Source of the DNA: Candidatus Magasanikbacteria bacterium RIFCSPHIGHO2_01_FULL_33_34
Lineage (GTDB): Bacteria; Patescibacteriota; Patescibacteriia; Magasanikbacterales; UBA922
NCBI GenBank assembly: GCA_001782825.1
Contig: MFPS01000003.1
Coordinates: 44,353 to 108,352, forward strand
Reading direction: 5' to 3'
Length of the DNA stretch: 64,000 bases
The position numbers and the translations under genes were made by a program. Numbering within the stretch: the first letter of the stretch is position 1; every line of letters starts with the position of its first letter. Under the pieces are notes generated by a model. The model was not told where the DNA came from. It did no database searches and saw only the letters and a program-made list of their open reading frames with translations. Of this stretch, positions 1 through 64,000 are shown piece after piece.

Positions 1-189
1 TGATTTTTTACAAAAAGCTCATGATATATCAAATAAACCTAAATGTTTTGTGGTCTTGCCAAAATCAAGTATAAATAGTGATATAGAAAAATTTGTTATA
101 GAAAAAATGAATGATAATGGTCGTTTGGTGGGGGATTTTGTGGTGTTTGAGGAATTAGTGAATAGTAATGATATTGAAGTTGACGAATA
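1..189 (+). CDS. 3' end of an unidentified protein (partial, ends ...NDIEVDE*)
   Basis: An open frame runs in from the window edge and stops at 187-189. I recognise no motif. Confidence 0.3.
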
Positions 190-215
190 GCCAAAAATGT
201 TATAATTTAGATTAA

Positions 216-330
216 ATATAATTGGAATTATTATTCGCTCCCTGCCTGCCGGTAGGCAGGATTCTCGCTTTGGCTCCGAGGATGATGCTTATTGTAGCAT
301 CAAATCCGCTCATAATAATTCCAATTATAT
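216..330 (+). repeat. Nested-palindrome intergenic repeat, short variant with an extra inserted hairpin (copy a)
   Basis: The outer stem is ataattggaattattatt / aataataattccaattat. The core is gattctcgctttggctccgagg plus the hairpin gatgct-tattgt-agcatc. An inserted hairpin cctgcc...ggcagg lies at 241-260. Confidence 0.8.
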
Positions 331-365
331 TTAATATTACACATAGTTTAAATAGTTTATTATAT

Positions 366-773
366 ATGGCAGACAAATGTATTTTTTGTGGGATAGTAGG
401 GGGTGAAATTCCAAATCATACAGTATATGAGGATAGTATGGTTTTGGCTTTTTTGGATATATTTCCTCATGCCAAAGGTCATACAGTGGTGATACCAAAG
501 GATCATTTTGAATCTCTGTGGGATATGGACACAGACACATTTCAGTCAATTTTGGCTGGGGTACGCGCTACTGCTGGTCGTGTACAAGCTAGACTCAAGC
601 CGGATGGTATGAATATAGGTATCAATAATGGTAAAAGTGCAGGTCAAGTTGTACCGCATGTACATTGGCATATCATTCCGCGTTGGGAGGGGGATGGTGG
701 CGGTAGTATGCATAGTATTATTAAAAATCCAGGAGATAAAAGTGTTGATGAAATAGCAAAATTATTTAAATAA
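366..773 (+). CDS. HIT-family (histidine triad) nucleotide hydrolase
   Basis: MADKCIFCGIVGGEIP...HVHWHIIPR is the HIT motif. The ATG at 366 is the first start after the repeat, so the longer ORF from 222 is a read-through of the repeat. Confidence 0.85.
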   Translation: MADKCIFCGIVGGEIPNHTVYEDSMVLAFLDIFPHAKGHTVVIPKDHFESLWDMDTDTFQSILAGVRATAGRVQARLKPDGMNIGINNGKSAGQVVPHVHWHIIPRWEGDGGGSMHSIIKNPGDKSVDEIAKLFK

Positions 774-787
774 TATAAAGATATAAA

Positions 788-925
788 ATATAATAGCGTT
801 ATTTATACTTTTAATCATGACCGTATCAATTTGTTTATTTATTTTTACTCCCTGCCTGCCGGCAGACAGGATTCTCGCCTGCGGGCTCCGAGGTGTCGCC
901 TGTTGTGGCAACAAATCCGTAAAAA
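788..925 (+). repeat. Nested-palindrome intergenic repeat, long-type 5' module plus core with inserted hairpin (copy b)
   Basis: The 5' module is ataatagcgttatttatactttt... The core is ctccctgcctgccggcagacaggattctcgcctgcgggctccgagg plus the hairpin gtcgcc-tgttgt-ggcaac, then aaatccgtaaaaa. Confidence 0.75.
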
Positions 926-997
926 GAATACTTACCAAATAAATTAATAAAAAATCAAAACAAATATGTTTAGGTGTTTAAATATTTAAATGTTTAT

Positions 998-1999
998 ATG
1001 CAAATATTAGTATGTGGTGGTGCTGGTTTTATGGGCTCGCACTTTATAAAATATATATTAGAAAAATATCCAGATTACATGCTGGTAAATTTTGATAAAC
1101 TCACTTATGCGGGCAATTTGGAAAATTTGAAAGAAGTAGAAAATAATAAAAGATATAAATTTGTAAAAGGGGATATTTGTGATGCATCTGAAGTTGATAG
1201 AGTAGTCAGAGAAAATAAAATTGATACAATAGTAAATTATGCAGCAGAGACCCATGTTGATCGATCGGTTATGGACCCGTCTGCATTTTTGAAGACTAAT
1301 ATTTTTGGTTCATATAATTTATTAGAGGCGACAAAAAAATTTGATCTAAAAAAAATGGTTCAAGTTTCAACTGATGAAGTATTTGGAAGTATTGATAGTG
1401 GAAAGTTTCGTGAAGATTCACCATTTGAACCAAATAGTCCATATTCGGCTGCAAAGGCTGGTGGAGATTTGCTTTGCCGTTCGTATTTTGTTACTTTTCA
1501 AACGCCAGTGGTAGTGACACATAGTTGTAATTTTTATGGTTCAAATCAATATCCAGAAAAATTAATACCACTTTTTGTCACAAATTTGTTGGAAGGCAAA
1601 AAAGTACCGGTATATGGTGATGGTAAGCAGGTGCGTGAATGGATATATACGGAAGATCATTGTAATGCAATTGATGTGATTTTACATAAAGCAAAAGCTG
1701 GTAGTGTTTATAATATTGGATCAGGAGATGAAATTGAAAATATAGAAATTACAAAATTAATTTTGGAATATTTGGGTTATGATGAAAAAATGATAGAGTA
1801 TGTAAAAGATAGGCCAGGGCATGATAAACGTTATGCGCTTGATGCCAATAAATTAAAAAATGAATTAGGTTGGGAAGCAAAAGTTAATTTTAGAGATGGG
1901 TTGAAAAAAACCGTTGATTGGTATAGAGAAAATGAAGATTGGTGGAAAAAAATAAAAGATGGCAGTTATTTAGAATATTATAAAAAACAGTATAATTAA
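998..1999 (+). CDS. rfbB: dTDP-glucose 4,6-dehydratase
   Basis: MQILVCGGAGFMGSHF is a Rossmann GxxGxxG motif. YSAAKAGGD is the YxxxK catalytic motif. SDR-extended family features are conserved throughout. Confidence 0.88.
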   Translation: MQILVCGGAGFMGSHFIKYILEKYPDYMLVNFDKLTYAGNLENLKEVENNKRYKFVKGDICDASEVDRVVRENKIDTIVNYAAETHVDRSVMDPSAFLKTNIFGSYNLLEATKKFDLKKMVQVSTDEVFGSIDSGKFREDSPFEPNSPYSAAKAGGDLLCRSYFVTFQTPVVVTHSCNFYGSNQYPEKLIPLFVTNLLEGKKVPVYGDGKQVREWIYTEDHCNAIDVILHKAKAGSVYNIGSGDEIENIEITKLILEYLGYDEKMIEYVKDRPGHDKRYALDANKLKNELGWEAKVNFRDGLKKTVDWYRENEDWWKKIKDGSYLEYYKKQYN

Positions 2000-2001
2000 T
2001 T

Positions 2002-2089
2002 ATTAAAGATTATTATTTACTCATTCTCGCTGTGGCTCCGAGGTGTTTGCCTGTTGTGGCAAACAAATCCGTTCATAATAATCTTTAAT
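2002..2089 (+). repeat. Nested-palindrome intergenic repeat, short variant (copy c)
   Basis: The outer stem is attaaagattattat / ataataatctttaat. The core is ctcattctcgctgtggctccgagg. The hairpin is gtttgcc-tgttgt-ggcaaac. Confidence 0.85.
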
Positions 2090-2119
2090 AATTAATTTTT
2101 ACTATTCATTAATTAAAAT

Positions 2120-2956
2120 ATGAAAATATTAATAATTGGAAAGGGTTTTATTGGAGCTAGGTGTGCTGAAGTTTGGGGTGAGGAAGCTTTTGTTAGTGAC
2201 AAAATAATTGATTCAAAACAAGATGTTTTAGATTTGCTTGTTGAATATAATCCTGATGTAGTGTTGAATGCGGCTGGAGTTAGAGGGAAGCCAAATGTAG
2301 ATTGGTGTGAAACAAATCAAGAGGAGACAATATTGGGCAACACAAAACTCCCAATTATTATTGCCGAAGCTTGTCAAGAAAAAAATATTTATTTATTACA
2401 TATTGGTTCAGGTTGTATATTTTATGGAGAGTCTCCAGATCCAAAAGGTTGGAAGGAGTCAGATTTTGGCAATCCTATTCCAGTCTATTCAAGGTCTAAG
2501 TGGGCAGCAGATTTGGTACTTTCAACTTTGCCAAATGTTGGTATTGCTCGTATTCGTATGCCGATTGATTATATACCTTCACCAACTAATATGATTGATA
2601 AATTAGCGACTTTCCCAAAAGTGATTGATGTGGAAAATTCTGTTACTATTGTTGAAGATATGATTGATGTTTTTTATAAATTAATGGAAAAAAGAGCAGA
2701 AGGAATATTTCATGTTACAAATCCTGGTACTTTGAAACACAGAGAAATTATTGCATTGTATGAAGAGTTGGTTGATCCAAATCATAAAAATGAGTGGATA
2801 AGTAATGATGATTTGGTAGCTCAAGGTTTGGCAACAAAAGGTAGGTCAAATAATTTTTTACAATCAGAAAATTTAGAAAAACTTGGAATTAAAATGCGTC
2901 CTATTCATCAAGCAATGCGAGATACAATGGAGAAGTATGCAAAGTTAAAAAAGTAG
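2120..2956 (+). CDS. NAD-dependent sugar epimerase/reductase, RmlD-like (dTDP-4-dehydrorhamnose reductase family)
   Basis: The N-terminus has GKGFIG. NAAGV...VDWCE...LLHIGSGCIFYG parallels RmlD. It sits next to rfbB. Confidence 0.6.
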   Translation: MKILIIGKGFIGARCAEVWGEEAFVSDKIIDSKQDVLDLLVEYNPDVVLNAAGVRGKPNVDWCETNQEETILGNTKLPIIIAEACQEKNIYLLHIGSGCIFYGESPDPKGWKESDFGNPIPVYSRSKWAADLVLSTLPNVGIARIRMPIDYIPSPTNMIDKLATFPKVIDVENSVTIVEDMIDVFYKLMEKRAEGIFHVTNPGTLKHREIIALYEELVDPNHKNEWISNDDLVAQGLATKGRSNNFLQSENLEKLGIKMRPIHQAMRDTMEKYAKLKK

Positions 2957-2968
2957 TTTATAAATATT

Positions 2969-3739
2969 ATGGACTTGAGTATTATTACTGTAACTTGGAA
3001 TTCAGAAAAAAAAATTGAAAATCAGATTTTGTCTGTTATTTCTAGTTGTAGAAATATTACTTTTGAACAAATTATTATTGATAATAATTCACCTGATAAA
3101 ACTGTTGAAGTTGTTAAAAAATTTAATAATGTAAAATTAATTGAAAATAAAGAGAACAAAGGCTTTGGTGCGGCTAATAATCAAGGAATAGAAATTGCAT
3201 CGGGGAGATTTGTTTTATTTCTTAATCCTGATATGAAAGTTGAAGGGGATGCGCTTAATAGAATGGTAGATTATATGGTCCAAAATAGTAATGTTGGCAT
3301 TGCTGGGTGTAAATTATTAAATGAAAATGGGGAATTGAATTTGGCAACAACTCCAAGAAGATTTCCAAAATTGTGGGAACAATTATTTATTGTATTTAAA
3401 ATACATCATTTTTTGCCAAAAATTTTGGATAGATATTTATTTAGAGATTTTAATCCTGAGGTAGAACAAGAAGTAGATTCAGTCCAAGGTTCATTTATGA
3501 TTGTACGTCGTGAATTGATTGATAAACTTGGTTGGGGTTTTGACCCTAGATATTTTATTTGGTTTGAGGATGTAGACTTGTGTCGTGAAGCTAAGAAAAA
3601 TAGATATAAGGTAATGTATACACCAATTGCTACTTGTATTGATTATGCTGGACAAAGTTTTAAAAAAAGGACTACTTGGTGGAAACAAAAACAATACATA
3701 AAAAGTATGTTGAAATATTTTATTAAGTGGGGAGTATAA
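2969..3739 (+). CDS. Glycosyltransferase family 2
   Basis: ITVTWNS...IIIDNNSPD...GFGAANNQG is a GT2 (GT-A fold) signature with DxD. Confidence 0.8.
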   Translation: MDLSIITVTWNSEKKIENQILSVISSCRNITFEQIIIDNNSPDKTVEVVKKFNNVKLIENKENKGFGAANNQGIEIASGRFVLFLNPDMKVEGDALNRMVDYMVQNSNVGIAGCKLLNENGELNLATTPRRFPKLWEQLFIVFKIHHFLPKILDRYLFRDFNPEVEQEVDSVQGSFMIVRRELIDKLGWGFDPRYFIWFEDVDLCREAKKNRYKVMYTPIATCIDYAGQSFKKRTTWWKQKQYIKSMLKYFIKWGV

Positions 3740-3740
3740 T

Positions 3741-4754
3741 ATGGTTAAATTAACAGTGCAATTATTAGTTTGGAATGGAGAAAAATATCTTCCTCATCTT
3801 TTTGAGTCTTTGAGAAAGCAAACAAGTAAAGATTGGCAAATATTTATTTTGGATAATGGTTCTGCTGACAATTCTGTTTCGGTAATAAAAAAAGAATTAG
3901 CTAATTTTTCTATACCTAATTTTTTTGAAGAGGGAGAGTCAAATATTGGTTTTTCGCCTGGACATAATTATATTTATGAACAAACTGATACAGAGTATGT
4001 GTTGATGTTAAATCAAGATTTGTATTTGGAACCAAATTGTATTGAGCGATTAATTTCATTTATGGATAAAAATAGTGAGGTGGCTAGCGTGTCTCCTCGA
4101 CTTATGAAATGGAATATTAATTCACTTGATCACTTTTTTTCTGAGTATGTTGATTCATTGGGTTTAAAAGTGTTTAAAAATAGACGTGCGGTTGATTGGT
4201 ATAATGGTCAGAAGTATGAAAATTTTTTAAATACTAATAAGGATAAAAAAGAAATAGAAGTTTTTGGCGTATCTGGTACATTGCCGATGTTTAGGAGAAG
4301 TAATATAAATAGTATCTTATATGATAATAAATATATATTTGATCCAGATTATAGTTCTTACAAAGAAGATGTAGATTTGGCTTATCGTTTACGATCGGCT
4401 GGATTCAAGTCATATGTAGTTTTGGATACTTGCGCATATCATGATAGAACTAGTGATATAGAAATTACTGTAATAGATAATAAGAAAAAACAACCAGAAC
4501 ATGTAAAATATTATAGTTATAGGAATCATTTGATGACAATATATAAGAATGAATATTTACTAAATTTTATCCTTGATTTTTTTTGGATATTGTGGTATGA
4601 AGTAGGTAAATTTATTTGGTTTTTGTTATTTGATAGAAAGGTTTTAAAAGGTTTGGGAGATATATGGAAATTCAGAAAAAATTTGAAAAGTAGACGAAGA
4701 CAGATAATAAAACAAAGAAAAATAGGATGGTATAAAATTAGAACTTGGTTTTGA
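3741..4754 (+). CDS. Glycosyltransferase family 2
   Basis: QLLVWNGEKYL...ILDNGSADNS is GT2-like. It abuts the upstream GT2 with a 1-nt gap. Confidence 0.75.
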   Translation: MVKLTVQLLVWNGEKYLPHLFESLRKQTSKDWQIFILDNGSADNSVSVIKKELANFSIPNFFEEGESNIGFSPGHNYIYEQTDTEYVLMLNQDLYLEPNCIERLISFMDKNSEVASVSPRLMKWNINSLDHFFSEYVDSLGLKVFKNRRAVDWYNGQKYENFLNTNKDKKEIEVFGVSGTLPMFRRSNINSILYDNKYIFDPDYSSYKEDVDLAYRLRSAGFKSYVVLDTCAYHDRTSDIEITVIDNKKKQPEHVKYYSYRNHLMTIYKNEYLLNFILDFFWILWYEVGKFIWFLLFDRKVLKGLGDIWKFRKNLKSRRRQIIKQRKIGWYKIRTWF

Positions 4755-4770
4755 AAGTATTATTTAGTAT

Positions 4771-5613
4771 ATGAAAGATATTAATATTGTATACGTAAAT
4801 TATTTGATGAAGGAGGATATTTTGAAAGCAGTCAGTAGTGTATTGACTGATATTTTGGGTTGTCCTTATGATGTACAAATTACAGTGGTAGATAATTCTG
4901 AAAATAAGGATGACATAAAGGAAGATTTAGAAAAACTTTATCCTGAAGTAAAATATATTGATGCAGGGGGTAATATTGGTTTTGGAAAGGGTAATAATAA
5001 AGGTTTTAAGTCAACGGAATCAAGATATTATTTTGCTTTAAATAGGGATACTATTATTCCAGATAATTCCAATACTATTGAAAGGATAATTAAGTTTATG
5101 GATAATAATCCAAAGATTGGTTGTATTGGTCCAAAGTTAATTAATATGGATCAGACTCTTCAGGATACATGTTATAGATTTGATTTTAAATCAATTATTG
5201 TTAAACCATTTAAGCAAATTAATTTTGATAAAAAATATAATTGGGTGAAAAAATATACAAATAGATTGTTGATGAAAGATTTTGATCATAATACTACTAG
5301 ACCAGTGGATTGGGTATTGGGGGCGGCTATGGTTGTTAGAAAGGAAGTAGTGGACGAAATAGGTTGGTTTGATGATAGATATTTTATGTATTTGGAAGAT
5401 TGTGATTGGTGTAGAACTATGTGGGATAATGGTTGGCCAGTATATTATGTACATGATATAGTAATACAGCATAGATATGCTCGGGCTTCGGCAGAAATAC
5501 CAGGTGTATTGAAAGCCTTATTAAAAAATAAGTTAGCGCGTATTCATTTGATAAGTTGGTTTAAATATATTTTGAAGTGGCGAGGTAAATTTAAGTATTA
5601 TAAATCTATATAA
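4771..5613 (+). CDS. Glycosyltransferase family 2
   Basis: VVDNSENKDD...GGNIGFGKGNNKG, plus a C-terminal ED..W motif typical of GT2. Confidence 0.7.
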   Translation: MKDINIVYVNYLMKEDILKAVSSVLTDILGCPYDVQITVVDNSENKDDIKEDLEKLYPEVKYIDAGGNIGFGKGNNKGFKSTESRYYFALNRDTIIPDNSNTIERIIKFMDNNPKIGCIGPKLINMDQTLQDTCYRFDFKSIIVKPFKQINFDKKYNWVKKYTNRLLMKDFDHNTTRPVDWVLGAAMVVRKEVVDEIGWFDDRYFMYLEDCDWCRTMWDNGWPVYYVHDIVIQHRYARASAEIPGVLKALLKNKLARIHLISWFKYILKWRGKFKYYKSI

Positions 5614-5627
5614 GTTTTATTTATAAG

Positions 5628-5797
5628 ATATAATAGCATTATTTATACTTTCAACCACGATTGCATTTTTTTCAATTATTTGTTTTTACTCATTCTCGCT
5701 TTGGCTCCGAGGGTGATGCCTGTTGGGGCATCAAATCCGTAAAAACAAATAATTGAAAATAATGCTTAATTATAAATAACGTTTTCAATTTTTACAC
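5628..5797 (+). repeat. Nested-palindrome intergenic repeat, long variant (copy d, reference copy)
   Basis: The 5' module is ataatagcattatttatactttcaaccacgattgcat. P1 is caattatttgtttttac / gtaaaaacaaataattg. The core is ctcattctcgctttggctccgagg. The hairpin is gatgcc-tgttgg-ggcatc. The 3' module is aataatgcttaattataaataacg. Confidence 0.9.
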
Positions 5798-5804
5798 TTT
5801 ATTT

Positions 5805-6905
5805 ATGGAAAAATATCCTAAAATTGCGATAATTTATTTATCATTTGATTCTGAACAATATTTGGATGATGTTGTTTCAGGACTCAAAAAAGTAAGTTAT
5901 CCAAAAGATAAGTTAGAGTTGGTTATAGTGGACAATCCACATCCAAAATATGGCTCATCTGTGAGAGCTATACAAGAAATTATTATGCCACATTCTGGTT
6001 TGGATTTGCCTCACGTTACACTTTTGCCACAAAAAGAAAATTTAGGTTTTGCTGGTGGAAATAATGTTGGTATACAATGGGCATTGGATAATAATTTTGA
6101 TTATATTTATCTTCATAATAATGATGGATTTACTTCAATCAATACTTTTGAATCACTTGCTAAAGTTATGGAGGAAGATAAAACTATAGCAGTGGCTCAA
6201 TCTTTATTACTTCTTCATCCAGATACAGAATATTTAAATAATGCAGGTAATTCTTTTCATTATCTTGGATTTGGTTATTGTGATAAATATAGAGAAAGAG
6301 TGGATGAAGTAAAATTGCCTCCAGTTATGGAGATTTCATATGCTAGTGGCGCTGCTTGTATTGTCAGATCAGATTTGATTAGAAAATACGGAATGCTTGA
6401 TCATGATTTCTTTTTGTATCATGAAGATTTGGAATGGTGTTTTCGTTTTAGGGTAGTTGGATACAAAACAGTTTTGGTGAGAGATTCTGTTTTTTACCAC
6501 AAGTATCAGTTTAGTCGTAGTATTGAAAAGTTTTATTATATGGAGAGAAATCGCTATGGTGTGATGTTGATGTTTTTCAAGCTTCCTTCTTTATTATTAC
6601 TTTTACCTATGGCAATAATTTTAGAGTTTGGTTTGTGGCTTTTTGCTTGGCGTGGTGGTTGGGTAGATAAAAGATTGGAAGTATATAAATATTGGTCAAA
6701 GCCAAATAATTGGAAATTGTGGTTGGGAAAAAGAAAAAATATTCAAACAATGAGAAAAATATCAGACAGAGAACTCTTTAAGTTCAGCGTTCCAGGTATA
6801 TATTTTCAAGAAAAATCTATGGAAAATCCAATTTTGAAATATATTGGAAATCCAGTAATGAAGATATATTATTGGATTGTGGTAAGAGGGATTATTTTTT
6901 GGTAA
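5805..6905 (+). CDS. Glycosyltransferase family 2 with a C-terminal membrane segment
   Basis: IAIIYLSFDSEQYL...VIVDNPHP, plus a hydrophobic C-terminal region. Confidence 0.7.
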   Translation: MEKYPKIAIIYLSFDSEQYLDDVVSGLKKVSYPKDKLELVIVDNPHPKYGSSVRAIQEIIMPHSGLDLPHVTLLPQKENLGFAGGNNVGIQWALDNNFDYIYLHNNDGFTSINTFESLAKVMEEDKTIAVAQSLLLLHPDTEYLNNAGNSFHYLGFGYCDKYRERVDEVKLPPVMEISYASGAACIVRSDLIRKYGMLDHDFFLYHEDLEWCFRFRVVGYKTVLVRDSVFYHKYQFSRSIEKFYYMERNRYGVMLMFFKLPSLLLLLPMAIILEFGLWLFAWRGGWVDKRLEVYKYWSKPNNWKLWLGKRKNIQTMRKISDRELFKFSVPGIYFQEKSMENPILKYIGNPVMKIYYWIVVRGIIFW

Positions 6906-6909
6906 AAAT

Positions 6910-7944
6910 ATGATAACAAAAGCAATACTTACTGGTGGTGGTAGAGCAACTAGGCTTTATCCGATTACATCAACAATTAATAAGCATTTGTTGCCTTTGG
7001 CAAATAAGCCAATGATTTTTCATGCTATTGAAAAAGTGGTTGATGCGGGTATTAAAGAGATATTTATAAATGTAAATCCTGGGGAGGAAGATTTGCAAAA
7101 ACATATTGGTGATGGTGGGCATTGGGGTGTAAAAATAAAGTTTTTTGAGCAAACTGGTGGTCCACAAGGTATTGCCCATGTGGTAAATGAAGCAAAGAAG
7201 TTTATAGGGGATGATCCTTTTGTTTTTTATTTGTCTGATAATATTTTGTTTGGTGATGTAAAGGAAATGATTGAGGAATTTAATAAGGGCGAACATGATT
7301 GTATGTTGGCTTTGTCTGAAGTTCCAGATCCAAATCGTTTTGGTGTACCAGTTTTTGATAATGTTGGTAATTTGATTGATGTGATAGAAAAACCAGAAGT
7401 AGCACCAAATAATTTTGCTGTGACTGGGATATATTTGTATGGTCCAAAAATATTTTTTGAAGCATTTGATAATATAGAAAAAAGCGCAAGAGGCGAGTAT
7501 GAAATATCAAGTATTCATTCTTACTTTTTAAAAAATAACAAAAAAGTTGGTTATAAAGAGATAACTGGTTGGTGGAAGGATACAGGTAAAACAGAAGATC
7601 TTTTGTTGGCAAATAGATTATTACTTGAAAAAACTAATAATATAATTCAAGTTAGTCCGAGTTGTGTTTATGATGATACAGTTGAATTGATTGCACCAGT
7701 TATAATTGGTGAAAATTGTATTTTGAAGAATTGTAAAATAGGACCATATGTTACTATTGGTCAAGGATCAATTATAAAAAATGCTAATATTGAGGATTCA
7801 ATATTGTTATCTAATGTTGAGATTGATTGTCAAATAACAATATCTGATAGTTTGATTGGCAAGGGGGTTAAGTTTTTGAAGAAAGAAGAAAGAAATAAAA
7901 AACATAAGTTGATAGTAGGAGATAAAACTGTTATTGAATTTTAG
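6910..7944 (+). CDS. Glucose-1-phosphate thymidylyltransferase-like sugar nucleotidyltransferase (RmlA-like N-terminus plus C-terminal left-handed beta-helix)
   Basis: LTGGGRATRLYPITSTINKHLLPLANKPMI matches the RmlA G1P-binding N-terminus. The C-terminus has hexapeptide-like repeats. Confidence 0.75.
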   Translation: MITKAILTGGGRATRLYPITSTINKHLLPLANKPMIFHAIEKVVDAGIKEIFINVNPGEEDLQKHIGDGGHWGVKIKFFEQTGGPQGIAHVVNEAKKFIGDDPFVFYLSDNILFGDVKEMIEEFNKGEHDCMLALSEVPDPNRFGVPVFDNVGNLIDVIEKPEVAPNNFAVTGIYLYGPKIFFEAFDNIEKSARGEYEISSIHSYFLKNNKKVGYKEITGWWKDTGKTEDLLLANRLLLEKTNNIIQVSPSCVYDDTVELIAPVIIGENCILKNCKIGPYVTIGQGSIIKNANIEDSILLSNVEIDCQITISDSLIGKGVKFLKKEERNKKHKLIVGDKTVIEF

Positions 7945-7952
7945 TTTATTAG

Positions 7953-9287
7953 TTAATAATTCAATTCATATAACCCAGTTTTATCTCCAACTTTTCCAAA
8001 AAAGTAAATTCTATTTTCTCTTTTATATACACTAGCATTATAAACTTCACCATTATATAGATTTTGATTTACATAATAACCTGGGTTGAATGATTCAATA
8101 CCATGATTGTTAACAATAGCCAAAGCACCGACATCATCAAGTGGAAATACAAATTTAATATTGTCACTAGTTCTATTTAGTAGTGCTGGTTTATCATGTT
8201 CATATATAGACCATAATTCCCATGCAGACCAAGTTAGCCACTCGTTGGTGGATGTATTTCTGTGAAAATTGAGAGTATGAATTGCTTCTTGTTTGTTTTG
8301 TTCTCTGGAAATAATTAATACTTCAGTATCAGTTTGTAATATTGCCCGATAATTATTTATATCAATAATTTTTTTAATTCCTAATGGATTGGGAATAGAA
8401 ATTTTATCTTGTGAATCATTACTATTTTTAACTATTAAGTTATCTTTTTCTAGAATCCAGAATTTTTCTAAGTCATCAATATACCATATTGTCGTAGAAC
8501 TGAGATTAAACATCTGTTCACTGGTATTGGTGGTCAATCTAAAAATTTTGTTATTTTCATCTATAAAAATAGTTGGAATTGGAGAATTTTTTTGCCATTG
8601 ATAATGCAATACTTTTTCTTTGTCGATTAGAACTTCATAATTTGTTATTGTATCTGTATTATCTGCATTTAAAATACTGATTGATGCGATATTTTTTTCA
8701 AATTTAGTAAATAAAATATAATTATTAAATGGCGACCATTCTAATTGATATTTTGTATTTTCTGGTAATTTGAAAAGTGGAGAAAATTCTTCTGATTGTG
8801 AATCAAATAGTTCAATATTTGTAGTTTTGTTTTTTGTAGAAGATAATAAAATAAATCTTCCATCAGTTGATGGTAAAAAAGAATCAATATTATTTTTTGT
8901 ATTGTCTATTGCTGTAGGTAGTGAGTCTTTTAGTAAGTTTATGTTTTTTATGTAAGTTGTTTGTTTACTTTTTACATCTATATTTTTTTCCCATGTTTTA
9001 TATCCGGGTAATGAAATTTTTAGATTATATGTACCGGGGGTTCTGTTGGTTAGTCTGATTGGTATTTTTTTTGTTATCTTTATATCATTTAGATATACTT
9101 CTGCTTCTTTTGGTTTTATATCTATACTAATAACTCCGGTCTCAATAATTTTTTTATTTTCTATATCAAGACGATAACCCATGGAATAAAGTATTAATAA
9201 AGGTGTGATAGTAAAAAAAATCGAAACTAAAAAAAACAAAAAAATACTTCTAAATTTTTTGTCATTGTAGGTATTTGATTGCCTCAT
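7953..9287 (-). CDS. Hypothetical membrane-anchored protein with a PEGA-like domain
   Basis: It has an N-terminal TM helix. IDIKPKEAEVYLNDIKI...PGTYNLKISLPGYKTW resembles a PEGA domain. Confidence 0.5.
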   Translation of the reverse strand: MRQSNTYNDKKFRSIFLFFLVSIFFTITPLLILYSMGYRLDIENKKIIETGVISIDIKPKEAEVYLNDIKITKKIPIRLTNRTPGTYNLKISLPGYKTWEKNIDVKSKQTTYIKNINLLKDSLPTAIDNTKNNIDSFLPSTDGRFILLSSTKNKTTNIELFDSQSEEFSPLFKLPENTKYQLEWSPFNNYILFTKFEKNIASISILNADNTDTITNYEVLIDKEKVLHYQWQKNSPIPTIFIDENNKIFRLTTNTSEQMFNLSSTTIWYIDDLEKFWILEKDNLIVKNSNDSQDKISIPNPLGIKKIIDINNYRAILQTDTEVLIISREQNKQEAIHTLNFHRNTSTNEWLTWSAWELWSIYEHDKPALLNRTSDNIKFVFPLDDVGALAIVNNHGIESFNPGYYVNQNLYNGEVYNASVYKRENRIYFFGKVGDKTGLYELNY

Positions 9288-9355
9288 AATCAGAAATAAT
9301 TTGATTAAATTGCTAAATTTAGCTTAAAATAGCAGTATTGTATTTTTCATTATGT

Positions 9356-9384
9356 TACGCTATAATAGTAGCGTCTTTTTTATA
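9356..9384 (+). other. Hairpin (acgcta-taatag-tagcgt) followed by a T-run, in a divergent intergenic region
   Basis: The sequence shows a 6-bp stem followed by cttttttat. It lies between a minus-strand and a plus-strand gene. Confidence 0.3.
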
Positions 9385-9443
9385 AAAAATCAACTATATT
9401 TGGTATTGATATATTTTTATATAGTTTGTATTAAAATATTAAA

Positions 9444-10754
9444 ATGTTTAATAATACATTTGTTATAAATGGTGGAAAAAAATTAAAAGGAACTATTGAA
9501 ACTAGTTCTGGAAAAAATGCACCGATTGCTTTATTATGTGCATCTGTTTTGGTTAAAAATAAAGTCATTTTAAAAGATATGTCTCATGTTGAGGAGATTG
9601 ACAGGATGATTGAGGTTTTGGTCAGTATAGGTGTGGACATCAAATGGCTGGATAAGACTTCATTGTATATTGATAGCTCAAAGGATTTAACAATGGATAA
9701 AATCAATAAAGAAGCTTGCGCAAGTACTAGAGTATCTCTTTTGTTATTAGGCGCTTTAGCTTCAAGAGAAAAAGATTATAAATTGTATAAAACTGGCGGT
9801 TGCAAATTGGGGGAGAGAACTATTAGGCCACATCTCTATGCACTTGAAAAATTTGGTGTAAGAGTTGAGTCTAAGTCAAAATATTATGAAGTAAAAAATT
9901 CATCACTTCAAGCACAAGATATAGTAATGTATGAATCAGGGGATACTGCAACTGAGAATGCTATTATGGCTGCTATTTTTGCACCGGGTGTTTCTACTAT
10001 TAAGTTTGCATCAGCCAATTATATGGTTCAGGATTTGTGTTATTTTTTGAATACTGCTGGCGCAAAGATTGAGGGGATTGGCACAACAACATTAGTGATC
10101 ACAGGTGTCAAAAAATTACATAAAGTAGATGAATATTTTGTTATTCCAGATCCGGTTGATGCAATGGCATGGATTTCACTTGCTATTACCACAAAATCTT
10201 TGCTTACCATTAAAAATTGCGCATATGATTTTTTGGCTCTTGAATTGGAAAATTTATCAGTGATGGGTCAAAAATATCTTTTATTAAACAAAAGAAAATC
10301 AAAAAGTGGAAATTTTCTTATTTATGATATTAAAATAACCCCATCTGATTTAAAAGCTCTTCCAGATAAATTACATGGACGACCATATCCAGGATTGAAT
10401 ATAGATAATGTACCATTGTTTGTGCCAATACTTACTCAAGCCAAAGGTGAGACTTTGATTCATGATTGGGTTTATGAAAATAGAGCAATTTACTATTTGG
10501 AATTAAAAAAATTAGGTGCAGATATTTTATTACTTGATCCACATAGAGCCTTGATCAAAGGTGTGGTTGAACTCAAAGCAAATGAGGTTGTTTGTCCTCC
10601 AGCTATTAGACCGGGTATGGCTATATTAATCGCTATGTTAGGTGCCAAAGGTAAATCAGTATTGAAAAATGCTTACCCGATTGAAAGAGCTTATGATAAT
10701 TTAGTGGAAAGATTGCGTAGCATAGGGGCTGATATATCCAAAGTTAATAATTAA
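9444..10754 (+). CDS. murA: UDP-N-acetylglucosamine 1-carboxyvinyltransferase
   Basis: It has the EPSP-synthase/MurA fold. FVINGGKKLKGTIETSSGKNAPIALLCASVL is the MurA N-terminal signature. Confidence 0.85.
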   Translation: MFNNTFVINGGKKLKGTIETSSGKNAPIALLCASVLVKNKVILKDMSHVEEIDRMIEVLVSIGVDIKWLDKTSLYIDSSKDLTMDKINKEACASTRVSLLLLGALASREKDYKLYKTGGCKLGERTIRPHLYALEKFGVRVESKSKYYEVKNSSLQAQDIVMYESGDTATENAIMAAIFAPGVSTIKFASANYMVQDLCYFLNTAGAKIEGIGTTTLVITGVKKLHKVDEYFVIPDPVDAMAWISLAITTKSLLTIKNCAYDFLALELENLSVMGQKYLLLNKRKSKSGNFLIYDIKITPSDLKALPDKLHGRPYPGLNIDNVPLFVPILTQAKGETLIHDWVYENRAIYYLELKKLGADILLLDPHRALIKGVVELKANEVVCPPAIRPGMAILIAMLGAKGKSVLKNAYPIERAYDNLVERLRSIGADISKVNN

Positions 10755-10760
10755 TAATAT

Positions 10761-12062
10761 ATGAATTTAGATATTAATAATACTCCAATACAAAAAAATA
10801 AAAAAAATAGATTAATGTATATTTTTTTAAGTTTATTTTTTTTAATAGTAGCTTTTTTTGGTGGGGTTGTGGTGGGGTCAACTTCAATTGTAAAAAATGA
10901 AATATTTAATGATGGTGGTGAGGTGAATATTAGTAAGATAATAAATTTATACAGTAAAACAAGATCTGAAGAAGTTAGTTTTGATCAATATTGGGAAGTT
11001 TGGAATAAGATTAAAAAGGGTTATGTTGATCAGCCAGTAGATGATGTAGATTTGTTTTATGGTTCAATCGTTGGTATGGTGGCATCGCTTGATGATCCAC
11101 ATTCAGTGTATTTTCCACCAAAGGAAGCCAAGGAATTTTCTAAAGATTTGGCTGGAGAGTTTGAGGGGATTGGTGCTGAGATTGGTATTCGTGATAATCA
11201 ACTTACAATTATTGCTCCTTTGCCAGGTTCACCAGCAGAAAACGCTGGTTTGAAGCCCCGTGACAAAGTATTAGCGATAGATGGCGAAGACACATCTTCT
11301 ATGAAACTTGATTTTGCTGTATCAAAAATCAGAGGTCCAAGGAATTCTGAAGTTACTTTAACCATAACTCATAATGGTTATGAAACTGTAGAAGACGTAG
11401 TTATAAAAAGAGACAAAATAAATGTTCCTACTATTGAATCAAAAATTGTAGAAGATACTAATATTGCTTATTTGAGAATAAGTTATTTTAATCAAGATAC
11501 ATGGTTTGATTTTGACAAAGCTGTGCGTGAATTACTCAAAGAATCTCCAAAAGGTTTTGTATTGGATTTGAGGAGTAATCCGGGTGGATTTTTGGAAACT
11601 TCTATTGATGTAGCAAGTGAATGGATAAAACAAGGTATTATTGTTAGTGAAAAAAATGGTAAAGATATTGTATTGGAACACAAGAGTAGAGGGTCTCATA
11701 GATTGGCTGGATTGCCAACTGTGGTTTTGGTTGATGAAGGCACAGCATCAGGATCTGAAATTGTAGCGGGTGCATTACAGGATTATGGTGTTGCCAAGAT
11801 TGTGGGTATGCAAACATATGGCAAAGGATCTGTACAAGATTTTGAAGTATTATTTGATGGTTCAGGCTTAAAATTGACTATAGCAAAATGGTTTACACCA
11901 AAAGATAGGGCGATTGATGGTCAAGGAATTGAGCCAGATATAATTTTAGAAGAAATGTTTTCCCCTATTTATTCAGAAGTTGAAAATGCTGATGGGGAGT
12001 TTGATATAGTTGATGTTGATGATATAGGACTAAAAAAGGCTCTTGATATTTTAGATATTTAG
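10761..12062 (+). CDS. Carboxyl-terminal processing protease (S41, PDZ-containing)
   Basis: It has an N-terminal TM helix, a PDZ region (APLPGSPAENAGL) and the S41 motif LRSNPGGFLE. Confidence 0.8.
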   Translation: MNLDINNTPIQKNKKNRLMYIFLSLFFLIVAFFGGVVVGSTSIVKNEIFNDGGEVNISKIINLYSKTRSEEVSFDQYWEVWNKIKKGYVDQPVDDVDLFYGSIVGMVASLDDPHSVYFPPKEAKEFSKDLAGEFEGIGAEIGIRDNQLTIIAPLPGSPAENAGLKPRDKVLAIDGEDTSSMKLDFAVSKIRGPRNSEVTLTITHNGYETVEDVVIKRDKINVPTIESKIVEDTNIAYLRISYFNQDTWFDFDKAVRELLKESPKGFVLDLRSNPGGFLETSIDVASEWIKQGIIVSEKNGKDIVLEHKSRGSHRLAGLPTVVLVDEGTASGSEIVAGALQDYGVAKIVGMQTYGKGSVQDFEVLFDGSGLKLTIAKWFTPKDRAIDGQGIEPDIILEEMFSPIYSEVENADGEFDIVDVDDIGLKKALDILDI

Positions 12063-12064
12063 TT

Positions 12065-12430
12065 ATGGCAGAGTATTCGGTATCAGGAATTGTCGTAAAA
12101 GGAGATGGGTTAGCTAAAAATTTTGGTTATCCAACTGCGAATTTAGATATAAGTTTGGATAAGTTTGATTTAGCATCTGGTGTATATGCTTGTATTGCAT
12201 ATCTTGAAAACATTCAATATAATGCTGTTGCTATAATTAAAAGGAATGAAAGTAAATTTGAAGTACATTTGATTGGGTACGATGGATTAGATTTTTATAT
12301 GAAACAGGTGTCAATTAATTTACTTAGTAAAGTTAGTGATATTGAAAAGAAAGATGGGCAAGAATTGATTGATAAAATAGAAAGTGATATGAAAAAGGTA
12401 TTTGATTATTTTAGTCGTAAGATACAATAG
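12065..12430 (+). CDS. Riboflavin kinase (monofunctional, RibF C-terminal-domain-like)
   Basis: GIVVKGDGLAKNFGYPTANL and EVHLIGYDGLDFY match the riboflavin kinase domain. Confidence 0.7.
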   Translation: MAEYSVSGIVVKGDGLAKNFGYPTANLDISLDKFDLASGVYACIAYLENIQYNAVAIIKRNESKFEVHLIGYDGLDFYMKQVSINLLSKVSDIEKKDGQELIDKIESDMKKVFDYFSRKIQ

Positions 12431-12575
12431 CATTATTTATACTTTCAACTACGATCGCATTAATTACAATTATTTGTTTTTACTCATTCTCGCTGTGGCT
12501 CTGAGGTGATGCCTGTTGTGGCATCAAATCCGTAAAAACAAATAATTGTAATTAATGCTTTAAATTTTTACATTT
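12421..12575 (+). repeat. Nested-palindrome intergenic repeat, long variant (copy e)
   Basis: The 5' module overlaps the stop codon at 12428-12430. P1, the core ctcattctcgctgtggctctgagg, the hairpin gatgcc-tgttgt-ggcatc and the 3' module are all present. Confidence 0.9.
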
Positions 12576-12594
12576 TAATTTATAAGTAGTAGTT

Positions 12595-13170
12595 ATGTTT
12601 ACAGGAATAATAAAATCTATTGGGGAGATAAATAAAATTAATGAAAAAGAACAAGGAATTGAACTTGTAATTGCTTTTGATGTTAATCAAAGTATTTCAA
12701 TAGGATCGAGTGTATGTATTTGTGGAGTTTGTTTGACTGTTACGGATTTGAAAGATAATCTTTTTAGTTTTGATGTAATGCCTGAGACTATAAGAAAAAC
12801 AACTCTTAATTTTAAACAGATTGGGTCTAAAGTAAATATTGAGATGGTTCTTCGAGTTGGTGATGAACTAGGTGGTCATTTTGTATATGGTCATATTGAT
12901 GGTATTGGTAAGGTTGTGTCAATTAAAAATGAGGGTGATAATAAGCTTGTAGAATTTGAGGTTGATAATGATATTATGAAATATATAGTACCACAAGGAT
13001 CTGTCGCTGTTGATGGTGTAAGTTTGACTGTTGCTAGGCTTGGTAGTAATACTTTTACAGTGTCTTTGATTCCCTTTACGCTTGAGAATACAACATTGGG
13101 AGAGTTGAGAGTGGGAGAAAAAGTAAATATTGAATCAGATATGCTTGCTAAATTTGCTAACAAAAGTTAA
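12595..13170 (+). CDS. ribE: Riboflavin synthase alpha subunit
   Basis: MFTGII... shows two lumazine-binding repeats. Confidence 0.85.
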   Translation: MFTGIIKSIGEINKINEKEQGIELVIAFDVNQSISIGSSVCICGVCLTVTDLKDNLFSFDVMPETIRKTTLNFKQIGSKVNIEMVLRVGDELGGHFVYGHIDGIGKVVSIKNEGDNKLVEFEVDNDIMKYIVPQGSVAVDGVSLTVARLGSNTFTVSLIPFTLENTTLGELRVGEKVNIESDMLAKFANKS

Positions 13171-13212
13171 TTTATAGAATTCACTTCATTAATTATTTAT
13201 AAAATAAAGTTT

Positions 13213-13707
13213 ATGTTAGAAGATATTAAATTGAAAAAAGAGGATGGGAGTAGTTTAAAGATTGGTATTGTTTGTGCTAGATGGCATAGTGATATTTGTA
13301 ATGTATTATTGACGCGTTGTAAACAAGCATTGTTGGATTGTGCTGTTAGTGAGGAAAATATTTTGGTAGCTGATGTGCCTGGATCTTATGAAGTTGTTTA
13401 TGGGGCAAGTCAATTGATAAAAAATGAAGGAGTGGATGCTGTTGTTTGTATTGGAACATTGGTAAAAGGAGAGACAATGCATTTTGAATATATTGCTGAG
13501 GCCGTTACTCATGGTATTATGGATTTAAATTTAAATACAAATGTTCCAGTAATTTTTGGTATACTTACATGTTTGAATTTGGACCAAGCCAAAGAAAGGG
13601 CAGGGGATAAAATGGATCATGGTTATCATTGGGGACTTTCGGCTGTTGAGATGGCAAACTTCAAAATAAATGAACAAGAAAAGATTGAAAAACCAGAAAG
13701 AATATAA
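13213..13707 (+). CDS. ribH: 6,7-dimethyl-8-ribityllumazine synthase
   Basis: KIGIVCARWHSDI...VVCIGTLVKGETMHFEYI is typical of RibH. Confidence 0.85.
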   Translation: MLEDIKLKKEDGSSLKIGIVCARWHSDICNVLLTRCKQALLDCAVSEENILVADVPGSYEVVYGASQLIKNEGVDAVVCIGTLVKGETMHFEYIAEAVTHGIMDLNLNTNVPVIFGILTCLNLDQAKERAGDKMDHGYHWGLSAVEMANFKINEQEKIEKPERI

Positions 13708-13765
13708 TTTTTTTAAAATCTGTGCTATAATATAATTATACAAATTTTAATAGTTTAATTATTGT

Positions 13766-14755
13766 ATGGTTAAAAGACCTGTCAAGAAAGAAAAAAATGA
13801 AAATTCTTTTTTAAGAATTTTGGGCGCTGCTTTTTTTGGTTTTTTACTTGGTTCTATTAGTAGAATCATTGTTAGTTTTTCAACACCAAATATTTTGATG
13901 AGAATAAATGATACTAGTTTTGACGAGGCTCGTTTACTTGCTTCATCATCTTTTTTGTCAAATATGGTTGTTGGGGCATTTATAATATTTTTTACTTCGG
14001 CTGTAGCAGGATTTTTGGCTAAAAGAAGAGGTGTTTTGGTTGGTTTGTTATCAAATTTATTACCAATAGGATTTTGGTTATTAGCTTTTTTGTATGCATT
14101 GATGGCAGGGGCTCATCCTATTAGGCTTATATTTTCAATTCCATTTTTACAATTTGTAATTGTGGTAGTAACCTGTATTTTTGGTGGTTTGTATGGTGAA
14201 GCATATTACAAAAAAGAAAGAGATTTGGATTTGGATAAACATGGTTCTACTATTTTTGGGGTATATTGGGCTCATTATTTGTGGATTACGCCATTTGTAT
14301 TTTTTCCATTTGTATCAGCTGTATTAGCTATTATTTATTCATGGTTATATACTTTTTCAACTGATTTATATTTTATTTCAAATTTTAAATTGTGGATAAG
14401 TTTAGCTTGGTGGTTTTACTTTTTTATAAATCCTTTGATTATACTTGGTTCTGGTATTATAGTTGTAATTGCATTTCAAAAATTTTGGCAAGTTATGCAA
14501 TTTAGACAAACTTATTATGATACATGGGAGAAAGGTGGAAAAATTTTGTTGTATGGTATTGCAACGCCTGTAATTGTGAAATTGATTGTGACTTTCACTA
14601 TTAACTCAACCAAGAATATGTCCCATTCAGTCATTGGTGATTGGAAGCTTATCATGTTTATATTGGTAATCCCTGTTATTGGCATCCTTTTAAAAGGACT
14701 TTGGTGGTTGAAAGATAGTCTTACTGTCGGTGTGGTTGAGAAAAAAATTAAATAA
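13766..14755 (+). CDS. Hypothetical polytopic membrane protein
   Basis: It has multiple hydrophobic helices and no motif I recognise. Confidence 0.5.
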   Translation: MVKRPVKKEKNENSFLRILGAAFFGFLLGSISRIIVSFSTPNILMRINDTSFDEARLLASSSFLSNMVVGAFIIFFTSAVAGFLAKRRGVLVGLLSNLLPIGFWLLAFLYALMAGAHPIRLIFSIPFLQFVIVVVTCIFGGLYGEAYYKKERDLDLDKHGSTIFGVYWAHYLWITPFVFFPFVSAVLAIIYSWLYTFSTDLYFISNFKLWISLAWWFYFFINPLIILGSGIIVVIAFQKFWQVMQFRQTYYDTWEKGGKILLYGIATPVIVKLIVTFTINSTKNMSHSVIGDWKLIMFILVIPVIGILLKGLWWLKDSLTVGVVEKKIK

Positions 14756-14930
14756 TTATTTAAAATATTTGATTATACATGTTATTTACAAATAGCATTT
14801 TTTGTGTTATATTTTGGATGAATTTCAAACCAAAAGGGAAATCAACATCATGAGGAAGCCATAGCTGATTCTTGCTCTGTCAACATTAGTTTTTTGTGGA
14901 TGTGATGCATCATTTATACAATACGTACTG

Positions 14931-15176
14931 GTGATAGCTTTCATTATTGGGATGTTTGTATTTTGTTTAGAATTTGAAAAAACTGGTGTTGTAATATTTT
15001 GTGTTGTTGCCTACCTTATGATAAAGGATGGTACATGTAAAAGTCTATTTCGTGATCCTGACAAGGCTCACCAAGAATATCAAGATAGACGTTATGAGGA
15101 GTTGAAGTCAGATCCTCATTATGAGTATTTGCGAGAACATTTTCGCAGAAAAGGTTACGATGTTGACAAACCCTAA
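14931..15176 (+). CDS. Small hypothetical protein (hydrophobic N-terminus, charged C-terminus)
   Basis: The ORF starts at a GTG in the track. An alternative ATG lies at 14952. A hairpin terminator follows it. Confidence 0.4.
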   Translation: MIAFIIGMFVFCLEFEKTGVVIFCVVAYLMIKDGTCKSLFRDPDKAHQEYQDRRYEELKSDPHYEYLREHFRRKGYDVDKP

Positions 15177-15194
15177 TTGTTTGGAGGCAAAACA

Positions 15195-15227
15195 AAAACC
15201 CAGATTACATTCGTGTGATCTGGGTTT
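15195..15227. terminator. Bidirectional rho-independent terminator hairpin
   Basis: The stems are aaacccagat ... atctgggttt, flanked by A/T runs, between convergent genes. Confidence 0.7.
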
Positions 15228-15243
15228 GTCTAATTTGGATAAA

Positions 15244-15996
15244 TTATTTTAATATTTTTTGGATTGCTTCTTTGACTTTTTCAGAAAAACTTCCATTTAA
15301 AATCCACAATAGATAGCTTTTTTCTTTTTGAGCCAGTTCTTTTAGACTTCTACCTCTATTTTTTCCGAAATTTATTGTAAGTTCACCATCTATATATCTT
15401 AATTTTCCTTCCATATCATATTTGTCTGGGTCTTCTGGAAAACAAAAAGTATGTATTTCATCTACTGATGTTGGAAGATCATTATACATTTTCATTTGTC
15501 CTTCAAGCACGTCAATTGATGCTTTGATATCAGCAATAGCATTGTGGGCATTTTCAAATTCTCCGCCAACATATTTTTTGTATGCTGCTGCTAGAGTGCG
15601 TGGTTCTTTGAGTTTGAAAATAAGCATAGCATCTACTATTTTTCTATCCTCTACATCAAAAGGTAGTTCTATTCTACTAAATTCATTTTGGAGCATTGGT
15701 ATGTCAAAATAGCGAATATTATAACCACCTAAATCTGAATCAAGAAATAGTTGAGTTAGGTCTTGGGCAATATCTCCAAAAGTAGGTTTGTCTTTAACCA
15801 TTTCATTGGTTATGCCATGAATTTCCATTGCTTCGTCTGTAATCGGTATTTTGGGGTTTATTAGCCATTCATGTTCTGTTTTGCTACCATCTGGAAAATA
15901 TTTGATAGCGCCAATCTGAATAATCCTATCTTCAAATACATTGAGACCAGTGGCCTCTAGGTCAAAAAATACAATTGGTTTTATTATTTTTAGCAT
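15244..15996 (-). CDS. DEDD-family 3'-5' exonuclease (DnaQ/oligoribonuclease-like)
   Basis: VFFDLEATGL, IIQIGAI and ...HNAIADI are the Exo I-III motifs. Confidence 0.75.
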   Translation of the reverse strand: MLKIIKPIVFFDLEATGLNVFEDRIIQIGAIKYFPDGSKTEHEWLINPKIPITDEAMEIHGITNEMVKDKPTFGDIAQDLTQLFLDSDLGGYNIRYFDIPMLQNEFSRIELPFDVEDRKIVDAMLIFKLKEPRTLAAAYKKYVGGEFENAHNAIADIKASIDVLEGQMKMYNDLPTSVDEIHTFCFPEDPDKYDMEGKLRYIDGELTINFGKNRGRSLKELAQKEKSYLLWILNGSFSEKVKEAIQKILK

Positions 15997-16028
15997 AATT
16001 ATTATTTTAGAAGTAGTGTAAATTAATA

Positions 16029-16116
16029 ATTAGAGATTATTATTTGCTCATTCTCGCTTTAGCTCCGAGGAGGTTGCCGGTTGGGGCAACCTGATCCGCT
16101 CATAATAATCTCTAAT
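16029..16116 (+). repeat. Nested-palindrome intergenic repeat, short variant (copy f)
   Basis: The outer stem is attagagattattat / ataataatctctaat. The core is ctcattctcgctttagctccgagg. The hairpin is ggttgcc-ggttgg-ggcaacc. Confidence 0.85.
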
Positions 16117-16143
16117 TATTAATTCTATTTTAGATTATAAATT

Positions 16144-16313
16144 AATTTGTAAAATACAATAGCATTGTTTATACTTTTAACCATGACCGCATCAATTTCA
16201 ATTATTTGTTTTTACTCATTCTCGCCTCGGCTCCGAGGGTGATACCTGTTGGGGTATCAAATCCGTAAAAACAAATAATTGAAATTAATGCTTGCTTATA
16301 AACAATGTTTTTA
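16144..16313 (+). repeat. Nested-palindrome intergenic repeat, long variant (copy g)
   Basis: The 5' module has cattGtttat and the 3' module has ataaaCaatg, a compensatory pair relative to the other copies. The hairpin is gatacc-tgttgg-ggtatc. Confidence 0.9.
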
Positions 16314-16345
16314 ATTATTACAATTAATTTATACTACTCATCATT

Positions 16346-17194
16346 TTATATTCGTTCTATCCAATGTTTATCAACAAATACTTCTAATTCTAAGAATATT
16401 TTTCTATTGGTTGCTTGTTCTAGTTCTTTGCGGGCCATTTGGCCTATTTCTTTTATTTTGTGTCCTTTTTGTCCAATAATTATTTTTTTATATCTTTCTT
16501 CATTGGTCAAAATTCTGGCAGTGATTACGGTTATATCTTTTTTTTCTTCAACATTATCTACTTCAACATTTATTGAATAAGGGACTTCTTTGTCAAAGAT
16601 TGAAAAAACTTTTTCACGGATAATTTCAGCAATCCAAAAGTGATGGTCAAGATTTGTGAGTTGTTCGTTTGGATACATTTCTTCTCCTTCTGGCATATAT
16701 TCCATTACTTTATTTCGCAATGGTTGGATATGACTTGCTCGAAGAGCTGAGAGTTGAAACATTTGATCAAAATTTTCTTCCCAACTTTCGTATTCGTCTT
16801 GATGTTTTCTTTTTTCTGGTGGTAAGTCGCTTTTGTTTATGACTAAAAGTTTTGGGATATCAAGATGTCTTATCATACCATATGAAGCTTTTTCTTCGTC
16901 ACCTATTTCACGAGTTGGGTCAACTACATAAATAATGAGGTTGACGCCTTCTAGAGATTCTTTAACTTTGTTAGTTAATTTGGCTGTTAAGGGATTTTTT
17001 CTGTCTTTGAATACGCCTGGAGTATCTATAAAGACTGCTTGACCAGTGGGTGTATTCATTACACCGTGGATAAGGTGTCTAGTCATTTGCGCCCGAAAAC
17101 TAGTGGCAGCGATTTTGGTGCCGACCAAAGTATTCATCAAAGTAGATTTTCCAACATTGCTTCGCCCTATAATGACTACAAAGCCTGATTTCAT
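16346..17194 (-). CDS. era: GTPase Era
   Basis: The G1 motif is GRSNVGKST. A C-terminal KH domain is present and the length is typical. Confidence 0.88.
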   Translation of the reverse strand: MKSGFVVIIGRSNVGKSTLMNTLVGTKIAATSFRAQMTRHLIHGVMNTPTGQAVFIDTPGVFKDRKNPLTAKLTNKVKESLEGVNLIIYVVDPTREIGDEEKASYGMIRHLDIPKLLVINKSDLPPEKRKHQDEYESWEENFDQMFQLSALRASHIQPLRNKVMEYMPEGEEMYPNEQLTNLDHHFWIAEIIREKVFSIFDKEVPYSINVEVDNVEEKKDITVITARILTNEERYKKIIIGQKGHKIKEIGQMARKELEQATNRKIFLELEVFVDKHWIERI

Positions 17195-17261
17195 AGTATT
17201 TGTTATTATATTAAATAATTCTAGCAGAGATTAATAATAAAATCAATTATATAAAATGAAG

Positions 17262-17285
17262 GGCACTGGTTGTGAGGCCAGTGCC
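17262..17285 (-). terminator. GC-rich terminator hairpin downstream of the minus-strand gene
   Basis: The stem is ggcactgg / ccagtgcc, followed on the minus strand by a T-rich tract. Confidence 0.65.
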
Positions 17286-17324
17286 GTGTCATAATTATGA
17301 GCATCAGTTTTATATAAATTTTGG

Positions 17325-17780
17325 TTAGCCTTTTTTATCCTTTGGTGGATCTACAGGTAACTCTGCAATTTTTCTAGCTTCGTCTGCAGTTCTTTGAGCA
17401 GAATCAGCTAATTGTTCTGCTTCTTTTACATTTCCTGTTGTTTCATCAGCTAGATTATTCATATCGTTGCTGAATTCACGATCTTCTTCTTTTTTTGTAG
17501 CATCAGCTACATTGGCTGCTTCTTTGGCAGCAGCATCGGATTCTTTTGGCAAATCTTTGACATTTTCGGCAATTTTTTTGGCAAGTTTTGCTTCTTTTAT
17601 TGCCTCTTTAGCAGCTTTTTCTACAGCTTTTTTATCATTTGGATTAGCATTTTTTTTGTCAGCGGCTTCTCTTGTTTGTTGTTCAGTTCTGATTTTAGCC
17701 CTTTTGGCATCTCTTTTGGCTTGTTCTGCTTGTTTAGCTCGTTTTTCTTGGTTTTCTGCTAATTTGTCTTTGTAGCTCAT
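17325..17780 (-). CDS. Low-complexity K/A/E-rich hypothetical protein
   Basis: The 151-aa protein is highly charged and repetitive. A strong SD (GGAGGA) precedes the start. Confidence 0.55.
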   Translation of the reverse strand: MSYKDKLAENQEKRAKQAEQAKRDAKRAKIRTEQQTREAADKKNANPNDKKAVEKAAKEAIKEAKLAKKIAENVKDLPKESDAAAKEAANVADATKKEEDREFSNDMNNLADETTGNVKEAEQLADSAQRTADEARKIAELPVDPPKDKKG

Positions 17781-17834
17781 AATTATCCTCCTATAGTTAG
17801 GTTAACATAATTAATGTTATTTATCAATTTGGGG

Positions 17835-17862
17835 TTGCATAGTTTTATGCCTTTGGTATAAT
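17835..17862 (+). promoter_or_regulatory. Sigma70-like promoter (TTGCAT-16-TATAAT) for rplI
   Basis: The -10 box ends 7 nt before the rplI ATG, so the transcript is probably leaderless. Confidence 0.5.
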
Positions 17863-17869
17863 AGAATTT

Positions 17870-18316
17870 ATGAAAGTAATATTGCTAAAAAAAGTGCCAG
17901 GCACTGGTAAAGTAGGGGATATCAAAGACGTAGCAGATGGTTTTGCTCGTAATTTTTTGTTGAAAAAAGGTTTGGCAAAGTTAGCAACTGATGAGAGTCT
18001 GGAAAGTCTTAAAAATACTGAAATAAAAATAAAAAAAGAATCAGAAAAAGAATTAAAGGATAATCAAAAAAAAGCATCTATATTAGATGGTGAACATATT
18101 GATATGACAGCGAAAGTAAATGATAAAGGTGTATTGTATGCAGCCATAAGCGCAAATGAAATTTGCAAAATATTAAAAAAAGAATTCAAAGTAGACATAG
18201 TGCCTGATCAGATAATGATATCAAAACCAATCAAAGAATTGGGTGAACATACGGTTATAATAGAATTTGGCCATGGTTTAGAAGCTGAACTGAATATTAC
18301 TGTCTCTGAAGATTAG
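17870..18316 (+). CDS. rplI: 50S ribosomal protein L9
   Basis: [30 protein letters not shown] is the L9 N-terminus. Confidence 0.9.
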
Positions 18317-18346
18317 TCTCCCTATAAGGGAGTCTTTTCTTTTTTG
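18317..18346 (+). terminator. Rho-independent terminator after rplI
   Basis: tctccct-ataa-gggag is followed by tcttttcttttttg. Confidence 0.65.
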
Positions 18347-18387
18347 ATTTATATTGGTATAATGCTTTTGTTTTTAAAATATAAGTT

Positions 18388-20025
18388 ATGGAAAAATTGA
18401 AACACAAATATATTTTTGTTATAGGTGGAGTTTTGAGTGGAGTTGGAAAGGGGATTACCACAGCTTCTCTTGGTAATATTTTTAAGTCTAAGGGTTTTAA
18501 AGTTACGGCTATCAAAGCTGATCCATATATCAACGTTGATGCCGGTACAATGAATCCAGTTGAACATGGTGAAGTTTTTGTAACTGATGATGGAGATGAA
18601 ACTGATCAGGATATGGGGAATTATGAGAGATTTTTGGATGTTAATTTGAGCTCAACCAATTATATGACGACTGGTCGGGTATATACTACAGTGATTGAAA
18701 ATGAGCGTAGTATGAAATACAAAGGCAAGTGTGTACAAGTAGTACCGCATATACCAGAAGAAATAATTAAAAGAATAGAAAAGGCAGCTGAAAATAATGA
18801 TGCAGAAATTACTTTGATAGAAATTGGTGGTACAGTTGGTGAGTATGAAAATATTTTATTTTTGGAAGCTGCTCGAATGATGAAAATGAAAGATGCTTCT
18901 AGTGTGGCTTTTGTATTGGTTAGTTATTTGCCAGTACCAGCTCATTTGGGTGAGATGAAGACTAAGCCAACTCAACATGCGGCTCGTGCGCTCAGTAGCG
19001 CTGGCATTAATGCTGATATGATAATTGCCAGAGGTGAACAAAAATTGGATAAACCTAGACGCGAGAAATTAGCTGTATTTTGTGGAGTGAACCATGAAAA
19101 TATTATTTCAGCGCCAGATGTCTCATCAATTTATGAGATACCATTAACTTTGGAACAGCAAGATATAGGCAATAAACTTTTGAAAGTATTAGATATATTG
19201 CCACGAAAGAGTAAAATGAATGAATGGAAAAAGTTTGTGGCACGAAATAACAAAGTAGAAAAAACTGTTAAAATTGCAGTAATTGGAAAATATTTTGGCA
19301 CAGGAGATTATACATTAGCTGATTCGTATGTTTCTGTGATTGAAGCTACAAAACATGCGGCTTTATATAATGGCGCTAAGCCTATTCTTGAATGGGTTGA
19401 TTCAGAAGAATTTGAACATAATCCAATCAAGCTTAAACAATTGGAAAAATATGATGGTATTATTGTGCCGGGTGGTTTTGGTAGCCGTGGAGTAGAAGGT
19501 ATAATAAAAGCGATAGAATTGGCTCGCAAGAAAAAAATTCCATATTTTGGCTTGTGTTATGGTATGCAATTGGCAACTGTAGAATTTGTTCGTAATGTTG
19601 TTGGAAAAAAAGATGCAACTACAGTTGAAATTAATACAGATGCAAAAGAGCCAGTAATTCATATCAATCCCAATCAAGCCAAAAATGTAAAAGAAAATAG
19701 ATATGGTGGAACTATGCGTTTGGGTGCCTATGATTGTATATTAGAGAAAGATAGTTTGGTCTACAAAGCTTATGAAAAAAGAACAATTTCAGAGCGTCAT
19801 AGACATCGTTATGAATTTAATGATGATTATAGAAAGTTGATTGATAAGGCTGGGTTGAAGGTGGTGGGTGTTAATCCAGAGAGTAATTTAGTTGAAATTG
19901 TAGAGCTTAAAAATCATCCATTTTTTGTTGGTGTTCAATTTCATCCAGAATTCAAATCTCGTCCAATGATACCACATCCTTTATTCCGTGAATTTGTGAC
20001 AGCAGCCTTGAGGAATAAAAAATAA
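18388..20025 (+). CDS. pyrG: CTP synthase
   Basis: IFVIGGVLSGVGKGI is the N-terminal synthase domain. The C-terminal GATase domain has GLCYGMQ. Confidence 0.92.
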   Translation: MEKLKHKYIFVIGGVLSGVGKGITTASLGNIFKSKGFKVTAIKADPYINVDAGTMNPVEHGEVFVTDDGDETDQDMGNYERFLDVNLSSTNYMTTGRVYTTVIENERSMKYKGKCVQVVPHIPEEIIKRIEKAAENNDAEITLIEIGGTVGEYENILFLEAARMMKMKDASSVAFVLVSYLPVPAHLGEMKTKPTQHAARALSSAGINADMIIARGEQKLDKPRREKLAVFCGVNHENIISAPDVSSIYEIPLTLEQQDIGNKLLKVLDILPRKSKMNEWKKFVARNNKVEKTVKIAVIGKYFGTGDYTLADSYVSVIEATKHAALYNGAKPILEWVDSEEFEHNPIKLKQLEKYDGIIVPGGFGSRGVEGIIKAIELARKKKIPYFGLCYGMQLATVEFVRNVVGKKDATTVEINTDAKEPVIHINPNQAKNVKENRYGGTMRLGAYDCILEKDSLVYKAYEKRTISERHRHRYEFNDDYRKLIDKAGLKVVGVNPESNLVEIVELKNHPFFVGVQFHPEFKSRPMIPHPLFREFVTAALRNKK

Positions 20026-20069
20026 TTAAGATTTTTGTTTATATTTAAAGATTGTTAAAGTCTTGATTT

Positions 20070-21896
20070 TTGTATAAATTTGGAATAAAGTGGATGTATA
20101 TGTCAGATACTCAATTAATCAAAGACAAACTAGACATTGCTGATTTTATTAGTGAATATATACAGTTGAAGCCAGCAGGAATTAATCATAAAGGGTGTTG
20201 TCCATTTCATCAGGAAAAGACGCCGTCTTTTATGGTGAATCGTGAGCGACAGAGTTGGCACTGTTTTGGTTGTAGCAAGGGTGGGGATATATTTAGTTTT
20301 CTTCAAGAAATTGAAGGGATGGAATTTGTGGAAGCCTTAAAATTTTTGGCAGACAGGGCTGGTGTACAGTTGGAGTTTCGCTCGAGTGAAGTAAATTCTA
20401 GTCAAAAAAATAGAATTAAAGAAATTAACAAAGAAGCAACTAGGTTTTTTTATAATTTTCTTTTGAAAATGCCGGCATCTAGAAATGCACTTAAATATTT
20501 GGAAGAACGGGGTTTGACACAGGAAACCATTGAAAATTGGCAAATTGGATTTGTGCCAGATCAATGGGAGTTACTGACAAAGTATTTGTTGAAAAAAGGT
20601 TATAGTATTGATGATCTAGTTGCATCAGGTTTGACGATTAAACGCGAAGGCGCGAGTAATCAAAATCAGAGTAGTTATTATGATAGGTTTCGTGGGCGTA
20701 TTATGTTTCCAATTTGGGACGTACATGATACAGTGGTTGGTTTTACTGGTCGAGTATTGGTGGAAACAGAAAAATCTGGCGGTAAATATGTGAATACACC
20801 ACAGACAGTTGTGTATGACAAGTCTAGGGTGGTGTTTGGTTTGAATAAAGCTAAGTCTGAAATAAAGAGCAAAGATTTGATTGTAATGGTAGAAGGTCAA
20901 ATGGATGTAATTGCATGTCATCAAGTTGGTATGACAAATGTAGTGGCAACTAGTGGAACCGCTATGACTGAACAACAAGTAAAATTATTGAAAAGGTATT
21001 CAAATAATATGAGTATAGCTTTTGATGCTGATGTAGCTGGTCAAGCGGCAGCAAAACGGGGGATTGATTTGGCTATGTCTGAAGGAATGGATGTAAAAGT
21101 GATTATAATTCCAGATGGAAAAGGCAAAGATCCAGATGAATGTATCAAGAACAATAAGCAGGTTTGGTTTGATTCGGTTGCCAATGCAAAAGGTATTATG
21201 GATTGGTATTTTAGCAAAGCATTGGAAGCAAAAGATTTGTCTGATCCAAAACAAAAACAAAATATTGCTGATATTCTTTTGAAAGAAATTATTTTGATTC
21301 CTTATGCTGTAGAACAGGATCATTGGTTGCGCGAATTGGGTACAAAATTAAATGTTGATGTGTCAGTGCTTCGTGAAAATATGGCACAAATAAAGAATAG
21401 TCAAAAAAAGAAAGATATACAACAAAATCAAAAAAACGAGCCAATGGTTAACAATAAATTATATCAAAATACTAGATTGGATATTCTTTTGGAACGTTTT
21501 TTTATGGCATTATTGAAGTTTCCAGATAATATCAATAAAGAAAATTTGGTCTTGGATTCTGTTATGTTATCCTTTACAAACTATGGTCCTCTTTACGAAT
21601 TATTAAATAAGTTGTATAATAATAATGCTTCAATTGATGTTAATCAATTGCGTGATTCTGTAGATAATAACAACAAAGAAATAGTTGATCTCCTTTTGAT
21701 GAAAGGGGATTTGGAATTTACAAATTTTACGGTTGAGGAGACAAAGAATGAAATTAAACAATTGTTAGATCAAATAAATATAGAATGGTTAAAAAAGAGG
21801 AGACAGGATATTCAAGTAAATATTATAGAAGCAGAAAAACGTAATGATCAGGATGCATTGAAAGTATTGTTAGAAAATTTTCAAAAAATTAAATAA
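20070..21896 (+). CDS. dnaG: DNA primase
   Basis: CPFHQEKTPSF...HCFGCSKGGD is a CHC2 zinc finger. A TOPRIM domain follows. The start may instead be the ATG at 20094. Confidence 0.88.
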   Translation: MYKFGIKWMYMSDTQLIKDKLDIADFISEYIQLKPAGINHKGCCPFHQEKTPSFMVNRERQSWHCFGCSKGGDIFSFLQEIEGMEFVEALKFLADRAGVQLEFRSSEVNSSQKNRIKEINKEATRFFYNFLLKMPASRNALKYLEERGLTQETIENWQIGFVPDQWELLTKYLLKKGYSIDDLVASGLTIKREGASNQNQSSYYDRFRGRIMFPIWDVHDTVVGFTGRVLVETEKSGGKYVNTPQTVVYDKSRVVFGLNKAKSEIKSKDLIVMVEGQMDVIACHQVGMTNVVATSGTAMTEQQVKLLKRYSNNMSIAFDADVAGQAAAKRGIDLAMSEGMDVKVIIIPDGKGKDPDECIKNNKQVWFDSVANAKGIMDWYFSKALEAKDLSDPKQKQNIADILLKEIILIPYAVEQDHWLRELGTKLNVDVSVLRENMAQIKNSQKKKDIQQNQKNEPMVNNKLYQNTRLDILLERFFMALLKFPDNINKENLVLDSVMLSFTNYGPLYELLNKLYNNNASIDVNQLRDSVDNNNKEIVDLLLMKGDLEFTNFTVEETKNEIKQLLDQINIEWLKKRRQDIQVNIIEAEKRNDQDALKVLLENFQKIK

Positions 21897-21910
21897 TTAA
21901 GCAATAAGTC

Positions 21911-23335
21911 ATGCCTCGTAAAAAGGTTCAAATCTCTGTAAAAAAGAGAAAAGCCACGACAATAAAAAAACTTTCTGTAAAAAAGAAGGTTTTGAAAAAA
22001 GCAAATTCTTCCACTAAAAAAGTGGTAAAGAATTTAAAAAACAAAACAGCTCAGAAGGCTGTTTACAAAAAGACAGTCAAAAAGACTGCAAATGAAAAAA
22101 AAGTGGTAAAAAAACTCACCACCAAGCCATTAAAATCATTATCAAGGGCAAAGAGTTTTGGAGATAATACAAAAAAAACAAATACAAATAATTTTAATAA
22201 AAATGATGAAGCTTCTAAAAAAGCACTTGATTTGGTTATTACTGAGCCAGAGACACAAGAACTTTGGAATTTAATAAACAAAGGAAGAGGTAGAGGTTTT
22301 TTGACTGAAAGTGAAGTTTTGAGATTATTTAACCATCTTGAACATTATATTCCAGTATTTGAGTCTTTTTTGGATTTGATGGATAGAAATGGTGTATCTC
22401 TGGTTGAGATGAGTGGAAGTATGCTTGGGTCTGGAGTAGAAAAAAAATCTATATTGTCATCTTTTCAAGGAGAACAGCCGGATATGAAAGGAAGTTTTGA
22501 TTTGGGGACTATTTCGCAGGATTCAATTCAAATGTATTTGCGAGAGATTGGTAAAATCCCTCTTTTGAATGCAGAAGATGAAGTTTCGCTGGCTAAAAGA
22601 AAAGAAAGAGGAGACAAAGATGCAGAGAGAAAAATGATTGAAGCAAATTTGCGTTTGGTTGTCTCTATTGCCAAAAAATTTGTTGGTAAGCAACTTGGTT
22701 TATTAGATTTGATTCAAGAAGGTAATATTGGATTGTTTCGGGCTGTAAAAAAGTTTGATTATAGAAGAGGGTATAAATTTTCTACTTATGCCACTTGGTG
22801 GATCAGGCAAGCAATTACTCGCGCGCTGGCTGATCAAAGTAGAACTATTCGTATTCCAGTTCATATGGTAGAAACTATTAATCGTTTCAAGCAGATTCAG
22901 AGACGATTGTTGCAGGATCTAGGGCGTGATCCATTGCCAGAAGAGTTGGCAGCTGAAATGGGTGAAGAATTATCGAAAATAAAACAGATTATAAAAATAT
23001 CACAAGATACAATATCATTAGAAACATCAGTGGGGGACGATGACGACGATTCACATCTTTCAGACTTTATTGAAGATGTAAAGAATGCTAGCCCATCACA
23101 TGTTGCTGGAGTTCAGTTGTTGCGTGATTATATCAAAGAAGCTATCAAAGATTTGTCGCCACGTGAACAAAAAATTCTGGAAATGCGTTTTGGTCTAGCT
23201 GATGGTGTAACTCATACACTTGAAGAGGTCGGACGAGAGTTTGATGTAACTCGTGAACGTATACGGCAAATTGAAGCCAAGTCACTAGAAAAGATTCAAG
23301 CAATGGATATTATTGGAAAATTGAGAGATTATTAA
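21911..23335 (+). CDS. rpoD: RNA polymerase sigma-70 factor with a lysine-rich N-terminal extension
   Basis: Region 2 is [37 protein letters not shown]. Region 4 is at the C-terminus. Confidence 0.9.
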
Positions 23336-23350
23336 ACTGTAAAGTGTAAT

Positions 23351-23389
23351 AAAACAAAAACAACTCAAATAGTGAGCTGTTTTTGTTTT
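23351..23389. terminator. Bidirectional terminator hairpin between rpoD and the SOD-like gene
   Basis: aaaacaaaaacaactc ... gagctgtttttgtttt. Confidence 0.6.
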
Positions 23390-23425
23390 ATTGGGTATTT
23401 AAATACCAAATTAAATACTAATTTT

Positions 23426-23995
23426 TTACATTCTTTCTGCAACTTTTGCCCAATTAACTGCCTTCATAAAGGCTTCAATATAATCTGCGCGTTTCATACC
23501 GTAATCAAGTATAAATGCATGTTCAAACACATCCATCACTAACAATGGCTTTGCGCCTGATAGGTGGCCAACATCGTGCTCATTGATCCAAGTGTTGAAT
23601 AATCTGTCTCCTCGTTTGTCATAGGCTAATATTGCCCAGCCAATACCGCGTAGAGCACCAGTTGAGACAAAGTCTTTGCGCCATTGGTCTATTGAGCCGA
23701 ACTCTGTTGTAAGTTTTTTGCCGAGATTAGAATTTTCGTCGAGTTCAACTGCATCTTTGGTCATATTCTCAAAATATAATTCATGCAAACGCATACCATT
23801 GAATTCCCAGCCAAAACGGCGTTTGAGTTCAGCGTATTCGCCTGGACCAGCATTTTCAGCTAATTCTTTGAGTCTGTCTGACAATGAATTGGTATTTTTT
23901 ACATAACCTTGGTATAGACCAAAGTGAGTATTGAGTAAATTGTCACTAAATCCTGGAGTGCCAAGCAAGTGACTGAAATCTAATGCTTCGTACAT
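23426..23995 (-). CDS. Fe/Mn superoxide dismutase family protein (divergent)
   Basis: The C-terminal DVFEHAFILDY...NW matches SOD. GWAIL matches GWAWL. The N-terminal HHxKHH box is degenerate (THFGLY). Confidence 0.65.
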   Translation of the reverse strand: MYEALDFSHLLGTPGFSDNLLNTHFGLYQGYVKNTNSLSDRLKELAENAGPGEYAELKRRFGWEFNGMRLHELYFENMTKDAVELDENSNLGKKLTTEFGSIDQWRKDFVSTGALRGIGWAILAYDKRGDRLFNTWINEHDVGHLSGAKPLLVMDVFEHAFILDYGMKRADYIEAFMKAVNWAKVAERM

Positions 23996-24072
23996 ATAAA
24001 ATGTTTTAAAAATAAATATTTTTTAATTTGTGTTTATATGATATACTAAATTATATACTAAATCAAATATAT

Positions 24073-25044
24073 ATGTCTTTTGATATAATAGCAATAGGGG
24101 ATACAACTACTGATATTTTTTTGGATATCGATGAAAATAGCAAGCTGTGTAAGGTAGACAAAAGAACACAAGAGCTCAAATTTAAGTTTAAGAGTAAAAT
24201 TCCGGTTATGGGTGTACATAGGGTCATTGGTGGTGGTAATGCCCCAAATCATGTTATGGGGGCTTCTAGACTAGGATTAAAGACTGCTATATATACAGTA
24301 GTAGGACATGATGATGTCGGTGATTCATTTTATCACAAGATAGACAAAGAAGGGATTTCAAATAAATATATTAGTTATGATTCCAAAAATGGCACAAATT
24401 TGTCTACTATTATAGATTATGATGAAGAAAGAACAGTTTTGAGTTATCATGCTGATAGAAAATATAAATTACCAGAGTTTGAAAATACAAAATGGATTTA
24501 TTTTTCTTCAATATCTGGGAATCATGATGAATTTAATGAGCAATTAGTTAATTATATAAAAAATAATTCAGTTAAACTGGCTTTCAATCCTGGAAGTAGG
24601 CAAATGATTTTAGGACTTGTTAAATTAAAAAAAATTTTTGAGGTAAGTGACATTGTCTTTGTAAATAAATCAGAAGCAGAGCGATTGGTGGGTGAAGCAT
24701 CTAGTATAAAAAATTTAATGAAGAAGTTTTATAATCTTGGTATGAAGATTGCTGTGATAACCGATGGACAAAAAGGTTCTTATAGTTTTGATGGTACTAC
24801 TTTTTATAAAATAAATATATTTAAGTCTAAGGTTTTGGAGACTACTGGATGTGGTGATGCCTATGGTAGTGGTTTTTTGTCTGCGATTATAAAAAAGAAA
24901 ACTATAGCAGAGGCTATGAAATGGGGTTCAATAAATGCATCTAGTGTGATTTCAAAAATTGGTTCGCAAGATGGTCTTTTGACTAAAAAACAGATGGAGA
25001 GTATATTATCTAAGCATGATTATTTTCAAGCGCGGATTTTATAA
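24073..25044 (+). CDS. PfkB-family carbohydrate kinase (ribokinase-like)
   Basis: The N-terminus is IIAIGDTTTD. The C-terminus is TTGCGDAYGSGF, the PfkB signature 2. Confidence 0.75.
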   Translation: MSFDIIAIGDTTTDIFLDIDENSKLCKVDKRTQELKFKFKSKIPVMGVHRVIGGGNAPNHVMGASRLGLKTAIYTVVGHDDVGDSFYHKIDKEGISNKYISYDSKNGTNLSTIIDYDEERTVLSYHADRKYKLPEFENTKWIYFSSISGNHDEFNEQLVNYIKNNSVKLAFNPGSRQMILGLVKLKKIFEVSDIVFVNKSEAERLVGEASSIKNLMKKFYNLGMKIAVITDGQKGSYSFDGTTFYKINIFKSKVLETTGCGDAYGSGFLSAIIKKKTIAEAMKWGSINASSVISKIGSQDGLLTKKQMESILSKHDYFQARIL

Positions 25045-25129
25045 GATATCCACAATTGAAGATAATTTGTATGCTTGTTATAATGTTCAAACAATCCTTA
25101 AATGGAAAATTTATTAATTAATTTATATT

Positions 25130-25894
25130 ATGGAAAACAATACAAATAAGGGAAATCCAATGTCTAATATGTCACAAACAAAGACATTTGCTTTTGGGCT
25201 TTTGGCAGGTGTACTAGTGCTTTGTACTATTGGGTTTTTTGTTATGTTGGGTATATTTTTAAAGGGCGGTAATCTTGGTTCTGGTCTAGACAAAACAGAT
25301 AATTTAGCAGTGGTTGATAATACTGTACCAACTAATCCAGGTGCACCTCAACCAGCGCCAACAAAAGCGCCAGCAGTAGACGAAAAAAATGATCATATCC
25401 GTGGTGGCAAAAATGCCAAAGTAACTTTGATTGAATATTCAGATTTTGAATGTCCTTTCTGTGGAAGATTTGCTCCAACTGTCAAACAAGCATTGGATGA
25501 ATATGGGGATGATATTAGAGTTGTTTATAGACATTTTCCATTATCATTTCATCCTCAGGCCCAACCTGCAGCTGAAGCATCAGAATGTGCGGCTGAACAG
25601 GGTAAGTTTTGGGAATTTCATGATGAATTATTCTTGAATCAAACTAGTTTGAGCGCAAATTACTTTGAAACTCTTGCTGGTGAATTGGGACTTAATTTGA
25701 GTAAATTTACAGATTGTGTTAAATCTAGCAAGTATAAATCTAAAGTTCAACAGCAGTTTGCTGGTGGTTCAGCAGCTGGTGTAGGTGGTACTCCACATAC
25801 ATTTGTAGTTGGGGCTGATGGCAATGCTGTTACCGTAAATGGTGCTCAACCATATGCCAACCTCAAATCAGCTATTGATTCGATGATGAATTAA
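25130..25894 (+). CDS. DsbA-like thiol:disulfide oxidoreductase, membrane-anchored
   Basis: It has an N-terminal TM helix and a CPFC active site in a thioredoxin fold. Confidence 0.75.
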   Translation: MENNTNKGNPMSNMSQTKTFAFGLLAGVLVLCTIGFFVMLGIFLKGGNLGSGLDKTDNLAVVDNTVPTNPGAPQPAPTKAPAVDEKNDHIRGGKNAKVTLIEYSDFECPFCGRFAPTVKQALDEYGDDIRVVYRHFPLSFHPQAQPAAEASECAAEQGKFWEFHDELFLNQTSLSANYFETLAGELGLNLSKFTDCVKSSKYKSKVQQQFAGGSAAGVGGTPHTFVVGADGNAVTVNGAQPYANLKSAIDSMMN

Positions 25895-25904
25895 CAAAAT
25901 TTTA

Positions 25905-25933
25905 AAAAATCCGCTTAATAGCGGATTTTTTAT
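25905..25933 (+). terminator. Rho-independent terminator
   Basis: aatccgc-ttaata-gcggatt is followed by ttttat. Confidence 0.7.
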
Positions 25934-26007
25934 TGTATAATTTTTATGGTATACTGTATCTATATATTTAATTAGTATTAAGTTATTAGAGTACATATAA
26001 TATTATT

Positions 26008-27951
26008 ATGACCGCACCGCAACTCAGACAATCAAATCAAGTTGATAAGGCAAAAGAAGATATTTGTCTTTTTGGTCAAACAAATTATAGAAATCAATTG
26101 ACTAGGTTTGGTATCAAGACTGATGATAGGCGACGACATATGTACATCATAGGTAAAACTGGTATGGGAAAGACAACTATGATGGAAAATATGGTTTTGA
26201 ATGATATTTATAAAGGTCATGGTTTGGGGATAGTTGATCCTCATGGTGATTTTGCTGAAAAAATTATAGATTTTATCCCGTCTAGACGTATTAATGATGT
26301 GGTATATTTCAATCCATCAGACACTGATAATCCGATTGGTTTCAATATTTTGGAAGTTAGTGATGAAAAACAAAAGCATCTTGTGGCAGCTGGATTGATG
26401 GGAATATTCAAAAAGATTTGGCCAGATGCTTGGAGTTCAAGAATGGAATATATTTTGAATAATACTCTTTTGGCTTTGCTTGATTATCAAGGTTCAACAT
26501 TATTGGGTATAAACAGATTATTGGCAGACAAAAAATATCGCAAAAGAGTAGTAGCTCAATTGAAAGATCCGGTAGTAAAAGCTTTTTGGCAAAATGAATT
26601 TGCCAGTTATTCTGATAGGTATATGACTGAAGCGGTGGCACCTATTCAAAACAAGATTGGTCAATTTTTGTCAGCTAGTGTTATCAGAAATATGGTTGCC
26701 CAAGTCAAATCTACAATAAATATCAGGAGTATAATGGACAATCAAAAGATATTTATTATGAATTTATCAAAAGGAAGAATAGGTGAGGACAATAGCCGAT
26801 TGCTAGGTGGTATGCTTATAACCAAATTACAATTAGCAGCCATGGAGAGAGTAGATATGCCAGAAGAGGATAGAAAAGATTTCTTTTTGTATGTTGATGA
26901 GTTTCAAAATTTTGCTAATCCAAGTTTTGCGAATATTTTGTCAGAAGCTCGTAAATATAGATTGAGTTTGATTTTGGCGCATCAATATGTAAAACAGCTT
27001 GATGAGTTGGTAGCGGATGCTGTTTTTGGTAATGTCGGTACAATGATATCATTTCGAGTTGGTGGGCCAGATTCAGTAGAGCTTGTCAAAGAATTTACGC
27101 CAACTTTTTTGGAAGAAGATATGGTGAATTTACCAAAGTTTCAGATTTTTTTGAAATTGATGATTGATGGTGTGGCTTCGCGTCCATTTAGTGCTATGTC
27201 TATGCCTCCAATTGGTTCACCGACTGGTAGCAGAGAAAAGGTGATTAGGGTTTCACGTGAGCGATATTCTACAAACAAAAATGAAATAGAAGACAAAATT
27301 ACTCGTTGGAGTGGAATGGATTTGAATGAGCAGACTGATTCAAGTAACAATGAAAAAAAGAAGGATGATAATAAGCGTAGAGATGACAAACCAAATTATA
27401 AGCCAAAGAGTGGTAATAGTTTTGATAAAAAAGATAGTAGTGTTAGAAAAGATATGCCAAATAATCAAAAATCTTCAAATACAGAATTACCAAAAATAAA
27501 TACAGAAGAAATTAAAAAAGTGGAAGTGAATAAACCAATAGTTTTATCACAATTACAATCTAATAATCAAAATCAAGCTAATTTGGTTGAATTTTCTTCA
27601 AACAAAAGAAAGAGGCGAAGAAAGAAAAAAGGGCATAGCCATACTGATATTGCAATTGTTCAAAAATCAGAAATTATTCCTGTAGGGAGTTTAAAAACAG
27701 TTGAGGTTGTAAAAAATATACAAACAAGTACAAACAATAGGCCTAATATTTATCAGAATACAAATTATACAAAAGCTAGTGTTTCATTAGATGATAAAAA
27801 AAATAATCAAACTGTACAAAATATACCGCAACAAAGTTTGCAAGTTATTGCAAATAATAATGTTATAACAAATAAAAATAATGATGAAAAACCACCAAAT
27901 AATAATCAAACAAATTCTTTGGAAAAAGGTATTATAGTTAAATTTGATTAA
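26008..27951 (+). CDS. P-loop ATPase of the TraD/VirD4/HerA-FtsK-like superfamily with an N/K/Q-rich C-terminal tail
   Basis: Walker A is IIGKTGMGKTT. Walker B is FLYVDEFQNF. There is a conserved AHQ. The ~230-aa C-terminal tail is low-complexity. Confidence 0.55.
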   Translation: MTAPQLRQSNQVDKAKEDICLFGQTNYRNQLTRFGIKTDDRRRHMYIIGKTGMGKTTMMENMVLNDIYKGHGLGIVDPHGDFAEKIIDFIPSRRINDVVYFNPSDTDNPIGFNILEVSDEKQKHLVAAGLMGIFKKIWPDAWSSRMEYILNNTLLALLDYQGSTLLGINRLLADKKYRKRVVAQLKDPVVKAFWQNEFASYSDRYMTEAVAPIQNKIGQFLSASVIRNMVAQVKSTINIRSIMDNQKIFIMNLSKGRIGEDNSRLLGGMLITKLQLAAMERVDMPEEDRKDFFLYVDEFQNFANPSFANILSEARKYRLSLILAHQYVKQLDELVADAVFGNVGTMISFRVGGPDSVELVKEFTPTFLEEDMVNLPKFQIFLKLMIDGVASRPFSAMSMPPIGSPTGSREKVIRVSRERYSTNKNEIEDKITRWSGMDLNEQTDSSNNEKKKDDNKRRDDKPNYKPKSGNSFDKKDSSVRKDMPNNQKSSNTELPKINTEEIKKVEVNKPIVLSQLQSNNQNQANLVEFSSNKRKRRRKKKGHSHTDIAIVQKSEIIPVGSLKTVEVVKNIQTSTNNRPNIYQNTNYTKASVSLDDKKNNQTVQNIPQQSLQVIANNNVITNKNNDEKPPNNNQTNSLEKGIIVKFD

Positions 27952-27957
27952 TATATT

Positions 27958-28755
27958 ATGCAGGTAGTTGATATTGGGATACTTAAACAGTTACATATTT
28001 ATAATAAAAAAAGCCATAAAGGTGAAAATGGAATAGTTTTGGTAATAGCCGGTTCAGACAAATATCATGGCGCATTATTGTTGGCAATCAAGGCTTTGTC
28101 TAGAATAGTAGATATGGTTTTTGTTCATTCTGTAGCGAGAAATTTAAAAATTATAAGAAAATTAAAAACAGAAATTGCTACTTTTATTTCGGTTAGTAAT
28201 TCACAATTAAAAAATATTATTAAGAGATCTGATGTTATTTTGATTGGCCCAGGTTTGGAAGAATCAAAACATAATTTGGATTTGCTTAAATATATATTAA
28301 AAAAATATAAAGATAAAAAAATTTTGATTGATGCTACATCTTTGTGGCAATTGAATCCAAAGTGGTTGCATAAAAAATGTATACTAACACCTCATGCAAG
28401 GGAATTTGAACAATTGTTCAAGGCAAAAGCTACACCACAAAATGTGTTGAATATGGCTTCAAAGTATAATTGCACAATTATTTTGACTGGGCATTATGAT
28501 TATATATCGGATGGAGATAAAATTTATGAAAATAAATCAGGAAATGTTGGTATGACAAAAGGTGGAACAGGGGATGTATTAGCTGGGATTGTGGCAGGAT
28601 TTTATGCCAATAATGATTCTCTGATTTCTGCTTTAGCTGGGGCTTATTTGAATGGTGTAGCCGGAGACAAATTATATGAAAAAAAAGGAATTTTCTATAA
28701 TTCTGAAGATCTGATTGAAGAGCTTGGCAATGTTTATGCAAAATTAACTAAATAA
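27958..28755 (+). CDS. nnrD: ADP-dependent NAD(P)H-hydrate dehydratase (YjeF C-terminal domain)
   Basis: VLVIAGSDKYHGA...GGTGDVLAGIV. Confidence 0.8.
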   Translation: MQVVDIGILKQLHIYNKKSHKGENGIVLVIAGSDKYHGALLLAIKALSRIVDMVFVHSVARNLKIIRKLKTEIATFISVSNSQLKNIIKRSDVILIGPGLEESKHNLDLLKYILKKYKDKKILIDATSLWQLNPKWLHKKCILTPHAREFEQLFKAKATPQNVLNMASKYNCTIILTGHYDYISDGDKIYENKSGNVGMTKGGTGDVLAGIVAGFYANNDSLISALAGAYLNGVAGDKLYEKKGIFYNSEDLIEELGNVYAKLTK

Positions 28756-28770
28756 TTAATAATAAATTAT

Positions 28771-29169
28771 ATGAATTATTTGAGAGCTATTAAGACTGGA
28801 GTAATGTTGTGGCTAACAATTTTTGTGGTCATAACTATATTGATGTTTTTACCATTTCTTGTCGATAAAAAAATGCTTCAGTTTGGAATATTCTGGATAC
28901 TTTTGATTCCAATTGTTTTGTTGTTTTGTAAGTGGCATTTTAAGATGGATGCACCCAATCTAAAAAAAGGATTTTTATTGGGAATAATTATGCTTTTGGT
29001 TATTTTGGTATTGGATATGGTTATAACAGTGCCTTTGTTTGTAAAATCTTTTTCTGTATTTTTTGGTGATTGGATGATGTATGTAGGTTATATAGAAGTA
29101 TTGTTATTAGCCGTTTATGCTGGATTTGAGTTTGATAAGACATTTACAAAATACGATAATACCAAATAA
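28771..29169 (+). CDS. Small hypothetical membrane protein
   Basis: It has 3-4 hydrophobic helices. Confidence 0.45.
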   Translation: MNYLRAIKTGVMLWLTIFVVITILMFLPFLVDKKMLQFGIFWILLIPIVLLFCKWHFKMDAPNLKKGFLLGIIMLLVILVLDMVITVPLFVKSFSVFFGDWMMYVGYIEVLLLAVYAGFEFDKTFTKYDNTK

Positions 29170-29179
29170 AAAACAGAAC

Positions 29180-29200
29180 GTCCCGGCACGGTGCCGGGAC
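29180..29200 (-). terminator. Perfect 10-bp GC-rich palindrome (gtcccggcac g gtgccgggac) acting as a terminator for the minus-strand small ORF
   Basis: The sequence shows the palindrome. On the minus strand a T-run follows it. Confidence 0.65.
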
Positions 29201-29224
29201 GGTACATCACTTCAGAAGAAACTT

Positions 29225-29398
29225 CTACAACAGCATCAGGGAGTTTACGACGTCATTACGTCCGGTGGGCCGTGCTGACACAGCCCCATCGAAACCCCAG
29301 TTCATCAAGGGGTTTGTGCCATCATCTTCCTCGATGTGTACATCTACCGCTTGGATGATTTTCTTTCTTTGTGCTTTGTTGTTTGCTTTCTTCTTCAT
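29225..29398 (-). CDS. Small (57 aa) ORF inside a GC-rich islet: MKKKANNKAQRKKIIQAVDVHIEEDDGTNPLMNWGFDGAVSARPTGRNDVVNSLMLL
   Basis: ATG at 29398 preceded by GGGGGAG-aatc, followed by the GC-rich terminator. GC content here is far above the flanks. The ORF is under the 60-aa track cutoff. Confidence 0.5.
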   Translation of the reverse strand: MKKKANNKAQRKKIIQAVDVHIEEDDGTNPLMNWGFDGAVSARPTGRNDVVNSLMLL

Positions 29399-29555
29399 GA
29401 TTCTCCCCCTAGGGTGTTGATTTTGGTATCACTGTATGTGACACCTAGTACAACTTGGCAACATTATACTACAAAAATGACCTTTTGTCAACGTATTATA
29501 AGGCATTATATTTAGTATTGATTAATATAAGTTTGTGTGCTAGTATGTTAATATT

Positions 29556-30632
29556 ATGGACAAAAATAACCTTGAAAAATTTGCTAGACCAGCATTAATG
29601 CTGTTAGTTTTTGTAGTTTTATTTAATAAATTAATACCATTTTTATTAATTATATTGATTGGATATATACTCTTTAGAGTATTTAATGGTTTACCAATTG
29701 TACCGATACAATATCAAAATTATGTACCAATACAATTATCATTTTTAACAAAAAAAATTAATTTTAATAAAAAAAATATGGATATGGAAACACTAAAAGT
29801 AAAAGGATCGGGGAGTCCAAAAAAATTTGCTATGTATATTGTGTTGTTTGTAATTGCAATTGGTCTAGCACTTAATTCTTTTGTAATTGTTGGGGCTGGT
29901 AAAACTGGTGTGCAAGTTCTTTTTGGAGATGTTCGTGATGAGGAATTTGCCTCTGGGTTTCATATAAAAAATCCATTTGTGATGGTAAATCAAATGAATA
30001 TCAGGACACAAGAGTACACTATGAGTATTGCGCAGACTGAGGGTAAAAAAATTGGTGATGATTCCATTGCTGCTCTTACAAAAGAAGGTTTACAAGTTGA
30101 ATTGGATATTACAATATTGTTTCACTTGATAGATGATAAAGCATCTGATGTGTATCGTGAGATTGGTACTGGTTATGAAGAAGTGGTGATTAGACCACAA
30201 ATTAGAAGTACTATTCGTGAGATTATAGCACAGTATGAAGCCAAAGATATTTATTCTGAAAAAAGACAAGAAGCATCACAAAAGATTTTGGAATCAATCA
30301 AATCAACAATTGAACCAAGAGGAATATTTGTAGAAGAAGTGCTTTTGAGAAATATTAATTTGCCAGCAAATTTAGCAAATAGTATTCAAGAAAAATTGCA
30401 AGCTGAGCAAGAAGCACAAAGATATGAGTTTGTGTTGCAAAAAGAAGAAAAAGAAGCAGAAAGAAAGAGAGTTGAAGCCGCTGGACAGAGAGATTCACAA
30501 CAAATTATAAATGAAAGTTTAACTCCAAGATATTTGCAGTATTTGTATATCCAGAGTTTAAAGGATAGAGAAGGCACAATTTATGTTCCAACTGATCCAA
30601 GTAATGGCACTCCTTTGTTTAGGAGTATATAG
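29556..30632 (+). CDS. SPFH/band-7 (stomatin/HflK-like) domain protein
   Basis: FASGFHIKNPF...VELDITILFHL...IRSTIREIIAQYEAKDIY is an SPFH signature. An alternative start lies at 29778, immediately before the canonical TM helix. Confidence 0.7.
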   Translation: MDKNNLEKFARPALMLLVFVVLFNKLIPFLLIILIGYILFRVFNGLPIVPIQYQNYVPIQLSFLTKKINFNKKNMDMETLKVKGSGSPKKFAMYIVLFVIAIGLALNSFVIVGAGKTGVQVLFGDVRDEEFASGFHIKNPFVMVNQMNIRTQEYTMSIAQTEGKKIGDDSIAALTKEGLQVELDITILFHLIDDKASDVYREIGTGYEEVVIRPQIRSTIREIIAQYEAKDIYSEKRQEASQKILESIKSTIEPRGIFVEEVLLRNINLPANLANSIQEKLQAEQEAQRYEFVLQKEEKEAERKRVEAAGQRDSQQIINESLTPRYLQYLYIQSLKDREGTIYVPTDPSNGTPLFRSI

Positions 30633-30634
30633 TA

Positions 30635-30663
30635 TTGACTAAGTTATTTTTTGATGGTATAAT
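30635..30663 (+). promoter_or_regulatory. Consensus sigma70 promoter (TTGACT-17-TATAAT)
   Basis: The spacing and hexamers are exact. It sits about 100 nt upstream of the 30761 ORF. Confidence 0.6.
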
Positions 30664-30760
30664 TTTAGCAATCGCAACGTTAAACTAGTCTGTCAATTAG
30701 TCAGATCAAGGGATCTGTTGCGGAAAAAAGGTCGTTTAATTAAAATACAAAAAGAAAACT

Positions 30761-31054
30761 ATGAACAATGACAGACAAATGTATAACGTTGATCTTAGCT
30801 GTGCAGAATGTAAAACAGCTATAACTCAACTTCCATTTGAACCAACAGGTGATAAGCCTGTATACTGTACTACTTGTTTGCGTGCTAGACGTGATTCAAG
30901 AGGTAATAGTAGAGATTCTCGCGGTCCAAGACAAATGTACCAGGTCAATGAAAAGTGTGCTGAATGTAATGCTGCTATTACACAGCTTCCTTTCCAACCA
31001 TCAGGTGGAAAACCTTTATACTGTTTTGATTGCGTAAAAGCAAGAAGACAATAA
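30761..31054 (+). CDS. Small protein with a tandem duplicated CxxC...CxxC zinc-ribbon module
   Basis: The two ~36-aa repeats are MYNVDLSCAECKTAITQLPFEPTGDKPVYCTTC and MYQVNEKCAECNAAITQLPFQPSGGKPLYCFDC. Confidence 0.65.
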   Translation: MNNDRQMYNVDLSCAECKTAITQLPFEPTGDKPVYCTTCLRARRDSRGNSRDSRGPRQMYQVNEKCAECNAAITQLPFQPSGGKPLYCFDCVKARRQ

Positions 31055-31063
31055 TATAAAATA

Positions 31064-31096
31064 AAAAATTCCCGATTTTACGGGAATTTTTTATTT
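31064..31096 (+). terminator. Rho-independent terminator
   Basis: aaaaattcccg-atttta-cgggaattttttatttt. Confidence 0.75.
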
Positions 31097-31109
31097 TATA
31101 GAATAAATA

Positions 31110-31138
31110 TTGACATGATTTTAATGATTGGTTATAGT
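31110..31138 (+). promoter_or_regulatory. Consensus-like promoter (TTGACA-17-TATAGT)
   Basis: It is upstream of the 31174 ORF, and the leader carries an AAGGGGAG SD. Confidence 0.55.
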
Positions 31139-31173
31139 TTCATCCAGTAGTCAAATATAACAAGGGGAGAATC

Positions 31174-31398
31174 ATGAACAATTTTTTTAGAGTATTTTCT
31201 TATAAAAATAGGGACGGATCTTGCAATTTGCGTATTTTTCGTAGGGGGACACGTATTGTTGTATATGAAGGTAAGGTATTTATCAAATCAGAAAATGATA
31301 TTATAAATTTTATCAGTACATTGTCTGAGATTAACCAAGAGGAGAAAGAAATGCTTGTACAAGAACTAAGGAAAATACAAAAAAGAATTACTCGTTGA
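31174..31398 (+). CDS. Small hypothetical protein (74 aa)
   Basis: It has its own promoter, the SD aaggggagaatcATG, and a perfect terminator downstream. Confidence 0.55.
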   Translation: MNNFFRVFSYKNRDGSCNLRIFRRGTRIVVYEGKVFIKSENDIINFISTLSEINQEEKEMLVQELRKIQKRITR

Positions 31399-31412
31399 TG
31401 GTGGTTAGTTTT

Positions 31413-31460
31413 GCCCATGTTGTTTGTGTGTATAACAACATGGGCGAATAACTTTATTTT
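31413..31460 (+). terminator. Rho-independent terminator (12-bp perfect stem gcccatgttgtt / aacaacatgggc)
   Basis: The stem is followed by a T-rich tract. Confidence 0.7.
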
Positions 31461-31472
31461 ATGGATTTTTTT

Positions 31473-31501
31473 GATAAAAATAATTGACAAAACTATATTT
31501 T
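31473..31501 (+). promoter_or_regulatory. Promoter (TTGACA-17-CATAAT) for mnmA
   Basis: The hexamers are visible in the sequence. Confidence 0.45.
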
Positions 31502-31520
31502 TGCTACATAATGACCTATT

Positions 31521-32612
31521 ATGTCAAAACAAAAAGTAAAAATTTTGGTAGCAATGAGTGGTGGGGTTGATTCTTCTGTTGCCGTTGCTTTGTTGTTGGA
31601 AGCTGGTTATGATGTGACTGGTGCATATATGAAACAGTGGGATGATAAGGATGAAACAGGTGTATGTACTTGGAAACAAGATAGACGGGACGCGCTTCGA
31701 GTGTCAGCACACTTAGGTATTCCACTTTTGACTTTGGATTTTGAGCAGGAATATAAAAAGTGGGTAATGGAATATATGTATGCAGAATATGAGAGGGGTA
31801 GAACTCCAAATCCAGATGTATTGTGTAATAAGTTTATAAAATTTGGTGTTTGGTTGGAAAAAGCCAAAGAACTTGGTTTTGCAAAATTGGCAACTGGGCA
31901 TTATGGAAGCATAGAAACATTTAAACATAAAAACATACAAACATATAATTTGTTGCGGGCCAAAGATGAAAATAAGGATCAAACATATTTTTTACATCAA
32001 TTAACACAGGAACAATTAAAATATACGCTATTTCCATTAGGAAAATATACCAAAGATGAAGTCAGGGTAATGGCAAAAAAATTTAATTTACCAAATGCTG
32101 ATAGGTCAGAGAGTATGGGGATTTGTTTTGTAGGTGTTGTTCCAATGAAAGATTTTTTACTCAAAAAAATTAAAGTTAATAAAGGAAATATAGTGACGTC
32201 TGATGGCGAGGTAGTTGGTGAGCATGATGGTTTGGCATTTTATACTATTGGTCAGCGTCATGGATTTGATATAAGGAATAAAAATAAAATTATAGAGTCA
32301 AAAGCAATGTATGTTGTCCAAAAAAAATATGATACCAATGAATTGGTGGTTGGTTTTGATGATGATGAATTGTTGTATAGCAAACAGGCTGAAATAGAAG
32401 ATGTGAATTGGATTAGTGGACAAAAACCTAGCTTTCCATTAAAATGCAAAGTGAGATTAAGACATAGGCAACCGCTCCAAGATGTGCAATTATTGCAAAA
32501 AGATGGTAAAATATTAGTAGAATTTAATATTAAACAAAAAGCGGTCACTCCTGGTCAATTTGCGGTGTTTTATCAGAACCAAGTTTGCCTTGGTGGTGGA
32601 GCTATTAAATAA
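31521..32612 (+). CDS. mnmA: tRNA-specific 2-thiouridylase
   Basis: VAMSGGVDSSV is a PP-loop. The rest matches the MnmA/TrmU pattern. Confidence 0.88.
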   Translation: MSKQKVKILVAMSGGVDSSVAVALLLEAGYDVTGAYMKQWDDKDETGVCTWKQDRRDALRVSAHLGIPLLTLDFEQEYKKWVMEYMYAEYERGRTPNPDVLCNKFIKFGVWLEKAKELGFAKLATGHYGSIETFKHKNIQTYNLLRAKDENKDQTYFLHQLTQEQLKYTLFPLGKYTKDEVRVMAKKFNLPNADRSESMGICFVGVVPMKDFLLKKIKVNKGNIVTSDGEVVGEHDGLAFYTIGQRHGFDIRNKNKIIESKAMYVVQKKYDTNELVVGFDDDELLYSKQAEIEDVNWISGQKPSFPLKCKVRLRHRQPLQDVQLLQKDGKILVEFNIKQKAVTPGQFAVFYQNQVCLGGGAIK

Positions 32613-32742
32613 AATAATATGATGGGATTTAGTTTGAATTATCCAAGTTTTGGTGATTTTATAGTCTCACAATTAGGGTTGCTTCTCTTGGCAGGGTTAT
32701 TGGTATTTTTAGCACTAAAATTGAAAAGCATGTAAAAATGTT

Positions 32743-34557
32743 ATGAATACGAAGGATTTGAGAGAATTGTTTACAACTTATTTTCAAAAAAATGGCCATG
32801 CAATTATATCATCGGCTTCTTTGATTCCAGAAAATGATCCAACTGTACTTTTTACAACAGCAGGAATGCATCCGTTGGTTCCATATTTAATGGGAGAGAG
32901 TCATCCATCTGGTGCGAGACTAACAGATGTCCAAAAGTGTATTCGGACTGGGGATATTGATGAGGTAGGTGACAAATGGCATCTTACTTTTTTTGAGATG
33001 TTGGGTAATTGGAGTTTAAATGATTATTGGAAAAAAGAAGCTATTCAATGGAGTTTTGAGTTTTTGACTAATCAATTAAATATTCCTATTAATAAACTGG
33101 CTGTTACTGTTTTTGAAGGTGATAGTGATGCTCCATTTGATTCTGAAGCTTATGAATTGTGGAAAAATGTTGGTATGCCAGAGGAAAGTATTTTTAAATA
33201 TAACAAAAAAGAAAATTGGTGGGGTCCAGCTGGTCAGACTGGTCCATGTGGACCAGATACAGAGATGTTTTATATTACAGATGTAGAGAAATGTAGTCCA
33301 GAATGTCAGCCAAGTTGTTCGTGTGGCAAGTATGTGGAGATTTGGAATGATGTATTTATGGAGTATTTCAAAGACAAGGAAGGTAAATACAACAAAGCCG
33401 AAAGACATAATGTAGACACTGGTATGGGGCTCGAAAGAACAGTGGCAATTTTGGGTAGCATGTCTGATGTTTATCAAGTAGATACTATGTGGCCGATTGT
33501 TGAAAAAATAGAAGAAATCTCTGGAAAAAAATATTTGGAAAGTGATGAAATTACCAAATCAATGAGAATTATTGCTGATCATTTGCGGGCAACAGTGATG
33601 ATAATGGGGGATAATCGTGGGGTTGGTCCAAGTAATATTGATCAGGGTTATGTGGTACGTAAATTGATTCGTAGAGCTATACGTCATGGTAGAAAGTTGG
33701 GAATAGAACAAAATTTTTGTAAAGAAATTAGTCAAGTTGTTTTAAATATATTTGGTGAAGTATATGTTGAAATTGAAAAAAATAAACAAGTTGTATTTGA
33801 TTTGTTAGAAAAAGAAGAAGAGAAATTCAAAAAAACTTTGGAACAAGGTTTGAAAGAATTTGCAAAAATGTCAAGTGATAATAAAATTACAGGTAAAGAG
33901 GCATTTAATTTGTTTACTACCTATGGGTTTCCATTGGAGATGACACAAGAATTGGCTATTGAGGGTGGAATGGATTTTGATATAAGAGAATTTGAAGAAG
34001 AATTCAAAAAACACCAAGATTTATCTCGTTCTGGTGCAGAACAAAAATTCAAAGGTGGCTTAGCTGATACCTCTATTGAAACTACTAGATTGCATACCGC
34101 TACTCATTTGCTTCATGCTGCTCTTCGTAAAGTATTGGGAGATCATGTTGAGCAAAAGGGTAGTAATATCACAGCTGAGCGTTTGCGTTTTGATTTTTCT
34201 CATCCAGACAAAATGACAGATGAACAAAAAAAACAAGTAGAAGACTTGGTCAATAGCGCTATTGTCAATAAATATCCTGTATCATTTCAAGAAATGACAG
34301 TTGATGAAGCCAAAGAAAAAGGGGCAATTGGTTTGTTTGAAGACAGATATGCGGACAAAGTAAAAGTATATATTGTTGGTGATACCAATCAAAAACCAAA
34401 TGCTGATGCAAATTCAGAAACTTTTAGTATGGAAATTTGTGGTGGTCCGCATGTAGAAAATACCAAAGAATTAGGCGAATTCAAAATCAAAAAAGAAGAA
34501 GCATCAAGCGCAGGAATCAGGAGAATCAAAGCAATTTTACAGCAAAAAACCACCTAA
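32743..34557 (+). CDS. alaS: Alanine--tRNA ligase, short form lacking the C-Ala domain
   Basis: The class II catalytic N-terminus is FTTAGMHP...WSLNDYWK. The editing-domain motif HTATHLLHAAL (HxxxH) is present. At 604 aa it is far shorter than the typical ~870 aa. Confidence 0.85.
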   Translation: MNTKDLRELFTTYFQKNGHAIISSASLIPENDPTVLFTTAGMHPLVPYLMGESHPSGARLTDVQKCIRTGDIDEVGDKWHLTFFEMLGNWSLNDYWKKEAIQWSFEFLTNQLNIPINKLAVTVFEGDSDAPFDSEAYELWKNVGMPEESIFKYNKKENWWGPAGQTGPCGPDTEMFYITDVEKCSPECQPSCSCGKYVEIWNDVFMEYFKDKEGKYNKAERHNVDTGMGLERTVAILGSMSDVYQVDTMWPIVEKIEEISGKKYLESDEITKSMRIIADHLRATVMIMGDNRGVGPSNIDQGYVVRKLIRRAIRHGRKLGIEQNFCKEISQVVLNIFGEVYVEIEKNKQVVFDLLEKEEEKFKKTLEQGLKEFAKMSSDNKITGKEAFNLFTTYGFPLEMTQELAIEGGMDFDIREFEEEFKKHQDLSRSGAEQKFKGGLADTSIETTRLHTATHLLHAALRKVLGDHVEQKGSNITAERLRFDFSHPDKMTDEQKKQVEDLVNSAIVNKYPVSFQEMTVDEAKEKGAIGLFEDRYADKVKVYIVGDTNQKPNADANSETFSMEICGGPHVENTKELGEFKIKKEEASSAGIRRIKAILQQKTT

Positions 34558-34609
34558 AGTTTTTAATTTTAAAGGTGGCGTAAGAAGGTTGGATGACATT
34601 GGTATATAT

Positions 34610-35035
34610 TTATTGTTCAGCGTATACCTCGATTGTTCGCAAATCATTAATTATGGTTTTTCTCCCTAAAGAATTTATTACAATAGCATAAAGGTTTATG
34701 CCGTTTTTAATTCTGATTGAACATATTTTGCCAAGTTTTGTTTTGCAGTTTATTCTTTGTACTTCTTTGTCAAAGAATTTTTCTTCAAGTTCCACAAATT
34801 TCTTTTGCCTTTTAGAGTAAGTGCCAGTTGGGTCAGTCTTTTCAATCCCTAGATATTCTATCAATTCAATACAATGTTGTTTGGTATTTGGTGGATGTTT
34901 TATACCCACAGAGTTTAATTTAGCTGTATGTTCATTAGTAGGTGGGTTTGAGTTTATATCACTGGTGATACTACTACTTTCATATTTTCTTTTAGGTAGT
35001 TTTTTTGTGGAAGTTGGTTTTTTGTCTTGCGTCAT
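34610..35035 (-). CDS. Hypothetical protein with a basic low-complexity N-terminus
   Basis: The ORF is 141 aa and I find no confident motif. Confidence 0.4.
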   Translation of the reverse strand: MTQDKKPTSTKKLPKRKYESSSITSDINSNPPTNEHTAKLNSVGIKHPPNTKQHCIELIEYLGIEKTDPTGTYSKRQKKFVELEEKFFDKEVQRINCKTKLGKICSIRIKNGINLYAIVINSLGRKTIINDLRTIEVYAEQ

Positions 35036-35111
35036 TTGTCCTTCCTTGTTATCATTAGACTAACATTAGTACAATGAATGAGTCAAGTGTGGTATAATAA
35101 CAAATATTTTT

Positions 35112-35558
35112 ATGGTTAAAAAAACAATTTCATATTTTTGGTCATTGAGGCGTGAATTCATCAAGTATTTTATTGTTGGGTTTAGTGGCCTTTTTTTGGA
35201 TATGGGGTCATTAATATTATTAAAAGAAGTTTTTGATATATTGCCGTGGATGGCTGTATTGATGAGTCAAGCAGTATTATTGGTATATAATTTTACTTTG
35301 AATAAATATTGGTCATTTAGAAATAAGGTAATGCATCATAAACAGGTTATTAGATATTTGAGCTTGGCGATGTTTAATTACTTTTTTTCTTTTGGGACAA
35401 TGTATGTGTTTAATCATATAATGGGTTATGATTATAGGATGGTGCGTATTTTGTCTATAGCCGTGATGGTTAGTTGGAATTTCTTTTTGTATAAATATTG
35501 GGTATACAGAATAGAGAAGATTACATTGGTCCAAGCACAAAATATTGAAAATGCCTAG
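35112..35558 (+). CDS. GtrA-family membrane protein
   Basis: It has four TM helices, and FIKYFIVGFSGLFLDMG is GtrA-like. Confidence 0.65.
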   Translation: MVKKTISYFWSLRREFIKYFIVGFSGLFLDMGSLILLKEVFDILPWMAVLMSQAVLLVYNFTLNKYWSFRNKVMHHKQVIRYLSLAMFNYFFSFGTMYVFNHIMGYDYRMVRILSIAVMVSWNFFLYKYWVYRIEKITLVQAQNIENA

Positions 35559-35662
35559 GAGATGTGCATAAAATTGCCAAGTGTGTTATAATATAATCAT
35601 ATTACTATTAATTTAGCTTTTATAAGCAAAATTCATTTATTCAATATCTGGGGAAAAACCTC

Positions 35663-35691
35663 TTGACAGGTTTTATATTTTTGTGTACAAT
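35663..35691 (+). promoter_or_regulatory. Promoter (TTGACA-17-TACAAT) for infA
   Basis: The spacing is exact, 23 nt upstream of the ATG. Confidence 0.55.
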
Positions 35692-35714
35692 ATCGCCAGA
35701 TTAAATATCAGTTC

Positions 35715-35930
35715 ATGTCAAAAAAAGATTTCATTGAAATGCAAGGGGTAATAGAAGAACTATTACCAGCAGCAAAATTTCGGGTTAAGTTAGAAAATGG
35801 CCATGGAATAATTGCTCACTTGTCAGGAAAAATGAGAAAGAACAAAATTCGTTTGAGTTTGGGAGATAGTGTGAAGGTCGATATGACCCCATATGATCTT
35901 AGCAAAGGAATAATTTCTTTCAGAATTTAA
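35715..35930 (+). CDS. infA: Translation initiation factor IF-1
   Basis: [30 protein letters not shown] is S1-like IF-1. Confidence 0.92.
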
Positions 35931-36089
35931 TAAAATGTTTACAAATATCAATCAGTCGGTGGAGCCAATCTTAGTTCAAATTATGGATAGATAGATAGGC
36001 AGAGATATCGTCTGGCTTTAATGTTCATTGTGAGTATTATAAGCTAGATGATTGATATTTTTTTATCCAAATAAATAATCATAAAATAT

Positions 36090-36227
36090 ATGAAGGTTAG
36101 AGCTTCAGCAAAAAAAAGATGTATTAATTGTAAAATTGTTAGACGTAGAGGAGTGGTACATATAATTTGTGAAAATCCAAGACATAAACAAAGACAGGGT
36201 ACTAAGCAAAGAAATAGAGCCGCTTAA
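36090..36227 (+). CDS. rpmJ: 50S ribosomal protein L36
   Basis: [37 protein letters not shown]. It is under the track cutoff, so I found it by eye. Confidence 0.85.
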
Positions 36228-36257
36228 TTTATAATATTAAAAATAAACAATAAATTT

Positions 36258-36644
36258 ATGAGAGTAGCAGGAGTAATAATCCCAAAGGAGAAAAGAGTTG
36301 TAGTTAGTCTTACATATATTTATGGTATTGGTCCAACAACTGCAAAAAACATTTTGTTACAAACAAATATTGATGCTTCAACTAGAACAAAAGATTTAAC
36401 CCGTGAACAAGAAGATTTGCTACGAAATATTATTGAACAGAAGCATAAGACTGAAGGTGATTTGAGACGTGAGGTTTCTTCAAATGTTAAAAGACTTAAA
36501 GATATCAAGTCATACAGAGGTATAAGACATATCAGACGCTTACCATCAAGAGGTCAGAGAACAAAGACTAATTCTCGTACAATCCGTGGTAATAAAAAGA
36601 ATTTGGCTATCAGTGGTAAAAAACCAGCAGAACAAAAGACTTAA
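36258..36644 (+). CDS. rpsM: 30S ribosomal protein S13
   Basis: [25 protein letters not shown]. Confidence 0.92.
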
Positions 36645-36670
36645 TCTATACTAAATTGATATATACTAAT

Positions 36671-37063
36671 ATGGCCCAAGCAGTCAAGAAAACAAAAAAG
36701 AAAAAAATAAATAAACAAGTAAGCCATGCGCGTGCTTATGTTCAAGCTACTTTCAATAATACTATCGTAAGTTTGACAGATCAAAATGGTGATGTATTAG
36801 GTTGGGCAAGTGCTGGTATGGTTGGTTTTAAAGGACCAAAGAAAGCTACTCCATATGCGGCTGGACAAGTTGTCAAGAGAGTAGTTGATAGTGTAAAAGA
36901 ATTTGGTGTACGTGAGGTGAGTGTATTTATAAAAGGTATTGGTGGTGGGCGAGAGGGAGCAATTCGTGGTTTTAATGCCAATGGATTGAATGTACTTTCT
37001 ATCAAAGATATGACACCAATCCCACATAATGGTTGCAGGCCACCAAAGAGAAGAAGAGTATAA
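36671..37063 (+). CDS. rpsK: 30S ribosomal protein S11
   Basis: HARAYVQATFNNTIVSLTDQNGDVLGWASAG. Confidence 0.92.
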   Translation: MAQAVKKTKKKKINKQVSHARAYVQATFNNTIVSLTDQNGDVLGWASAGMVGFKGPKKATPYAAGQVVKRVVDSVKEFGVREVSVFIKGIGGGREGAIRGFNANGLNVLSIKDMTPIPHNGCRPPKRRRV

Positions 37064-37093
37064 ATAAATAATAAATAAGCTTAAAACAAAGAT

Positions 37094-37717
37094 ATGGGAA
37101 GATATATCGGACCAAAAAATAAAATTGCAAGACGCTTTGGCGTTAATTTGGGTTTGAAAACAAATCCTTCTAAAGTTGCAAAACGCTTGGCGCAAATGCC
37201 GGGTGTTCATGGGCCTAGCAAGAAAAAAGGCGCAACTTCATCATATGGAAAACAATTAAATGAAAAACAAAAAGCTAAATATGTTTATGGTTTGCGTGAA
37301 CGTCAATTTAGATCATATGTAGAAGAGGCTATCAGACAAGAGGGAGATTCTGGTTTGAATTTACAAAGATTATTAGAAAAACGTCTTGATAATGTAGTTT
37401 ATAGAGCTGGATTTGCAGTTACTCGTGCTCAAGCAAGACAAATGGTTGGCCATAATATGTTTACTTTGAATGGCAAGAAAATGAATATTCCTTCACATTT
37501 GGTAAAAGTTGGGGATGTAATTGCTATCAAAGAAACCAAAATTGCTAAAAAGATTTTTGAAAAAATTACTGAAACATTAGAAAAAGCCAATTTACCATCA
37601 TGGATTTCAGTTGATAGTAAAGGTAAATCAGCAAAAGTAACCAATCAACCAGCAGAAGCTGATTTTGATAAGGTTTTTGATGTTACACTTATTATTGAGT
37701 ATTACTCACAAAGATAA
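37094..37717 (+). CDS. rpsD: 30S ribosomal protein S4
   Basis: MGRYIGPKNKIARRFGVNL. Confidence 0.92.
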   Translation: MGRYIGPKNKIARRFGVNLGLKTNPSKVAKRLAQMPGVHGPSKKKGATSSYGKQLNEKQKAKYVYGLRERQFRSYVEEAIRQEGDSGLNLQRLLEKRLDNVVYRAGFAVTRAQARQMVGHNMFTLNGKKMNIPSHLVKVGDVIAIKETKIAKKIFEKITETLEKANLPSWISVDSKGKSAKVTNQPAEADFDKVFDVTLIIEYYSQR

Positions 37718-37750
37718 AACAGGAGGGACCCTCCATTAATTATAATTCAT

Positions 37751-38548
37751 ATGGAAAAAATTCTATTGCCTACAACTATCGAATTTGAAGAGACTGATCG
37801 CGATAATGTTGGTAAAATGATTGTAACACCATGTCATCAAGGATATGGTACAACTTTAGGAAATGCATTGAGACGCGTATTGTTGTCATCTTTGCCTGGT
37901 TCAGCCGTTGAATCAATTAAAATTAAGGGTGTACAGCATGAATTTTCAGCTGTTAATAATGTTTTGGAAGATGTTATTCAGATTATTTTAAATATAAAAC
38001 AATTAGCTGTTAAATCTCATAGTACAGAACCGGTTGTATTAAGTTTATTAAAAAAAGGCGTTGGAGATGTTACTGCAGCTGATTTTGAAAAGAATGCTGA
38101 TATTGAAATTTTTAATCCAAATCTTAAAATTGCTACAATTACTGACAAAGATTATACATTTGATATGGAAGTTATTATCAATCAAGGACAAGGATATGTG
38201 TCGGTTGGTGAAAAAGATACAAAAAATTTAGATTTGGGTACTATTGCCATAGATTCATTATTTACTCCAATTCGTGATGTTGGTTACAAGGTAGAAAATA
38301 CTCGTGTGGGAGATGTAACTGATTATGAAAAGTTGACATTAATTATTGAAACTAATGGTACGATTTCTCCAAAAGAAGCAGTAGCTCAAACCACATCTAT
38401 TCTAATGAATCATTTTACATTGATTTTGGATGCGACCGGACCTAAAACTACTATTGATGATGTTAAATCTGAAGATGAAAGTGAAGTAGAAGTAAAAGAA
38501 GAAAAACCAAAAAAAGCAAAAAAAGTTAAGAAAGATAGCAAGAAATAA
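37751..38548 (+). CDS. rpoA: RNA polymerase alpha subunit, N-terminal domain only, with a K/E-rich tail
   Basis: The alpha NTD motif is TLGNALRRVLLSSLPG. At 265 aa, the usual ~85-aa alpha-CTD is replaced by an ~40-aa charged tail. Confidence 0.85.
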   Translation: MEKILLPTTIEFEETDRDNVGKMIVTPCHQGYGTTLGNALRRVLLSSLPGSAVESIKIKGVQHEFSAVNNVLEDVIQIILNIKQLAVKSHSTEPVVLSLLKKGVGDVTAADFEKNADIEIFNPNLKIATITDKDYTFDMEVIINQGQGYVSVGEKDTKNLDLGTIAIDSLFTPIRDVGYKVENTRVGDVTDYEKLTLIIETNGTISPKEAVAQTTSILMNHFTLILDATGPKTTIDDVKSEDESEVEVKEEKPKKAKKVKKDSKK

Positions 38549-38559
38549 TTACTCGTTAT

Positions 38560-38910
38560 ATGAGACATAAAATAAAAAAAGCAACATTAGGAAGAGAAAA
38601 GGCACAAAGAGAAGCTTTGATGCGTAATTTGGCTGAAAGTTTGATTTTAAACGGTTCAATCCGCACTACCAAAGCAAAAGCCAGAGCTTTACGTTCTTTT
38701 GTTGAACCATTAGTTACCAAAGCAAAAAAGAATGATTTAACTGCAAAAAGAAATCTCCTTAAGGCTTTGTATACCAAAGAAGTTGTAAATAAATTATTGA
38801 AAGAAATTGCGCCAAATTACAAAGAACGTAATGGTGGTTATACTAGAATTACAAAATTAGGCGCTCGCGCAAATGATGCGGCTGAAATGGCTAAAATTGA
38901 ATTTGTTTAA
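38560..38910 (+). CDS. rplQ: 50S ribosomal protein L17
   Basis: MRHKIKKATLGREKAQREALMRNLAESLI. Confidence 0.9.
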   Translation: MRHKIKKATLGREKAQREALMRNLAESLILNGSIRTTKAKARALRSFVEPLVTKAKKNDLTAKRNLLKALYTKEVVNKLLKEIAPNYKERNGGYTRITKLGARANDAAEMAKIEFV

Positions 38911-38924
38911 AAAGTAAATATTAT

Positions 38925-39320
38925 ATGACTAAAGAAACAGTGAAAAGAAAAAAACAAGTAGCTAATATAGTAGTTCGTGCAGTTCATGAAATTGATGCTG
39001 CTGGACGCGCTCCTGGTAGAGTTGCAACTGAAGTAGCAATGATTTTGCGCGGTAAAAATAAAGCAGATTTTTCACCTCATATTGATAATGGGGATAATGT
39101 AGTAGTATTAAATACTTCAAAATTGAAATTTACTGGTAAAAAATTGGTTCAGAAAGATTATCGTTATCACACTCTTTATCCGGGTGGATTAAAAAAAACA
39201 TCAATGAAAAAAGTATTTGAAAATAATCCAACAGATGTGATCAAAAAAGCAGTATATGGGATGCTTCCAAAAAATAGATTGCGTGAGGAAATGATGAAGA
39301 GGTTGACTATTAAAGCATAA
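38925..39320 (+). CDS. rplM: 50S ribosomal protein L13
   Basis: [26 protein letters not shown]. Confidence 0.9.
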
Positions 39321-39333
39321 ATTAAAGTTATAT

Positions 39334-39732
39334 ATGACAAATAACAATACAGATACAAGAGCAGTTGGTAGAAGAAAAACTTCATCTGCTAGAGTAAGAA
39401 TCGCTCCAGGCAAAGGAGAGATTGTTATAAACAATAAAAAACTTTCTGAATATTTTGGAGCAAAATTAAATCAAGATAAAGTTCTTTCACCATTAAATGC
39501 GGTTGGTAAAGAAAAAGCTTTGGATGTTTCTGTTCGGGTTGAAGGTGGGGGAGTAACTGGTCAAGTTGAAGCTGTGAGACATGGTATTGCCAGAGCTTTA
39601 CTCAAATGGAATGAAGATTTTCGTCCAGTACTTAAATCTCTTGGATTTTTGACAAGAGATTCAAGAGCCAAAGAAAGAAAGAAATACGGATTGTTCAAGG
39701 CTAGACGGGCTCATCAATGGAGAAAACGTTAA
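39334..39732 (+). CDS. rpsI: 30S ribosomal protein S9
   Basis: [19 protein letters not shown]...C-terminal [11 protein letters not shown]. Confidence 0.9.
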
Positions 39733-39742
39733 CATAAAATTA

Positions 39743-39772
39743 AAAACACCCACATTTCTGTGGGTGTTTTAA
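39743..39772 (+). terminator. Rho-independent terminator after rpsI
   Basis: aaacacccaca-tttc-tgtgggtgttttaatt. Confidence 0.75.
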
Positions 39773-39849
39773 TTGGTTGAATTATTGTTTAAAAAAGAGT
39801 AAACTATAATTAATTAATAAGTGGTATTAGTAATTTTAAAGGTAAATAA

Positions 39850-41277
39850 ATGTCGTCAATAACCAGAAATACTGCCTATATGACAATGGCCTCAATTGGG
39901 CAAAAGATTATTTCTTTTGTCTATTTTATGTTGATTGCCAATCATATTGGTGCAGAGAGTACTGGTAAATATTTTTTTGCATTAGCATTTACTACGGTTT
40001 TTGTAGTATTTGTTGATTTGGGTTTGACAAGTGTTTTAGTTCGAGAATCTGCTAAACATCGTGAAAAAATTCAATCATATTTTTCTACAATTTTGTCAGT
40101 GAAAATAATTTTGGGAATTGTGACATATATTGCTGCAATAGTTACTATAAACTTGATGGGATATCCAGAGGAAACAAGATATTTGGTGTATTTGTCTGGT
40201 GTTACTATGCTTTTTGATTCTCTTCATCTTACTTTGTATGGAGTTTTGAGAGCGGTTGGTAATTTGAAGTATGAGGCTATGGGTATTGTTGCGAGTCAGC
40301 TTATTACTTTGGGTTTTGGTACGACTTTTTTGTATTTGAATTTTCCACTAATATATTTGATATTGGCCTTTACAATTTCTAGTTTTTTGAATGTAGTGTA
40401 TGTAACAGTTATTTTATACAAAAAATACAAAATTAATTTGACACCGCATTATGACAAAAAAGTATTTATGTATGTAGCTAAAATTGCTTTACCGTTTGCT
40501 TTTGCAGCTGTTTTTGCTAGAGTCTATTCGTATATTGATTCTATTTTATTATCCAAGTTGGCGGGCGATGTCCAAGTTGGTTTGTATTCAATTCCATATA
40601 AAATAACCTATGCATTTCAGTTTTTCCCATTGGCGTTGATGGCTGTACTTTATCCTCGGTTTAGTGAATATTTTGTGAGTAATAAAAATAAATTAGCATT
40701 TGTATTTGAAAGAGGAGTTAAATATTTGTTGATAATTGTTATGCCGATTACTTTTGGTATCGGAGTATTGTCACAAGATATTATAACTACTCTGTTTAAT
40801 CCGGAATATGCAAATTCTGTGTTACCATTACAAATATTATTGGCAGGTTTGATATTTTCGTATATTAGCTTTCCAATTGGAGGTTTTTTGAATGCTTGTA
40901 ATAGGCAGGTTACTCAGACTATAATTGTAGGCAGTGTGATGTTTGTAAATATAGGTTTAAATATCTTATTAATTCCAAAGTATGGTGTGGTTGGAGCGTC
41001 TTTGACTGCCTTATTTGGGAATTTTCTTTTGACAATATTGGGATATATTTTTGTCCCGAGTATCACCAAAATATCACATTTATTTATATTGAAATCAATA
41101 TTTCAGATAGTAATATCTGGTCTGGTAATGGCGATAGTGGTATGGAGCGCAAATCTGTATTATCATTTTATTTTTGCTATAATAGTAGGAGCATTGGTCT
41201 ACACAATGATGTTATTTATGACAGGAGCCATTACAAGAAAACAAGTAAAAGAAGCTATATTGATGGTTCGTAATTGA
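39850..41277 (+). CDS. Polysaccharide/oligosaccharide flippase (Wzx-like, MOP superfamily)
   Basis: It is 475 aa with about 12-14 TM helices, and it sits in a glycan gene context. Confidence 0.65.
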   Translation: MSSITRNTAYMTMASIGQKIISFVYFMLIANHIGAESTGKYFFALAFTTVFVVFVDLGLTSVLVRESAKHREKIQSYFSTILSVKIILGIVTYIAAIVTINLMGYPEETRYLVYLSGVTMLFDSLHLTLYGVLRAVGNLKYEAMGIVASQLITLGFGTTFLYLNFPLIYLILAFTISSFLNVVYVTVILYKKYKINLTPHYDKKVFMYVAKIALPFAFAAVFARVYSYIDSILLSKLAGDVQVGLYSIPYKITYAFQFFPLALMAVLYPRFSEYFVSNKNKLAFVFERGVKYLLIIVMPITFGIGVLSQDIITTLFNPEYANSVLPLQILLAGLIFSYISFPIGGFLNACNRQVTQTIIVGSVMFVNIGLNILLIPKYGVVGASLTALFGNFLLTILGYIFVPSITKISHLFILKSIFQIVISGLVMAIVVWSANLYYHFIFAIIVGALVYTMMLFMTGAITRKQVKEAILMVRN

Positions 41278-41314
41278 GGTGATATTATTTATTTAGAATA
41301 TTTAACTTAAAAGT

Positions 41315-42463
41315 GTGAAAAAAATATTAATTATAAGTTTAGAGTTTCCACCTTATGTGGGTGGCGTGGCTACTTATGTTCATGATTTAGCTGATTCACT
41401 AGATCCCCAAAAAACAGTAGTTTTGGCGCCTAGTAGTAAATCCAAGGAAAGTAGTGTTTGGGATGAAGACAAAAAATATAAAATTATCAGAAAAAAATTG
41501 TTATATCCTAGGTTTATATGGCCTCGATGGATACGTCTTTTGTGGCATGTCTGGAGAGTTGTAAGGAAAGAAAAAATTGAAATAATTTTTGTACAACATG
41601 TTTTGCCTGTCGGTTATGCTGGAATATTAATGAAAAAATTATTTAAAATTCCGTTTTTATTATTTTCTCATGGAACTGATTTGATAGCTGGTACTTCAAC
41701 TGTGTGGAAAAGAAAAATGGTTACTATGGTTTCAAAACAGGCTGAGCAAATTATTTTTAATAGTAATTCACTTCAAAGTAGATATTTGCGAGTATTACCT
41801 ATGTTTGAAAAAAAATCATTTGTTTTGTACCCTTGTCCTGAGCCAATATTTTTTGAGACACCGTCTAGGTCTGCGATTGATACTATTAGAAGTCGATATG
41901 CATTGGAAGGCAAGGAAGTTATTCTTTCAGTGTCTAGATTGGATGAAGGCAAGGGTTTTTTGCATATGATTAGGTATATGTCAAAAATTTTGGAAACAGC
42001 GCCAAATCTTGTGTGGTTTATTATTGGTGGTGGTTTTAAGAGTGATTTGATAATAGATACTATCAGAAGATATAATTTGCAAAATGTAGTTAGATTCATT
42101 GGTGAAATCCCGCATGCAGATTTACCACCTTATTTTTATGTGGCGGATCTTTTTGTTTTGTTGACACATCCAGATGATGGTAGGGAAGAAGGTTTGGGTT
42201 TGGTTTTTTTGGAAGCATCAGCCACAGGCTTGCCAATCATTGCTGGGCGAAGCGGTGGAGTCCCTGAGGCAGTGTTAGATGGTAGGACGGGCTTGATTGT
42301 GGACGCAACCAATGAAAAACAAGTCATTGATGCTACATTGAAGCTGTTGCAAGAAAAAATATATGCCACTCAGCTTGGCAAAGCAGCCAAAGATAGAATG
42401 TTGAAAGATTTTCAGTGGTCAAATCAAATTAAATTACTTGAACCTTGGATTGGAAAAAAATAA
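41315..42463 (+). CDS. Glycosyltransferase family 4 (GT-B)
   Basis: LEASATGLPIIAGRSGGVPE is the GT4 EX7E region. Confidence 0.8.
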   Translation: MKKILIISLEFPPYVGGVATYVHDLADSLDPQKTVVLAPSSKSKESSVWDEDKKYKIIRKKLLYPRFIWPRWIRLLWHVWRVVRKEKIEIIFVQHVLPVGYAGILMKKLFKIPFLLFSHGTDLIAGTSTVWKRKMVTMVSKQAEQIIFNSNSLQSRYLRVLPMFEKKSFVLYPCPEPIFFETPSRSAIDTIRSRYALEGKEVILSVSRLDEGKGFLHMIRYMSKILETAPNLVWFIIGGGFKSDLIIDTIRRYNLQNVVRFIGEIPHADLPPYFYVADLFVLLTHPDDGREEGLGLVFLEASATGLPIIAGRSGGVPEAVLDGRTGLIVDATNEKQVIDATLKLLQEKIYATQLGKAAKDRMLKDFQWSNQIKLLEPWIGKK

Positions 42464-42468
42464 TTAGT

Positions 42469-43179
42469 ATGCAATTAATCAGCATTATCATTCCAGTATA
42501 CAATCATTTGAATGATCTCAAAAAAACATTGCAATCTATATCAAAACAAACTTATAGAGATATAGAAGTGATTATAGTCGATGATGGTAGTGATACTAAG
42601 GTGGCAGATGAAATTAATCCTAGTGATTTTAATTTTGATATTTTTATTTATAGACAGGAAAATAGTGGTGCCTCGTCTGCAAGGAATATTGGATTTGAAA
42701 TGTCAAAGGGAGAATTTGTAATTTTTTGGGATGCGGATTTGATTGCCAACCATGATATGTTGAAAAAAATGCATAATGTGCTTACTATTCACCCTGAAGT
42801 TAGTTATGTTTATTCGGATTTTTATTTTGGCACCAAAAAAATGAAAGCAATGAAATTTGATGAGTCTAAATTGAGAGAGAATAATTATATAATGACTACT
42901 AGCTTGATGCGAAGAGAAGATTTTCCTTTTTTTGATCCATTGTTAAAGAGATTCCAAGATTGGGATTTGTGGTTGACAATGCTTCAAAAAAATAAGATAG
43001 GCATATATATACCAGAATTTTTGTTTTTTATAATTCCACACAAGGATGGGATTAGTGGGTGGTTACCATCTTTTGCTTACAAAAAACCATGGTCATGGTT
43101 GCCTGGTTTTAGGGATAAGGTGAAAAAATATAATCTAGCCAAAGAAATTGTAATGAAAAAGCATGGACTAATTTTTTAA
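42469..43179 (+). CDS. Glycosyltransferase family 2
   Basis: ISIIIPVYNHLNDL...VIIVDDGSD. Confidence 0.8.
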   Translation: MQLISIIIPVYNHLNDLKKTLQSISKQTYRDIEVIIVDDGSDTKVADEINPSDFNFDIFIYRQENSGASSARNIGFEMSKGEFVIFWDADLIANHDMLKKMHNVLTIHPEVSYVYSDFYFGTKKMKAMKFDESKLRENNYIMTTSLMRREDFPFFDPLLKRFQDWDLWLTMLQKNKIGIYIPEFLFFIIPHKDGISGWLPSFAYKKPWSWLPGFRDKVKKYNLAKEIVMKKHGLIF

Positions 43180-44673
43180 TTTGTGAAAAGTCTGATACAG
43201 GATAAGGACGATATCTTCTAATATAGAATGATCTTTGGCTGATAAAATGATAACTGAAACAATAAACATAACTCCGACTGTGTGGAATAATATAGGAGCA
43301 GTGATATTCATAAATAACATGGCTATTAGCCCAGCAAATAGTCCAATATAAAAATCATGATAATCTGGCGAAAGTCGGATTTTTTGAATCAATGAAATGA
43401 TTATATATATTATTAGTGCTAAAAAACTGAGAAATCCTAGTAGTCCAAGTTCAGCCAAAAGTTCTAAATACCCCCAGTCAAAATGTCTGGTAGTTATAAC
43501 TTCATAATGAGTTGGTTCTATAAAAGTAATTGTAGCGCCTAGACCTGAACCTAAGACAAGGTTTTGTTTTATTAATTCAAAAATTGGTGGGAGGAGCATC
43601 ATTCTAGTTAAGGAGCTGGTTTCAATGTCTGGTTTGTAAATACTATTTATTCGCAAGCCTATGAGTTCAAGGCCAATAGATGTTCCATTACTTGCTAGAA
43701 AATTTATAGAAAAAAATAGTGTTAAAGCGATTATAAGAAATTTTGTACTTACAAATAACCAATTTTTTATATTGTGTTTGTATTTTAAAATAAAAAATCC
43801 GATTATAAGAGCAAGAATATACATTCTTGAGAAATTTAGTATTAAAATTAGTATGGCAAATGTGAGCATTAGCCACCAAAGTTTGTGATGTTTTTCATTG
43901 CGCATCAATAGGGAGGTGGTGAGTAGGGTGAGCGGAACAAAGAGTAAATGTTCTGGCAAAACAATTCGCCAGAAACCAAATCCCATATTGGTAATCTTGC
44001 CCATAGCAACATCGCGAAACCATTTGTAAAAAGGTGATTGTAAATGTTCTATACCGCTAGAAAAAATAATAAAAGTAAATAAAGCAAATATGGCTGAGCT
44101 AATTAGAAATGCAATCAGTGATCGGACTAAAAAATCTTGATTCCCTCTATTTTTAAAGATATGATAACCTGGAAAAATAAGAATAAAAAAAGAAAAAGGC
44201 ATTAAGTCTTGTATTACTGCTTTTGCCCCATGTCCATTAATCACTCCATTTGAAAAGGCAATAATTGTAAAAAATAATAATGTAGATAAAATGATAATGA
44301 GTTTTTTGGGAAAGCCAACTAGCTCAGTTCTACTATTGAAGGTTGTTTGGGTAAACCATAACAAAACAAAAGTTATAAATAACATTGTTCGCATGGATAG
44401 ACCAAAAAATTCAAAAAAGTGACCAGCTCCGCCAAGTAAAAATTCACTAATTAATAAAATCCAAGCCAATTCTTGATTTTTGTAGTAAAGGGTGGCAAAT
44501 ATCAGGACAACAATAAAAACAATTAATGATTGTAATAGATTATGACCAACAAGTAAAAAAGATAATAGACGGATTAAAAAGTATGAGACTATTAAAATGA
44601 GTGTCTGTGGATTCCAGAATATTGATTTTTTGGCTAAAAAGTTTTCATACATATGATAACTATAAGATTTCAT
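43168..44673 (-). CDS. Polytopic membrane protein, O-antigen ligase/polymerase-like
   Basis: It has about 12 TM helices, and it lies in a glycan context convergent with the GT2. Confidence 0.5.
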   Translation of the reverse strand: MKSYSYHMYENFLAKKSIFWNPQTLILIVSYFLIRLLSFLLVGHNLLQSLIVFIVVLIFATLYYKNQELAWILLISEFLLGGAGHFFEFFGLSMRTMLFITFVLLWFTQTTFNSRTELVGFPKKLIIILSTLLFFTIIAFSNGVINGHGAKAVIQDLMPFSFFILIFPGYHIFKNRGNQDFLVRSLIAFLISSAIFALFTFIIFSSGIEHLQSPFYKWFRDVAMGKITNMGFGFWRIVLPEHLLFVPLTLLTTSLLMRNEKHHKLWWLMLTFAILILILNFSRMYILALIIGFFILKYKHNIKNWLFVSTKFLIIALTLFFSINFLASNGTSIGLELIGLRINSIYKPDIETSSLTRMMLLPPIFELIKQNLVLGSGLGATITFIEPTHYEVITTRHFDWGYLELLAELGLLGFLSFLALIIYIIISLIQKIRLSPDYHDFYIGLFAGLIAMLFMNITAPILFHTVGVMFIVSVIILSAKDHSILEDIVLILYQTFHKLKN

Positions 44674-45568
44674 TAGCTATACTTTTGTATCCGTTCAAAA
44701 ATTCAATGACATTCATTGGTTTTTTACCTTCAAGTTGTAATTTTAGTAATTCTATTGATTTCTCAGAACATCCAATATAGATATGTTTTTCTTCTATTAT
44801 TACTTTACCAGCATCAATAATTTTGTCTGATTCTTTAATTTCTAATAATTTTAATCTTTTTTCTTGCCACATTGTCCAAATCCCTGGCCAAGGAGTAAGT
44901 CCACGGTAAAGATTGTATATTTCTTTTGAGGTTTTGTTCCAATCAATTTGACCATCCTCACGGGATAATTCATGGCATTCTGTAGCCAAAGAATTGTTTT
45001 GTATCTGGGGCTTTAGCTTGCCTTCAACATATCCATCAATTGCCTCTGACAGCGCTTGTGAGCTTATTTTAGCGAGGTTTTCACTGAGAGTAGTATAAGT
45101 GTCATGGGGTTTAATTTTAAGTCGTTTTTGTAATAAAATTGGACCAGTATCAAGTCCTTTGTCCATTTTCATAATGGTTACTCCAGTTTCTGTTTCACCG
45201 TTAATTAAAACACTTTGAATAGGAGAAGCGCCACGATATTTTGGCAATAAGGAAGTATGAACATTCAAGGTACCGTGGGTTGGTGTATTTAAGATATGTT
45301 CTGGAATTAAAAGTCCGTATTGGGCAGTAATGCCTAAATCAAATTTATCTACTAAATTATAGTTTTTTAAATTTTCAGGTTGTTCAACTTTTATATTATT
45401 GTTTTCAGATAATATTTTTACAAAAGATTTTTTTAAATCTTGTTTTCTACCGACTGGTTTGTCTGGCTGGGTTATTACAAGTGATACATTGATTTTGGGA
45501 TTATCAATCATACTTTGTAAAATTACAGAGGCAAATTGGTGTGTACCAAAAAAAACTACTTTTATCAT
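44660..45568 (-). CDS. fmt: Methionyl-tRNA formyltransferase
   Basis: The formyl_trans N and C domains are present, and it overlaps def by 4 nt. Confidence 0.88.
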   Translation of the reverse strand: MIKVVFFGTHQFASVILQSMIDNPKINVSLVITQPDKPVGRKQDLKKSFVKILSENNNIKVEQPENLKNYNLVDKFDLGITAQYGLLIPEHILNTPTHGTLNVHTSLLPKYRGASPIQSVLINGETETGVTIMKMDKGLDTGPILLQKRLKIKPHDTYTTLSENLAKISSQALSEAIDGYVEGKLKPQIQNNSLATECHELSREDGQIDWNKTSKEIYNLYRGLTPWPGIWTMWQEKRLKLLEIKESDKIIDAGKVIIEEKHIYIGCSEKSIELLKLQLEGKKPMNVIEFLNGYKSIANEIL

Positions 45569-46107
45569 ATTTTTAAACTATGTTCATCTTTCAGGTTAGT
45601 TTGTTGTATGGTTTTATTAGGTTTATTATTTATTTCTTCTTTATAAATTTCAGTTGCTTTATCAATGAATAAAATTCCATCCAAATGATCAACTTCATGC
45701 TGAATAACGCGGGCCAAAAATTTTTTGGCGCTAAATGAAATTTTGTTGCCATGTCTATCAAGGGCTTGTACGTCAATATGAGTGTATCGGATTACTTTAC
45801 CAAAAGTATGTGGCACAGATAAACATCCCTCTAGATCAGTGTTTTTCTTTTTACTAGATTTTTCCCAAGTTGGATTGACTAATACTAAATCTTCTTTGAG
45901 TTTTTTGTCAGAGTCTTTGCCAATAATACAAATACGAATATTGTGAGCGATTTGTGGGGCCGCTAGTCCAATACCATCACTTTCATACATCTTTGGGATC
46001 ATTTCATCTATTAGTTTCTGAGTCTGAGGTGATAGCAAAAAATCACGGTCAATTTCTTTTGATCGTTCTCTTAGAGATGGGGTTGGTAATGTTATTATTT
46101 TTAGCAT
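45565..46107 (-). CDS. def: Peptide deformylase
   Basis: GIGLAAPQI, EGCLSVP and HEVDHLDG are motifs 1-3. Confidence 0.9.
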   Translation of the reverse strand: MLKIITLPTPSLRERSKEIDRDFLLSPQTQKLIDEMIPKMYESDGIGLAAPQIAHNIRICIIGKDSDKKLKEDLVLVNPTWEKSSKKKNTDLEGCLSVPHTFGKVIRYTHIDVQALDRHGNKISFSAKKFLARVIQHEVDHLDGILFIDKATEIYKEEINNKPNKTIQQTNLKDEHSLKI

Positions 46108-46114
46108 AATTATT

Positions 46115-46372
46115 TTATTTTTTATTATTACCCTTTTTCAGTTCATTAAAAACTTTTAGAAAATATTGAACATATAATTTATTCAATTCTTTGCAATCTT
46201 CAAAAGCTATTTTGGCCATTTGGGGACTTTGTTTACAACATCTGAAAATTGAGCTTTTTTTGGTATTAGCGTCTGGGATATCAGTTATTATTTGTAATGC
46301 AAGCTCTTGCCACTTGTATGCTGGTGGTTTTTTGAACTCTGGGATTTTTATTATGTCTTTGATGCTATCCAT
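46115..46372 (-). CDS. Small hypothetical protein (85 aa)
   Basis: No motif is recognised. It is co-oriented with def-fmt. Confidence 0.4.
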   Translation of the reverse strand: MDSIKDIIKIPEFKKPPAYKWQELALQIITDIPDANTKKSSIFRCCKQSPQMAKIAFEDCKELNKLYVQYFLKVFNELKKGNNKK

Positions 46373-46425
46373 ATGGCTTATTTCCTATGACTAGTCAAAA
46401 TACCATTTATTTGGGATTGTGTCAA

Positions 46426-47205
46426 TCAAAAGTCAAAACTGCCGGTCAAATATCCTACGCCAAAAGGGTGTTCATATGTAGAGCTTTCAAAGGAATAGTC
46501 AGTCTCTTTTAAAACGCCAAGTAGAATTAAAATTGATCTATAACCACATTCTTCAGCATTTTTGAGTGATTCACTTGAATCAAGATCTAAAATACTACCA
46601 ATTAATTTTTCTTTGATCAGATAAATCAATTTTTCATCAAAATTTTCTTTTTTACTCTTTTTTTTGGGTAATTTGTGAGATAAATCACCTGAAGCAATGA
46701 CAGCAATACGCCTGTGATCTTCTTCGATTACATCTTTAAGTATTTCACCAAAATGTATATGTTCCATAGCATTTCTGTGACTATATCCTAGGGGTAAAAT
46801 TTGTACATCTTTGAGATGATTTGTCAGGTAAAATAAAGGAACAGTAGCGCCATGATCAAGTTTTTCTTGACTACCAAGCTGTAAATTTATTTTTTTTGTT
46901 TTGCAGGCTTGGCTTAGTTTTGCGGCAAAGTCTGGAGAACCTTTCCAATCTCGTACAGTAGACAAATCACCAAAATTATCATAGGCAGATACAAAGTGCG
47001 TGTTAGCATTGACTGAAAAGGATTCTTTGTAGAGACTACTATGAGGTGAAATTACTATAATTAATTGCGCTTTGGATACATAAATTTCTTTTTCAAGAGA
47101 CTCCAAAGCTTCTTTTGTTTTGTTTATAAGATCTATTTTTTCCTTTCCAATATTGGGTATAAGTAGTGGTGGGTGGGGAGTGATTCCGGCAAAAACTAAT
47201 GACAT
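46426..47205 (-). CDS. LigB/DODA-family (class III extradiol dioxygenase / Memo-like) protein
   Basis: ISPHSS, LDHGATVPL and ASGDLSH are motifs conserved in the family. Confidence 0.6.
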   Translation of the reverse strand: MSLVFAGITPHPPLLIPNIGKEKIDLINKTKEALESLEKEIYVSKAQLIIVISPHSSLYKESFSVNANTHFVSAYDNFGDLSTVRDWKGSPDFAAKLSQACKTKKINLQLGSQEKLDHGATVPLFYLTNHLKDVQILPLGYSHRNAMEHIHFGEILKDVIEEDHRRIAVIASGDLSHKLPKKKSKKENFDEKLIYLIKEKLIGSILDLDSSESLKNAEECGYRSILILLGVLKETDYSFESSTYEHPFGVGYLTGSFDF

Positions 47206-47213
47206 AATATTAT

Positions 47214-49457
47214 TTATAAGTTAGACATAGCCCAATTTGTCAGTTGATCTGGAGCCAAAAAACGATTGGAATGATCTGGGTTTCCCATGGTAATGATAAT
47301 AAATTTCTTTGCGTCTTTATTTCTTTGGACTAGCATAGCTAATCCATCACCAGCTTCATCTAGGTAACCAGTTTTACTGTTGATTATATTATAGGCTGTA
47401 TGGGTTTGTTGTACAAGCTGATTGGTGTGATCATCATAATGGTGAGGCAATCCGTCAATATCTTTCAATTCATCATATTCATAAGATTTGAGCCCAAGTA
47501 AGGTATTAACTTCATTATTGTTTATAGCTTTTTTGTATATTGTCAAGTATTCTCTGGCAGTTGATTTTGTGCCTAAATTTTCACCAGTTACTGAATCAAA
47601 TATTGTATTTTTTAGACCTAATTCTTTGGCAGTTGTATTCATACGAGAGATAAATTTGGATTCATCTTCTTCAACCGAGTCTACCAACATTCGCATAGCT
47701 GTATTTAATGATGAAATTAGTCCAGCATAGAGCAAATCTCTATTGAACAGTTTTTCACCTTCTACGATTCTAAAAGTATGATAAGTTGCTTTGTGGTCAG
47801 TTGGATCATAGGTTTTACTTCCATTTAAGTTTATACCTTCTTTCATAAGTTGATAAGCTGTCATAACTTTGGCAAATGAAGCAATTGGCCGTATATCATC
47901 TATATTTTTTCCAGATATTATTTCGCCTGTAACATAGTCAGCAATTAAATAGGTGTTGATATTGGTATCAAATGTATTACCAATGTATTTTGTTTCTGAT
48001 GCTGGAGTTTTGATCATTTTTTCGTTTACTGGTTCTACATTAATACTTGGGGCAATTGTAGTATTATCAGCAATTTGGATTTGGCGTTTCAAGTACAAAG
48101 GTTGACCGGTAGGGTGATTAAGTCCAGTAAATTCATCTACCCAAATAATATTGTTCCAGTCAAAACCAAGTCCATTAAAAACATCTTCACTGGCAATATG
48201 GCGTTTTTTGCTATTTTCTACTACATAAATTTTGTTGCTTCCAGTTATTCCAAATAATGTTCCATCTCTGAGTTTAAGTGGTTCGCCAGGTGTAAAGTTT
48301 GCCAGTTCAATTGCGCTAGTATTTTCAATATCAATATTTGGATAATTTATTTTGGCTATAGCTTCATCGGTTATAGGGTAGTATTTGCCGTCATTGATAT
48401 AGTATAGTTGTTTATTTTCTTTGATTTTTAAGATTCTACCAAGAGGGGTAGAAGTGCCTTCAATTATTGTATTGCCTAGAGAAAATGTAGATATATCAGA
48501 ACTATTTACTTCAATAATTTCATCAGGGTGATAACCTAAACTTTTTACTACATTGTAACTAGCAAATGGTCGAATAGAGTCATAATCAAGTAAATAATAA
48601 TCATTGCTATTTTTGAGGATTGAGTAATTTGGTAAAGAAATTTCTGTACCTAGTTCATAGTTGTTTAATTCAACTTCTGGTACGGGCAAAATATATTTTG
48701 GATCAAAACGGGTAATTAGCGCAGACATATTTTTGAATGGTCGTTTGATTCCGTCTTGTATTAGATAAATGGTTGAGCTATTTAAGCCTTTGACTAGACT
48801 ACCATTTGGGTAAACTTGATCAAACCATTTTTGCCAAAGATTCCAAAAATTTTTGTTGCCATGAACATGAGGGGTATAGGTGTAGAGAAAAGCTGTGGCT
48901 AAAGTGGCTGGTCTGATTGTCATGCCATCAATAGAATAAGTTTGTCCAGTGCGTTTTATCCAAGGTTGTATAAGTAGATTGTCATAATACCAACGGATAA
49001 TGGCGGCAGCACTATCAACTTGTATACCAAAGCCTTTGTGTTTTTGTAGAGCTGGATCATTCATACTACAACTATCACAAATGCCATAACCAGTAGCCCA
49101 GTCTAATTGTTTTTGGGTAGGGGAATTGGTTGTAATAAGGCTTTGTTCTTTTTGTAATTTTACAAGCAAGTATTTTGGATTGATTTTGTGATCAATAGCA
49201 GCTCGATAAATAATATCAGAAGCAGTTCTATTGACACCATTTATGTCTGGTCCGCGATAATCCACTAGGTAGCTGTTGTAATCTTTGAGAAAGGCTTGAA
49301 TATCTTCGCGGGTCATGCTTTTTGAGTTTTGGATTTCTTCATCACTGATTATATAATTTGGGTCAAAATTTTCTTCTACAGCCGAGACAAACAGGTGTGG
49401 CATTAGAATGCCACAGATAACAAAAATAGAGAATAATTTCCAAGTAAATTTATACAT
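47214..49457 (-). CDS. Secreted protein with a C-terminal D-alanyl-D-alanine carboxypeptidase (PBP5/S11-like) domain and a large N-terminal extension
   Basis: It has a signal peptide. The C-terminal domain has the SxxK (ASFAK), SxN (SLN) and KTG (SKTGY) motifs. Confidence 0.65.
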   Translation of the reverse strand: MYKFTWKLFSIFVICGILMPHLFVSAVEENFDPNYIISDEEIQNSKSMTREDIQAFLKDYNSYLVDYRGPDINGVNRTASDIIYRAAIDHKINPKYLLVKLQKEQSLITTNSPTQKQLDWATGYGICDSCSMNDPALQKHKGFGIQVDSAAAIIRWYYDNLLIQPWIKRTGQTYSIDGMTIRPATLATAFLYTYTPHVHGNKNFWNLWQKWFDQVYPNGSLVKGLNSSTIYLIQDGIKRPFKNMSALITRFDPKYILPVPEVELNNYELGTEISLPNYSILKNSNDYYLLDYDSIRPFASYNVVKSLGYHPDEIIEVNSSDISTFSLGNTIIEGTSTPLGRILKIKENKQLYYINDGKYYPITDEAIAKINYPNIDIENTSAIELANFTPGEPLKLRDGTLFGITGSNKIYVVENSKKRHIASEDVFNGLGFDWNNIIWVDEFTGLNHPTGQPLYLKRQIQIADNTTIAPSINVEPVNEKMIKTPASETKYIGNTFDTNINTYLIADYVTGEIISGKNIDDIRPIASFAKVMTAYQLMKEGINLNGSKTYDPTDHKATYHTFRIVEGEKLFNRDLLYAGLISSLNTAMRMLVDSVEEDESKFISRMNTTAKELGLKNTIFDSVTGENLGTKSTAREYLTIYKKAINNNEVNTLLGLKSYEYDELKDIDGLPHHYDDHTNQLVQQTHTAYNIINSKTGYLDEAGDGLAMLVQRNKDAKKFIIITMGNPDHSNRFLAPDQLTNWAMSNL

Positions 49458-49532
49458 ATAGTTTAATACGTTTTTTATATTGTAGCATAGTTTTTGTGAG
49501 AAAAAAAGCTGTTTTTTTATTATGTATTTATA

Positions 49533-49724
49533 GATTATATTAGTATTGTCTATATTTTTAATTATGATTGTACTAATTTTAATTATTTGTTTTTACTCTC
49601 TGCCTGTCGGCAGGCAGAATTATCGTTTTGGCTCCGAGGTGATTGCCTGTTGTGGCAATCAAATCCGTAAAAATAAATAATTGGAACTAATGCTTAATTA
49701 TAAATAATGTTTTTATTTTTTACA
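49533..49724 (+). repeat. Nested-palindrome intergenic repeat, long variant with an inserted hairpin (copy h)
   Basis: A divergent 5' module precedes P1. The inserted hairpin is ctgcctg-tcgg-caggcag. The core is cgttttggctccgagg. The hairpin is gattgcc-tgttgt-ggcaatc. The 3' module follows. Confidence 0.85.
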
Positions 49725-49753
49725 ATTTATTATTTTGATAATTTTTATAAAAC

Positions 49754-49779
49754 AATGAGGAGCATTTACGCCCCTCATT
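49754..49779 (-). terminator. Hairpin (aatgagg...cctcatt) downstream of the minus-strand lipoprotein gene
   Basis: The stem is 7 bp, and a T/A-rich tract follows on the minus strand. Confidence 0.45.
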
Positions 49780-49793
49780 AGTCGATATAATTT

Positions 49794-50387
49794 TTATTTT
49801 GGATTTTCTAGGTTCCATGTGTAGACAAAGCGAACTTGTTTTTTTTCTAATACCAATTCAATTTTGGTTGTATGAGGTGTGATAATATCACGGTCATATA
49901 TAGTGAGATGGGCTTTGCCAACAAAAACAGTGATAGAGGTAAGTGTTGTTGGATTTCGCTCAAACCCTTCAATCAGAATTGGATCTCCATACAAATTTCG
50001 TGCTATAACGCGTCTGCGTTGTATATCCCACATTCGCGTTATTGATTCTATCTTTCTTTTACTGCATTCAACCTCATACTTTTTTTTGTTTATTTTTACG
50101 TAGATGTTCCACCCACACGGATCAGCGTATTCACGCCATTTGTGAGTAATTTCTACTTTGAAATTGATGCGATCGCGAGAAACTACAATAAATTTTGCAT
50201 AATTTACTAGTTTGAAATTGTAAAGTTCGTGATCACCACGGATAATATTGAGTGTATGCGAATCTTTTATAAAATCTGGATTTGATGCATAAAAGATTGG
50301 ATTGGGTTGTTTTGTGGTTTTTGAAAAAGTTTTTGTACAAGCTGAAGCTAGTATTAAAATGATCAAATAAAAATTAAATTTCGACAT
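49794..50387 (-). CDS. Hypothetical lipoprotein
   Basis: The signal peptide carries the lipobox LASAC, and an AGGAG SD precedes the start. Confidence 0.55.
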   Translation of the reverse strand: MSKFNFYLIILILASACTKTFSKTTKQPNPIFYASNPDFIKDSHTLNIIRGDHELYNFKLVNYAKFIVVSRDRINFKVEITHKWREYADPCGWNIYVKINKKKYEVECSKRKIESITRMWDIQRRRVIARNLYGDPILIEGFERNPTTLTSITVFVGKAHLTIYDRDIITPHTTKIELVLEKKQVRFVYTWNLENPK

Positions 50388-50532
50388 CGTTACTCCTGTC
50401 GCAAAGTTTTGTTTGTGAAAGAGCAGTATAAAATATACTATATCTACTATATCACATATTTTAAATTTGTTTTATTAAGTCAATTTTGTATATTGATTTA
50501 TGAATATATATATGATAATCTAATCACACAAT

Positions 50533-51201
50533 ATGAATGGAATTTTATATATAATATCTACCCCAATTGGTAATTTGGGGGATATAACTTTGCGAGCTGT
50601 AGCTACCCTAAAAGAGGTTAGTTGTGTTTTTTGTGAAGATACTCGCGTTACCAAGAATTTGCTTAATCATTTTGATATAAAAACTCCTACAAAAAGCTTT
50701 CATCAGCATTCAGATAGATCAAAATATAATGAAATTTTGGAGATTTTACAAAAAGGTGATAGTGTCGCTCTAGTGTCTGATGCGGGTACTCCAGGTATTA
50801 GTGATCCAGGCAGTGAATTGATTGCTTATATTCAAAAAGCAAATAAAGACATAAATATTGTTCCTGTGCCAGGTGTATCAGCCGTTGTAACAGCATTGTC
50901 TGTGAGTGGTTTTCCAGTAGATAAATTTGTTTTTATGGGTTTTCCACCAAACAAAAACAAGCGTAAAAAGTATTTTACAGAAGTTGCAAACAATAAGTAT
51001 GCAACTGCTTTTTATGAGTCCAATCATAGGATAGAAAAAGCAATAAAAGAGTTAGTGGAAGTTTTGCCAGAGGATACTGAAGTATTCATTGCGCGTGAAT
51101 TAACAAAAAAATTTGAGAGTTTTTATAAAGGAAAAATAAAAGATATTAAAGATATTGTAGTACCAAACAAAGGAGAATTTGTAGTAATTATCAAAAAATA
51201 A
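50533..51201 (+). CDS. rsmI: 16S rRNA (cytidine1402-2'-O)-methyltransferase
   Basis: LYIISTPIGNLGDIT...FCEDTR is the tetrapyrrole-methylase-like RsmI signature. Confidence 0.85.
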   Translation: MNGILYIISTPIGNLGDITLRAVATLKEVSCVFCEDTRVTKNLLNHFDIKTPTKSFHQHSDRSKYNEILEILQKGDSVALVSDAGTPGISDPGSELIAYIQKANKDINIVPVPGVSAVVTALSVSGFPVDKFVFMGFPPNKNKRKKYFTEVANNKYATAFYESNHRIEKAIKELVEVLPEDTEVFIARELTKKFESFYKGKIKDIKDIVVPNKGEFVVIIKK

Positions 51202-51202
51202 T

Positions 51203-52717
51203 ATGTCAAAATTTTATATCACCACCACTTTGCCTTATGTAAATTCCAATCCACATATTGGTTTTGCATTAGAAATTATCCAAGCTGATGCGATTGTTCG
51301 TTTTCGTCGCTTACTGGGGGACGATGTTTTTTATAATACTGGTACTGATGAGCATGGTTTAAAAATTTTTAGAAAAGCCGAAGAGCAAGGGGTTCCACCA
51401 CAAGAATATACTGATGAATGGGCAGATAAATTTCGCAAGCTTGAAGGGTTACTTAATCTAGACCACCCAACTTTTATTCGGACTACTGACAAAAATCATG
51501 TTTTAGCTGCACAAGCATTTTGGAAGATTTGTCTAGATAATGGGGATATATACAAAAAAAATTATCAAGTTAAATATTGTGTTGGTTGTGAATTGGAAAA
51601 AACTGAATCAGAATTGGTTGAGAATAGGTGTGCAGTTCATCCATCCCAAGAGCTTGAATTGATTGATGAGGAAAATTATTTTTTTAGTTTTTCAAAATAT
51701 GAGAAAGCACTTTTGGAATATTATGAAAGTAATCCAGAATTTGTTATTCCAAATTATAGGTTCAATGAAATAAAGGAATTTGTAAAAAGTGGATTAGAAG
51801 ATTTTAGTATTTCAAGAATAAAAGAAAAAATGCCATGGGGAGTGCCAGTGCCAGGAGATGAACAACATGTGATGTATGTTTGGTTTGATGCTCTTATCAA
51901 TTATATTTCCACCCTTGGTTGGCCAGAAAATACTCAGAATTTTGAGGATTATTGGGGAACAAATAATAAACCTAATGCTATACAAGTCGCTGGCAAAGAT
52001 AATTTGCGTCAACAATCAGCTATGTGGCAGGCAATGCTTGCGTCCGCTAGATTGCCATTTTCTAAACAAGTGTTTATTCATGGCTTTATTACTTCAGAAG
52101 GAAAAAAGATGAGTAAAAGCGAAGGTAATGTCGTGGATCCTTATGAAACAGTAAAAAAATATGGGGTAGATGCAGTCAGGTATTATTTGCTTGGAGCTAT
52201 TCCACCTTATGATGATGGGGATTTTTCCATAGAAAGGTTTGAAGAATTTTATAATGCTCATTTAGCAAACGGAGTAGGGAATTTGACTAGTAGAATTTTG
52301 ACTATGGTTGAGAAATATAGTGATGGTAAAGTACCAGATACAGCTGATGATATTTTTGATACCAAAATATTTTGGATTGAATATGAGAGATTTTTCAATC
52401 AGTACAAATTTGATGAGGTAGTTAAACTTACACAAGAGTTGGTAGGTCGTGTTGATAAGACAATTTCTTCTGAAAAACCATGGGAAAAAGAAAAAAATGG
52501 TGAAAATATTTTACCTTTGCTTTATCAGTTGACTGAAGCTTTGCGACATATTGCGATTGCTCTTTTGCCGATTATTCCTAGTAGTGCTGAGCAAATATTG
52601 AATAAATTAGGTATTGACAAAGCTTCGTTTACTTCATTTGAACAAGAAAAAAAATGGCAAAAATTGCAAAAAGGTGTTACAGTAAATAAAGGTGAAGCAT
52701 TGTTTCCGCGTATATAA
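51203..52717 (+). CDS. metG: Methionine--tRNA ligase
   Basis: PYVNSNPHIGF is the HIGH region, and KMSKS is present. Confidence 0.92.
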   Translation: MSKFYITTTLPYVNSNPHIGFALEIIQADAIVRFRRLLGDDVFYNTGTDEHGLKIFRKAEEQGVPPQEYTDEWADKFRKLEGLLNLDHPTFIRTTDKNHVLAAQAFWKICLDNGDIYKKNYQVKYCVGCELEKTESELVENRCAVHPSQELELIDEENYFFSFSKYEKALLEYYESNPEFVIPNYRFNEIKEFVKSGLEDFSISRIKEKMPWGVPVPGDEQHVMYVWFDALINYISTLGWPENTQNFEDYWGTNNKPNAIQVAGKDNLRQQSAMWQAMLASARLPFSKQVFIHGFITSEGKKMSKSEGNVVDPYETVKKYGVDAVRYYLLGAIPPYDDGDFSIERFEEFYNAHLANGVGNLTSRILTMVEKYSDGKVPDTADDIFDTKIFWIEYERFFNQYKFDEVVKLTQELVGRVDKTISSEKPWEKEKNGENILPLLYQLTEALRHIAIALLPIIPSSAEQILNKLGIDKASFTSFEQEKKWQKLQKGVTVNKGEALFPRI

Positions 52718-52731
52718 AAATTGGAGGGGAA

Positions 52732-52896
52732 ATGGGTCCTCAAAAAGTTATAAAAGATGATAGATTTTGTGGTGAGTGTGAACTTACAGTTTTGCATTTA
52801 GTCGTTGTATTTGAAGTTGTACGAATAGAAATATGTTGTGTGTGTTATGGTGTAACTAGATATACTGTAGAAAAAACTAAAATTCCACCAAATTAA
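52732..52896 (+). CDS. Small Cys-rich ORF (54 aa): MGPQKVIKDDRFCGECELTVLHLVVVFEVVRIEICCVCYGVTRYTVEKTKIPPN
   Basis: A strong SD (GGAGGGG) sits 4 nt upstream. It carries a CxxC plus CCxC pair. It is under the track cutoff. Confidence 0.4.
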   Translation: MGPQKVIKDDRFCGECELTVLHLVVVFEVVRIEICCVCYGVTRYTVEKTKIPPN

Positions 52897-53057
52897 TACA
52901 AAATTGTATATACAAAAAAGTAAAAAAATTTTACAGAAAGTAAAAAATTGAAAAAAATAGATTCGTTCAAAAAACAAATTCGTGCTTCACCATAAAGGCT
53001 CTTGCAAAAGAGCCTTCGTCTATTTATAAGTTGTAAATTGTTTATAAAAAAAAGTTG

Positions 53058-53090
53058 CCGGCCCCGACGAATCGGGACCGGACTTGGCCG
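53058..53090 (-). terminator. GC-rich nested hairpin (ccggcc-cccga-cgaa-tcggg-...ggccgg) plus a T-run on the minus strand
   Basis: The palindromes are visible. On the minus strand they are followed by cttttttttat. Confidence 0.6.
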
Positions 53091-53102
53091 GAGGGCTGGG
53101 AG

Positions 53103-53270
53103 CTAGTCCCAGCGGACGGGTCGGTGGAAGAACTGTTCCTCCGTATCCGAGAACACCGGGAGAGGAGGCACCTCGATGCCGAACTCCTTCTCGGTCTTCT
53201 CCGCCAGTATGGCGAAGAAATTCTCCAGCATCTTCAGCGTCAAACCACCATACTTCTTGTTCGTTTCCAT
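53103..53270 (-). CDS. Small (55 aa) ORF inside a GC-rich islet: METNKKYGGLTLKMLENFFAILAEKTEKEFGIEVPPLPVFSDTEEQFFHRPVRWD
   Basis: The ATG at 53270 is preceded by GGGGGATAC. Third-position GC is about 78%. A GC-rich terminator follows. Confidence 0.55.
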   Translation of the reverse strand: METNKKYGGLTLKMLENFFAILAEKTEKEFGIEVPPLPVFSDTEEQFFHRPVRWD

Positions 53271-53459
53271 AGTATCCCCCGTGACTTGTCCCACTCTGAC
53301 GTTATTGTCAGTTGATGGGAACAATACAGTATAGCATATTTTAACACTTTTGTCAAGACCTATTTGGAGTAATTTAGCTAAAATAAGCAAAAAAATATAA
53401 ATTTATTTGGTGATTTTTATTGCCTAAATTATAGTTATAATGTAGTATTAATGTAATAT

Positions 53460-54305
53460 ATGTTATTAGATACTCATTGTCATTTACAGTTCAAAGGATT
53501 TGATGAAGATAGGGGAGATGTTATAAAACGCATTGCAGAAAAAGGCGTTGTTTTGAATATTGTTGGCACGCAAAAAAATACTAGTAAGTTGGCAGTTGAA
53601 TTGGCAGAAAAATATGAAAATTTTTATGCATCAATCGGTACTCATCCGGTCCATTTGTTTCCTAGTCATATAGATGAAGAAGAATCTAGTTTTAAATCTC
53701 GTGAAGAAGATTTTGATGAAGAATATTATGGTGAATTGGTCAAATCAAAGAAAGTGATTGCTATTGGGGAGACTGGACTAGAATTATATCATTTGCCCAA
53801 AGACAAAACAGTTGAAGAAGTTTTGAAAAAACAAAAAGAGGTGTTTGTGGCCCATATTAATTTTGCAAAAAAACATGATTTGCCATTGGTGATACATTGT
53901 CGTGAAGCGCATGAAGAAATGGCAAATTTATTGGAAAGTTTTGGTAGAAATATAAGGGGCACAATGCATTGTTTTACAGGCAATTGGGAACAAGCACAAA
54001 AATATTTGAAATTAGGATTGTATTTGGGTTTTACTGGTGTAGTTACTTTTCCACCCAAAAAAACCAATCCTCAACAACAAATTGATTTGCTGGAGGTTTT
54101 GGAGCGGGCTCCACTGGATAGAATAGTCGTAGAAACTGACTCGCCATATCTTGCTCCGCAAATTTGTCGGGGTAAACGATGTGAACCGTGGATGGTAGAG
54201 GAAGTTGTAAAAAAATTGGCAGAAATAAGAAAAATGGAGTATAAGGAAGTAGAGGATCAGGTGGCAAAAAATACCTTGGCTTTGTTTACTAGAATTAATG
54301 CTTAA
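53460..54305 (+). CDS. tatD: TatD-family metal-dependent hydrolase
   Basis: The N-terminus is MLLDTHCHL. Conserved H/E/D metal ligands are present. Confidence 0.85.
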   Translation: MLLDTHCHLQFKGFDEDRGDVIKRIAEKGVVLNIVGTQKNTSKLAVELAEKYENFYASIGTHPVHLFPSHIDEEESSFKSREEDFDEEYYGELVKSKKVIAIGETGLELYHLPKDKTVEEVLKKQKEVFVAHINFAKKHDLPLVIHCREAHEEMANLLESFGRNIRGTMHCFTGNWEQAQKYLKLGLYLGFTGVVTFPPKKTNPQQQIDLLEVLERAPLDRIVVETDSPYLAPQICRGKRCEPWMVEEVVKKLAEIRKMEYKEVEDQVAKNTLALFTRINA

Positions 54306-54316
54306 TTATAAATAGC
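54294..54316 (+). repeat. Fragment of the repeat 3' module (attaatgcttaattataaatag) overlapping the tatD stop codon
   Basis: It matches the 3' modules of copies d and h. Confidence 0.5.
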
Positions 54317-54351
54317 ACTTTTAATTCTCACGAATAAATTTAAAAATGAGT

Positions 54352-54380
54352 TGACAGCATAACGTTTTTGTAGTAAACTG
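54352..54380 (+). promoter_or_regulatory. Promoter (TTGACA-17-TAAACT) for the ATP synthase operon
   Basis: The hexamers lie about 40 nt upstream of the atpI-like start. Confidence 0.5.
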
Positions 54381-54395
54381 GAGGCATTTCATATT

Positions 54396-54419
54396 AATAA
54401 TTAGAGATTATTAATTAGC
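54396..54419 (+). repeat. Solo outer-stem fragment of the short repeat (ttaataattagagattattaattag)
   Basis: It matches the 5' arm of copy f over 21 nt, and no core is present. Confidence 0.5.
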
Positions 54420-54422
54420 TAT

Positions 54423-54731
54423 ATGGCCTTATTACCAAAAGATCAACAAGATAGAAAATACATTTTGCTTGGTTTTAAGATCGTAGGTGATTTTGGGGCT
54501 ATTATTGCTATTCCGGTTGTAGTTTTTGTGCTAATAGCTCAATGGCTAGAAGGCAAATATGGTGGTTCACCATATATTACAATTACAGCTTTTGTCTTTG
54601 CGTCGGTTTTAACAGCTTATATGATAAAGAAAAAAGCCAAAGAATATGGAGCAGAGTATGAAAAACTTAATAACAAAAAAGCAGAAACTAATCAGAGTTT
54701 AGAGCAATTGAGAGAAGATAATATAGAATAA
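54423..54731 (+). CDS. Small membrane protein upstream of atpB (AtpI/AtpZ-like)
   Basis: It has two TM helices, and its position is typical of ATP-synthase protein I. Confidence 0.5.
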   Translation: MALLPKDQQDRKYILLGFKIVGDFGAIIAIPVVVFVLIAQWLEGKYGGSPYITITAFVFASVLTAYMIKKKAKEYGAEYEKLNNKKAETNQSLEQLREDNIE

Positions 54732-54733
54732 TT

Positions 54734-55519
54734 ATGTCACAAATTCATATACCATCATTTGCACCGGAAGTGATATTTCATATCGGACCTATCGCAATTA
54801 CCAATACAATTATAAATGTATGGATGGCTATTTTGGTTTTTTTGGCATTAGGATTGTTTATAAGGAAAAATATTAAAAATAAACCTGGTAAATTGCAAAA
54901 TGGATGTGAATTTATTTTGGAATTGCTTTTGCCATATTTTGATCAAGTAACAGGGGATCGCAAAAAGACCATGAGATTTTTACCGATAGTAGGTTCGATT
55001 TTCTTTTTTATTTTACTTTCAAATTGGCTTGGCTTGTTGCCGGGTACAGGAAGTTTGAAATTTGGTCATAATTTTGTTTTGCGCCCAGCCAATAGTGATT
55101 TGAATTTGACTTTGGCAATGGCGTTGGTGTCTGTGATTTCTTCTCATGTATTTGGTTTTATAACAGTTGGTGTTTTCACTCATCTTGGTAAATTTGTTCA
55201 AATCGGAGGAATTATAAAAAGTTTTAGAAAAGGTCCGATTGCTATTTTTACTGCTATTATAGAATTTTTTGTGGGGATTTTGGAAATCATTAGTGAGATA
55301 GCCAAAATATTATCACTTTCTTTACGTCTGTTTGGTAATATTTTTGCTGGCGAAGTTTTGATTACGGTTATTGGTAGTTTGGTGGCTGTATTTATTCCGG
55401 CTCCGTTTATGTTGTTGGAAATATTGGTAGGATTGATACAGGCATCAGTATTTGCAATGTTGACTTTGGTTTATTTGACGGTTGCAACAGCAGTACCACA
55501 TGGTGTAGAAGAACATTAA
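54734..55519 (+). CDS. atpB: ATP synthase F0 subunit a
   Basis: It has 5-6 TM helices, and the LSLRLFGNIFAGE motif includes the conserved Arg. Confidence 0.9.
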   Translation: MSQIHIPSFAPEVIFHIGPIAITNTIINVWMAILVFLALGLFIRKNIKNKPGKLQNGCEFILELLLPYFDQVTGDRKKTMRFLPIVGSIFFFILLSNWLGLLPGTGSLKFGHNFVLRPANSDLNLTLAMALVSVISSHVFGFITVGVFTHLGKFVQIGGIIKSFRKGPIAIFTAIIEFFVGILEIISEIAKILSLSLRLFGNIFAGEVLITVIGSLVAVFIPAPFMLLEILVGLIQASVFAMLTLVYLTVATAVPHGVEEH

Positions 55520-55608
55520 TTTATTAATTAATTTATATTTTTAATTGATATTATCCACGAGTTTAAAAATTATTTCCACTCGTCGGCCCTAGTATTAAAG
55601 AAAGGTAA

Positions 55609-55845
<237 letters not shown>

Positions 55846-55871
55846 AGTAAATCAACACAAATTGGCTACAT

Positions 55872-56492
55872 TTGTGGCCAATTGAGTTGGAATATTTTAA
55901 ATATATTTTTATGGCATTAGAAACAAATAATGAAAGTGTATCTGAAACTAACACAGAAGAAATTGTAGCTGATTCATATAGTTCAACTGAAGGTGAAGGG
56001 ATTGCTGCTTCATTGGGCTTGAATTCTCAGCTTTTTGTATTTCAACTTATCAATTTTACAATTGTGGCGGTAATCGTTTGGTTTATGATTTTGAAGCCAT
56101 TACTTAAAAAAATGGAAGAAAGAAAAATCCAAATTGATGAGAGCATTGATAATGCAAAACGCGTTGAAACCAATCTTTTTGAAAGTGAAAGACAATATCA
56201 GAAAAAAATTGATGAAGCAAAAGTTGAAGCAAACAAAGTTATAGAAAAAGCTCACGAAGAAGGTGTAAGGCTAGGAAAAATGCTCAAAGAAAAATCAAGA
56301 AGTGATATAGAATTGTTGGTAGCTCAGGCAAAGAAAAATATTGAGATTGATAAACAAGAAATGAAAGCAGAAATAAAAAAAGAAACTGCAGAAATAGTTA
56401 TTTTGGCTTTGGAGAAAATTTTGTCAGAAAAATTTGATTCAAAAAAGGATGGAAAATTTATTGAAGAAGTTTTAAAAGAAGTTAAAAAATAA
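55872..56492 (+). CDS. atpF: ATP synthase F0 subunit b
   Basis: It has a single N-terminal TM helix and a long charged coiled coil. The start may instead be at 55911. Confidence 0.8.
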   Translation: MWPIELEYFKYIFMALETNNESVSETNTEEIVADSYSSTEGEGIAASLGLNSQLFVFQLINFTIVAVIVWFMILKPLLKKMEERKIQIDESIDNAKRVETNLFESERQYQKKIDEAKVEANKVIEKAHEEGVRLGKMLKEKSRSDIELLVAQAKKNIEIDKQEMKAEIKKETAEIVILALEKILSEKFDSKKDGKFIEEVLKEVKK

Positions 56493-56499
56493 TATTTGT

Positions 56500-56883
56500 A
56501 TGAAATTATCACCTAAAAGTTATGGGAGGGTTCTGTATGAAGTTACCAAAAATGAAAAAGGGGAGAATTTAGAAAAAATAGTTGAACATTTTTTTCTTTT
56601 GTTGTCGCATGATCAAATGCTTACAAAAATTAATTATATTATTGAGGAGTTTATTGCTTATGCCAAAGAAATGTCTGGAGTAACCAAATTAGAAATAACC
56701 AGTGCAAGAGAATTGAGTAATGTAGAAATCAAAAAAATAAGCAAACATTTTGGAGACAAAGTTGAAGCTGATTTAAAGATTGATAAAACAATATTGGGTG
56801 GTTTGAAGATAAAAAATAAAAATATAATAATGGATGCAAGTTTAAAAAATCAATTAAATAAATTAAAAAATCAATTAGCTTAA
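56500..56883 (+). CDS. atpH: ATP synthase delta (OSCP) subunit, short
   Basis: The assignment rests on its position between atpF and atpA, plus the C-terminal ILGGLKIK...LKNQLA. At 127 aa it is shorter than the typical ~180 aa. Confidence 0.7.
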
Positions 56884-56888
56884 TAAAT

Positions 56889-58385
56889 ATGTCATATACT
56901 GATCAAGTAATAGAATCATTAAAAAAGAATATAGATTCATTCAAAAAAGAAATTGATACCACTGAAATTGGTACAGTTATTTCTGTAGGTGATGGTATTG
57001 CTCGTATTAGTGGGCTGGACAATTGCAAGGCGCAAGAGATGTTAGAATTTCCTGGTGGAACATATGGCGTCGCTTTAAATTTGGAAGAAGAAACAGTTGG
57101 TTCAGTTATTTTGGGAGATTTCAAACATATAAAAGAAGGTGATATTGTCAAGCGATCTGGTCGTATTATGTCTGTGCCGGTTGGCGATAAATTAATCGGA
57201 CGAGTAGTCAATGCAGTCGGTGTCGCTATTGATGGTGGAGATGAAATCAAGACAAAAGAATTTTATCCAGTAGAACGAGTTGCGCCAGGTGTGATGACAC
57301 GTGAACCAGTCAATCGTCCAGTCCAGACTGGCATCAAAGCGATTGATGCTATGATTCCAATTGGTCGTGGACAGCGTGAACTTATTATCGGAGATCGTCA
57401 GACTGGTAAAACAGCCGTAGCGATTGATGCGATTATCAACCAAAAAGGTCAAGATATGATTTGTATTTATGTAGCGGTTGGTCAAAAAGAATCAAAAGTA
57501 GCGCGTATTGCAGCCAAACTTCGTGAAGTTGGGGCAATGGAATATACAATTATTGTGAGTTCAGGTGCATCTGAGCCAGCGCCTATGTCATATATTGCGC
57601 CATATTCTGGTGTCGCTATGGCTGAGTATTTTGCGGATAAGGGCAAAGATGTTTTGGTTGTATTTGATGATCTTACTAAACAAGCTTGGGCATATCGTGA
57701 AATGTCTTTATTACTTCGTCGTCCACCGGGTCGTGAAGCGTATCCTGGTGATGTATTTTATTTACATTCTCGTTTGCTTGAACGCGCTTGTAACTTGAAC
57801 AAAGAAAATGGCGGTGGTTCAATCACAGCTTTACCAATTATTGAAACTCAAGCGGGCGATGTGTCAGCTTATATTCCAACCAATGTGATTTCAATTACTG
57901 ATGGACAAATTTTCTTGGAAACATCATTATTTTACAAAGGTATTCGTCCAGCTTTAAATATTGGTTTATCAGTTTCTCGTGTAGGTGGATCTGCTCAAAT
58001 AAAACCTATGAAGAAAGTGGCTGGTAAATTGAAATTAGCTATGGCTCAATATCGTGAACTTGAAGCTTTTGCTCAATTTGCTAGTGATTTGGATCCAGAA
58101 ACAAAGAAACAAATTGACCTCGGACAAAGAGTAACCGAATTATTAAAACAAGCACAATATTCACCATTGTCAGTAGAACAACAAGTTGTTTCTATTTATG
58201 CGATTAGCAATGGCTATATGGATGATTTTGCAGTGGTGGATATTGGTAAAGCTGAGAAGAAATTATTAGATTTTTTTGCAAAATCAAAGCAAAATTTGTT
58301 AAGTAAAATAAAAGAAGGTCAGTGGGATGAAAAAGTTGAAGAAGAATTAAAAATAGCATGTTCGGAATTCAAAAAATCTGCATAA
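56889..58385 (+). CDS. atpA: ATP synthase F1 alpha subunit
   Basis: [16 protein letters not shown] is the P-loop, and the protein is conserved throughout. Confidence 0.95.
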
Positions 58386-58396
58386 GCGTTTTTATT

Positions 58397-60783
<2,387 letters not shown>

Positions 60784-60784
60784 T

Positions 60785-61438
60785 ATGAAGCATTTAATAA
60801 TTTTATCAACTTTTTTTATTTTACTTGGGGCTGGTTGTTCTAAAACGGCTATTAATAATAATTTACAAGTAAAAGATGCCAATAAACTAAATAATCCAAT
60901 AATTGAAGAAAAAAATACTATGAGAAATTTAGCCCAACACAAAGATCTTGCATCAGAATACAGTAAGGCAGTATTAAAAACCAATAAAGGTGATATTACT
61001 ATTGAGTTTTTTGGTAATTTGTCTCCTTTGACAGTAAATAACTTTTTAAATTTGGCTGAAGAAGGTCTATATAATGGAACTAAATTTCACAGAGTTATCA
61101 AAGATTTTATGATTCAAAGTGGAGATCCAAATTCTAAAACTGATAATGTTATGATGTATGGTTCAGGTGGTCCAGGATATAAATTTGATGATGAATTCAA
61201 TAATGAAAGATTGGTAAGAGGAAATATTGCGATGGCAAATTCTGGTCCTAATACAAATGGTTCTCAGTTTTTTATTGTGACCGCAGAATCAACTCCATGG
61301 CTTGATGGAAAACACGTAAATTTTGGTAAGGTTATTGCAGGTATGGATGTGGTTGATGCGATTGAAAATGCACAAACAAATGGTCGTGATTTGCCGGTTG
61401 AGTCAATTATTATTGAGAGGGTTGAGTTAGTAAAATAA
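60785..61438 (+). CDS. Cyclophilin-type peptidyl-prolyl cis-trans isomerase with a lipoprotein signal
   Basis: FHRVIKDFMIQSGDP and GSQFFI are cyclophilin motifs. The N-terminus LGAGCSK is a lipobox. Confidence 0.85.
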   Translation: MKHLIILSTFFILLGAGCSKTAINNNLQVKDANKLNNPIIEEKNTMRNLAQHKDLASEYSKAVLKTNKGDITIEFFGNLSPLTVNNFLNLAEEGLYNGTKFHRVIKDFMIQSGDPNSKTDNVMMYGSGGPGYKFDDEFNNERLVRGNIAMANSGPNTNGSQFFIVTAESTPWLDGKHVNFGKVIAGMDVVDAIENAQTNGRDLPVESIIIERVELVK

Positions 61439-61441
61439 TAT

Positions 61442-61861
61442 ATGCTAGAATTCAAAATTGTAACACCAGATGGAGTTATATATAACGACAAAGTTGAAAA
61501 AGTCACAGTACCAACTACTAGTGGCGAAATTACAATTTTACCAATGCATATGCCATTGGTGTCTATTTTGAAGGCTGGAGAGTTGGTAGCTTACAAAGAC
61601 GGCAATTCTGTGGCTATGTCTGTGGCTAGTGGTATAGTGGAAATTCAATCAAATAACAAGGTGTATATAATGGCCGACACTGCTGAAAGAGCAGAGCATA
61701 TTGATATTGAGAGAGCTGAGGTAGCTAGAAAGCGCGCAGAAGAACTAATGGCGCAAAAAGATATGTCTATGGATGTAGATTTTGCTAGGTTGCAAGCTAC
61801 AATTGAGAGAGAATTAGCTAGAATTAATGTAGGCAAAAAGTACAAAAAAATAAATAAATAA
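61442..61861 (+). CDS. atpC: ATP synthase F1 epsilon subunit
   Basis: MLEFKIVTPDGVIYNDKVEKVTVPTTSGEITILPMHMPLVS. Confidence 0.88.
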   Translation: MLEFKIVTPDGVIYNDKVEKVTVPTTSGEITILPMHMPLVSILKAGELVAYKDGNSVAMSVASGIVEIQSNNKVYIMADTAERAEHIDIERAEVARKRAEELMAQKDMSMDVDFARLQATIERELARINVGKKYKKINK

Positions 61862-61994
61862 AAACTTAGAAATAAGTTTTTATTTTTTATTAATAATATG
61901 ATTTATATTTATCCACTTTTGATAATTTTATAACTATTGTAAATTAAATCGCTTAGGTGTATAATTGTTCAATTAAAAGTTAAATAATAAAAAT

Positions 61995-62468
61995 ATGATA
62001 GCCCAAAATAAGGAGCATTTGATAAATAAGTACATGCAGACAAAGGTCAACACATTGAGTCCAGATGATACTTTTGCAGAGGCAATAAAGAAAATGCTTG
62101 AGGCAAAGACAAATGGTATGGTGGTGGTTAACAAGGATTTTAAAATTGAAGGTATATTGTCTTCATGGGATTTGATTCAGTATTTAGTACCAGATTATCT
62201 AGAAGAAGACAAGCATTTAGCAAGTTTTGAATCGGCTGATGTATTTGCTAAAAGAGCCTTAGAAATAAAAGATGAGCCAGTGAGCAAATTTATGACAAAA
62301 AGCGTTCACACTTGCAATTCTAGTGATTCGCTTATGGAGGCAGCTATTATATTATCTGAATTCAAGATTAGACAACTTCCAGTGGTTGATGAAAATAATA
62401 AATTGGTTGGCTATATAAACCGAACAGACATCAAAAGAGCTATCGGTGATGTACTAAATTTACAATAA
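61995..62468 (+). CDS. CBS domain pair protein
   Basis: Two CBS motifs are present. The second is IRQLPVVDENNKLVGYINRTDI. Confidence 0.7.
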   Translation: MIAQNKEHLINKYMQTKVNTLSPDDTFAEAIKKMLEAKTNGMVVVNKDFKIEGILSSWDLIQYLVPDYLEEDKHLASFESADVFAKRALEIKDEPVSKFMTKSVHTCNSSDSLMEAAIILSEFKIRQLPVVDENNKLVGYINRTDIKRAIGDVLNLQ

Positions 62469-62474
62469 TTTTAT

Positions 62475-63749
62475 ATGGATAAACTATTTATATTAGCTAT
62501 AATCATTTTTTTAGCTACTTACGTAATCATAATTACAGAAAAGTATCACAGGACGATTATCGCCATGTTTGGCGCGTCATTGATGGTTTTGTTAGGTATT
62601 GTCAATCAAGAGAGAGCCATTGAAGGGGTTGATTTTAATACATTAGGGTTATTGATTGGTATGATGGTGATAGTGAGTATTGCCAAAGATTCTGGTATGT
62701 TTCAGTATGTGGCTATCAAGGCTGCAAAATTTGGACAAGGTGATCCAAAAAAGATTTTTATTCTTTTGGCGGGAATTGTGGCAGTATTTTCGGCATTACT
62801 AGATAACGTTACTACAGTATTATTGATGGTACCGGTTACATTAGTTGTTACAAATAATTTGAAAGTAAGGCCAAAGCCATTTTTGATTGCTACAATATTA
62901 CTTTCAAATATAGGTGGAGCAAGTACATTGATTGGTGATCCACCAAATATTATGATTGGTAGTGCAGTTGGTCTATCATTCAATGATTTTATCGTTAATT
63001 TGTTTCCAGTTACATTTATTATTGGTGTTGCTACTGTAGCTATATTAGCGTTTATTTACAGAAAAGAATTTGTATTCAATCAAGATGCCAAAGATGCAAT
63101 AATGAAATTTAAACCTAATGAAGCAATCACCAACAAAAAATTATTGTGGAAATCTTTATTAGTTTTGGGTATAGTGTTGCTTGGCTTTTTTACCCATGGA
63201 TCTACTCATTTAGAAGGTGCCACAATTGCATTGTTTGGAGCAGCGCTATTACTTTTGATGACTGTTCACGAGCCAGAGCACAATTTGCGAGAAGTTGAGT
63301 GGACTACCATATTTTTCTTTGTTGGTTTGTTTATATTAGTAACTGGTTTAGAAGAAGTGGGCGCATTGCATATGATGGCTGGCAAAATTATAGAAATGAC
63401 TCAAGGAAATGTGGTTTCAACAACTATGGTTGTATTATGGTTCTCTGCGATTTTTTCAGCTATTGTTGATAATATTCCATTTGTAGCAACGATGATTCCA
63501 CTTATCAAAGATATTGGATCAATAACTGGTATGGATTTGACACCATTATGGTGGGCACTTGCATTAGGTGCTGATATTGGTGGAAATGCTACAATTGTAG
63601 GCGCTTCAGCCAATGTGGTTGTGAGTGGTATAGCTGGTAGAGAAGGGCACAAGATTGGATTTGTAGAGTATCTAAAAATCGCTGTACCGATGACAACCAT
63701 TGCAATGGTTATTTGTACGGGTTATATTTATGTGAGGTATTTGATGTAA
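62475..63749 (+). CDS. ArsB/NhaD-superfamily anion/ion permease
   Basis: It is 424 aa with about 10-12 TM helices. The internal repeat has SAL.DNVTTVLLM and IVDNIPFVATM. Confidence 0.6.
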   Translation: MDKLFILAIIIFLATYVIIITEKYHRTIIAMFGASLMVLLGIVNQERAIEGVDFNTLGLLIGMMVIVSIAKDSGMFQYVAIKAAKFGQGDPKKIFILLAGIVAVFSALLDNVTTVLLMVPVTLVVTNNLKVRPKPFLIATILLSNIGGASTLIGDPPNIMIGSAVGLSFNDFIVNLFPVTFIIGVATVAILAFIYRKEFVFNQDAKDAIMKFKPNEAITNKKLLWKSLLVLGIVLLGFFTHGSTHLEGATIALFGAALLLLMTVHEPEHNLREVEWTTIFFFVGLFILVTGLEEVGALHMMAGKIIEMTQGNVVSTTMVVLWFSAIFSAIVDNIPFVATMIPLIKDIGSITGMDLTPLWWALALGADIGGNATIVGASANVVVSGIAGREGHKIGFVEYLKIAVPMTTIAMVICTGYIYVRYLM

Positions 63750-63811
63750 AAATTTTGCTTAGTAGATGATATTTTATTGGTTTGCATATATTATAAATAT
63801 ATAAATAAAGA

Positions 63812-63845
63812 ACTCTTAATTTTAGGAGTTTTTTGTTTATTATAA
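63812..63845 (+). terminator. Probable terminator hairpin after the permease gene
   Basis: aactct-taatttt-aggagtt followed by ttttttg. Confidence 0.4.
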
Positions 63846-63924
63846 GTATGAGATATTTTATATTTACAAGTATTGTTATATATAGTAAAATATAATAGAA
63901 TTATATAATTGTTAATATAAAATT

Positions 63925-64000
63925 ATGAAAAAAAGTAAAATTTTGCTGGTTTTGGTTATTGTATTTATCCTTGCTAGTATTGCAGTATTTTTTTTGTTTA
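63925..64000 (+). CDS. 5' end of a gene for a protein with an N-terminal signal/TM segment (partial)
   Basis: MKKSKILLVLVIVFILASIAVFFLF runs to the window edge. Confidence 0.4.
   Translation, partial: MKKSKILLVLVIVFILASIAVFFLF

What the first reader, a model, noticed from the sequence alone, without database searches (positions are those of the whole stretch)
29170..29420. GC-rich islet with a small SD-led ORF and multiple hairpins in an AT-rich genome
A ~250-bp segment rises sharply in GC relative to its surroundings. On the minus strand it has a strong SD (GGGGGAG), an ATG at 29398, a 57-codon ORF and a perfect 10-bp GC palindrome terminator (29180-29200). The same segment holds several further local hairpins (agaag-aaa-cttct, gacgt-catt-acgtc, aaacccc...ggggttt). 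Composition points to a foreign origin. Alternatively, the ORF may be incidental and the segment could be a GC-rich structured RNA, since GC-rich islets in AT-rich genomes are often ncRNAs.
Basis: seen in the sequence. Interest (0 to 1): 0.65.

Follow-up and report, generated by a model that had tools for sequence, protein, structure and literature searches.

The report
Self-contained GC-rich small-protein gene
The GC-rich patch is most likely a tiny stand-alone gene with its own strong promoter, ribosome-binding site and terminator, encoding a 57-residue protein known from only one other relative and wedged between two housekeeping genes of an AT-rich groundwater bacterium (Candidatus Magasanikbacteria); it is not a known RNA, and its function is unknown.

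Summary
Window 29170-29420 is the second-strongest GC peak in 64 kb. On the minus strand it holds SD GGGGGAG, ATG 29398, a 57-codon ORF and a 10-bp GC terminator.

The islet is therefore a complete transcription unit.

Coding evidence:
- The GC excess sits at codon position 3 (0.59, against a host mean of 0.227).
- An SD+ATG ORF this long arises in about 1% of shuffles.
- A relative (L083) has a 61-aa homologue at the same site and strand (pairwise E 3e-5). Conservation runs pos1 > pos2 > pos3.

No Rfam, tRNA or tmRNA hit. No other protein relative was credible among billions of sequences.

The unit is absent from five syntenic relatives, where the flanking genes abut, and is replaced by other GC-rich units in L003. 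A second unit with the same architecture but no convincing sequence similarity lies at 53058-53356. Only 5 of 65 host genes have an SD, so these units are atypical in four respects.

Verdict: a lineage-restricted, moron-like microgene of unknown function. It is a new member of a known kind. The open puzzle is why GC3 stays high after synonymous-site saturation. Interest is modest.

The parts
29463..29491 (-). Sigma-70-type promoter TTGACA-17 nt-TATAAT.
   Evidence: 12 of 12 consensus matches. The pattern occurs only twice in 64 kb, against 0.10 expected. It is a consensus match only, with no expression data.
29425..29445 (-). 5'-UTR stem-loop GGUGUCAC-AUACA-GUGAUACC (8 bp), close to the predicted transcript 5' end.
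   Evidence: UTR fold -18.3 kcal/mol, z -2.73. The other three GC-rich units also contain a 5'-UTR hairpin, read by eye from the sequences. A stabilising role is inferred.
29403..29409 (-). Shine-Dalgarno GGGGGAG, 4 nt before the ATG.
   Evidence: Sequence. Only 5 of 65 host genes in the window have any SD-like motif.
29225..29398 (-). 57-codon ORF including stop: MKKKANNKAQRKKIIQAVDVHIEEDDGTNPLMNWGFDGAVSARPTGRNDVVNSLMLL
   Evidence: ORF listed. GC by codon position is 0.52/0.33/0.59. Chance of an SD+ATG ORF this long is 0.0098. Homologue L083B: pairwise E 3e-5, with nucleotide identity by codon position 0.54/0.45/0.34.
29168..29201 (-). Intrinsic terminator: 10-bp stem with 3-nt loop at 29201..29179, followed by TTCTGTTTTTT, which runs into the stop codon of the convergent mem132 gene.
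   Evidence: On the + strand the hairpin has no T-run, so it is a poor terminator for mem132.
28771..29169 (+). Left flank: 132-aa multi-pass membrane protein (mem132), convergent with the unit.
   Evidence: weak DUF5367 match. It directly abuts SPFH in relatives L004, L010, L013, L019 and L085, with gaps of 1-65 nt.
29556..30632 (+). Right flank: SPFH/Band-7 protein, divergent from the unit.
   Evidence: Pfam PF01145, E 2.9e-30.
29485..29512 (+). Candidate SPFH promoter TTGTCA-16-TATATT. Its -35 hexamer overlaps, back to back, the -35 of the unit's promoter.
   Evidence: 10 of 12 matches. A consensus match only.
53058..53356 (-). Second unit of the same architecture, with no convincing sequence similarity to the first. 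Promoter TTGACA-17-TATACT at 53356..53328, 5'-UTR hairpin, SD GGGGGA, 55-aa ORF at 53270..53103, terminator at 53081..53058. It lies between the MetRS and TatD genes.
   Evidence: GC peak 0.64. GC by codon position 0.54/0.30/0.80. Orphan. Chance of the ORF is 0.0078.

Best explanation
The islet is a complete, autonomous transcription unit on the minus strand. It encodes a lineage-restricted 57-residue protein.

Shown by sequence analysis:
- A consensus sigma-70 promoter at 29491..29463, about 45-50 nt of 5' UTR with a stem-loop, a strong SD, an ATG, a 57-codon ORF and a strong intrinsic terminator.
- The GC excess is mainly a codon-third-position effect in the frame of this ORF.
- A 61-residue homologue sits at the same site and on the same strand in a relative.
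- The unit is an addition between two genes that are otherwise adjacent.

Inferred:
- The genome's own genes almost all lack an SD, so the combination of consensus promoter, 5' hairpin, GC-rich body and strong SD should make this an abundant, stable and efficiently translated mRNA.
- The product has a very basic N-terminus (MKKKANNKAQRKK; the L083 homologue has an AT-hook-like KKRGRPRR) and a conserved acidic/aromatic core, E-D-x3-N-P-L-x2-[WY]-G-x-D-x2-V-S-x-R-P. The structure model gave only low confidence and no secondary structure.
- The most likely mode of action is therefore non-enzymatic. It would be a small, largely disordered binder or modulator that contacts a nucleic acid through its basic end and a partner through the conserved motif. 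This is the kind of accessory function carried by moron-like cassettes.
- The site between mem132 and SPFH is a variable slot that holds different small promoter-led genes in different relatives.
For: Architecture.

Coding:
- GC by codon position is 0.52/0.33/0.59, against a host GC3 of 0.227 +/- 0.042 (maximum 0.35, n=65).
- P(SD+ATG ORF >= 57 codons) = 0.0098, and 0.0078 for the second, independent unit.
- The homologue L083B is in the orthologous gap on the same strand. BLASTP from Met1 over 46 residues gives 35% identity and pairwise E 3e-5.
- 13 of 19 conserved residues use different codons, and nucleotide identity by codon position is 0.54/0.45/0.34.

Not a known RNA.

Addition to a conserved gene pair: mem132 and SPFH are 1-65 nt apart in L004, L010, L013, L019 and L085. 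L003 and L083 carry other GC-rich promoter-led units there.

Atypical for the host: SD in 5 of 65 genes and codon-usage score -0.39, against +0.12 to +0.33 in host genes.

Real in several assemblies.

The neighbourhood is housekeeping, not prophage.
Against: - There is no expression or translation data.
- The family has only two members, so dN/dS and covariation cannot be computed.
- In the search of all fetched loci the tblastn hit to L083 had E 0.66, and phmmer did not report it at E<=1. Its weight comes from the targeted pairwise test plus the shared position and strand.
- L083B shows no codon-position GC periodicity (0.50/0.52/0.53).
- AlphaFold2 gives no confident fold (pLDDT 56), so the functional inference is weak.
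- The whole transcript folds better than shuffles (z -5.35; ORF plus its immediate flanks, 29210-29400, z -3.39), so an RNA-level role is not excluded.
Confidence: 0.62

Rival explanations
1. The transcript is primarily a structured small RNA, or a dual-function RNA. Selection for RNA structure or stability keeps it GC-rich, and the ORF is incidental or secondary.
For: - It is a GC-rich islet in an intergenic gap of a 32% GC genome.
- The full transcript folds with z -5.35, L083B with z -5.66, and the ORF plus its immediate flanks (29210-29400) with z -3.39.
- GC3 stays at 0.53-0.59 in both homologues although synonymous sites are saturated. This would fit selection at the nucleotide level.
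- The unit has a strong promoter and terminator, as sRNA genes do.
Against: - No Rfam family matches, even at E<=10.
- Much of the z-score comes from the terminator and the 5' hairpin. The ORF-only z-scores (-2.3, -1.1, -2.4, -3.8) overlap the host-gene controls, -0.5 to -3.0.
- SD+ATG+ORF occurs in both independent units, P about 0.01 each.
- Conservation between the homologues follows codon positions rather than helices.
- Two sequences give no covariation test.
Confidence: 0.15
2. The unit matters mainly as a transcriptional element. Its strong minus-strand transcription runs head-on into read-through from mem132, so it uncouples or tunes SPFH expression by transcriptional interference or antisense. 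The peptide itself would be unimportant.
For: - mem132 and SPFH are adjacent, and probably co-transcribed, in five relatives.
- The terminator hairpin has no T-run on the + strand, so mem132 transcripts could read into the antisense of the unit.
- The -35 hexamers of the unit's promoter and of a candidate SPFH promoter overlap back to back.
- Several relatives carry some divergent small unit at this site, with unrelated sequences.
Against: - It does not explain the SD, the amino-acid-level conservation with L083B or the GC3 bias.
- The second unit (53058-53356) has the same build in a different gene context.
- There are no expression data.
Confidence: 0.1
3. It is a recently imported fragment of foreign, higher-GC DNA that happens to be expressed. 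It would be a neutral or decaying acquisition with no selected function.
For: - GC3, codon usage and SD use are atypical for the host.
- It is absent from most syntenic relatives.
- The protein is an orphan.
Against: - No donor was found in protein, viral, phage or plasmid collections.
- A diverged homologue lies at the same site and strand in L083, with conserved residues despite saturated synonymous sites.
- All expression signals are intact and near-consensus.
- The amino-acid composition (GC2 0.33) is host-like.
Confidence: 0.1
4. It is an assembly chimera or contaminating sequence.
For: The composition changes sharply at both edges of the islet.
Against: - The same junctions occur on 6 contigs from separate JGI and ENA assemblies, including a 121-kb contig and a 736-bp contig.
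- The promoter and terminator fit exactly between the flanking genes.
- A homologous unit lies at the same site in another population, on two contigs.
Confidence: 0.01

Closest known systems
Phage 'morons' (independent transcription units added to phage genomes; PMC3594210)
   Same: It has its own promoter and its own terminator. [quoted passage not shown] It is an obvious addition relative to related genomes. It carries a small accessory ORF.
   Different: It is not in a phage or prophage. The neighbours are housekeeping genes (RpoD, DnaG, NnrD, SPFH, MnmA, AlaRS). There is no phage, viral or plasmid match. A diverged homologue at the same chromosomal site suggests long residence in the lineage.
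Lineage-restricted bacterial small ORFs / microproteins (orphan sORFs)
   Same: It encodes fewer than 60 residues, belongs to no family, has very narrow phyletic spread, evolves fast and is predicted largely disordered.
   Different: From my own knowledge, bacterial orphan genes are usually AT-richer than their genome. This one is much GC-richer, and it carries near-perfect expression signals in a genome whose own genes mostly lack an SD.
GC-rich intergenic structured ncRNAs of AT-rich genomes (the 'GC-rich IGR' heuristic; from my own knowledge, not checked in a paper here)
   Same: It is a GC-rich, hairpin-rich islet in an intergenic gap, with a promoter and a terminator.
   Different: It matches no covariance model. 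It shows coding periodicity and an SD-led ORF. Its structure signal is not above the host-gene controls once the terminator and UTR are removed.
Type I toxin-antitoxin small-ORF loci
   Same: It is a small stand-alone ORF with a strong promoter in an intergenic slot. Some relatives (L022, L088) carry small ORFs with a hydrophobic stretch followed by a charged tail at the same site.
   Different: The 57-aa product is hydrophilic and has no transmembrane segment. No overlapping antisense RNA gene is evident. There is no PADLOC or Pfam match.

Membership tests
Phage moron | Own promoter and own terminator flanking the ORF | tested here: met
   12/12 promoter at 29491..29463 and a 10-bp GC terminator at 29201..29179. 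These are consensus matches only.
Phage moron | [quoted passage not shown] | tested here: met
   Peak 0.553 against a mean of 0.324. GC3 0.59 against 0.227.
Phage moron | Absent at the same position in related genomes | tested here: met
   mem132 and SPFH abut (1-65 nt) in L004, L010, L013, L019 and L085. L083 has a homologue and L003 has other inserts.
Phage moron | Located in a phage or prophage genome | tested here: not met
   The context is housekeeping. There are no PHROG, IMG/VR or GenBank phage matches.
Known structured RNA family (Rfam) | Match to a covariance model at or near the gathering score | tested here: not met
0 hits at gathering over the whole window. ARAGORN found nothing.
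Known structured RNA family (Rfam) | Helices supported by compensatory changes | not testable with these tools
   Only two homologous sequences exist.
Type I toxin-antitoxin | Small hydrophobic (membrane) toxin peptide | tested here: not met
   The sequence is basic/acidic and hydrophilic. The AF2 model shows no helix.
Type I toxin-antitoxin | Overlapping antisense RNA gene | tested here: inconclusive
   The only + strand candidates are a weak 10/12 promoter inside the mem132 3' end and possible read-through past the hairpin. There are no expression data.
Ankyrin repeat / ELWxxDGT repeat proteins | Significant match to the repeat profile, kept in the homologue | tested here: not met
   The hits to P0003, P0004 and 5hs0 are sums of weak matches over 4-7 repeats. 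The best single stretch scores 8.9 bits. There is no Pfam Ank hit at E<=1. The hit disappears when the two-sequence profile is used.
RiPP precursor peptide | Adjacent modifying enzyme or transporter genes | tested here: not met
   The neighbours are NnrD, a membrane protein, SPFH, a zinc-finger protein and MnmA.

The most novel reading that the evidence does not exclude
This Magasanikbacteria clade may carry a class of persistently GC-rich, SD-led, consensus-promoter microgenes. There are at least four units in two genomes, plus the L003 inserts. On this reading their high GC3 is actively maintained by selection on the mRNA, for stability or nuclease resistance, or by a dual RNA/protein function, in a 32-35% GC genome whose own genes largely do without an SD. 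The units would be long-term residents whose synonymous sites are under selection, not recent imports. The mem132-SPFH gap would be a dedicated slot for them.
Probability: 0.3. Interest if true: 0.55.

Novelty: new member of a known kind. Interest (0 to 1): 0.33.

Why it matters
On its own this is one more orphan microgene. It deserves a footnote for two reasons.

First, it is a clean, well-delimited example in an uncultivated Candidate Phyla Radiation bacterium. It shows that GC-rich islets in AT-rich genomes can be small protein genes rather than ncRNAs. Codon-position GC and a positional homologue are enough to tell the two apart.

Second, it combines near-consensus promoter, SD and terminator signals with GC-ending codons, in a genome where only 5 of 65 genes have an SD, and its GC content persists across a diverged homologue pair. 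That raises a testable question about selection on synonymous sites, or about a private gene pool, in these reduced genomes.

Tried and rejected
- Known RNA: Rfam at gathering score on the whole window and at E<=10 on the islet, and ARAGORN, found nothing.
- Protein homology:
  - The word-seeded search of 5.8 billion proteins found only the query itself.
  - The exhaustive HMMER search of 1.84 billion representatives found the query plus two repeat proteins. Their scores are sums over 7 weak repeats, so I rejected them.
  - The two-sequence profile search found only the two members.
- Pfam, NCBIfam, PHROGs and PADLOC gave nothing.
- PDB by sequence: an ankyrin hit (E 1e-3 summed over 4 repeats, best stretch 8.9 bits) is not reproduced with the profile, so I rejected it.
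- AlphaFold2 on the single sequence gave pLDDT 56 and no secondary structure. I did not run a fold search because the model is too poor.
- Donor search: IMG/VR viral contigs and GenBank phages and PLSDB plasmids, by DNA and by tblastn, gave no match.
- Homology between islet 1 and islet 2: the DNA alignment shows only the shared promoter consensus. The same TTGACAAAA...TGnTATAAT form heads other genes in relatives, so promoter similarity is not evidence of common descent.
- Peptide of islet 2 against L083 unit A: pairwise E 0.014 is too weak to claim.
- Transposon-like ends: a 16-nt, 81% inverted repeat (29151-29166 / 29422-29437) brackets the islet. Matches of this kind are common in AT-rich DNA, so I did not take it as a TIR.
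- Internal duplication or an origin from another gene in the window: none found.

Full report
**Source organism.** The window is 32.3% GC. The exact 57-aa product occurs on JGI contigs from Rifle groundwater sample 3300002502 and on an ENA groundwater contig. A neighbouring small ORF in the same window is annotated in NCBI as Candidatus Magasanikbacteria bacterium RIFCSPHIGHO2_01_F.... The organism therefore belongs to the Candidate Phyla Radiation (Patescibacteria).

**The observation.** It is correct.
- GC rises to 0.455-0.47 in 200-nt windows over 29100-29399, against 0.19-0.33 on either side.
- The 150-nt peak is 0.553, about 4 sd above the window mean and second only to a peak at about 53100.
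- On the minus strand the sequence reads GGGGGAG-AATC-ATG, then 57 codons and TAG. About 23 nt further on is a 10-bp stem (8 G-C pairs, 3-nt loop) followed by TTCTGTTTTTT.

The pattern TTGACA-N17-TATAMT occurs only twice in the 64 kb, against 0.10 expected. The second copy heads the other GC-rich islet. The finding is thus a complete unit: promoter, roughly 45-50-nt UTR with an 8-bp stem-loop, SD, ORF and terminator.

**Coding or non-coding.** Four independent lines point to coding.
1. The GC excess is periodic in the ORF's frame, at 0.52/0.33/0.59 for codon positions 1/2/3. GC2 equals that of host genes. GC3 is far outside the host range: 65 genes have mean 0.227, sd 0.042 and maximum 0.35.
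2. In 5000 dinucleotide shuffles of the transcribed stretch, an SD+ATG-led ORF of at least 57 codons appears in 0.98%. The equivalent figure for the second unit is 0.78%.
3. A metagenome contig from a relative (L083; T4CP 88% and SPFH 67% identical) carries a 61-codon ORF in the same mem132-SPFH gap and on the same strand, again with a TTGACA promoter, an SD and a terminator. The two products align from Met1 over 46 residues (35% identity, pairwise E 3e-5). They share a basic N-terminus and a core E-D-x3-N-P-L-x2-[WY]-G-x-D-x2-V-S-x-R-P.
4. In the codon alignment, nucleotide identity is 0.54, 0.45 and 0.34 at positions 1, 2 and 3. Thirteen of 19 conserved residues use different codons. This is the pattern expected when the amino-acid sequence is what is conserved.

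A caveat applies to line 3. In the untargeted search of all fetched loci the hit had E 0.66, and phmmer did not list it. Its weight rests on the targeted comparison together with the shared position, strand and architecture.

**Evidence on the ncRNA alternative.**
- No Rfam family reaches gathering score anywhere in the window.
- ARAGORN finds no tRNA or tmRNA.
- The whole transcript folds much better than shuffles (z -5.35). Much of that comes from the terminator and the 5' hairpin.
- The ORF alone gives z -2.3. The other GC-rich ORFs give -1.1, -2.4, -3.8 and -2.6. Host coding controls give -0.5 to -3.0.

An added RNA-level role cannot be excluded, but nothing requires one.

**Is there a family?** Effectively no.
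- The word-seeded search of 5.8 billion proteins returns only the query.
- The exhaustive HMMER search of 1.84 billion representatives adds two large repeat proteins. Their E-values are sums over seven weak repeat matches centred on 'DDGTNPL'.
- A PDB ankyrin hit is of the same kind, with a best stretch of 8.9 bits. It disappears when the two-member profile is used.
- The profile search finds only the two members.
- Pfam, NCBIfam, PHROGs, PADLOC, IMG/VR, GenBank phages and PLSDB plasmids are all negative.
- AlphaFold2 gives pLDDT 56 and no secondary structure.

**Genomic context.** The region is housekeeping: L9, CTP synthase, DnaG, RpoD, SOD, a PfkB kinase, a DsbA-like protein, a T4CP-like ATPase, NnrD and a 132-aa membrane protein (mem132). 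Then comes the islet, followed by SPFH, a CxxC zinc-finger protein, MnmA and AlaRS.

The mem132-SPFH gap differs between syntenic relatives.
- In L004, L010, L013, L019/L095 and L085, mem132 and SPFH are 1-65 nt apart.
- Here the gap is 386 nt.
- In L003 it is 1047 nt. It holds a different GC-rich (0.45-0.55) insert with two convergent promoter- and SD-led ORFs of 166 and 70 aa.
- In L083 it is 984 nt. It holds two tandem minus-strand units, separated by a 161-nt palindromic MITE-like repeat that has a second copy 2 kb away.
- L022 and L088 have still other small divergent ORFs in larger gaps.

The slot is therefore variable, and the unit is an addition to a conserved gene pair.

**Is it foreign?** The unit differs from host genes in four ways.
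- GC content.
- Synonymous codon choice: score -0.39, against +0.12 to +0.33 for host genes.
- A strong SD, when only 5 of 65 host genes have any SD-like motif.
- A 12/12 promoter.

The second unit at 53058-53356, between MetRS and TatD, repeats all four, with GC3 0.80.

This fits the textbook description of a 'moron': its own promoter and terminator, a GC content unlike its neighbours, and an obvious addition relative to related genomes (PMC3594210). It is not, however, in a phage. Two facts also complicate the idea of a recent import.
- No donor was found.
- The two homologues have saturated synonymous sites yet both remain about 50% GC (GC3 0.59 and 0.53) in 32-35% GC genomes, at the same site.

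One possibility is that the family diversifies in an unsampled, higher-GC gene pool and enters this slot repeatedly. The other, which I slightly favour because of the shared site and orientation, is that it has resided in the clade for a long time and its GC-ending codons are maintained by selection on the mRNA. The present data cannot decide between these.

**Mechanism.**
- Shown: the anatomy of the unit and its accessory status.
- Inferred: high expression, from the consensus promoter, a 5' hairpin, a GC-rich body and a strong SD in an SD-poor genome.
- Inferred: a small, probably disordered protein with a basic N-terminus (AT-hook-like KKRGRPRR in L083B) and a conserved acidic/aromatic motif.
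- Most likely role: a non-enzymatic binder or modulator.
- Secondary possibility: the unit lies antisense to any read-through from mem132, because the hairpin lacks a T-run on the + strand. Its -35 hexamer also overlaps, back to back, the -35 of a candidate SPFH promoter. It could therefore also insulate SPFH from mem132 transcription.

**Verdict.** It is a lineage-restricted small-protein gene in a moron-like autonomous cassette: a new member of a known kind, with unknown function. The persistence of GC-ending codons, and the existence of a small class of such units in an SD-poor CPR genome, is the only part that goes beyond the ordinary.

Noticed in passing
window 53045-53360 (minus strand): A second and stronger GC-rich islet (peak GC 0.64) lies between the MetRS and TatD genes. 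It has the same build: promoter TTGACA-17-TATACT with a TG extension, a 5'-UTR hairpin, SD GGGGGA, a 55-aa orphan ORF (GC3 0.80) and a 10-bp GC terminator. AF2 predicts one confident helix (residues 12-30). There is no Rfam hit.
   Followed up: partly
whole window, 65 long ORFs: Only 5 of 65 genes have an SD-like motif within 20 nt upstream of the start (genes starting at 3741, 17325, 31174, 34610 and 49794). The four of these that were scanned (17325, 31174, 34610, 49794) have no Pfam family; 3741 was not scanned. The genome appears largely SD-independent, while its accessory or orphan genes use an SD.
   Followed up: partly
window 31164-31181 versus 29411-29394: The hypothetical 74-aa gene at 31174 shares a 17-of-18-nt ribosome-binding region with the islet ORF (GGGGAGAATCATGAA). 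It also has a TTGACA-17-TATAGT promoter at 31110-31138, but its GC content is host-like (0.29).
   Followed up: no
L083 1934-2094 and 4129-4289: A 161-nt MITE-like element is present in two copies that are 95% identical. It has about 17-nt terminal inverted repeats (GGGTCTGTCGTCGAATG ... CATTCGGCGACAGACCC) and is 80% self-complementary overall. One copy separates the two GC-rich units in the mem132-SPFH gap. It is not present in the window.
   Followed up: partly
L003 2000-2960: One of the closest relatives (T4CP 85% identical) has a different GC-rich insert of about 900 bp at the same site. It holds two convergent ORFs, each with a TTGACA promoter and an SD (166 aa on + and 70 aa on -). Neither has a Pfam, PHROG or PADLOC match, and the 166-aa ORF has no significant PDB sequence match.
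   Followed up: partly
L022 1857-2490 and L088 2100-2292: In these more distant relatives the same gap holds minus-strand, promoter-led small ORFs of 42-55 aa. Each has a hydrophobic stretch, possibly transmembrane, followed by a charged tail, which resembles a type I toxin.
   Followed up: no
window 29151-29166 and 29422-29437: A 16-nt inverted repeat (81% complementary) brackets the GC-rich segment almost exactly. It may be chance in AT-rich DNA, so it was not treated as a transposon end.
   Followed up: no
window 52732-52896 (+): An SD-led (GGAGGGG) 54-aa ORF with paired Cys motifs (CGEC ... CCVC) lies directly after the MetRS stop codon. Its GC content is host-like. It may be a small zinc-ribbon protein.
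   Followed up: no
window 29485-29491: The -35 hexamers of the islet promoter (minus strand, TTGACA) and of a candidate SPFH promoter (plus strand, TTGTCA-16-TATATT) overlap back to back.
   Followed up: no
loci L003-L005, L009, L011 and others (record titles): Many genome records titled 'uncultured Gammaproteobacteria bacterium' (TPA assemblies) share SPFH at 58-67% identity, and several also share the mem132/T4CP synteny with Magasanikbacteria. Their organism labels look wrong.
   Followed up: no

What the first reader, a model, noticed from the sequence alone, without database searches (positions are those of the whole stretch)
53030..53330. Second GC-rich islet encoding a 55-aa ORF with about 78% third-position GC
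The minus-strand ORF runs 53270 to 53103 and encodes METNKKYGG...HRPVRWD. It is preceded by GGGGGATAC-ATG. It is followed by a GC-rich nested hairpin and a T-run. Its codons are strongly GC3-biased (about 43 of 55). That is the signature of coding sequence evolved in a high-GC genome, and it differs sharply from the host genes here. The alternative plus-strand frames over the same DNA are P/R/S/G-rich, as expected for out-of-frame high-GC sequence.
Basis: seen in the sequence. Interest (0 to 1): 0.65.

Follow-up and report, generated by a model that had tools for sequence, protein, structure and literature searches.

The report
GC-rich orphan mini-gene cassette
About 315 bp of GC-rich DNA in a very AT-rich groundwater bacterium (Candidatus Magasanikbacteria) is a self-contained gene, with its own strong promoter and terminator, for a 55-residue protein that has no detectable relatives; it was probably acquired from an unknown source and its function is unknown.

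Summary
The minus-strand ORF 53270..53103 encodes 55 aa with GC1/2/3 = 0.55/0.31/0.80 (44 of 55 third positions). Host genes have GC3 of 0.23 ± 0.04, and none of 1451 host 55-codon windows exceeds 0.455. The three-base periodicity (p = 1.5e-6) and a host-like amino-acid composition in this frame alone mark it as coding.

It is a complete monocistronic unit:
- a near-consensus extended -10 promoter, one of only nine scoring at least 11 of 12 in the window;
- a 5'-terminal stem-loop;
- the ribosome-binding site GGGGGA;
- the ORF;
- an intrinsic terminator.

Identical DNA occurs in four assemblies (NCBI, JGI, two ENA), and two further ENA assemblies differ by 2-3 substitutions, so it is not an assembly artefact. 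No Rfam family matches.

The protein is an orphan in every protein, structure, phage, plasmid and metagenome search. Two other Magasanikbacteria carry unrelated GC-rich orphan ORFs at the same spot, divergent from tatD. The closest known analogue is a phage "moron", here in a core chromosome.

No donor was found. First- and second-codon-position GC and the amino-acid mix look AT-genome-like. The promoter and ribosome-binding site look host-like.

Function is unknown. Interest is moderate.

The parts
53328..53356 (-). Sigma-70-type promoter: -35 TTGACA (53356..53351), 17-nt AT-rich spacer, TG-extended -10 TGcTATACT (53336..53328)
   Evidence: It matches 11 of 12 consensus positions and has the TG extension. 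Only 9 sites in the 128 kb of both strands score at least 11 of 12; the others include the promoter in front of an IF-1-like gene (function recognised by eye from its first residues, not run against any family library) and the one for islet 1. The spacer GC is about 24%, which is host-like.
53271..53321 (-). 5' untranslated leader of about 50 nt. A nested stem-loop lies at the extreme 5' end (53320..53289) and the ribosome-binding site GGGGGA is at 53280..53275, 4 nt before the ATG
   Evidence: The stem-loop appears in both the MFE and the centroid fold. The transcription start is inferred from the position of the -10 element and was not measured. G-rich ribosome-binding sites of the same type precede AT-rich host genes (31110 gene, orf54).
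53103..53270 (-). Coding sequence of the 55-aa orphan protein p55 (6.5 kDa, pI 5.0): METNKKYGGLTLKMLENFFAILAEKTEKEFGIEVPPLPVFSDTEEQFFHRPVRWD
   Evidence: GC1/2/3 = 0.545/0.309/0.80, periodicity p = 1.5e-6, and a host-like amino-acid composition (+20 bits) in this frame only. JGI's gene caller called exactly this 55-aa ORF. The AlphaFold2 single-sequence model (pLDDT 74) shows a short beta element at 6-11, a helix at 12-30 and a disordered Pro/acidic tail. The NCBI 95-aa version starts at a TTG at 53390, upstream of the promoter, and is probably over-extended.
53095..53113 (-). Hairpin GCUGGGA-cuagc-UCCCAGC enclosing the UAG stop codon
   Evidence: Read directly from the sequence and present in the MFE and centroid folds. 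Its function was not tested.
53046..53085 (-). Intrinsic terminator: G+C-rich nested hairpin (core 53081..53058) followed by CAAC and T8 (53053..53046)
   Evidence: Terminator scan: 10 pairs, 8 of them G-C; fold. GC falls from 70-75% to 15-35% within 40 nt downstream.
52995..53016 (+). Convergent terminator of the metG/orf54 transcription unit. It faces the p55 terminator, so the two units do not overlap
   Evidence: Terminator scan. Context feature, not part of the cassette itself.
52732..52896 (+). orf54, a Cys-rich 54-aa ORF with host-like composition (GC3 0.09). Together with the p55 cassette it fills the metG-tatD interval, where relatives carry cvpA
   Evidence: Context feature.

Best explanation
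The islet is a real, autonomously expressed gene for a small protein, on a compositionally foreign single-gene cassette of about 315 bp (53046-53360). It lies in a variable intergenic slot of the core chromosome of a Candidatus Magasanikbacteria (CPR) bacterium.

Shown:
- a near-consensus extended -10 promoter;
- a ribosome-binding site followed by an ATG;
- a 55-codon frame with a strong coding signature;
- an intrinsic terminator facing the terminator of the neighbouring unit;
- the same DNA in several assemblies.

Inferred mechanism:
- Transcription starts near 53321.
- The stem-loop at the very 5' end and the G+C-rich body make a stable monocistronic mRNA of about 275 nt.
- This mRNA is translated into a 6.5-kDa acidic cytoplasmic protein with one amphipathic helix and a disordered Pro/acidic/aromatic tail.
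- The protein most likely acts by binding another protein, not as an enzyme, membrane protein or secreted peptide.

Inferred origin: the cassette entered already GC-rich, from an unsampled source such as a mobile element, a virus or another uncultivated organism, in the manner of a phage 'moron'. The argument is that a gene with no relatives even in sister genomes is young in this lineage, while a GC3 of 0.80 against a background of 0.23 cannot build up quickly in place.
For: Coding:
- GC1/2/3 = 0.545/0.309/0.80, chi-square p = 1.5e-6.
- Only this frame has a host-like amino-acid composition (+20 bits) and host-like purine-at-position-1, G-at-position-1 and A-at-position-2 values.
- JGI called the same 55-aa gene.

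Expression signals:
- The promoter matches 11 of 12 positions and has the TG extension. It is among the 9 best in the window. One of the others precedes an IF-1-like gene, whose function was read by eye from its first residues and not run against any family library.
- There is a 5'-terminal stem-loop, a ribosome-binding site and a terminator.

Foreign composition confined to the unit:
- GC is 20-40% in the promoter, 40-55% in the leader, 80% at third codon positions and 70-75% in the terminator. It drops to 15-35% just beyond.
- Host GC3 is 0.227 +/- 0.038.

Not an artefact:
- There are 0 mismatches to NCBI, JGI and ENA contigs over 6-12 kb.
- One strain variant has 3 SNPs in 10.2 kb. One of them is a synonymous ACG>ACT change inside the ORF.

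Insertion-like context:
- metG-cvpA-tatD is the common arrangement in relatives.
- This genome has no cvpA there, nor anywhere else in the window.
- Relatives L026 and L077 carry unrelated GC-rich orphan ORFs of 110 and 122 aa, each with its own promoter and terminator. They sit at the same place and in the same orientation, divergent from tatD.
- Other relatives hold ordinary host-composition genes there.

Related cassettes:
- Islet 1 in the window (29165-29491) has the same architecture and is also an orphan.

Literature:
- The definition of a moron (single ORF, own promoter and terminator, inserted between genes that are adjacent in relatives, deviant composition) comes from PMC4378225.
- Gene transfer into Patescibacteria is reported as common, mostly from other Patescibacteria, with competence and pilus genes prevalent (PMC12455944).
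Against: - No donor or homologue of any kind was found.
- The mean GC of codon positions 1 and 2 (0.427) and the amino-acid mix look like an AT-rich genome's protein. They fall at the 3rd percentile for high-GC CPR genes.
- The promoter spacer is AT-rich and the ribosome-binding site is host-type. So either only the transcribed part is foreign, or the signals were optimised after arrival.
- No target-site duplication, terminal repeats, integrase or other trace of mobility was found.
- No close relative lacking the islet is available. The nearest other species has only 66% MetG identity, so insertion is inferred, not observed.
- There is no expression data and no functional clue. The structure model rests on a single sequence, and every fold match has E > 4.
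Confidence: 0.6

Rival explanations
1. The gene is native, and its whole transcript is kept GC-rich by selection. Possible reasons are resistance to AU-specific RNases, a long mRNA half-life, or deliberate use of rare codons to tune translation. The origin is not foreign.
For: - GC of codon positions 1 and 2 and the amino-acid composition are host-like. Only synonymous sites and the UTRs are GC-rich.
- The compositional switch coincides with the transcript boundaries in seven cassettes from five genomes, while the promoters keep host composition.
- The promoter and ribosome-binding site are of host type and among the strongest in the window.
- 5'-terminal hairpins, which fit stabilised mRNAs, occur in both window cassettes.
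Against: - Other host genes with top-scoring promoters are AT-rich: the IF-1-like gene downstream of the 35663 promoter and the small gene at 31110. None of the 50 long host ORFs, ATP synthase genes included, exceeds GC3 0.349.
- Shuffling synonymous codons gives no extra structure for p55 (z = -0.7).
- Reaching GC3 0.80 from 0.23 needs a long time. Yet the gene has no homologue even in sister genomes.
- No mechanism of this kind is known (my own knowledge).
Confidence: 0.2
2. The functional product is a structured or dual-function RNA. GC-rich islets in AT-rich genomes are the classic sign of RNA genes. On this view the ORF is incidental, or only a secondary feature.
For: - The unit has its own promoter and terminator, lies in an intergenic region and is about 275 nt long.
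- The fold z-score is -3.1 on the minus strand.
- The predicted fold pairs the ribosome-binding site with a CCCUCC stretch just after the stop codon.
- A relative (L010) has a genuinely RNA-like GC islet next to metG, with z = -9.7 and no periodicity.
Against: - There is no Rfam match at gathering score. The best sub-threshold hits are chance-level (20-25 bits against thresholds of 38-50).
- Strong three-base periodicity and a host-like protein composition in one frame are not expected of a pure RNA gene.
- The z-score is modest and similar on the opposite strand (-2.7).
- The synonymous-shuffle z is -0.7.
- A ribosome-binding site sits at the correct distance from the ATG.
Confidence: 0.1
3. 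It is a decaying, functionless scrap of imported DNA. The ORF and its signals are fortuitous and it is not expressed to any purpose.
For: It is an orphan with no detectable constraint. The only polymorphism seen in it goes from G/C to A/T (G>T on the coding strand), the direction expected for amelioration.
Against: - The frame is intact.
- The ribosome-binding site, an 11-of-12 TG-extended promoter and a strong terminator are all correctly placed around it. In the region scanned, shuffles give about 3 promoter-like and 0.8 terminator-like sites per kb at much looser thresholds.
- GC3 is still at 0.80, so there has been little amelioration.
- The one SNP is synonymous.
Confidence: 0.07
4. It is an assembly or binning chimera: a GC-rich fragment from another organism spliced into an AT-rich contig.
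For: The composition changes abruptly over about 230 bp. One short ENA contig (L169) starts at window position 53051, at the edge of the islet.
Against: - The same junctions appear in NCBI (GCA_001782875.1 plus two more MAG accessions), JGI 3300002502, ENA ERZ27254763 and ERZ28563660. These were made with different assemblers and show 0-3 mismatches per 10 kb.
- Functional signals straddle the compositional boundaries: the promoter is AT-rich, the leader intermediate, and the terminator's T-run is AT-rich.
Confidence: 0.02

Closest known systems
Phage 'morons' (as defined in PMC4378225, which cites Juhala/Hendrix; read)
   Same: A single ORF flanked by its own sigma-70 promoter and factor-independent terminator. 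It lies between genes that are adjacent, or differently filled, in relatives. Its nucleotide composition differs sharply from its neighbours. The mechanism of acquisition is unknown and there are no recombinase footprints.
   Different: The context is a core bacterial chromosome (metG, tatD, F-type ATP synthase operon), not a phage or prophage. The host is a CPR bacterium. The deviation is toward higher GC and sits at synonymous sites, while the amino-acid mix remains host-like.
Lineage-specific ORFans and single-gene genomic islets attributed to horizontal transfer
   Same: Short, without homologues, compositionally atypical, and absent from relatives at the syntenic site.
   Different: From my own knowledge, bacterial ORFans are usually more AT-rich than their genome and weakly expressed. 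This one is much more GC-rich and carries one of the best promoters in the window. Relatives have unrelated GC-rich orphans at the same slot.
GC-rich RNA genes in AT-rich genomes (the principle behind GC-content screens for ncRNAs; my own knowledge)
   Same: A sharp GC peak in an intergenic region, with its own promoter and terminator and a stable predicted fold.
   Different: It has three-base periodicity, a ribosome-binding site plus ATG, and a protein-like composition. No covariance-model match was found, and there is no structure beyond what the codon composition itself gives.
Type I toxin-antitoxin and small toxic-peptide loci
   Same: A small independent ORF, a structured leader, and a predicted long-range pairing that could mask the ribosome-binding site.
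   Different: p55 is acidic and hydrophilic (GRAVY -0.47) and the model shows no transmembrane helix. No antisense promoter was found over the ORF.

Membership tests
Phage moron | Single coding region with its own promoter | tested here: met
   One 55-aa ORF. Promoter TTGACA-17-TATACT with TG extension, 11 of 12 matches.
Phage moron | Own factor-independent terminator | tested here: met
   Hairpin 53081..53058 followed by T8.
Phage moron | Lies between genes that are adjacent in related genomes | tested here: inconclusive
   metG-(cvpA)-tatD is conserved in 103 related loci, and none of them has p55. However, the nearest relatives share only about 65% MetG identity, and the interval is also remodelled in other ways here (cvpA missing, orf54 present).
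Phage moron | Nucleotide composition differs from adjacent genes | tested here: met
   GC3 of 0.80 against 0.227 +/- 0.038; islet GC up to 0.67-0.70 against 0.32.
Phage moron | Resides in a phage or prophage genome | tested here: not met
   The neighbours are metG, tatD and the F-type ATP synthase operon. There are no PHROG hits and no match in viral contigs or phage records. It therefore works like a moron but is not filed as one.
   Only the gene itself is found among 5.8 billion clusters and in a full HMMER scan of 1.84 billion representatives. The one other hit is a 14-residue motif in a repeat protein, E = 2e-4. JGI contigs, plasmids and phages gave nothing.
   Mean GC of positions 1 and 2 is 0.427. 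That is the 3rd percentile of high-GC CPR windows with GC3 of 0.72-0.88 (their means are 0.62 and 0.42). GC2 of 0.309 equals the host's 0.32. The sample is small (55 codons), so this weakens the claim but does not exclude it.
   Only short AT-rich chance repeats, no tRNA in the window, and no other copy of the islet.
Known structured RNA family (Rfam 15) | Covariance-model score at or above the family's gathering threshold | tested here: not met
   No matches at gathering score in the whole window. The best local hits are ylbH at 20 bits (threshold 50) and SdsR at 24.7 bits (threshold 38), the latter lying on the neighbouring terminator.
Known structured RNA family (Rfam 15) | Conserved structure supported by covariation | not testable with these tools
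   No homologous sequences exist to align. nhmmer against the 168 loci held when it was run finds only the same organism.
Type I toxin (small membrane peptide with antisense RNA) | Hydrophobic or transmembrane peptide | tested here: not met
   GRAVY -0.47, net charge -3.4, and an amphipathic helix, not a transmembrane one.
Any curated protein family (Pfam, NCBIfam, PHROGs, PADLOC, PDB) | Significant profile or fold match | tested here: not met
   No families matched. The best PDB sequence match has E = 0.43. All Foldseek matches have E > 4.

The most novel reading that the evidence does not exclude
AT-rich Magasanikbacteria, and perhaps other CPR bacteria, carry a previously unrecognised class of micro-genes. 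They would be strongly promoted, hairpin-capped, monocistronic orphan genes in which the transcribed region alone is GC-rich, mainly at synonymous sites, and which are repeatedly installed or replaced at permissive slots such as the one upstream of tatD. On this reading the GC-richness is itself functional. It might give an mRNA immune to AU-directed RNases, one that persists in dormant or host-attached cells, or one that is exported. It would not be a passive scar of the donor genome.
Probability: 0.15. Interest if true: 0.75.

Novelty: new member of a known kind. Interest (0 to 1): 0.4.

Why it matters
CPR/Patescibacteria genomes are small, and a large share of their genes have no known function. 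How they gain new genes is an open question. This locus is a clean, minimal example:
- one orphan gene;
- exact boundaries;
- expression signals among the strongest in the region;
- unrelated counterparts at the same slot in two other species.

If such cassettes prove to be common, they would mark where and how these epibionts take in and express foreign or novel genes. They would also supply a short list of highly expressed small proteins worth testing for roles in host interaction or defence.

The mismatch between host-like amino-acid content and un-host-like synonymous sites is a caution for method. A high GC3 alone does not identify a high-GC donor.

Tried and rejected
1. Known ncRNA. Rfam at gathering score on the whole window, and at E <= 10 on 52800-53500, gave only chance-level hits. 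ARAGORN found no tRNA or tmRNA.
2. Real gene on the plus strand. The 86-, 62- and 52-aa plus-strand ORFs have no promoter, non-coding-like position statistics (LLR <= 0) and no Pfam match.
3. The annotated 95-aa version (TTG at 53390). It starts upstream of the promoter, and its extra 40 codons lack the GC3 signal. The 55-aa ATG version is preferred.
4. Homology searches for p55. Tried: Pfam, PHROGs, PADLOC, NCBIfam, 5.8 billion clusters, a full HMMER scan of 1.84 billion representatives, IMG/VR, JGI metagenome contigs, phage and plasmid DNA and tblastn, PDB sequences, and Foldseek on the AlphaFold2 model. All were empty apart from a 14-residue KK[YH]GG..MLE.F motif in the repeat protein P0002, judged uninformative.
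5. Paralogy between the two islets, or among the seven GC-rich cassettes. No DNA or protein similarity was found.
6. Mobile-element footprints. The flanking direct and inverted repeats are short, AT-rich and inconsistent between the two islets. No second copy or complementary target exists in the window.
7. Selection for a specific mRNA fold. Synonymous-codon shuffles give z = -0.7 for p55, -2.6 for islet 1 and -1.5 for L026.
8. Finding an islet-free close relative. The GTDB representative genomes and JGI contigs yielded nothing closer than 66% MetG identity. The 90% clusters of TatD and MetG contain only strain variants at least 99.96% identical in DNA, and every one that covers the site carries the islet.
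9. Searches for donors of the related cassettes (L077 122 aa, L026 110 aa, islet 1's 57 aa). All three have no viral match. L077-122 and L026-110 have no Pfam, NCBIfam or PADLOC family. L077-122 and the 57-aa protein have no homologue in the 5.8 billion clusters; L026-110 was not searched there.
Full report
**Source and setting.** The window is from a Candidatus Magasanikbacteria (CPR/Patescibacteria) genome recovered from Rifle groundwater: RIFCSPHIGHO2_01_FULL_33_34, GCA_001782875.1, contig MFPW01000005. Overall GC is 32.3%. The finding lies between metG (51203-52717, +) and tatD (53460-54305, +). The F-type ATP synthase operon follows tatD.

- The stretch 53020-53264 is the most GC-rich part of the 64 kb. 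Its 100-nt windows reach 0.67, against a mean of 0.323 and sd of 0.066. It is also the strongest in 18 kb of extra flank fetched later.
- Third-position GC is 44/55 = 0.80, and GC1/GC2 are 0.545/0.309. The three-base periodicity is highly significant (chi-square 26.8, p = 1.5e-6).
- Fifty host ORFs of at least 150 aa have GC3 of 0.227 ± 0.038. None of 1451 host 55-codon windows exceeds 0.455.
- A codon index built on host usage is 0.224 for the ORF, against 0.70 ± 0.057 for host genes.
- The motif before the ATG reads GGGGGATACT.
- The ORF is followed by a hairpin enclosing the stop codon, then a 10-bp G+C-rich terminator hairpin, then T8.

An open frame of this length is not remarkable in such GC-rich DNA, because four of the six frames are long here. 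The coding call rests on other evidence:
- the periodicity;
- the amino-acid composition, where only this frame looks like host protein (+20 bits; the other five frames score between -0.0 and -37.0);
- host-like purine-at-position-1, G-at-position-1 and A-at-position-2 values;
- the flanking signals.

**Anatomy.** On the minus strand the unit consists of:
- a promoter, TTGACA-17 nt-TATACT with a TG extension (53356..53328; 11 of 12 matches);
- a leader of about 50 nt, whose first 32 nt form a nested stem-loop (53320..53289, in both the MFE and centroid folds);
- the ribosome-binding site GGGGGA, 4 nt before the ATG;
- the ORF;
- the terminator.

In the 128 kb of both strands only nine sites reach 11 of 12 matches to the promoter consensus. 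One precedes an IF-1-like gene. One precedes a small AT-rich gene with the same GGGGAGAATC-ATG type of ribosome-binding site. Two belong to the two GC islets, and islet 1 has the only 12-of-12 site. The IF-1 assignment was made by eye from the first residues downstream of that promoter; the gene was not run against any family library. The expression signals of the p55 unit are therefore host-type and of top strength.

The unit is convergent with metG/orf54, which has its own terminator at 52995-53016. It is divergent from tatD.

**Not an artefact.** The same DNA, with 0 mismatches over 6-12 kb, occurs in an NCBI MAG contig, a JGI metagenome contig and an ENA megahit contig. The protein is listed under three NCBI MAG accessions, and JGI called it as exactly 55 aa.

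A strain variant (ENA ERZ28563660) differs by 3 SNPs in 10.2 kb. One of these is inside the ORF and is synonymous (Thr43, ACG>ACT). I could not inspect reads.

**Not a known RNA.**
- Rfam has no match at gathering score in the whole window. Only chance-level hits appear locally.
- The predicted transcript folds somewhat better than dinucleotide shuffles (z = -3.1), but so does the opposite strand (z = -2.7).
- Shuffling synonymous codons while keeping the protein and the codon set leaves the energy unchanged (z = -0.7). There is therefore no sign of a specific selected fold.
- By contrast, a GC islet next to metG in relative L010 has no periodicity and z = -9.7. That is what an RNA gene looks like in these genomes.

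**The protein.** p55 is 6.5 kDa, acidic (pI 5.0) and hydrophilic. It has no signal peptide and no transmembrane segment. A single-sequence AlphaFold2 model (pLDDT 74) gives a short beta element, one confident helix (residues 12-30) and a disordered Pro/acidic/aromatic tail. Fold matches are meaningless, all with E > 4.

It has no homologue in any of these:
- Pfam, PHROGs, PADLOC or NCBIfam;
- 5.8 billion protein clusters;
- a full HMMER pass over 1.84 billion representatives;
- IMG/VR and JGI metagenome contigs;
- phage and plasmid records;
- PDB sequences.

The single weak hit is a 14-residue motif repeated in an unrelated low-complexity protein.

**Comparative context.** metG-tatD synteny holds in 103 of the 161 CPR loci then held, which include one copy of this same locus (L001). 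The two genes are either directly adjacent or separated by cvpA. No locus other than copies of this same organism has p55, by tblastn (run on the first 81 loci only) or by nhmmer (on all 168 loci held by then). The closest other species is only about 65% identical in MetG.

In this genome cvpA is missing from the interval, and from the whole window. The interval instead holds an AT-rich Cys-rich orf54 plus the p55 unit.

Two other Magasanikbacteria carry different GC-rich ORFs between cvpA and tatD: L026 (110 aa) and L077 (122 aa).
- Their GC3 is 0.72-0.83.
- Each has its own promoter and terminator.
- Both are on the strand opposite to tatD, exactly as here.
- They are unrelated to p55 and to each other. 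L077-122 has no homologue among the 5.8 billion clusters, and neither has any family or viral match. L026-110 was not searched against the 5.8 billion clusters.

Other relatives have ordinary host-composition genes in the same slot. It is therefore a generally variable position.

More cassettes of the same build exist. They include islet 1 in this window (57 aa, orphan), a second one in L026, and one each in L014 and L046. Six of the seven lie antiparallel to metG.

**Where the GC comes from.** Two results complicate this.

First, only synonymous sites and the untranslated parts are GC-rich.
- GC2 (0.309) equals the host mean (0.32).
- Mean GC of positions 1 and 2 (0.427) is typical of low-GC CPR genes. 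It lies at the 3rd percentile of 55-codon windows from high-GC CPR genes with similar GC3.
- The FYMINK and GARP fractions (0.33 and 0.20) are AT-genome-like.

Second, in all seven cassettes the composition switches at the transcript boundaries, while the promoters stay at host GC.

These facts would fit selection on the transcript. Against that reading:
- Other host genes with top-scoring promoters are AT-rich.
- No specific fold is selected.
- A gene with no relatives in sister genomes is young in this lineage, whereas driving GC3 from 0.23 to 0.80 in place would take long.

On balance I favour import of a segment that was already GC-rich, from an unsampled source, with host-type expression signals either brought along or optimised afterwards. 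Horizontal transfer into Patescibacteria, mostly from other Patescibacteria, is reported as common (PMC12455944). With 55 codons, the composition argument is suggestive and not decisive.

**What it resembles.** The unit fits the published description of a phage moron: a single ORF with its own promoter and terminator, lying between genes that are adjacent in relatives, with deviant composition (PMC4378225). The exception is that it sits in a core chromosome with no phage genes nearby. It therefore works like a moron but is not a member of that class. It is also an ORFan or single-gene genomic islet, unusual in being GC-richer than its genome and strongly signalled. It is not a type I toxin, because it is not hydrophobic.

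**Verdict.** This is a real, probably highly expressed, orphan small-protein gene on a moron-like cassette.
- Confidence that it is a protein gene: about 0.85.
- Confidence in the full statement, including foreign origin: about 0.6.
- Function is unknown. My best guess is a small protein-binding modulator, which is inference only.

Novelty: a new member of a known kind. Interest: 0.4. The recurrent, transcript-delimited GC-rich orphans at one slot are a pattern worth a genome-wide census, but nothing here yet points to a new mechanism.

Noticed in passing
window 29165-29491 (minus strand): The 'first' GC islet is built like the second. It has the only 12-of-12 sigma-70 promoter in the window (TTGACA-17-TATAAT, 29491..29463), a 5'-terminal stem-loop, the ribosome-binding site GGGGGAG, a 57-aa basic ORF (29398..29225; GC3 0.58) and a strong terminator. 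The protein is an orphan (only itself among 5.8 billion clusters). The mRNA is more structured than synonymous shuffles (z = -2.6). It has no sequence similarity to islet 2.
   Followed up: partly
window 52732-52896 (+): orf54 is a Cys-rich 54-aa ORF (RFCGEC...CCVCYG) directly after metG. It has a strong GGAGGGG ribosome-binding site and GC3 of 0.09. Gene callers found it on 25 contigs, and it has no Pfam match. It occupies the place where related genomes have cvpA, and no cvpA homologue exists anywhere in the window.
   Followed up: partly
L010 7543-7712 (+), identical in L091: In Magasanikbacteria RIFOXYD12_FULL_33_17 a GC-rich element of about 165 nt lies between metG and cvpA. It has a promoter-like site and a terminator. 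It folds into a long closing helix with a multi-branch core (MFE -99.7 kcal/mol; z = -9.7), shows no codon periodicity, and matches no Rfam family at gathering score. It is a candidate novel ncRNA. L083 and L034 have GC peaks at the same position but no sequence similarity.
   Followed up: partly
L026 8450-8118 and 5228-5037; L077 2277-1909; L014 9529-8999; L046 4904-5110: Other AT-rich CPR loci carry monocistronic, GC3-rich (0.62-0.83) orphan ORFs. Consensus-like promoters and GC-rich terminators were read off for the two L026 cassettes, L014 and L077; no promoter or terminator was identified for L046. The ORFs include a Zn-ribbon-like 63-aa protein and a 176-aa putative lipoprotein. Only four of the five were run against a family library: they have no Pfam family, and the L014 protein was not scanned.
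   Followed up: partly
window 53142 (L167, ENA ERZ28563660): A strain variant differs from the window at 3 positions in 10.2 kb. One lies in the 168-nt p55 ORF and is a synonymous G-to-T change on the coding strand (Thr43, ACG>ACT), that is, toward host composition. A single event carries no statistical weight.
   Followed up: yes
window 840-920: A short GC-rich intergenic element containing the near-palindrome CCTGCCTGCCGGCAGACAGG lies between two plus-strand ORFs. The 80-nt window GC reaches 0.60.
   Followed up: no
window 26008-27951 (+): A TrwB/VirD4-like type IV coupling-protein ATPase (Pfam PF10412, E = 1e-14) lies 1.2 kb from islet 1, among otherwise housekeeping genes.
   Followed up: no
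L047 9095-9699: A region of about 600 nt with 60-78% GC sits in a 38% GC Falkowbacteria locus. It has no clear codon periodicity and no Rfam match at gathering score.
   Followed up: no
window 1-64000: No tRNA, tmRNA or any Rfam family at gathering score was found in the 64 kb. GC skew is positive throughout, and 39 of the 50 long ORFs are on the plus strand. Both GC-rich cassettes are on the minus strand.
   Followed up: no
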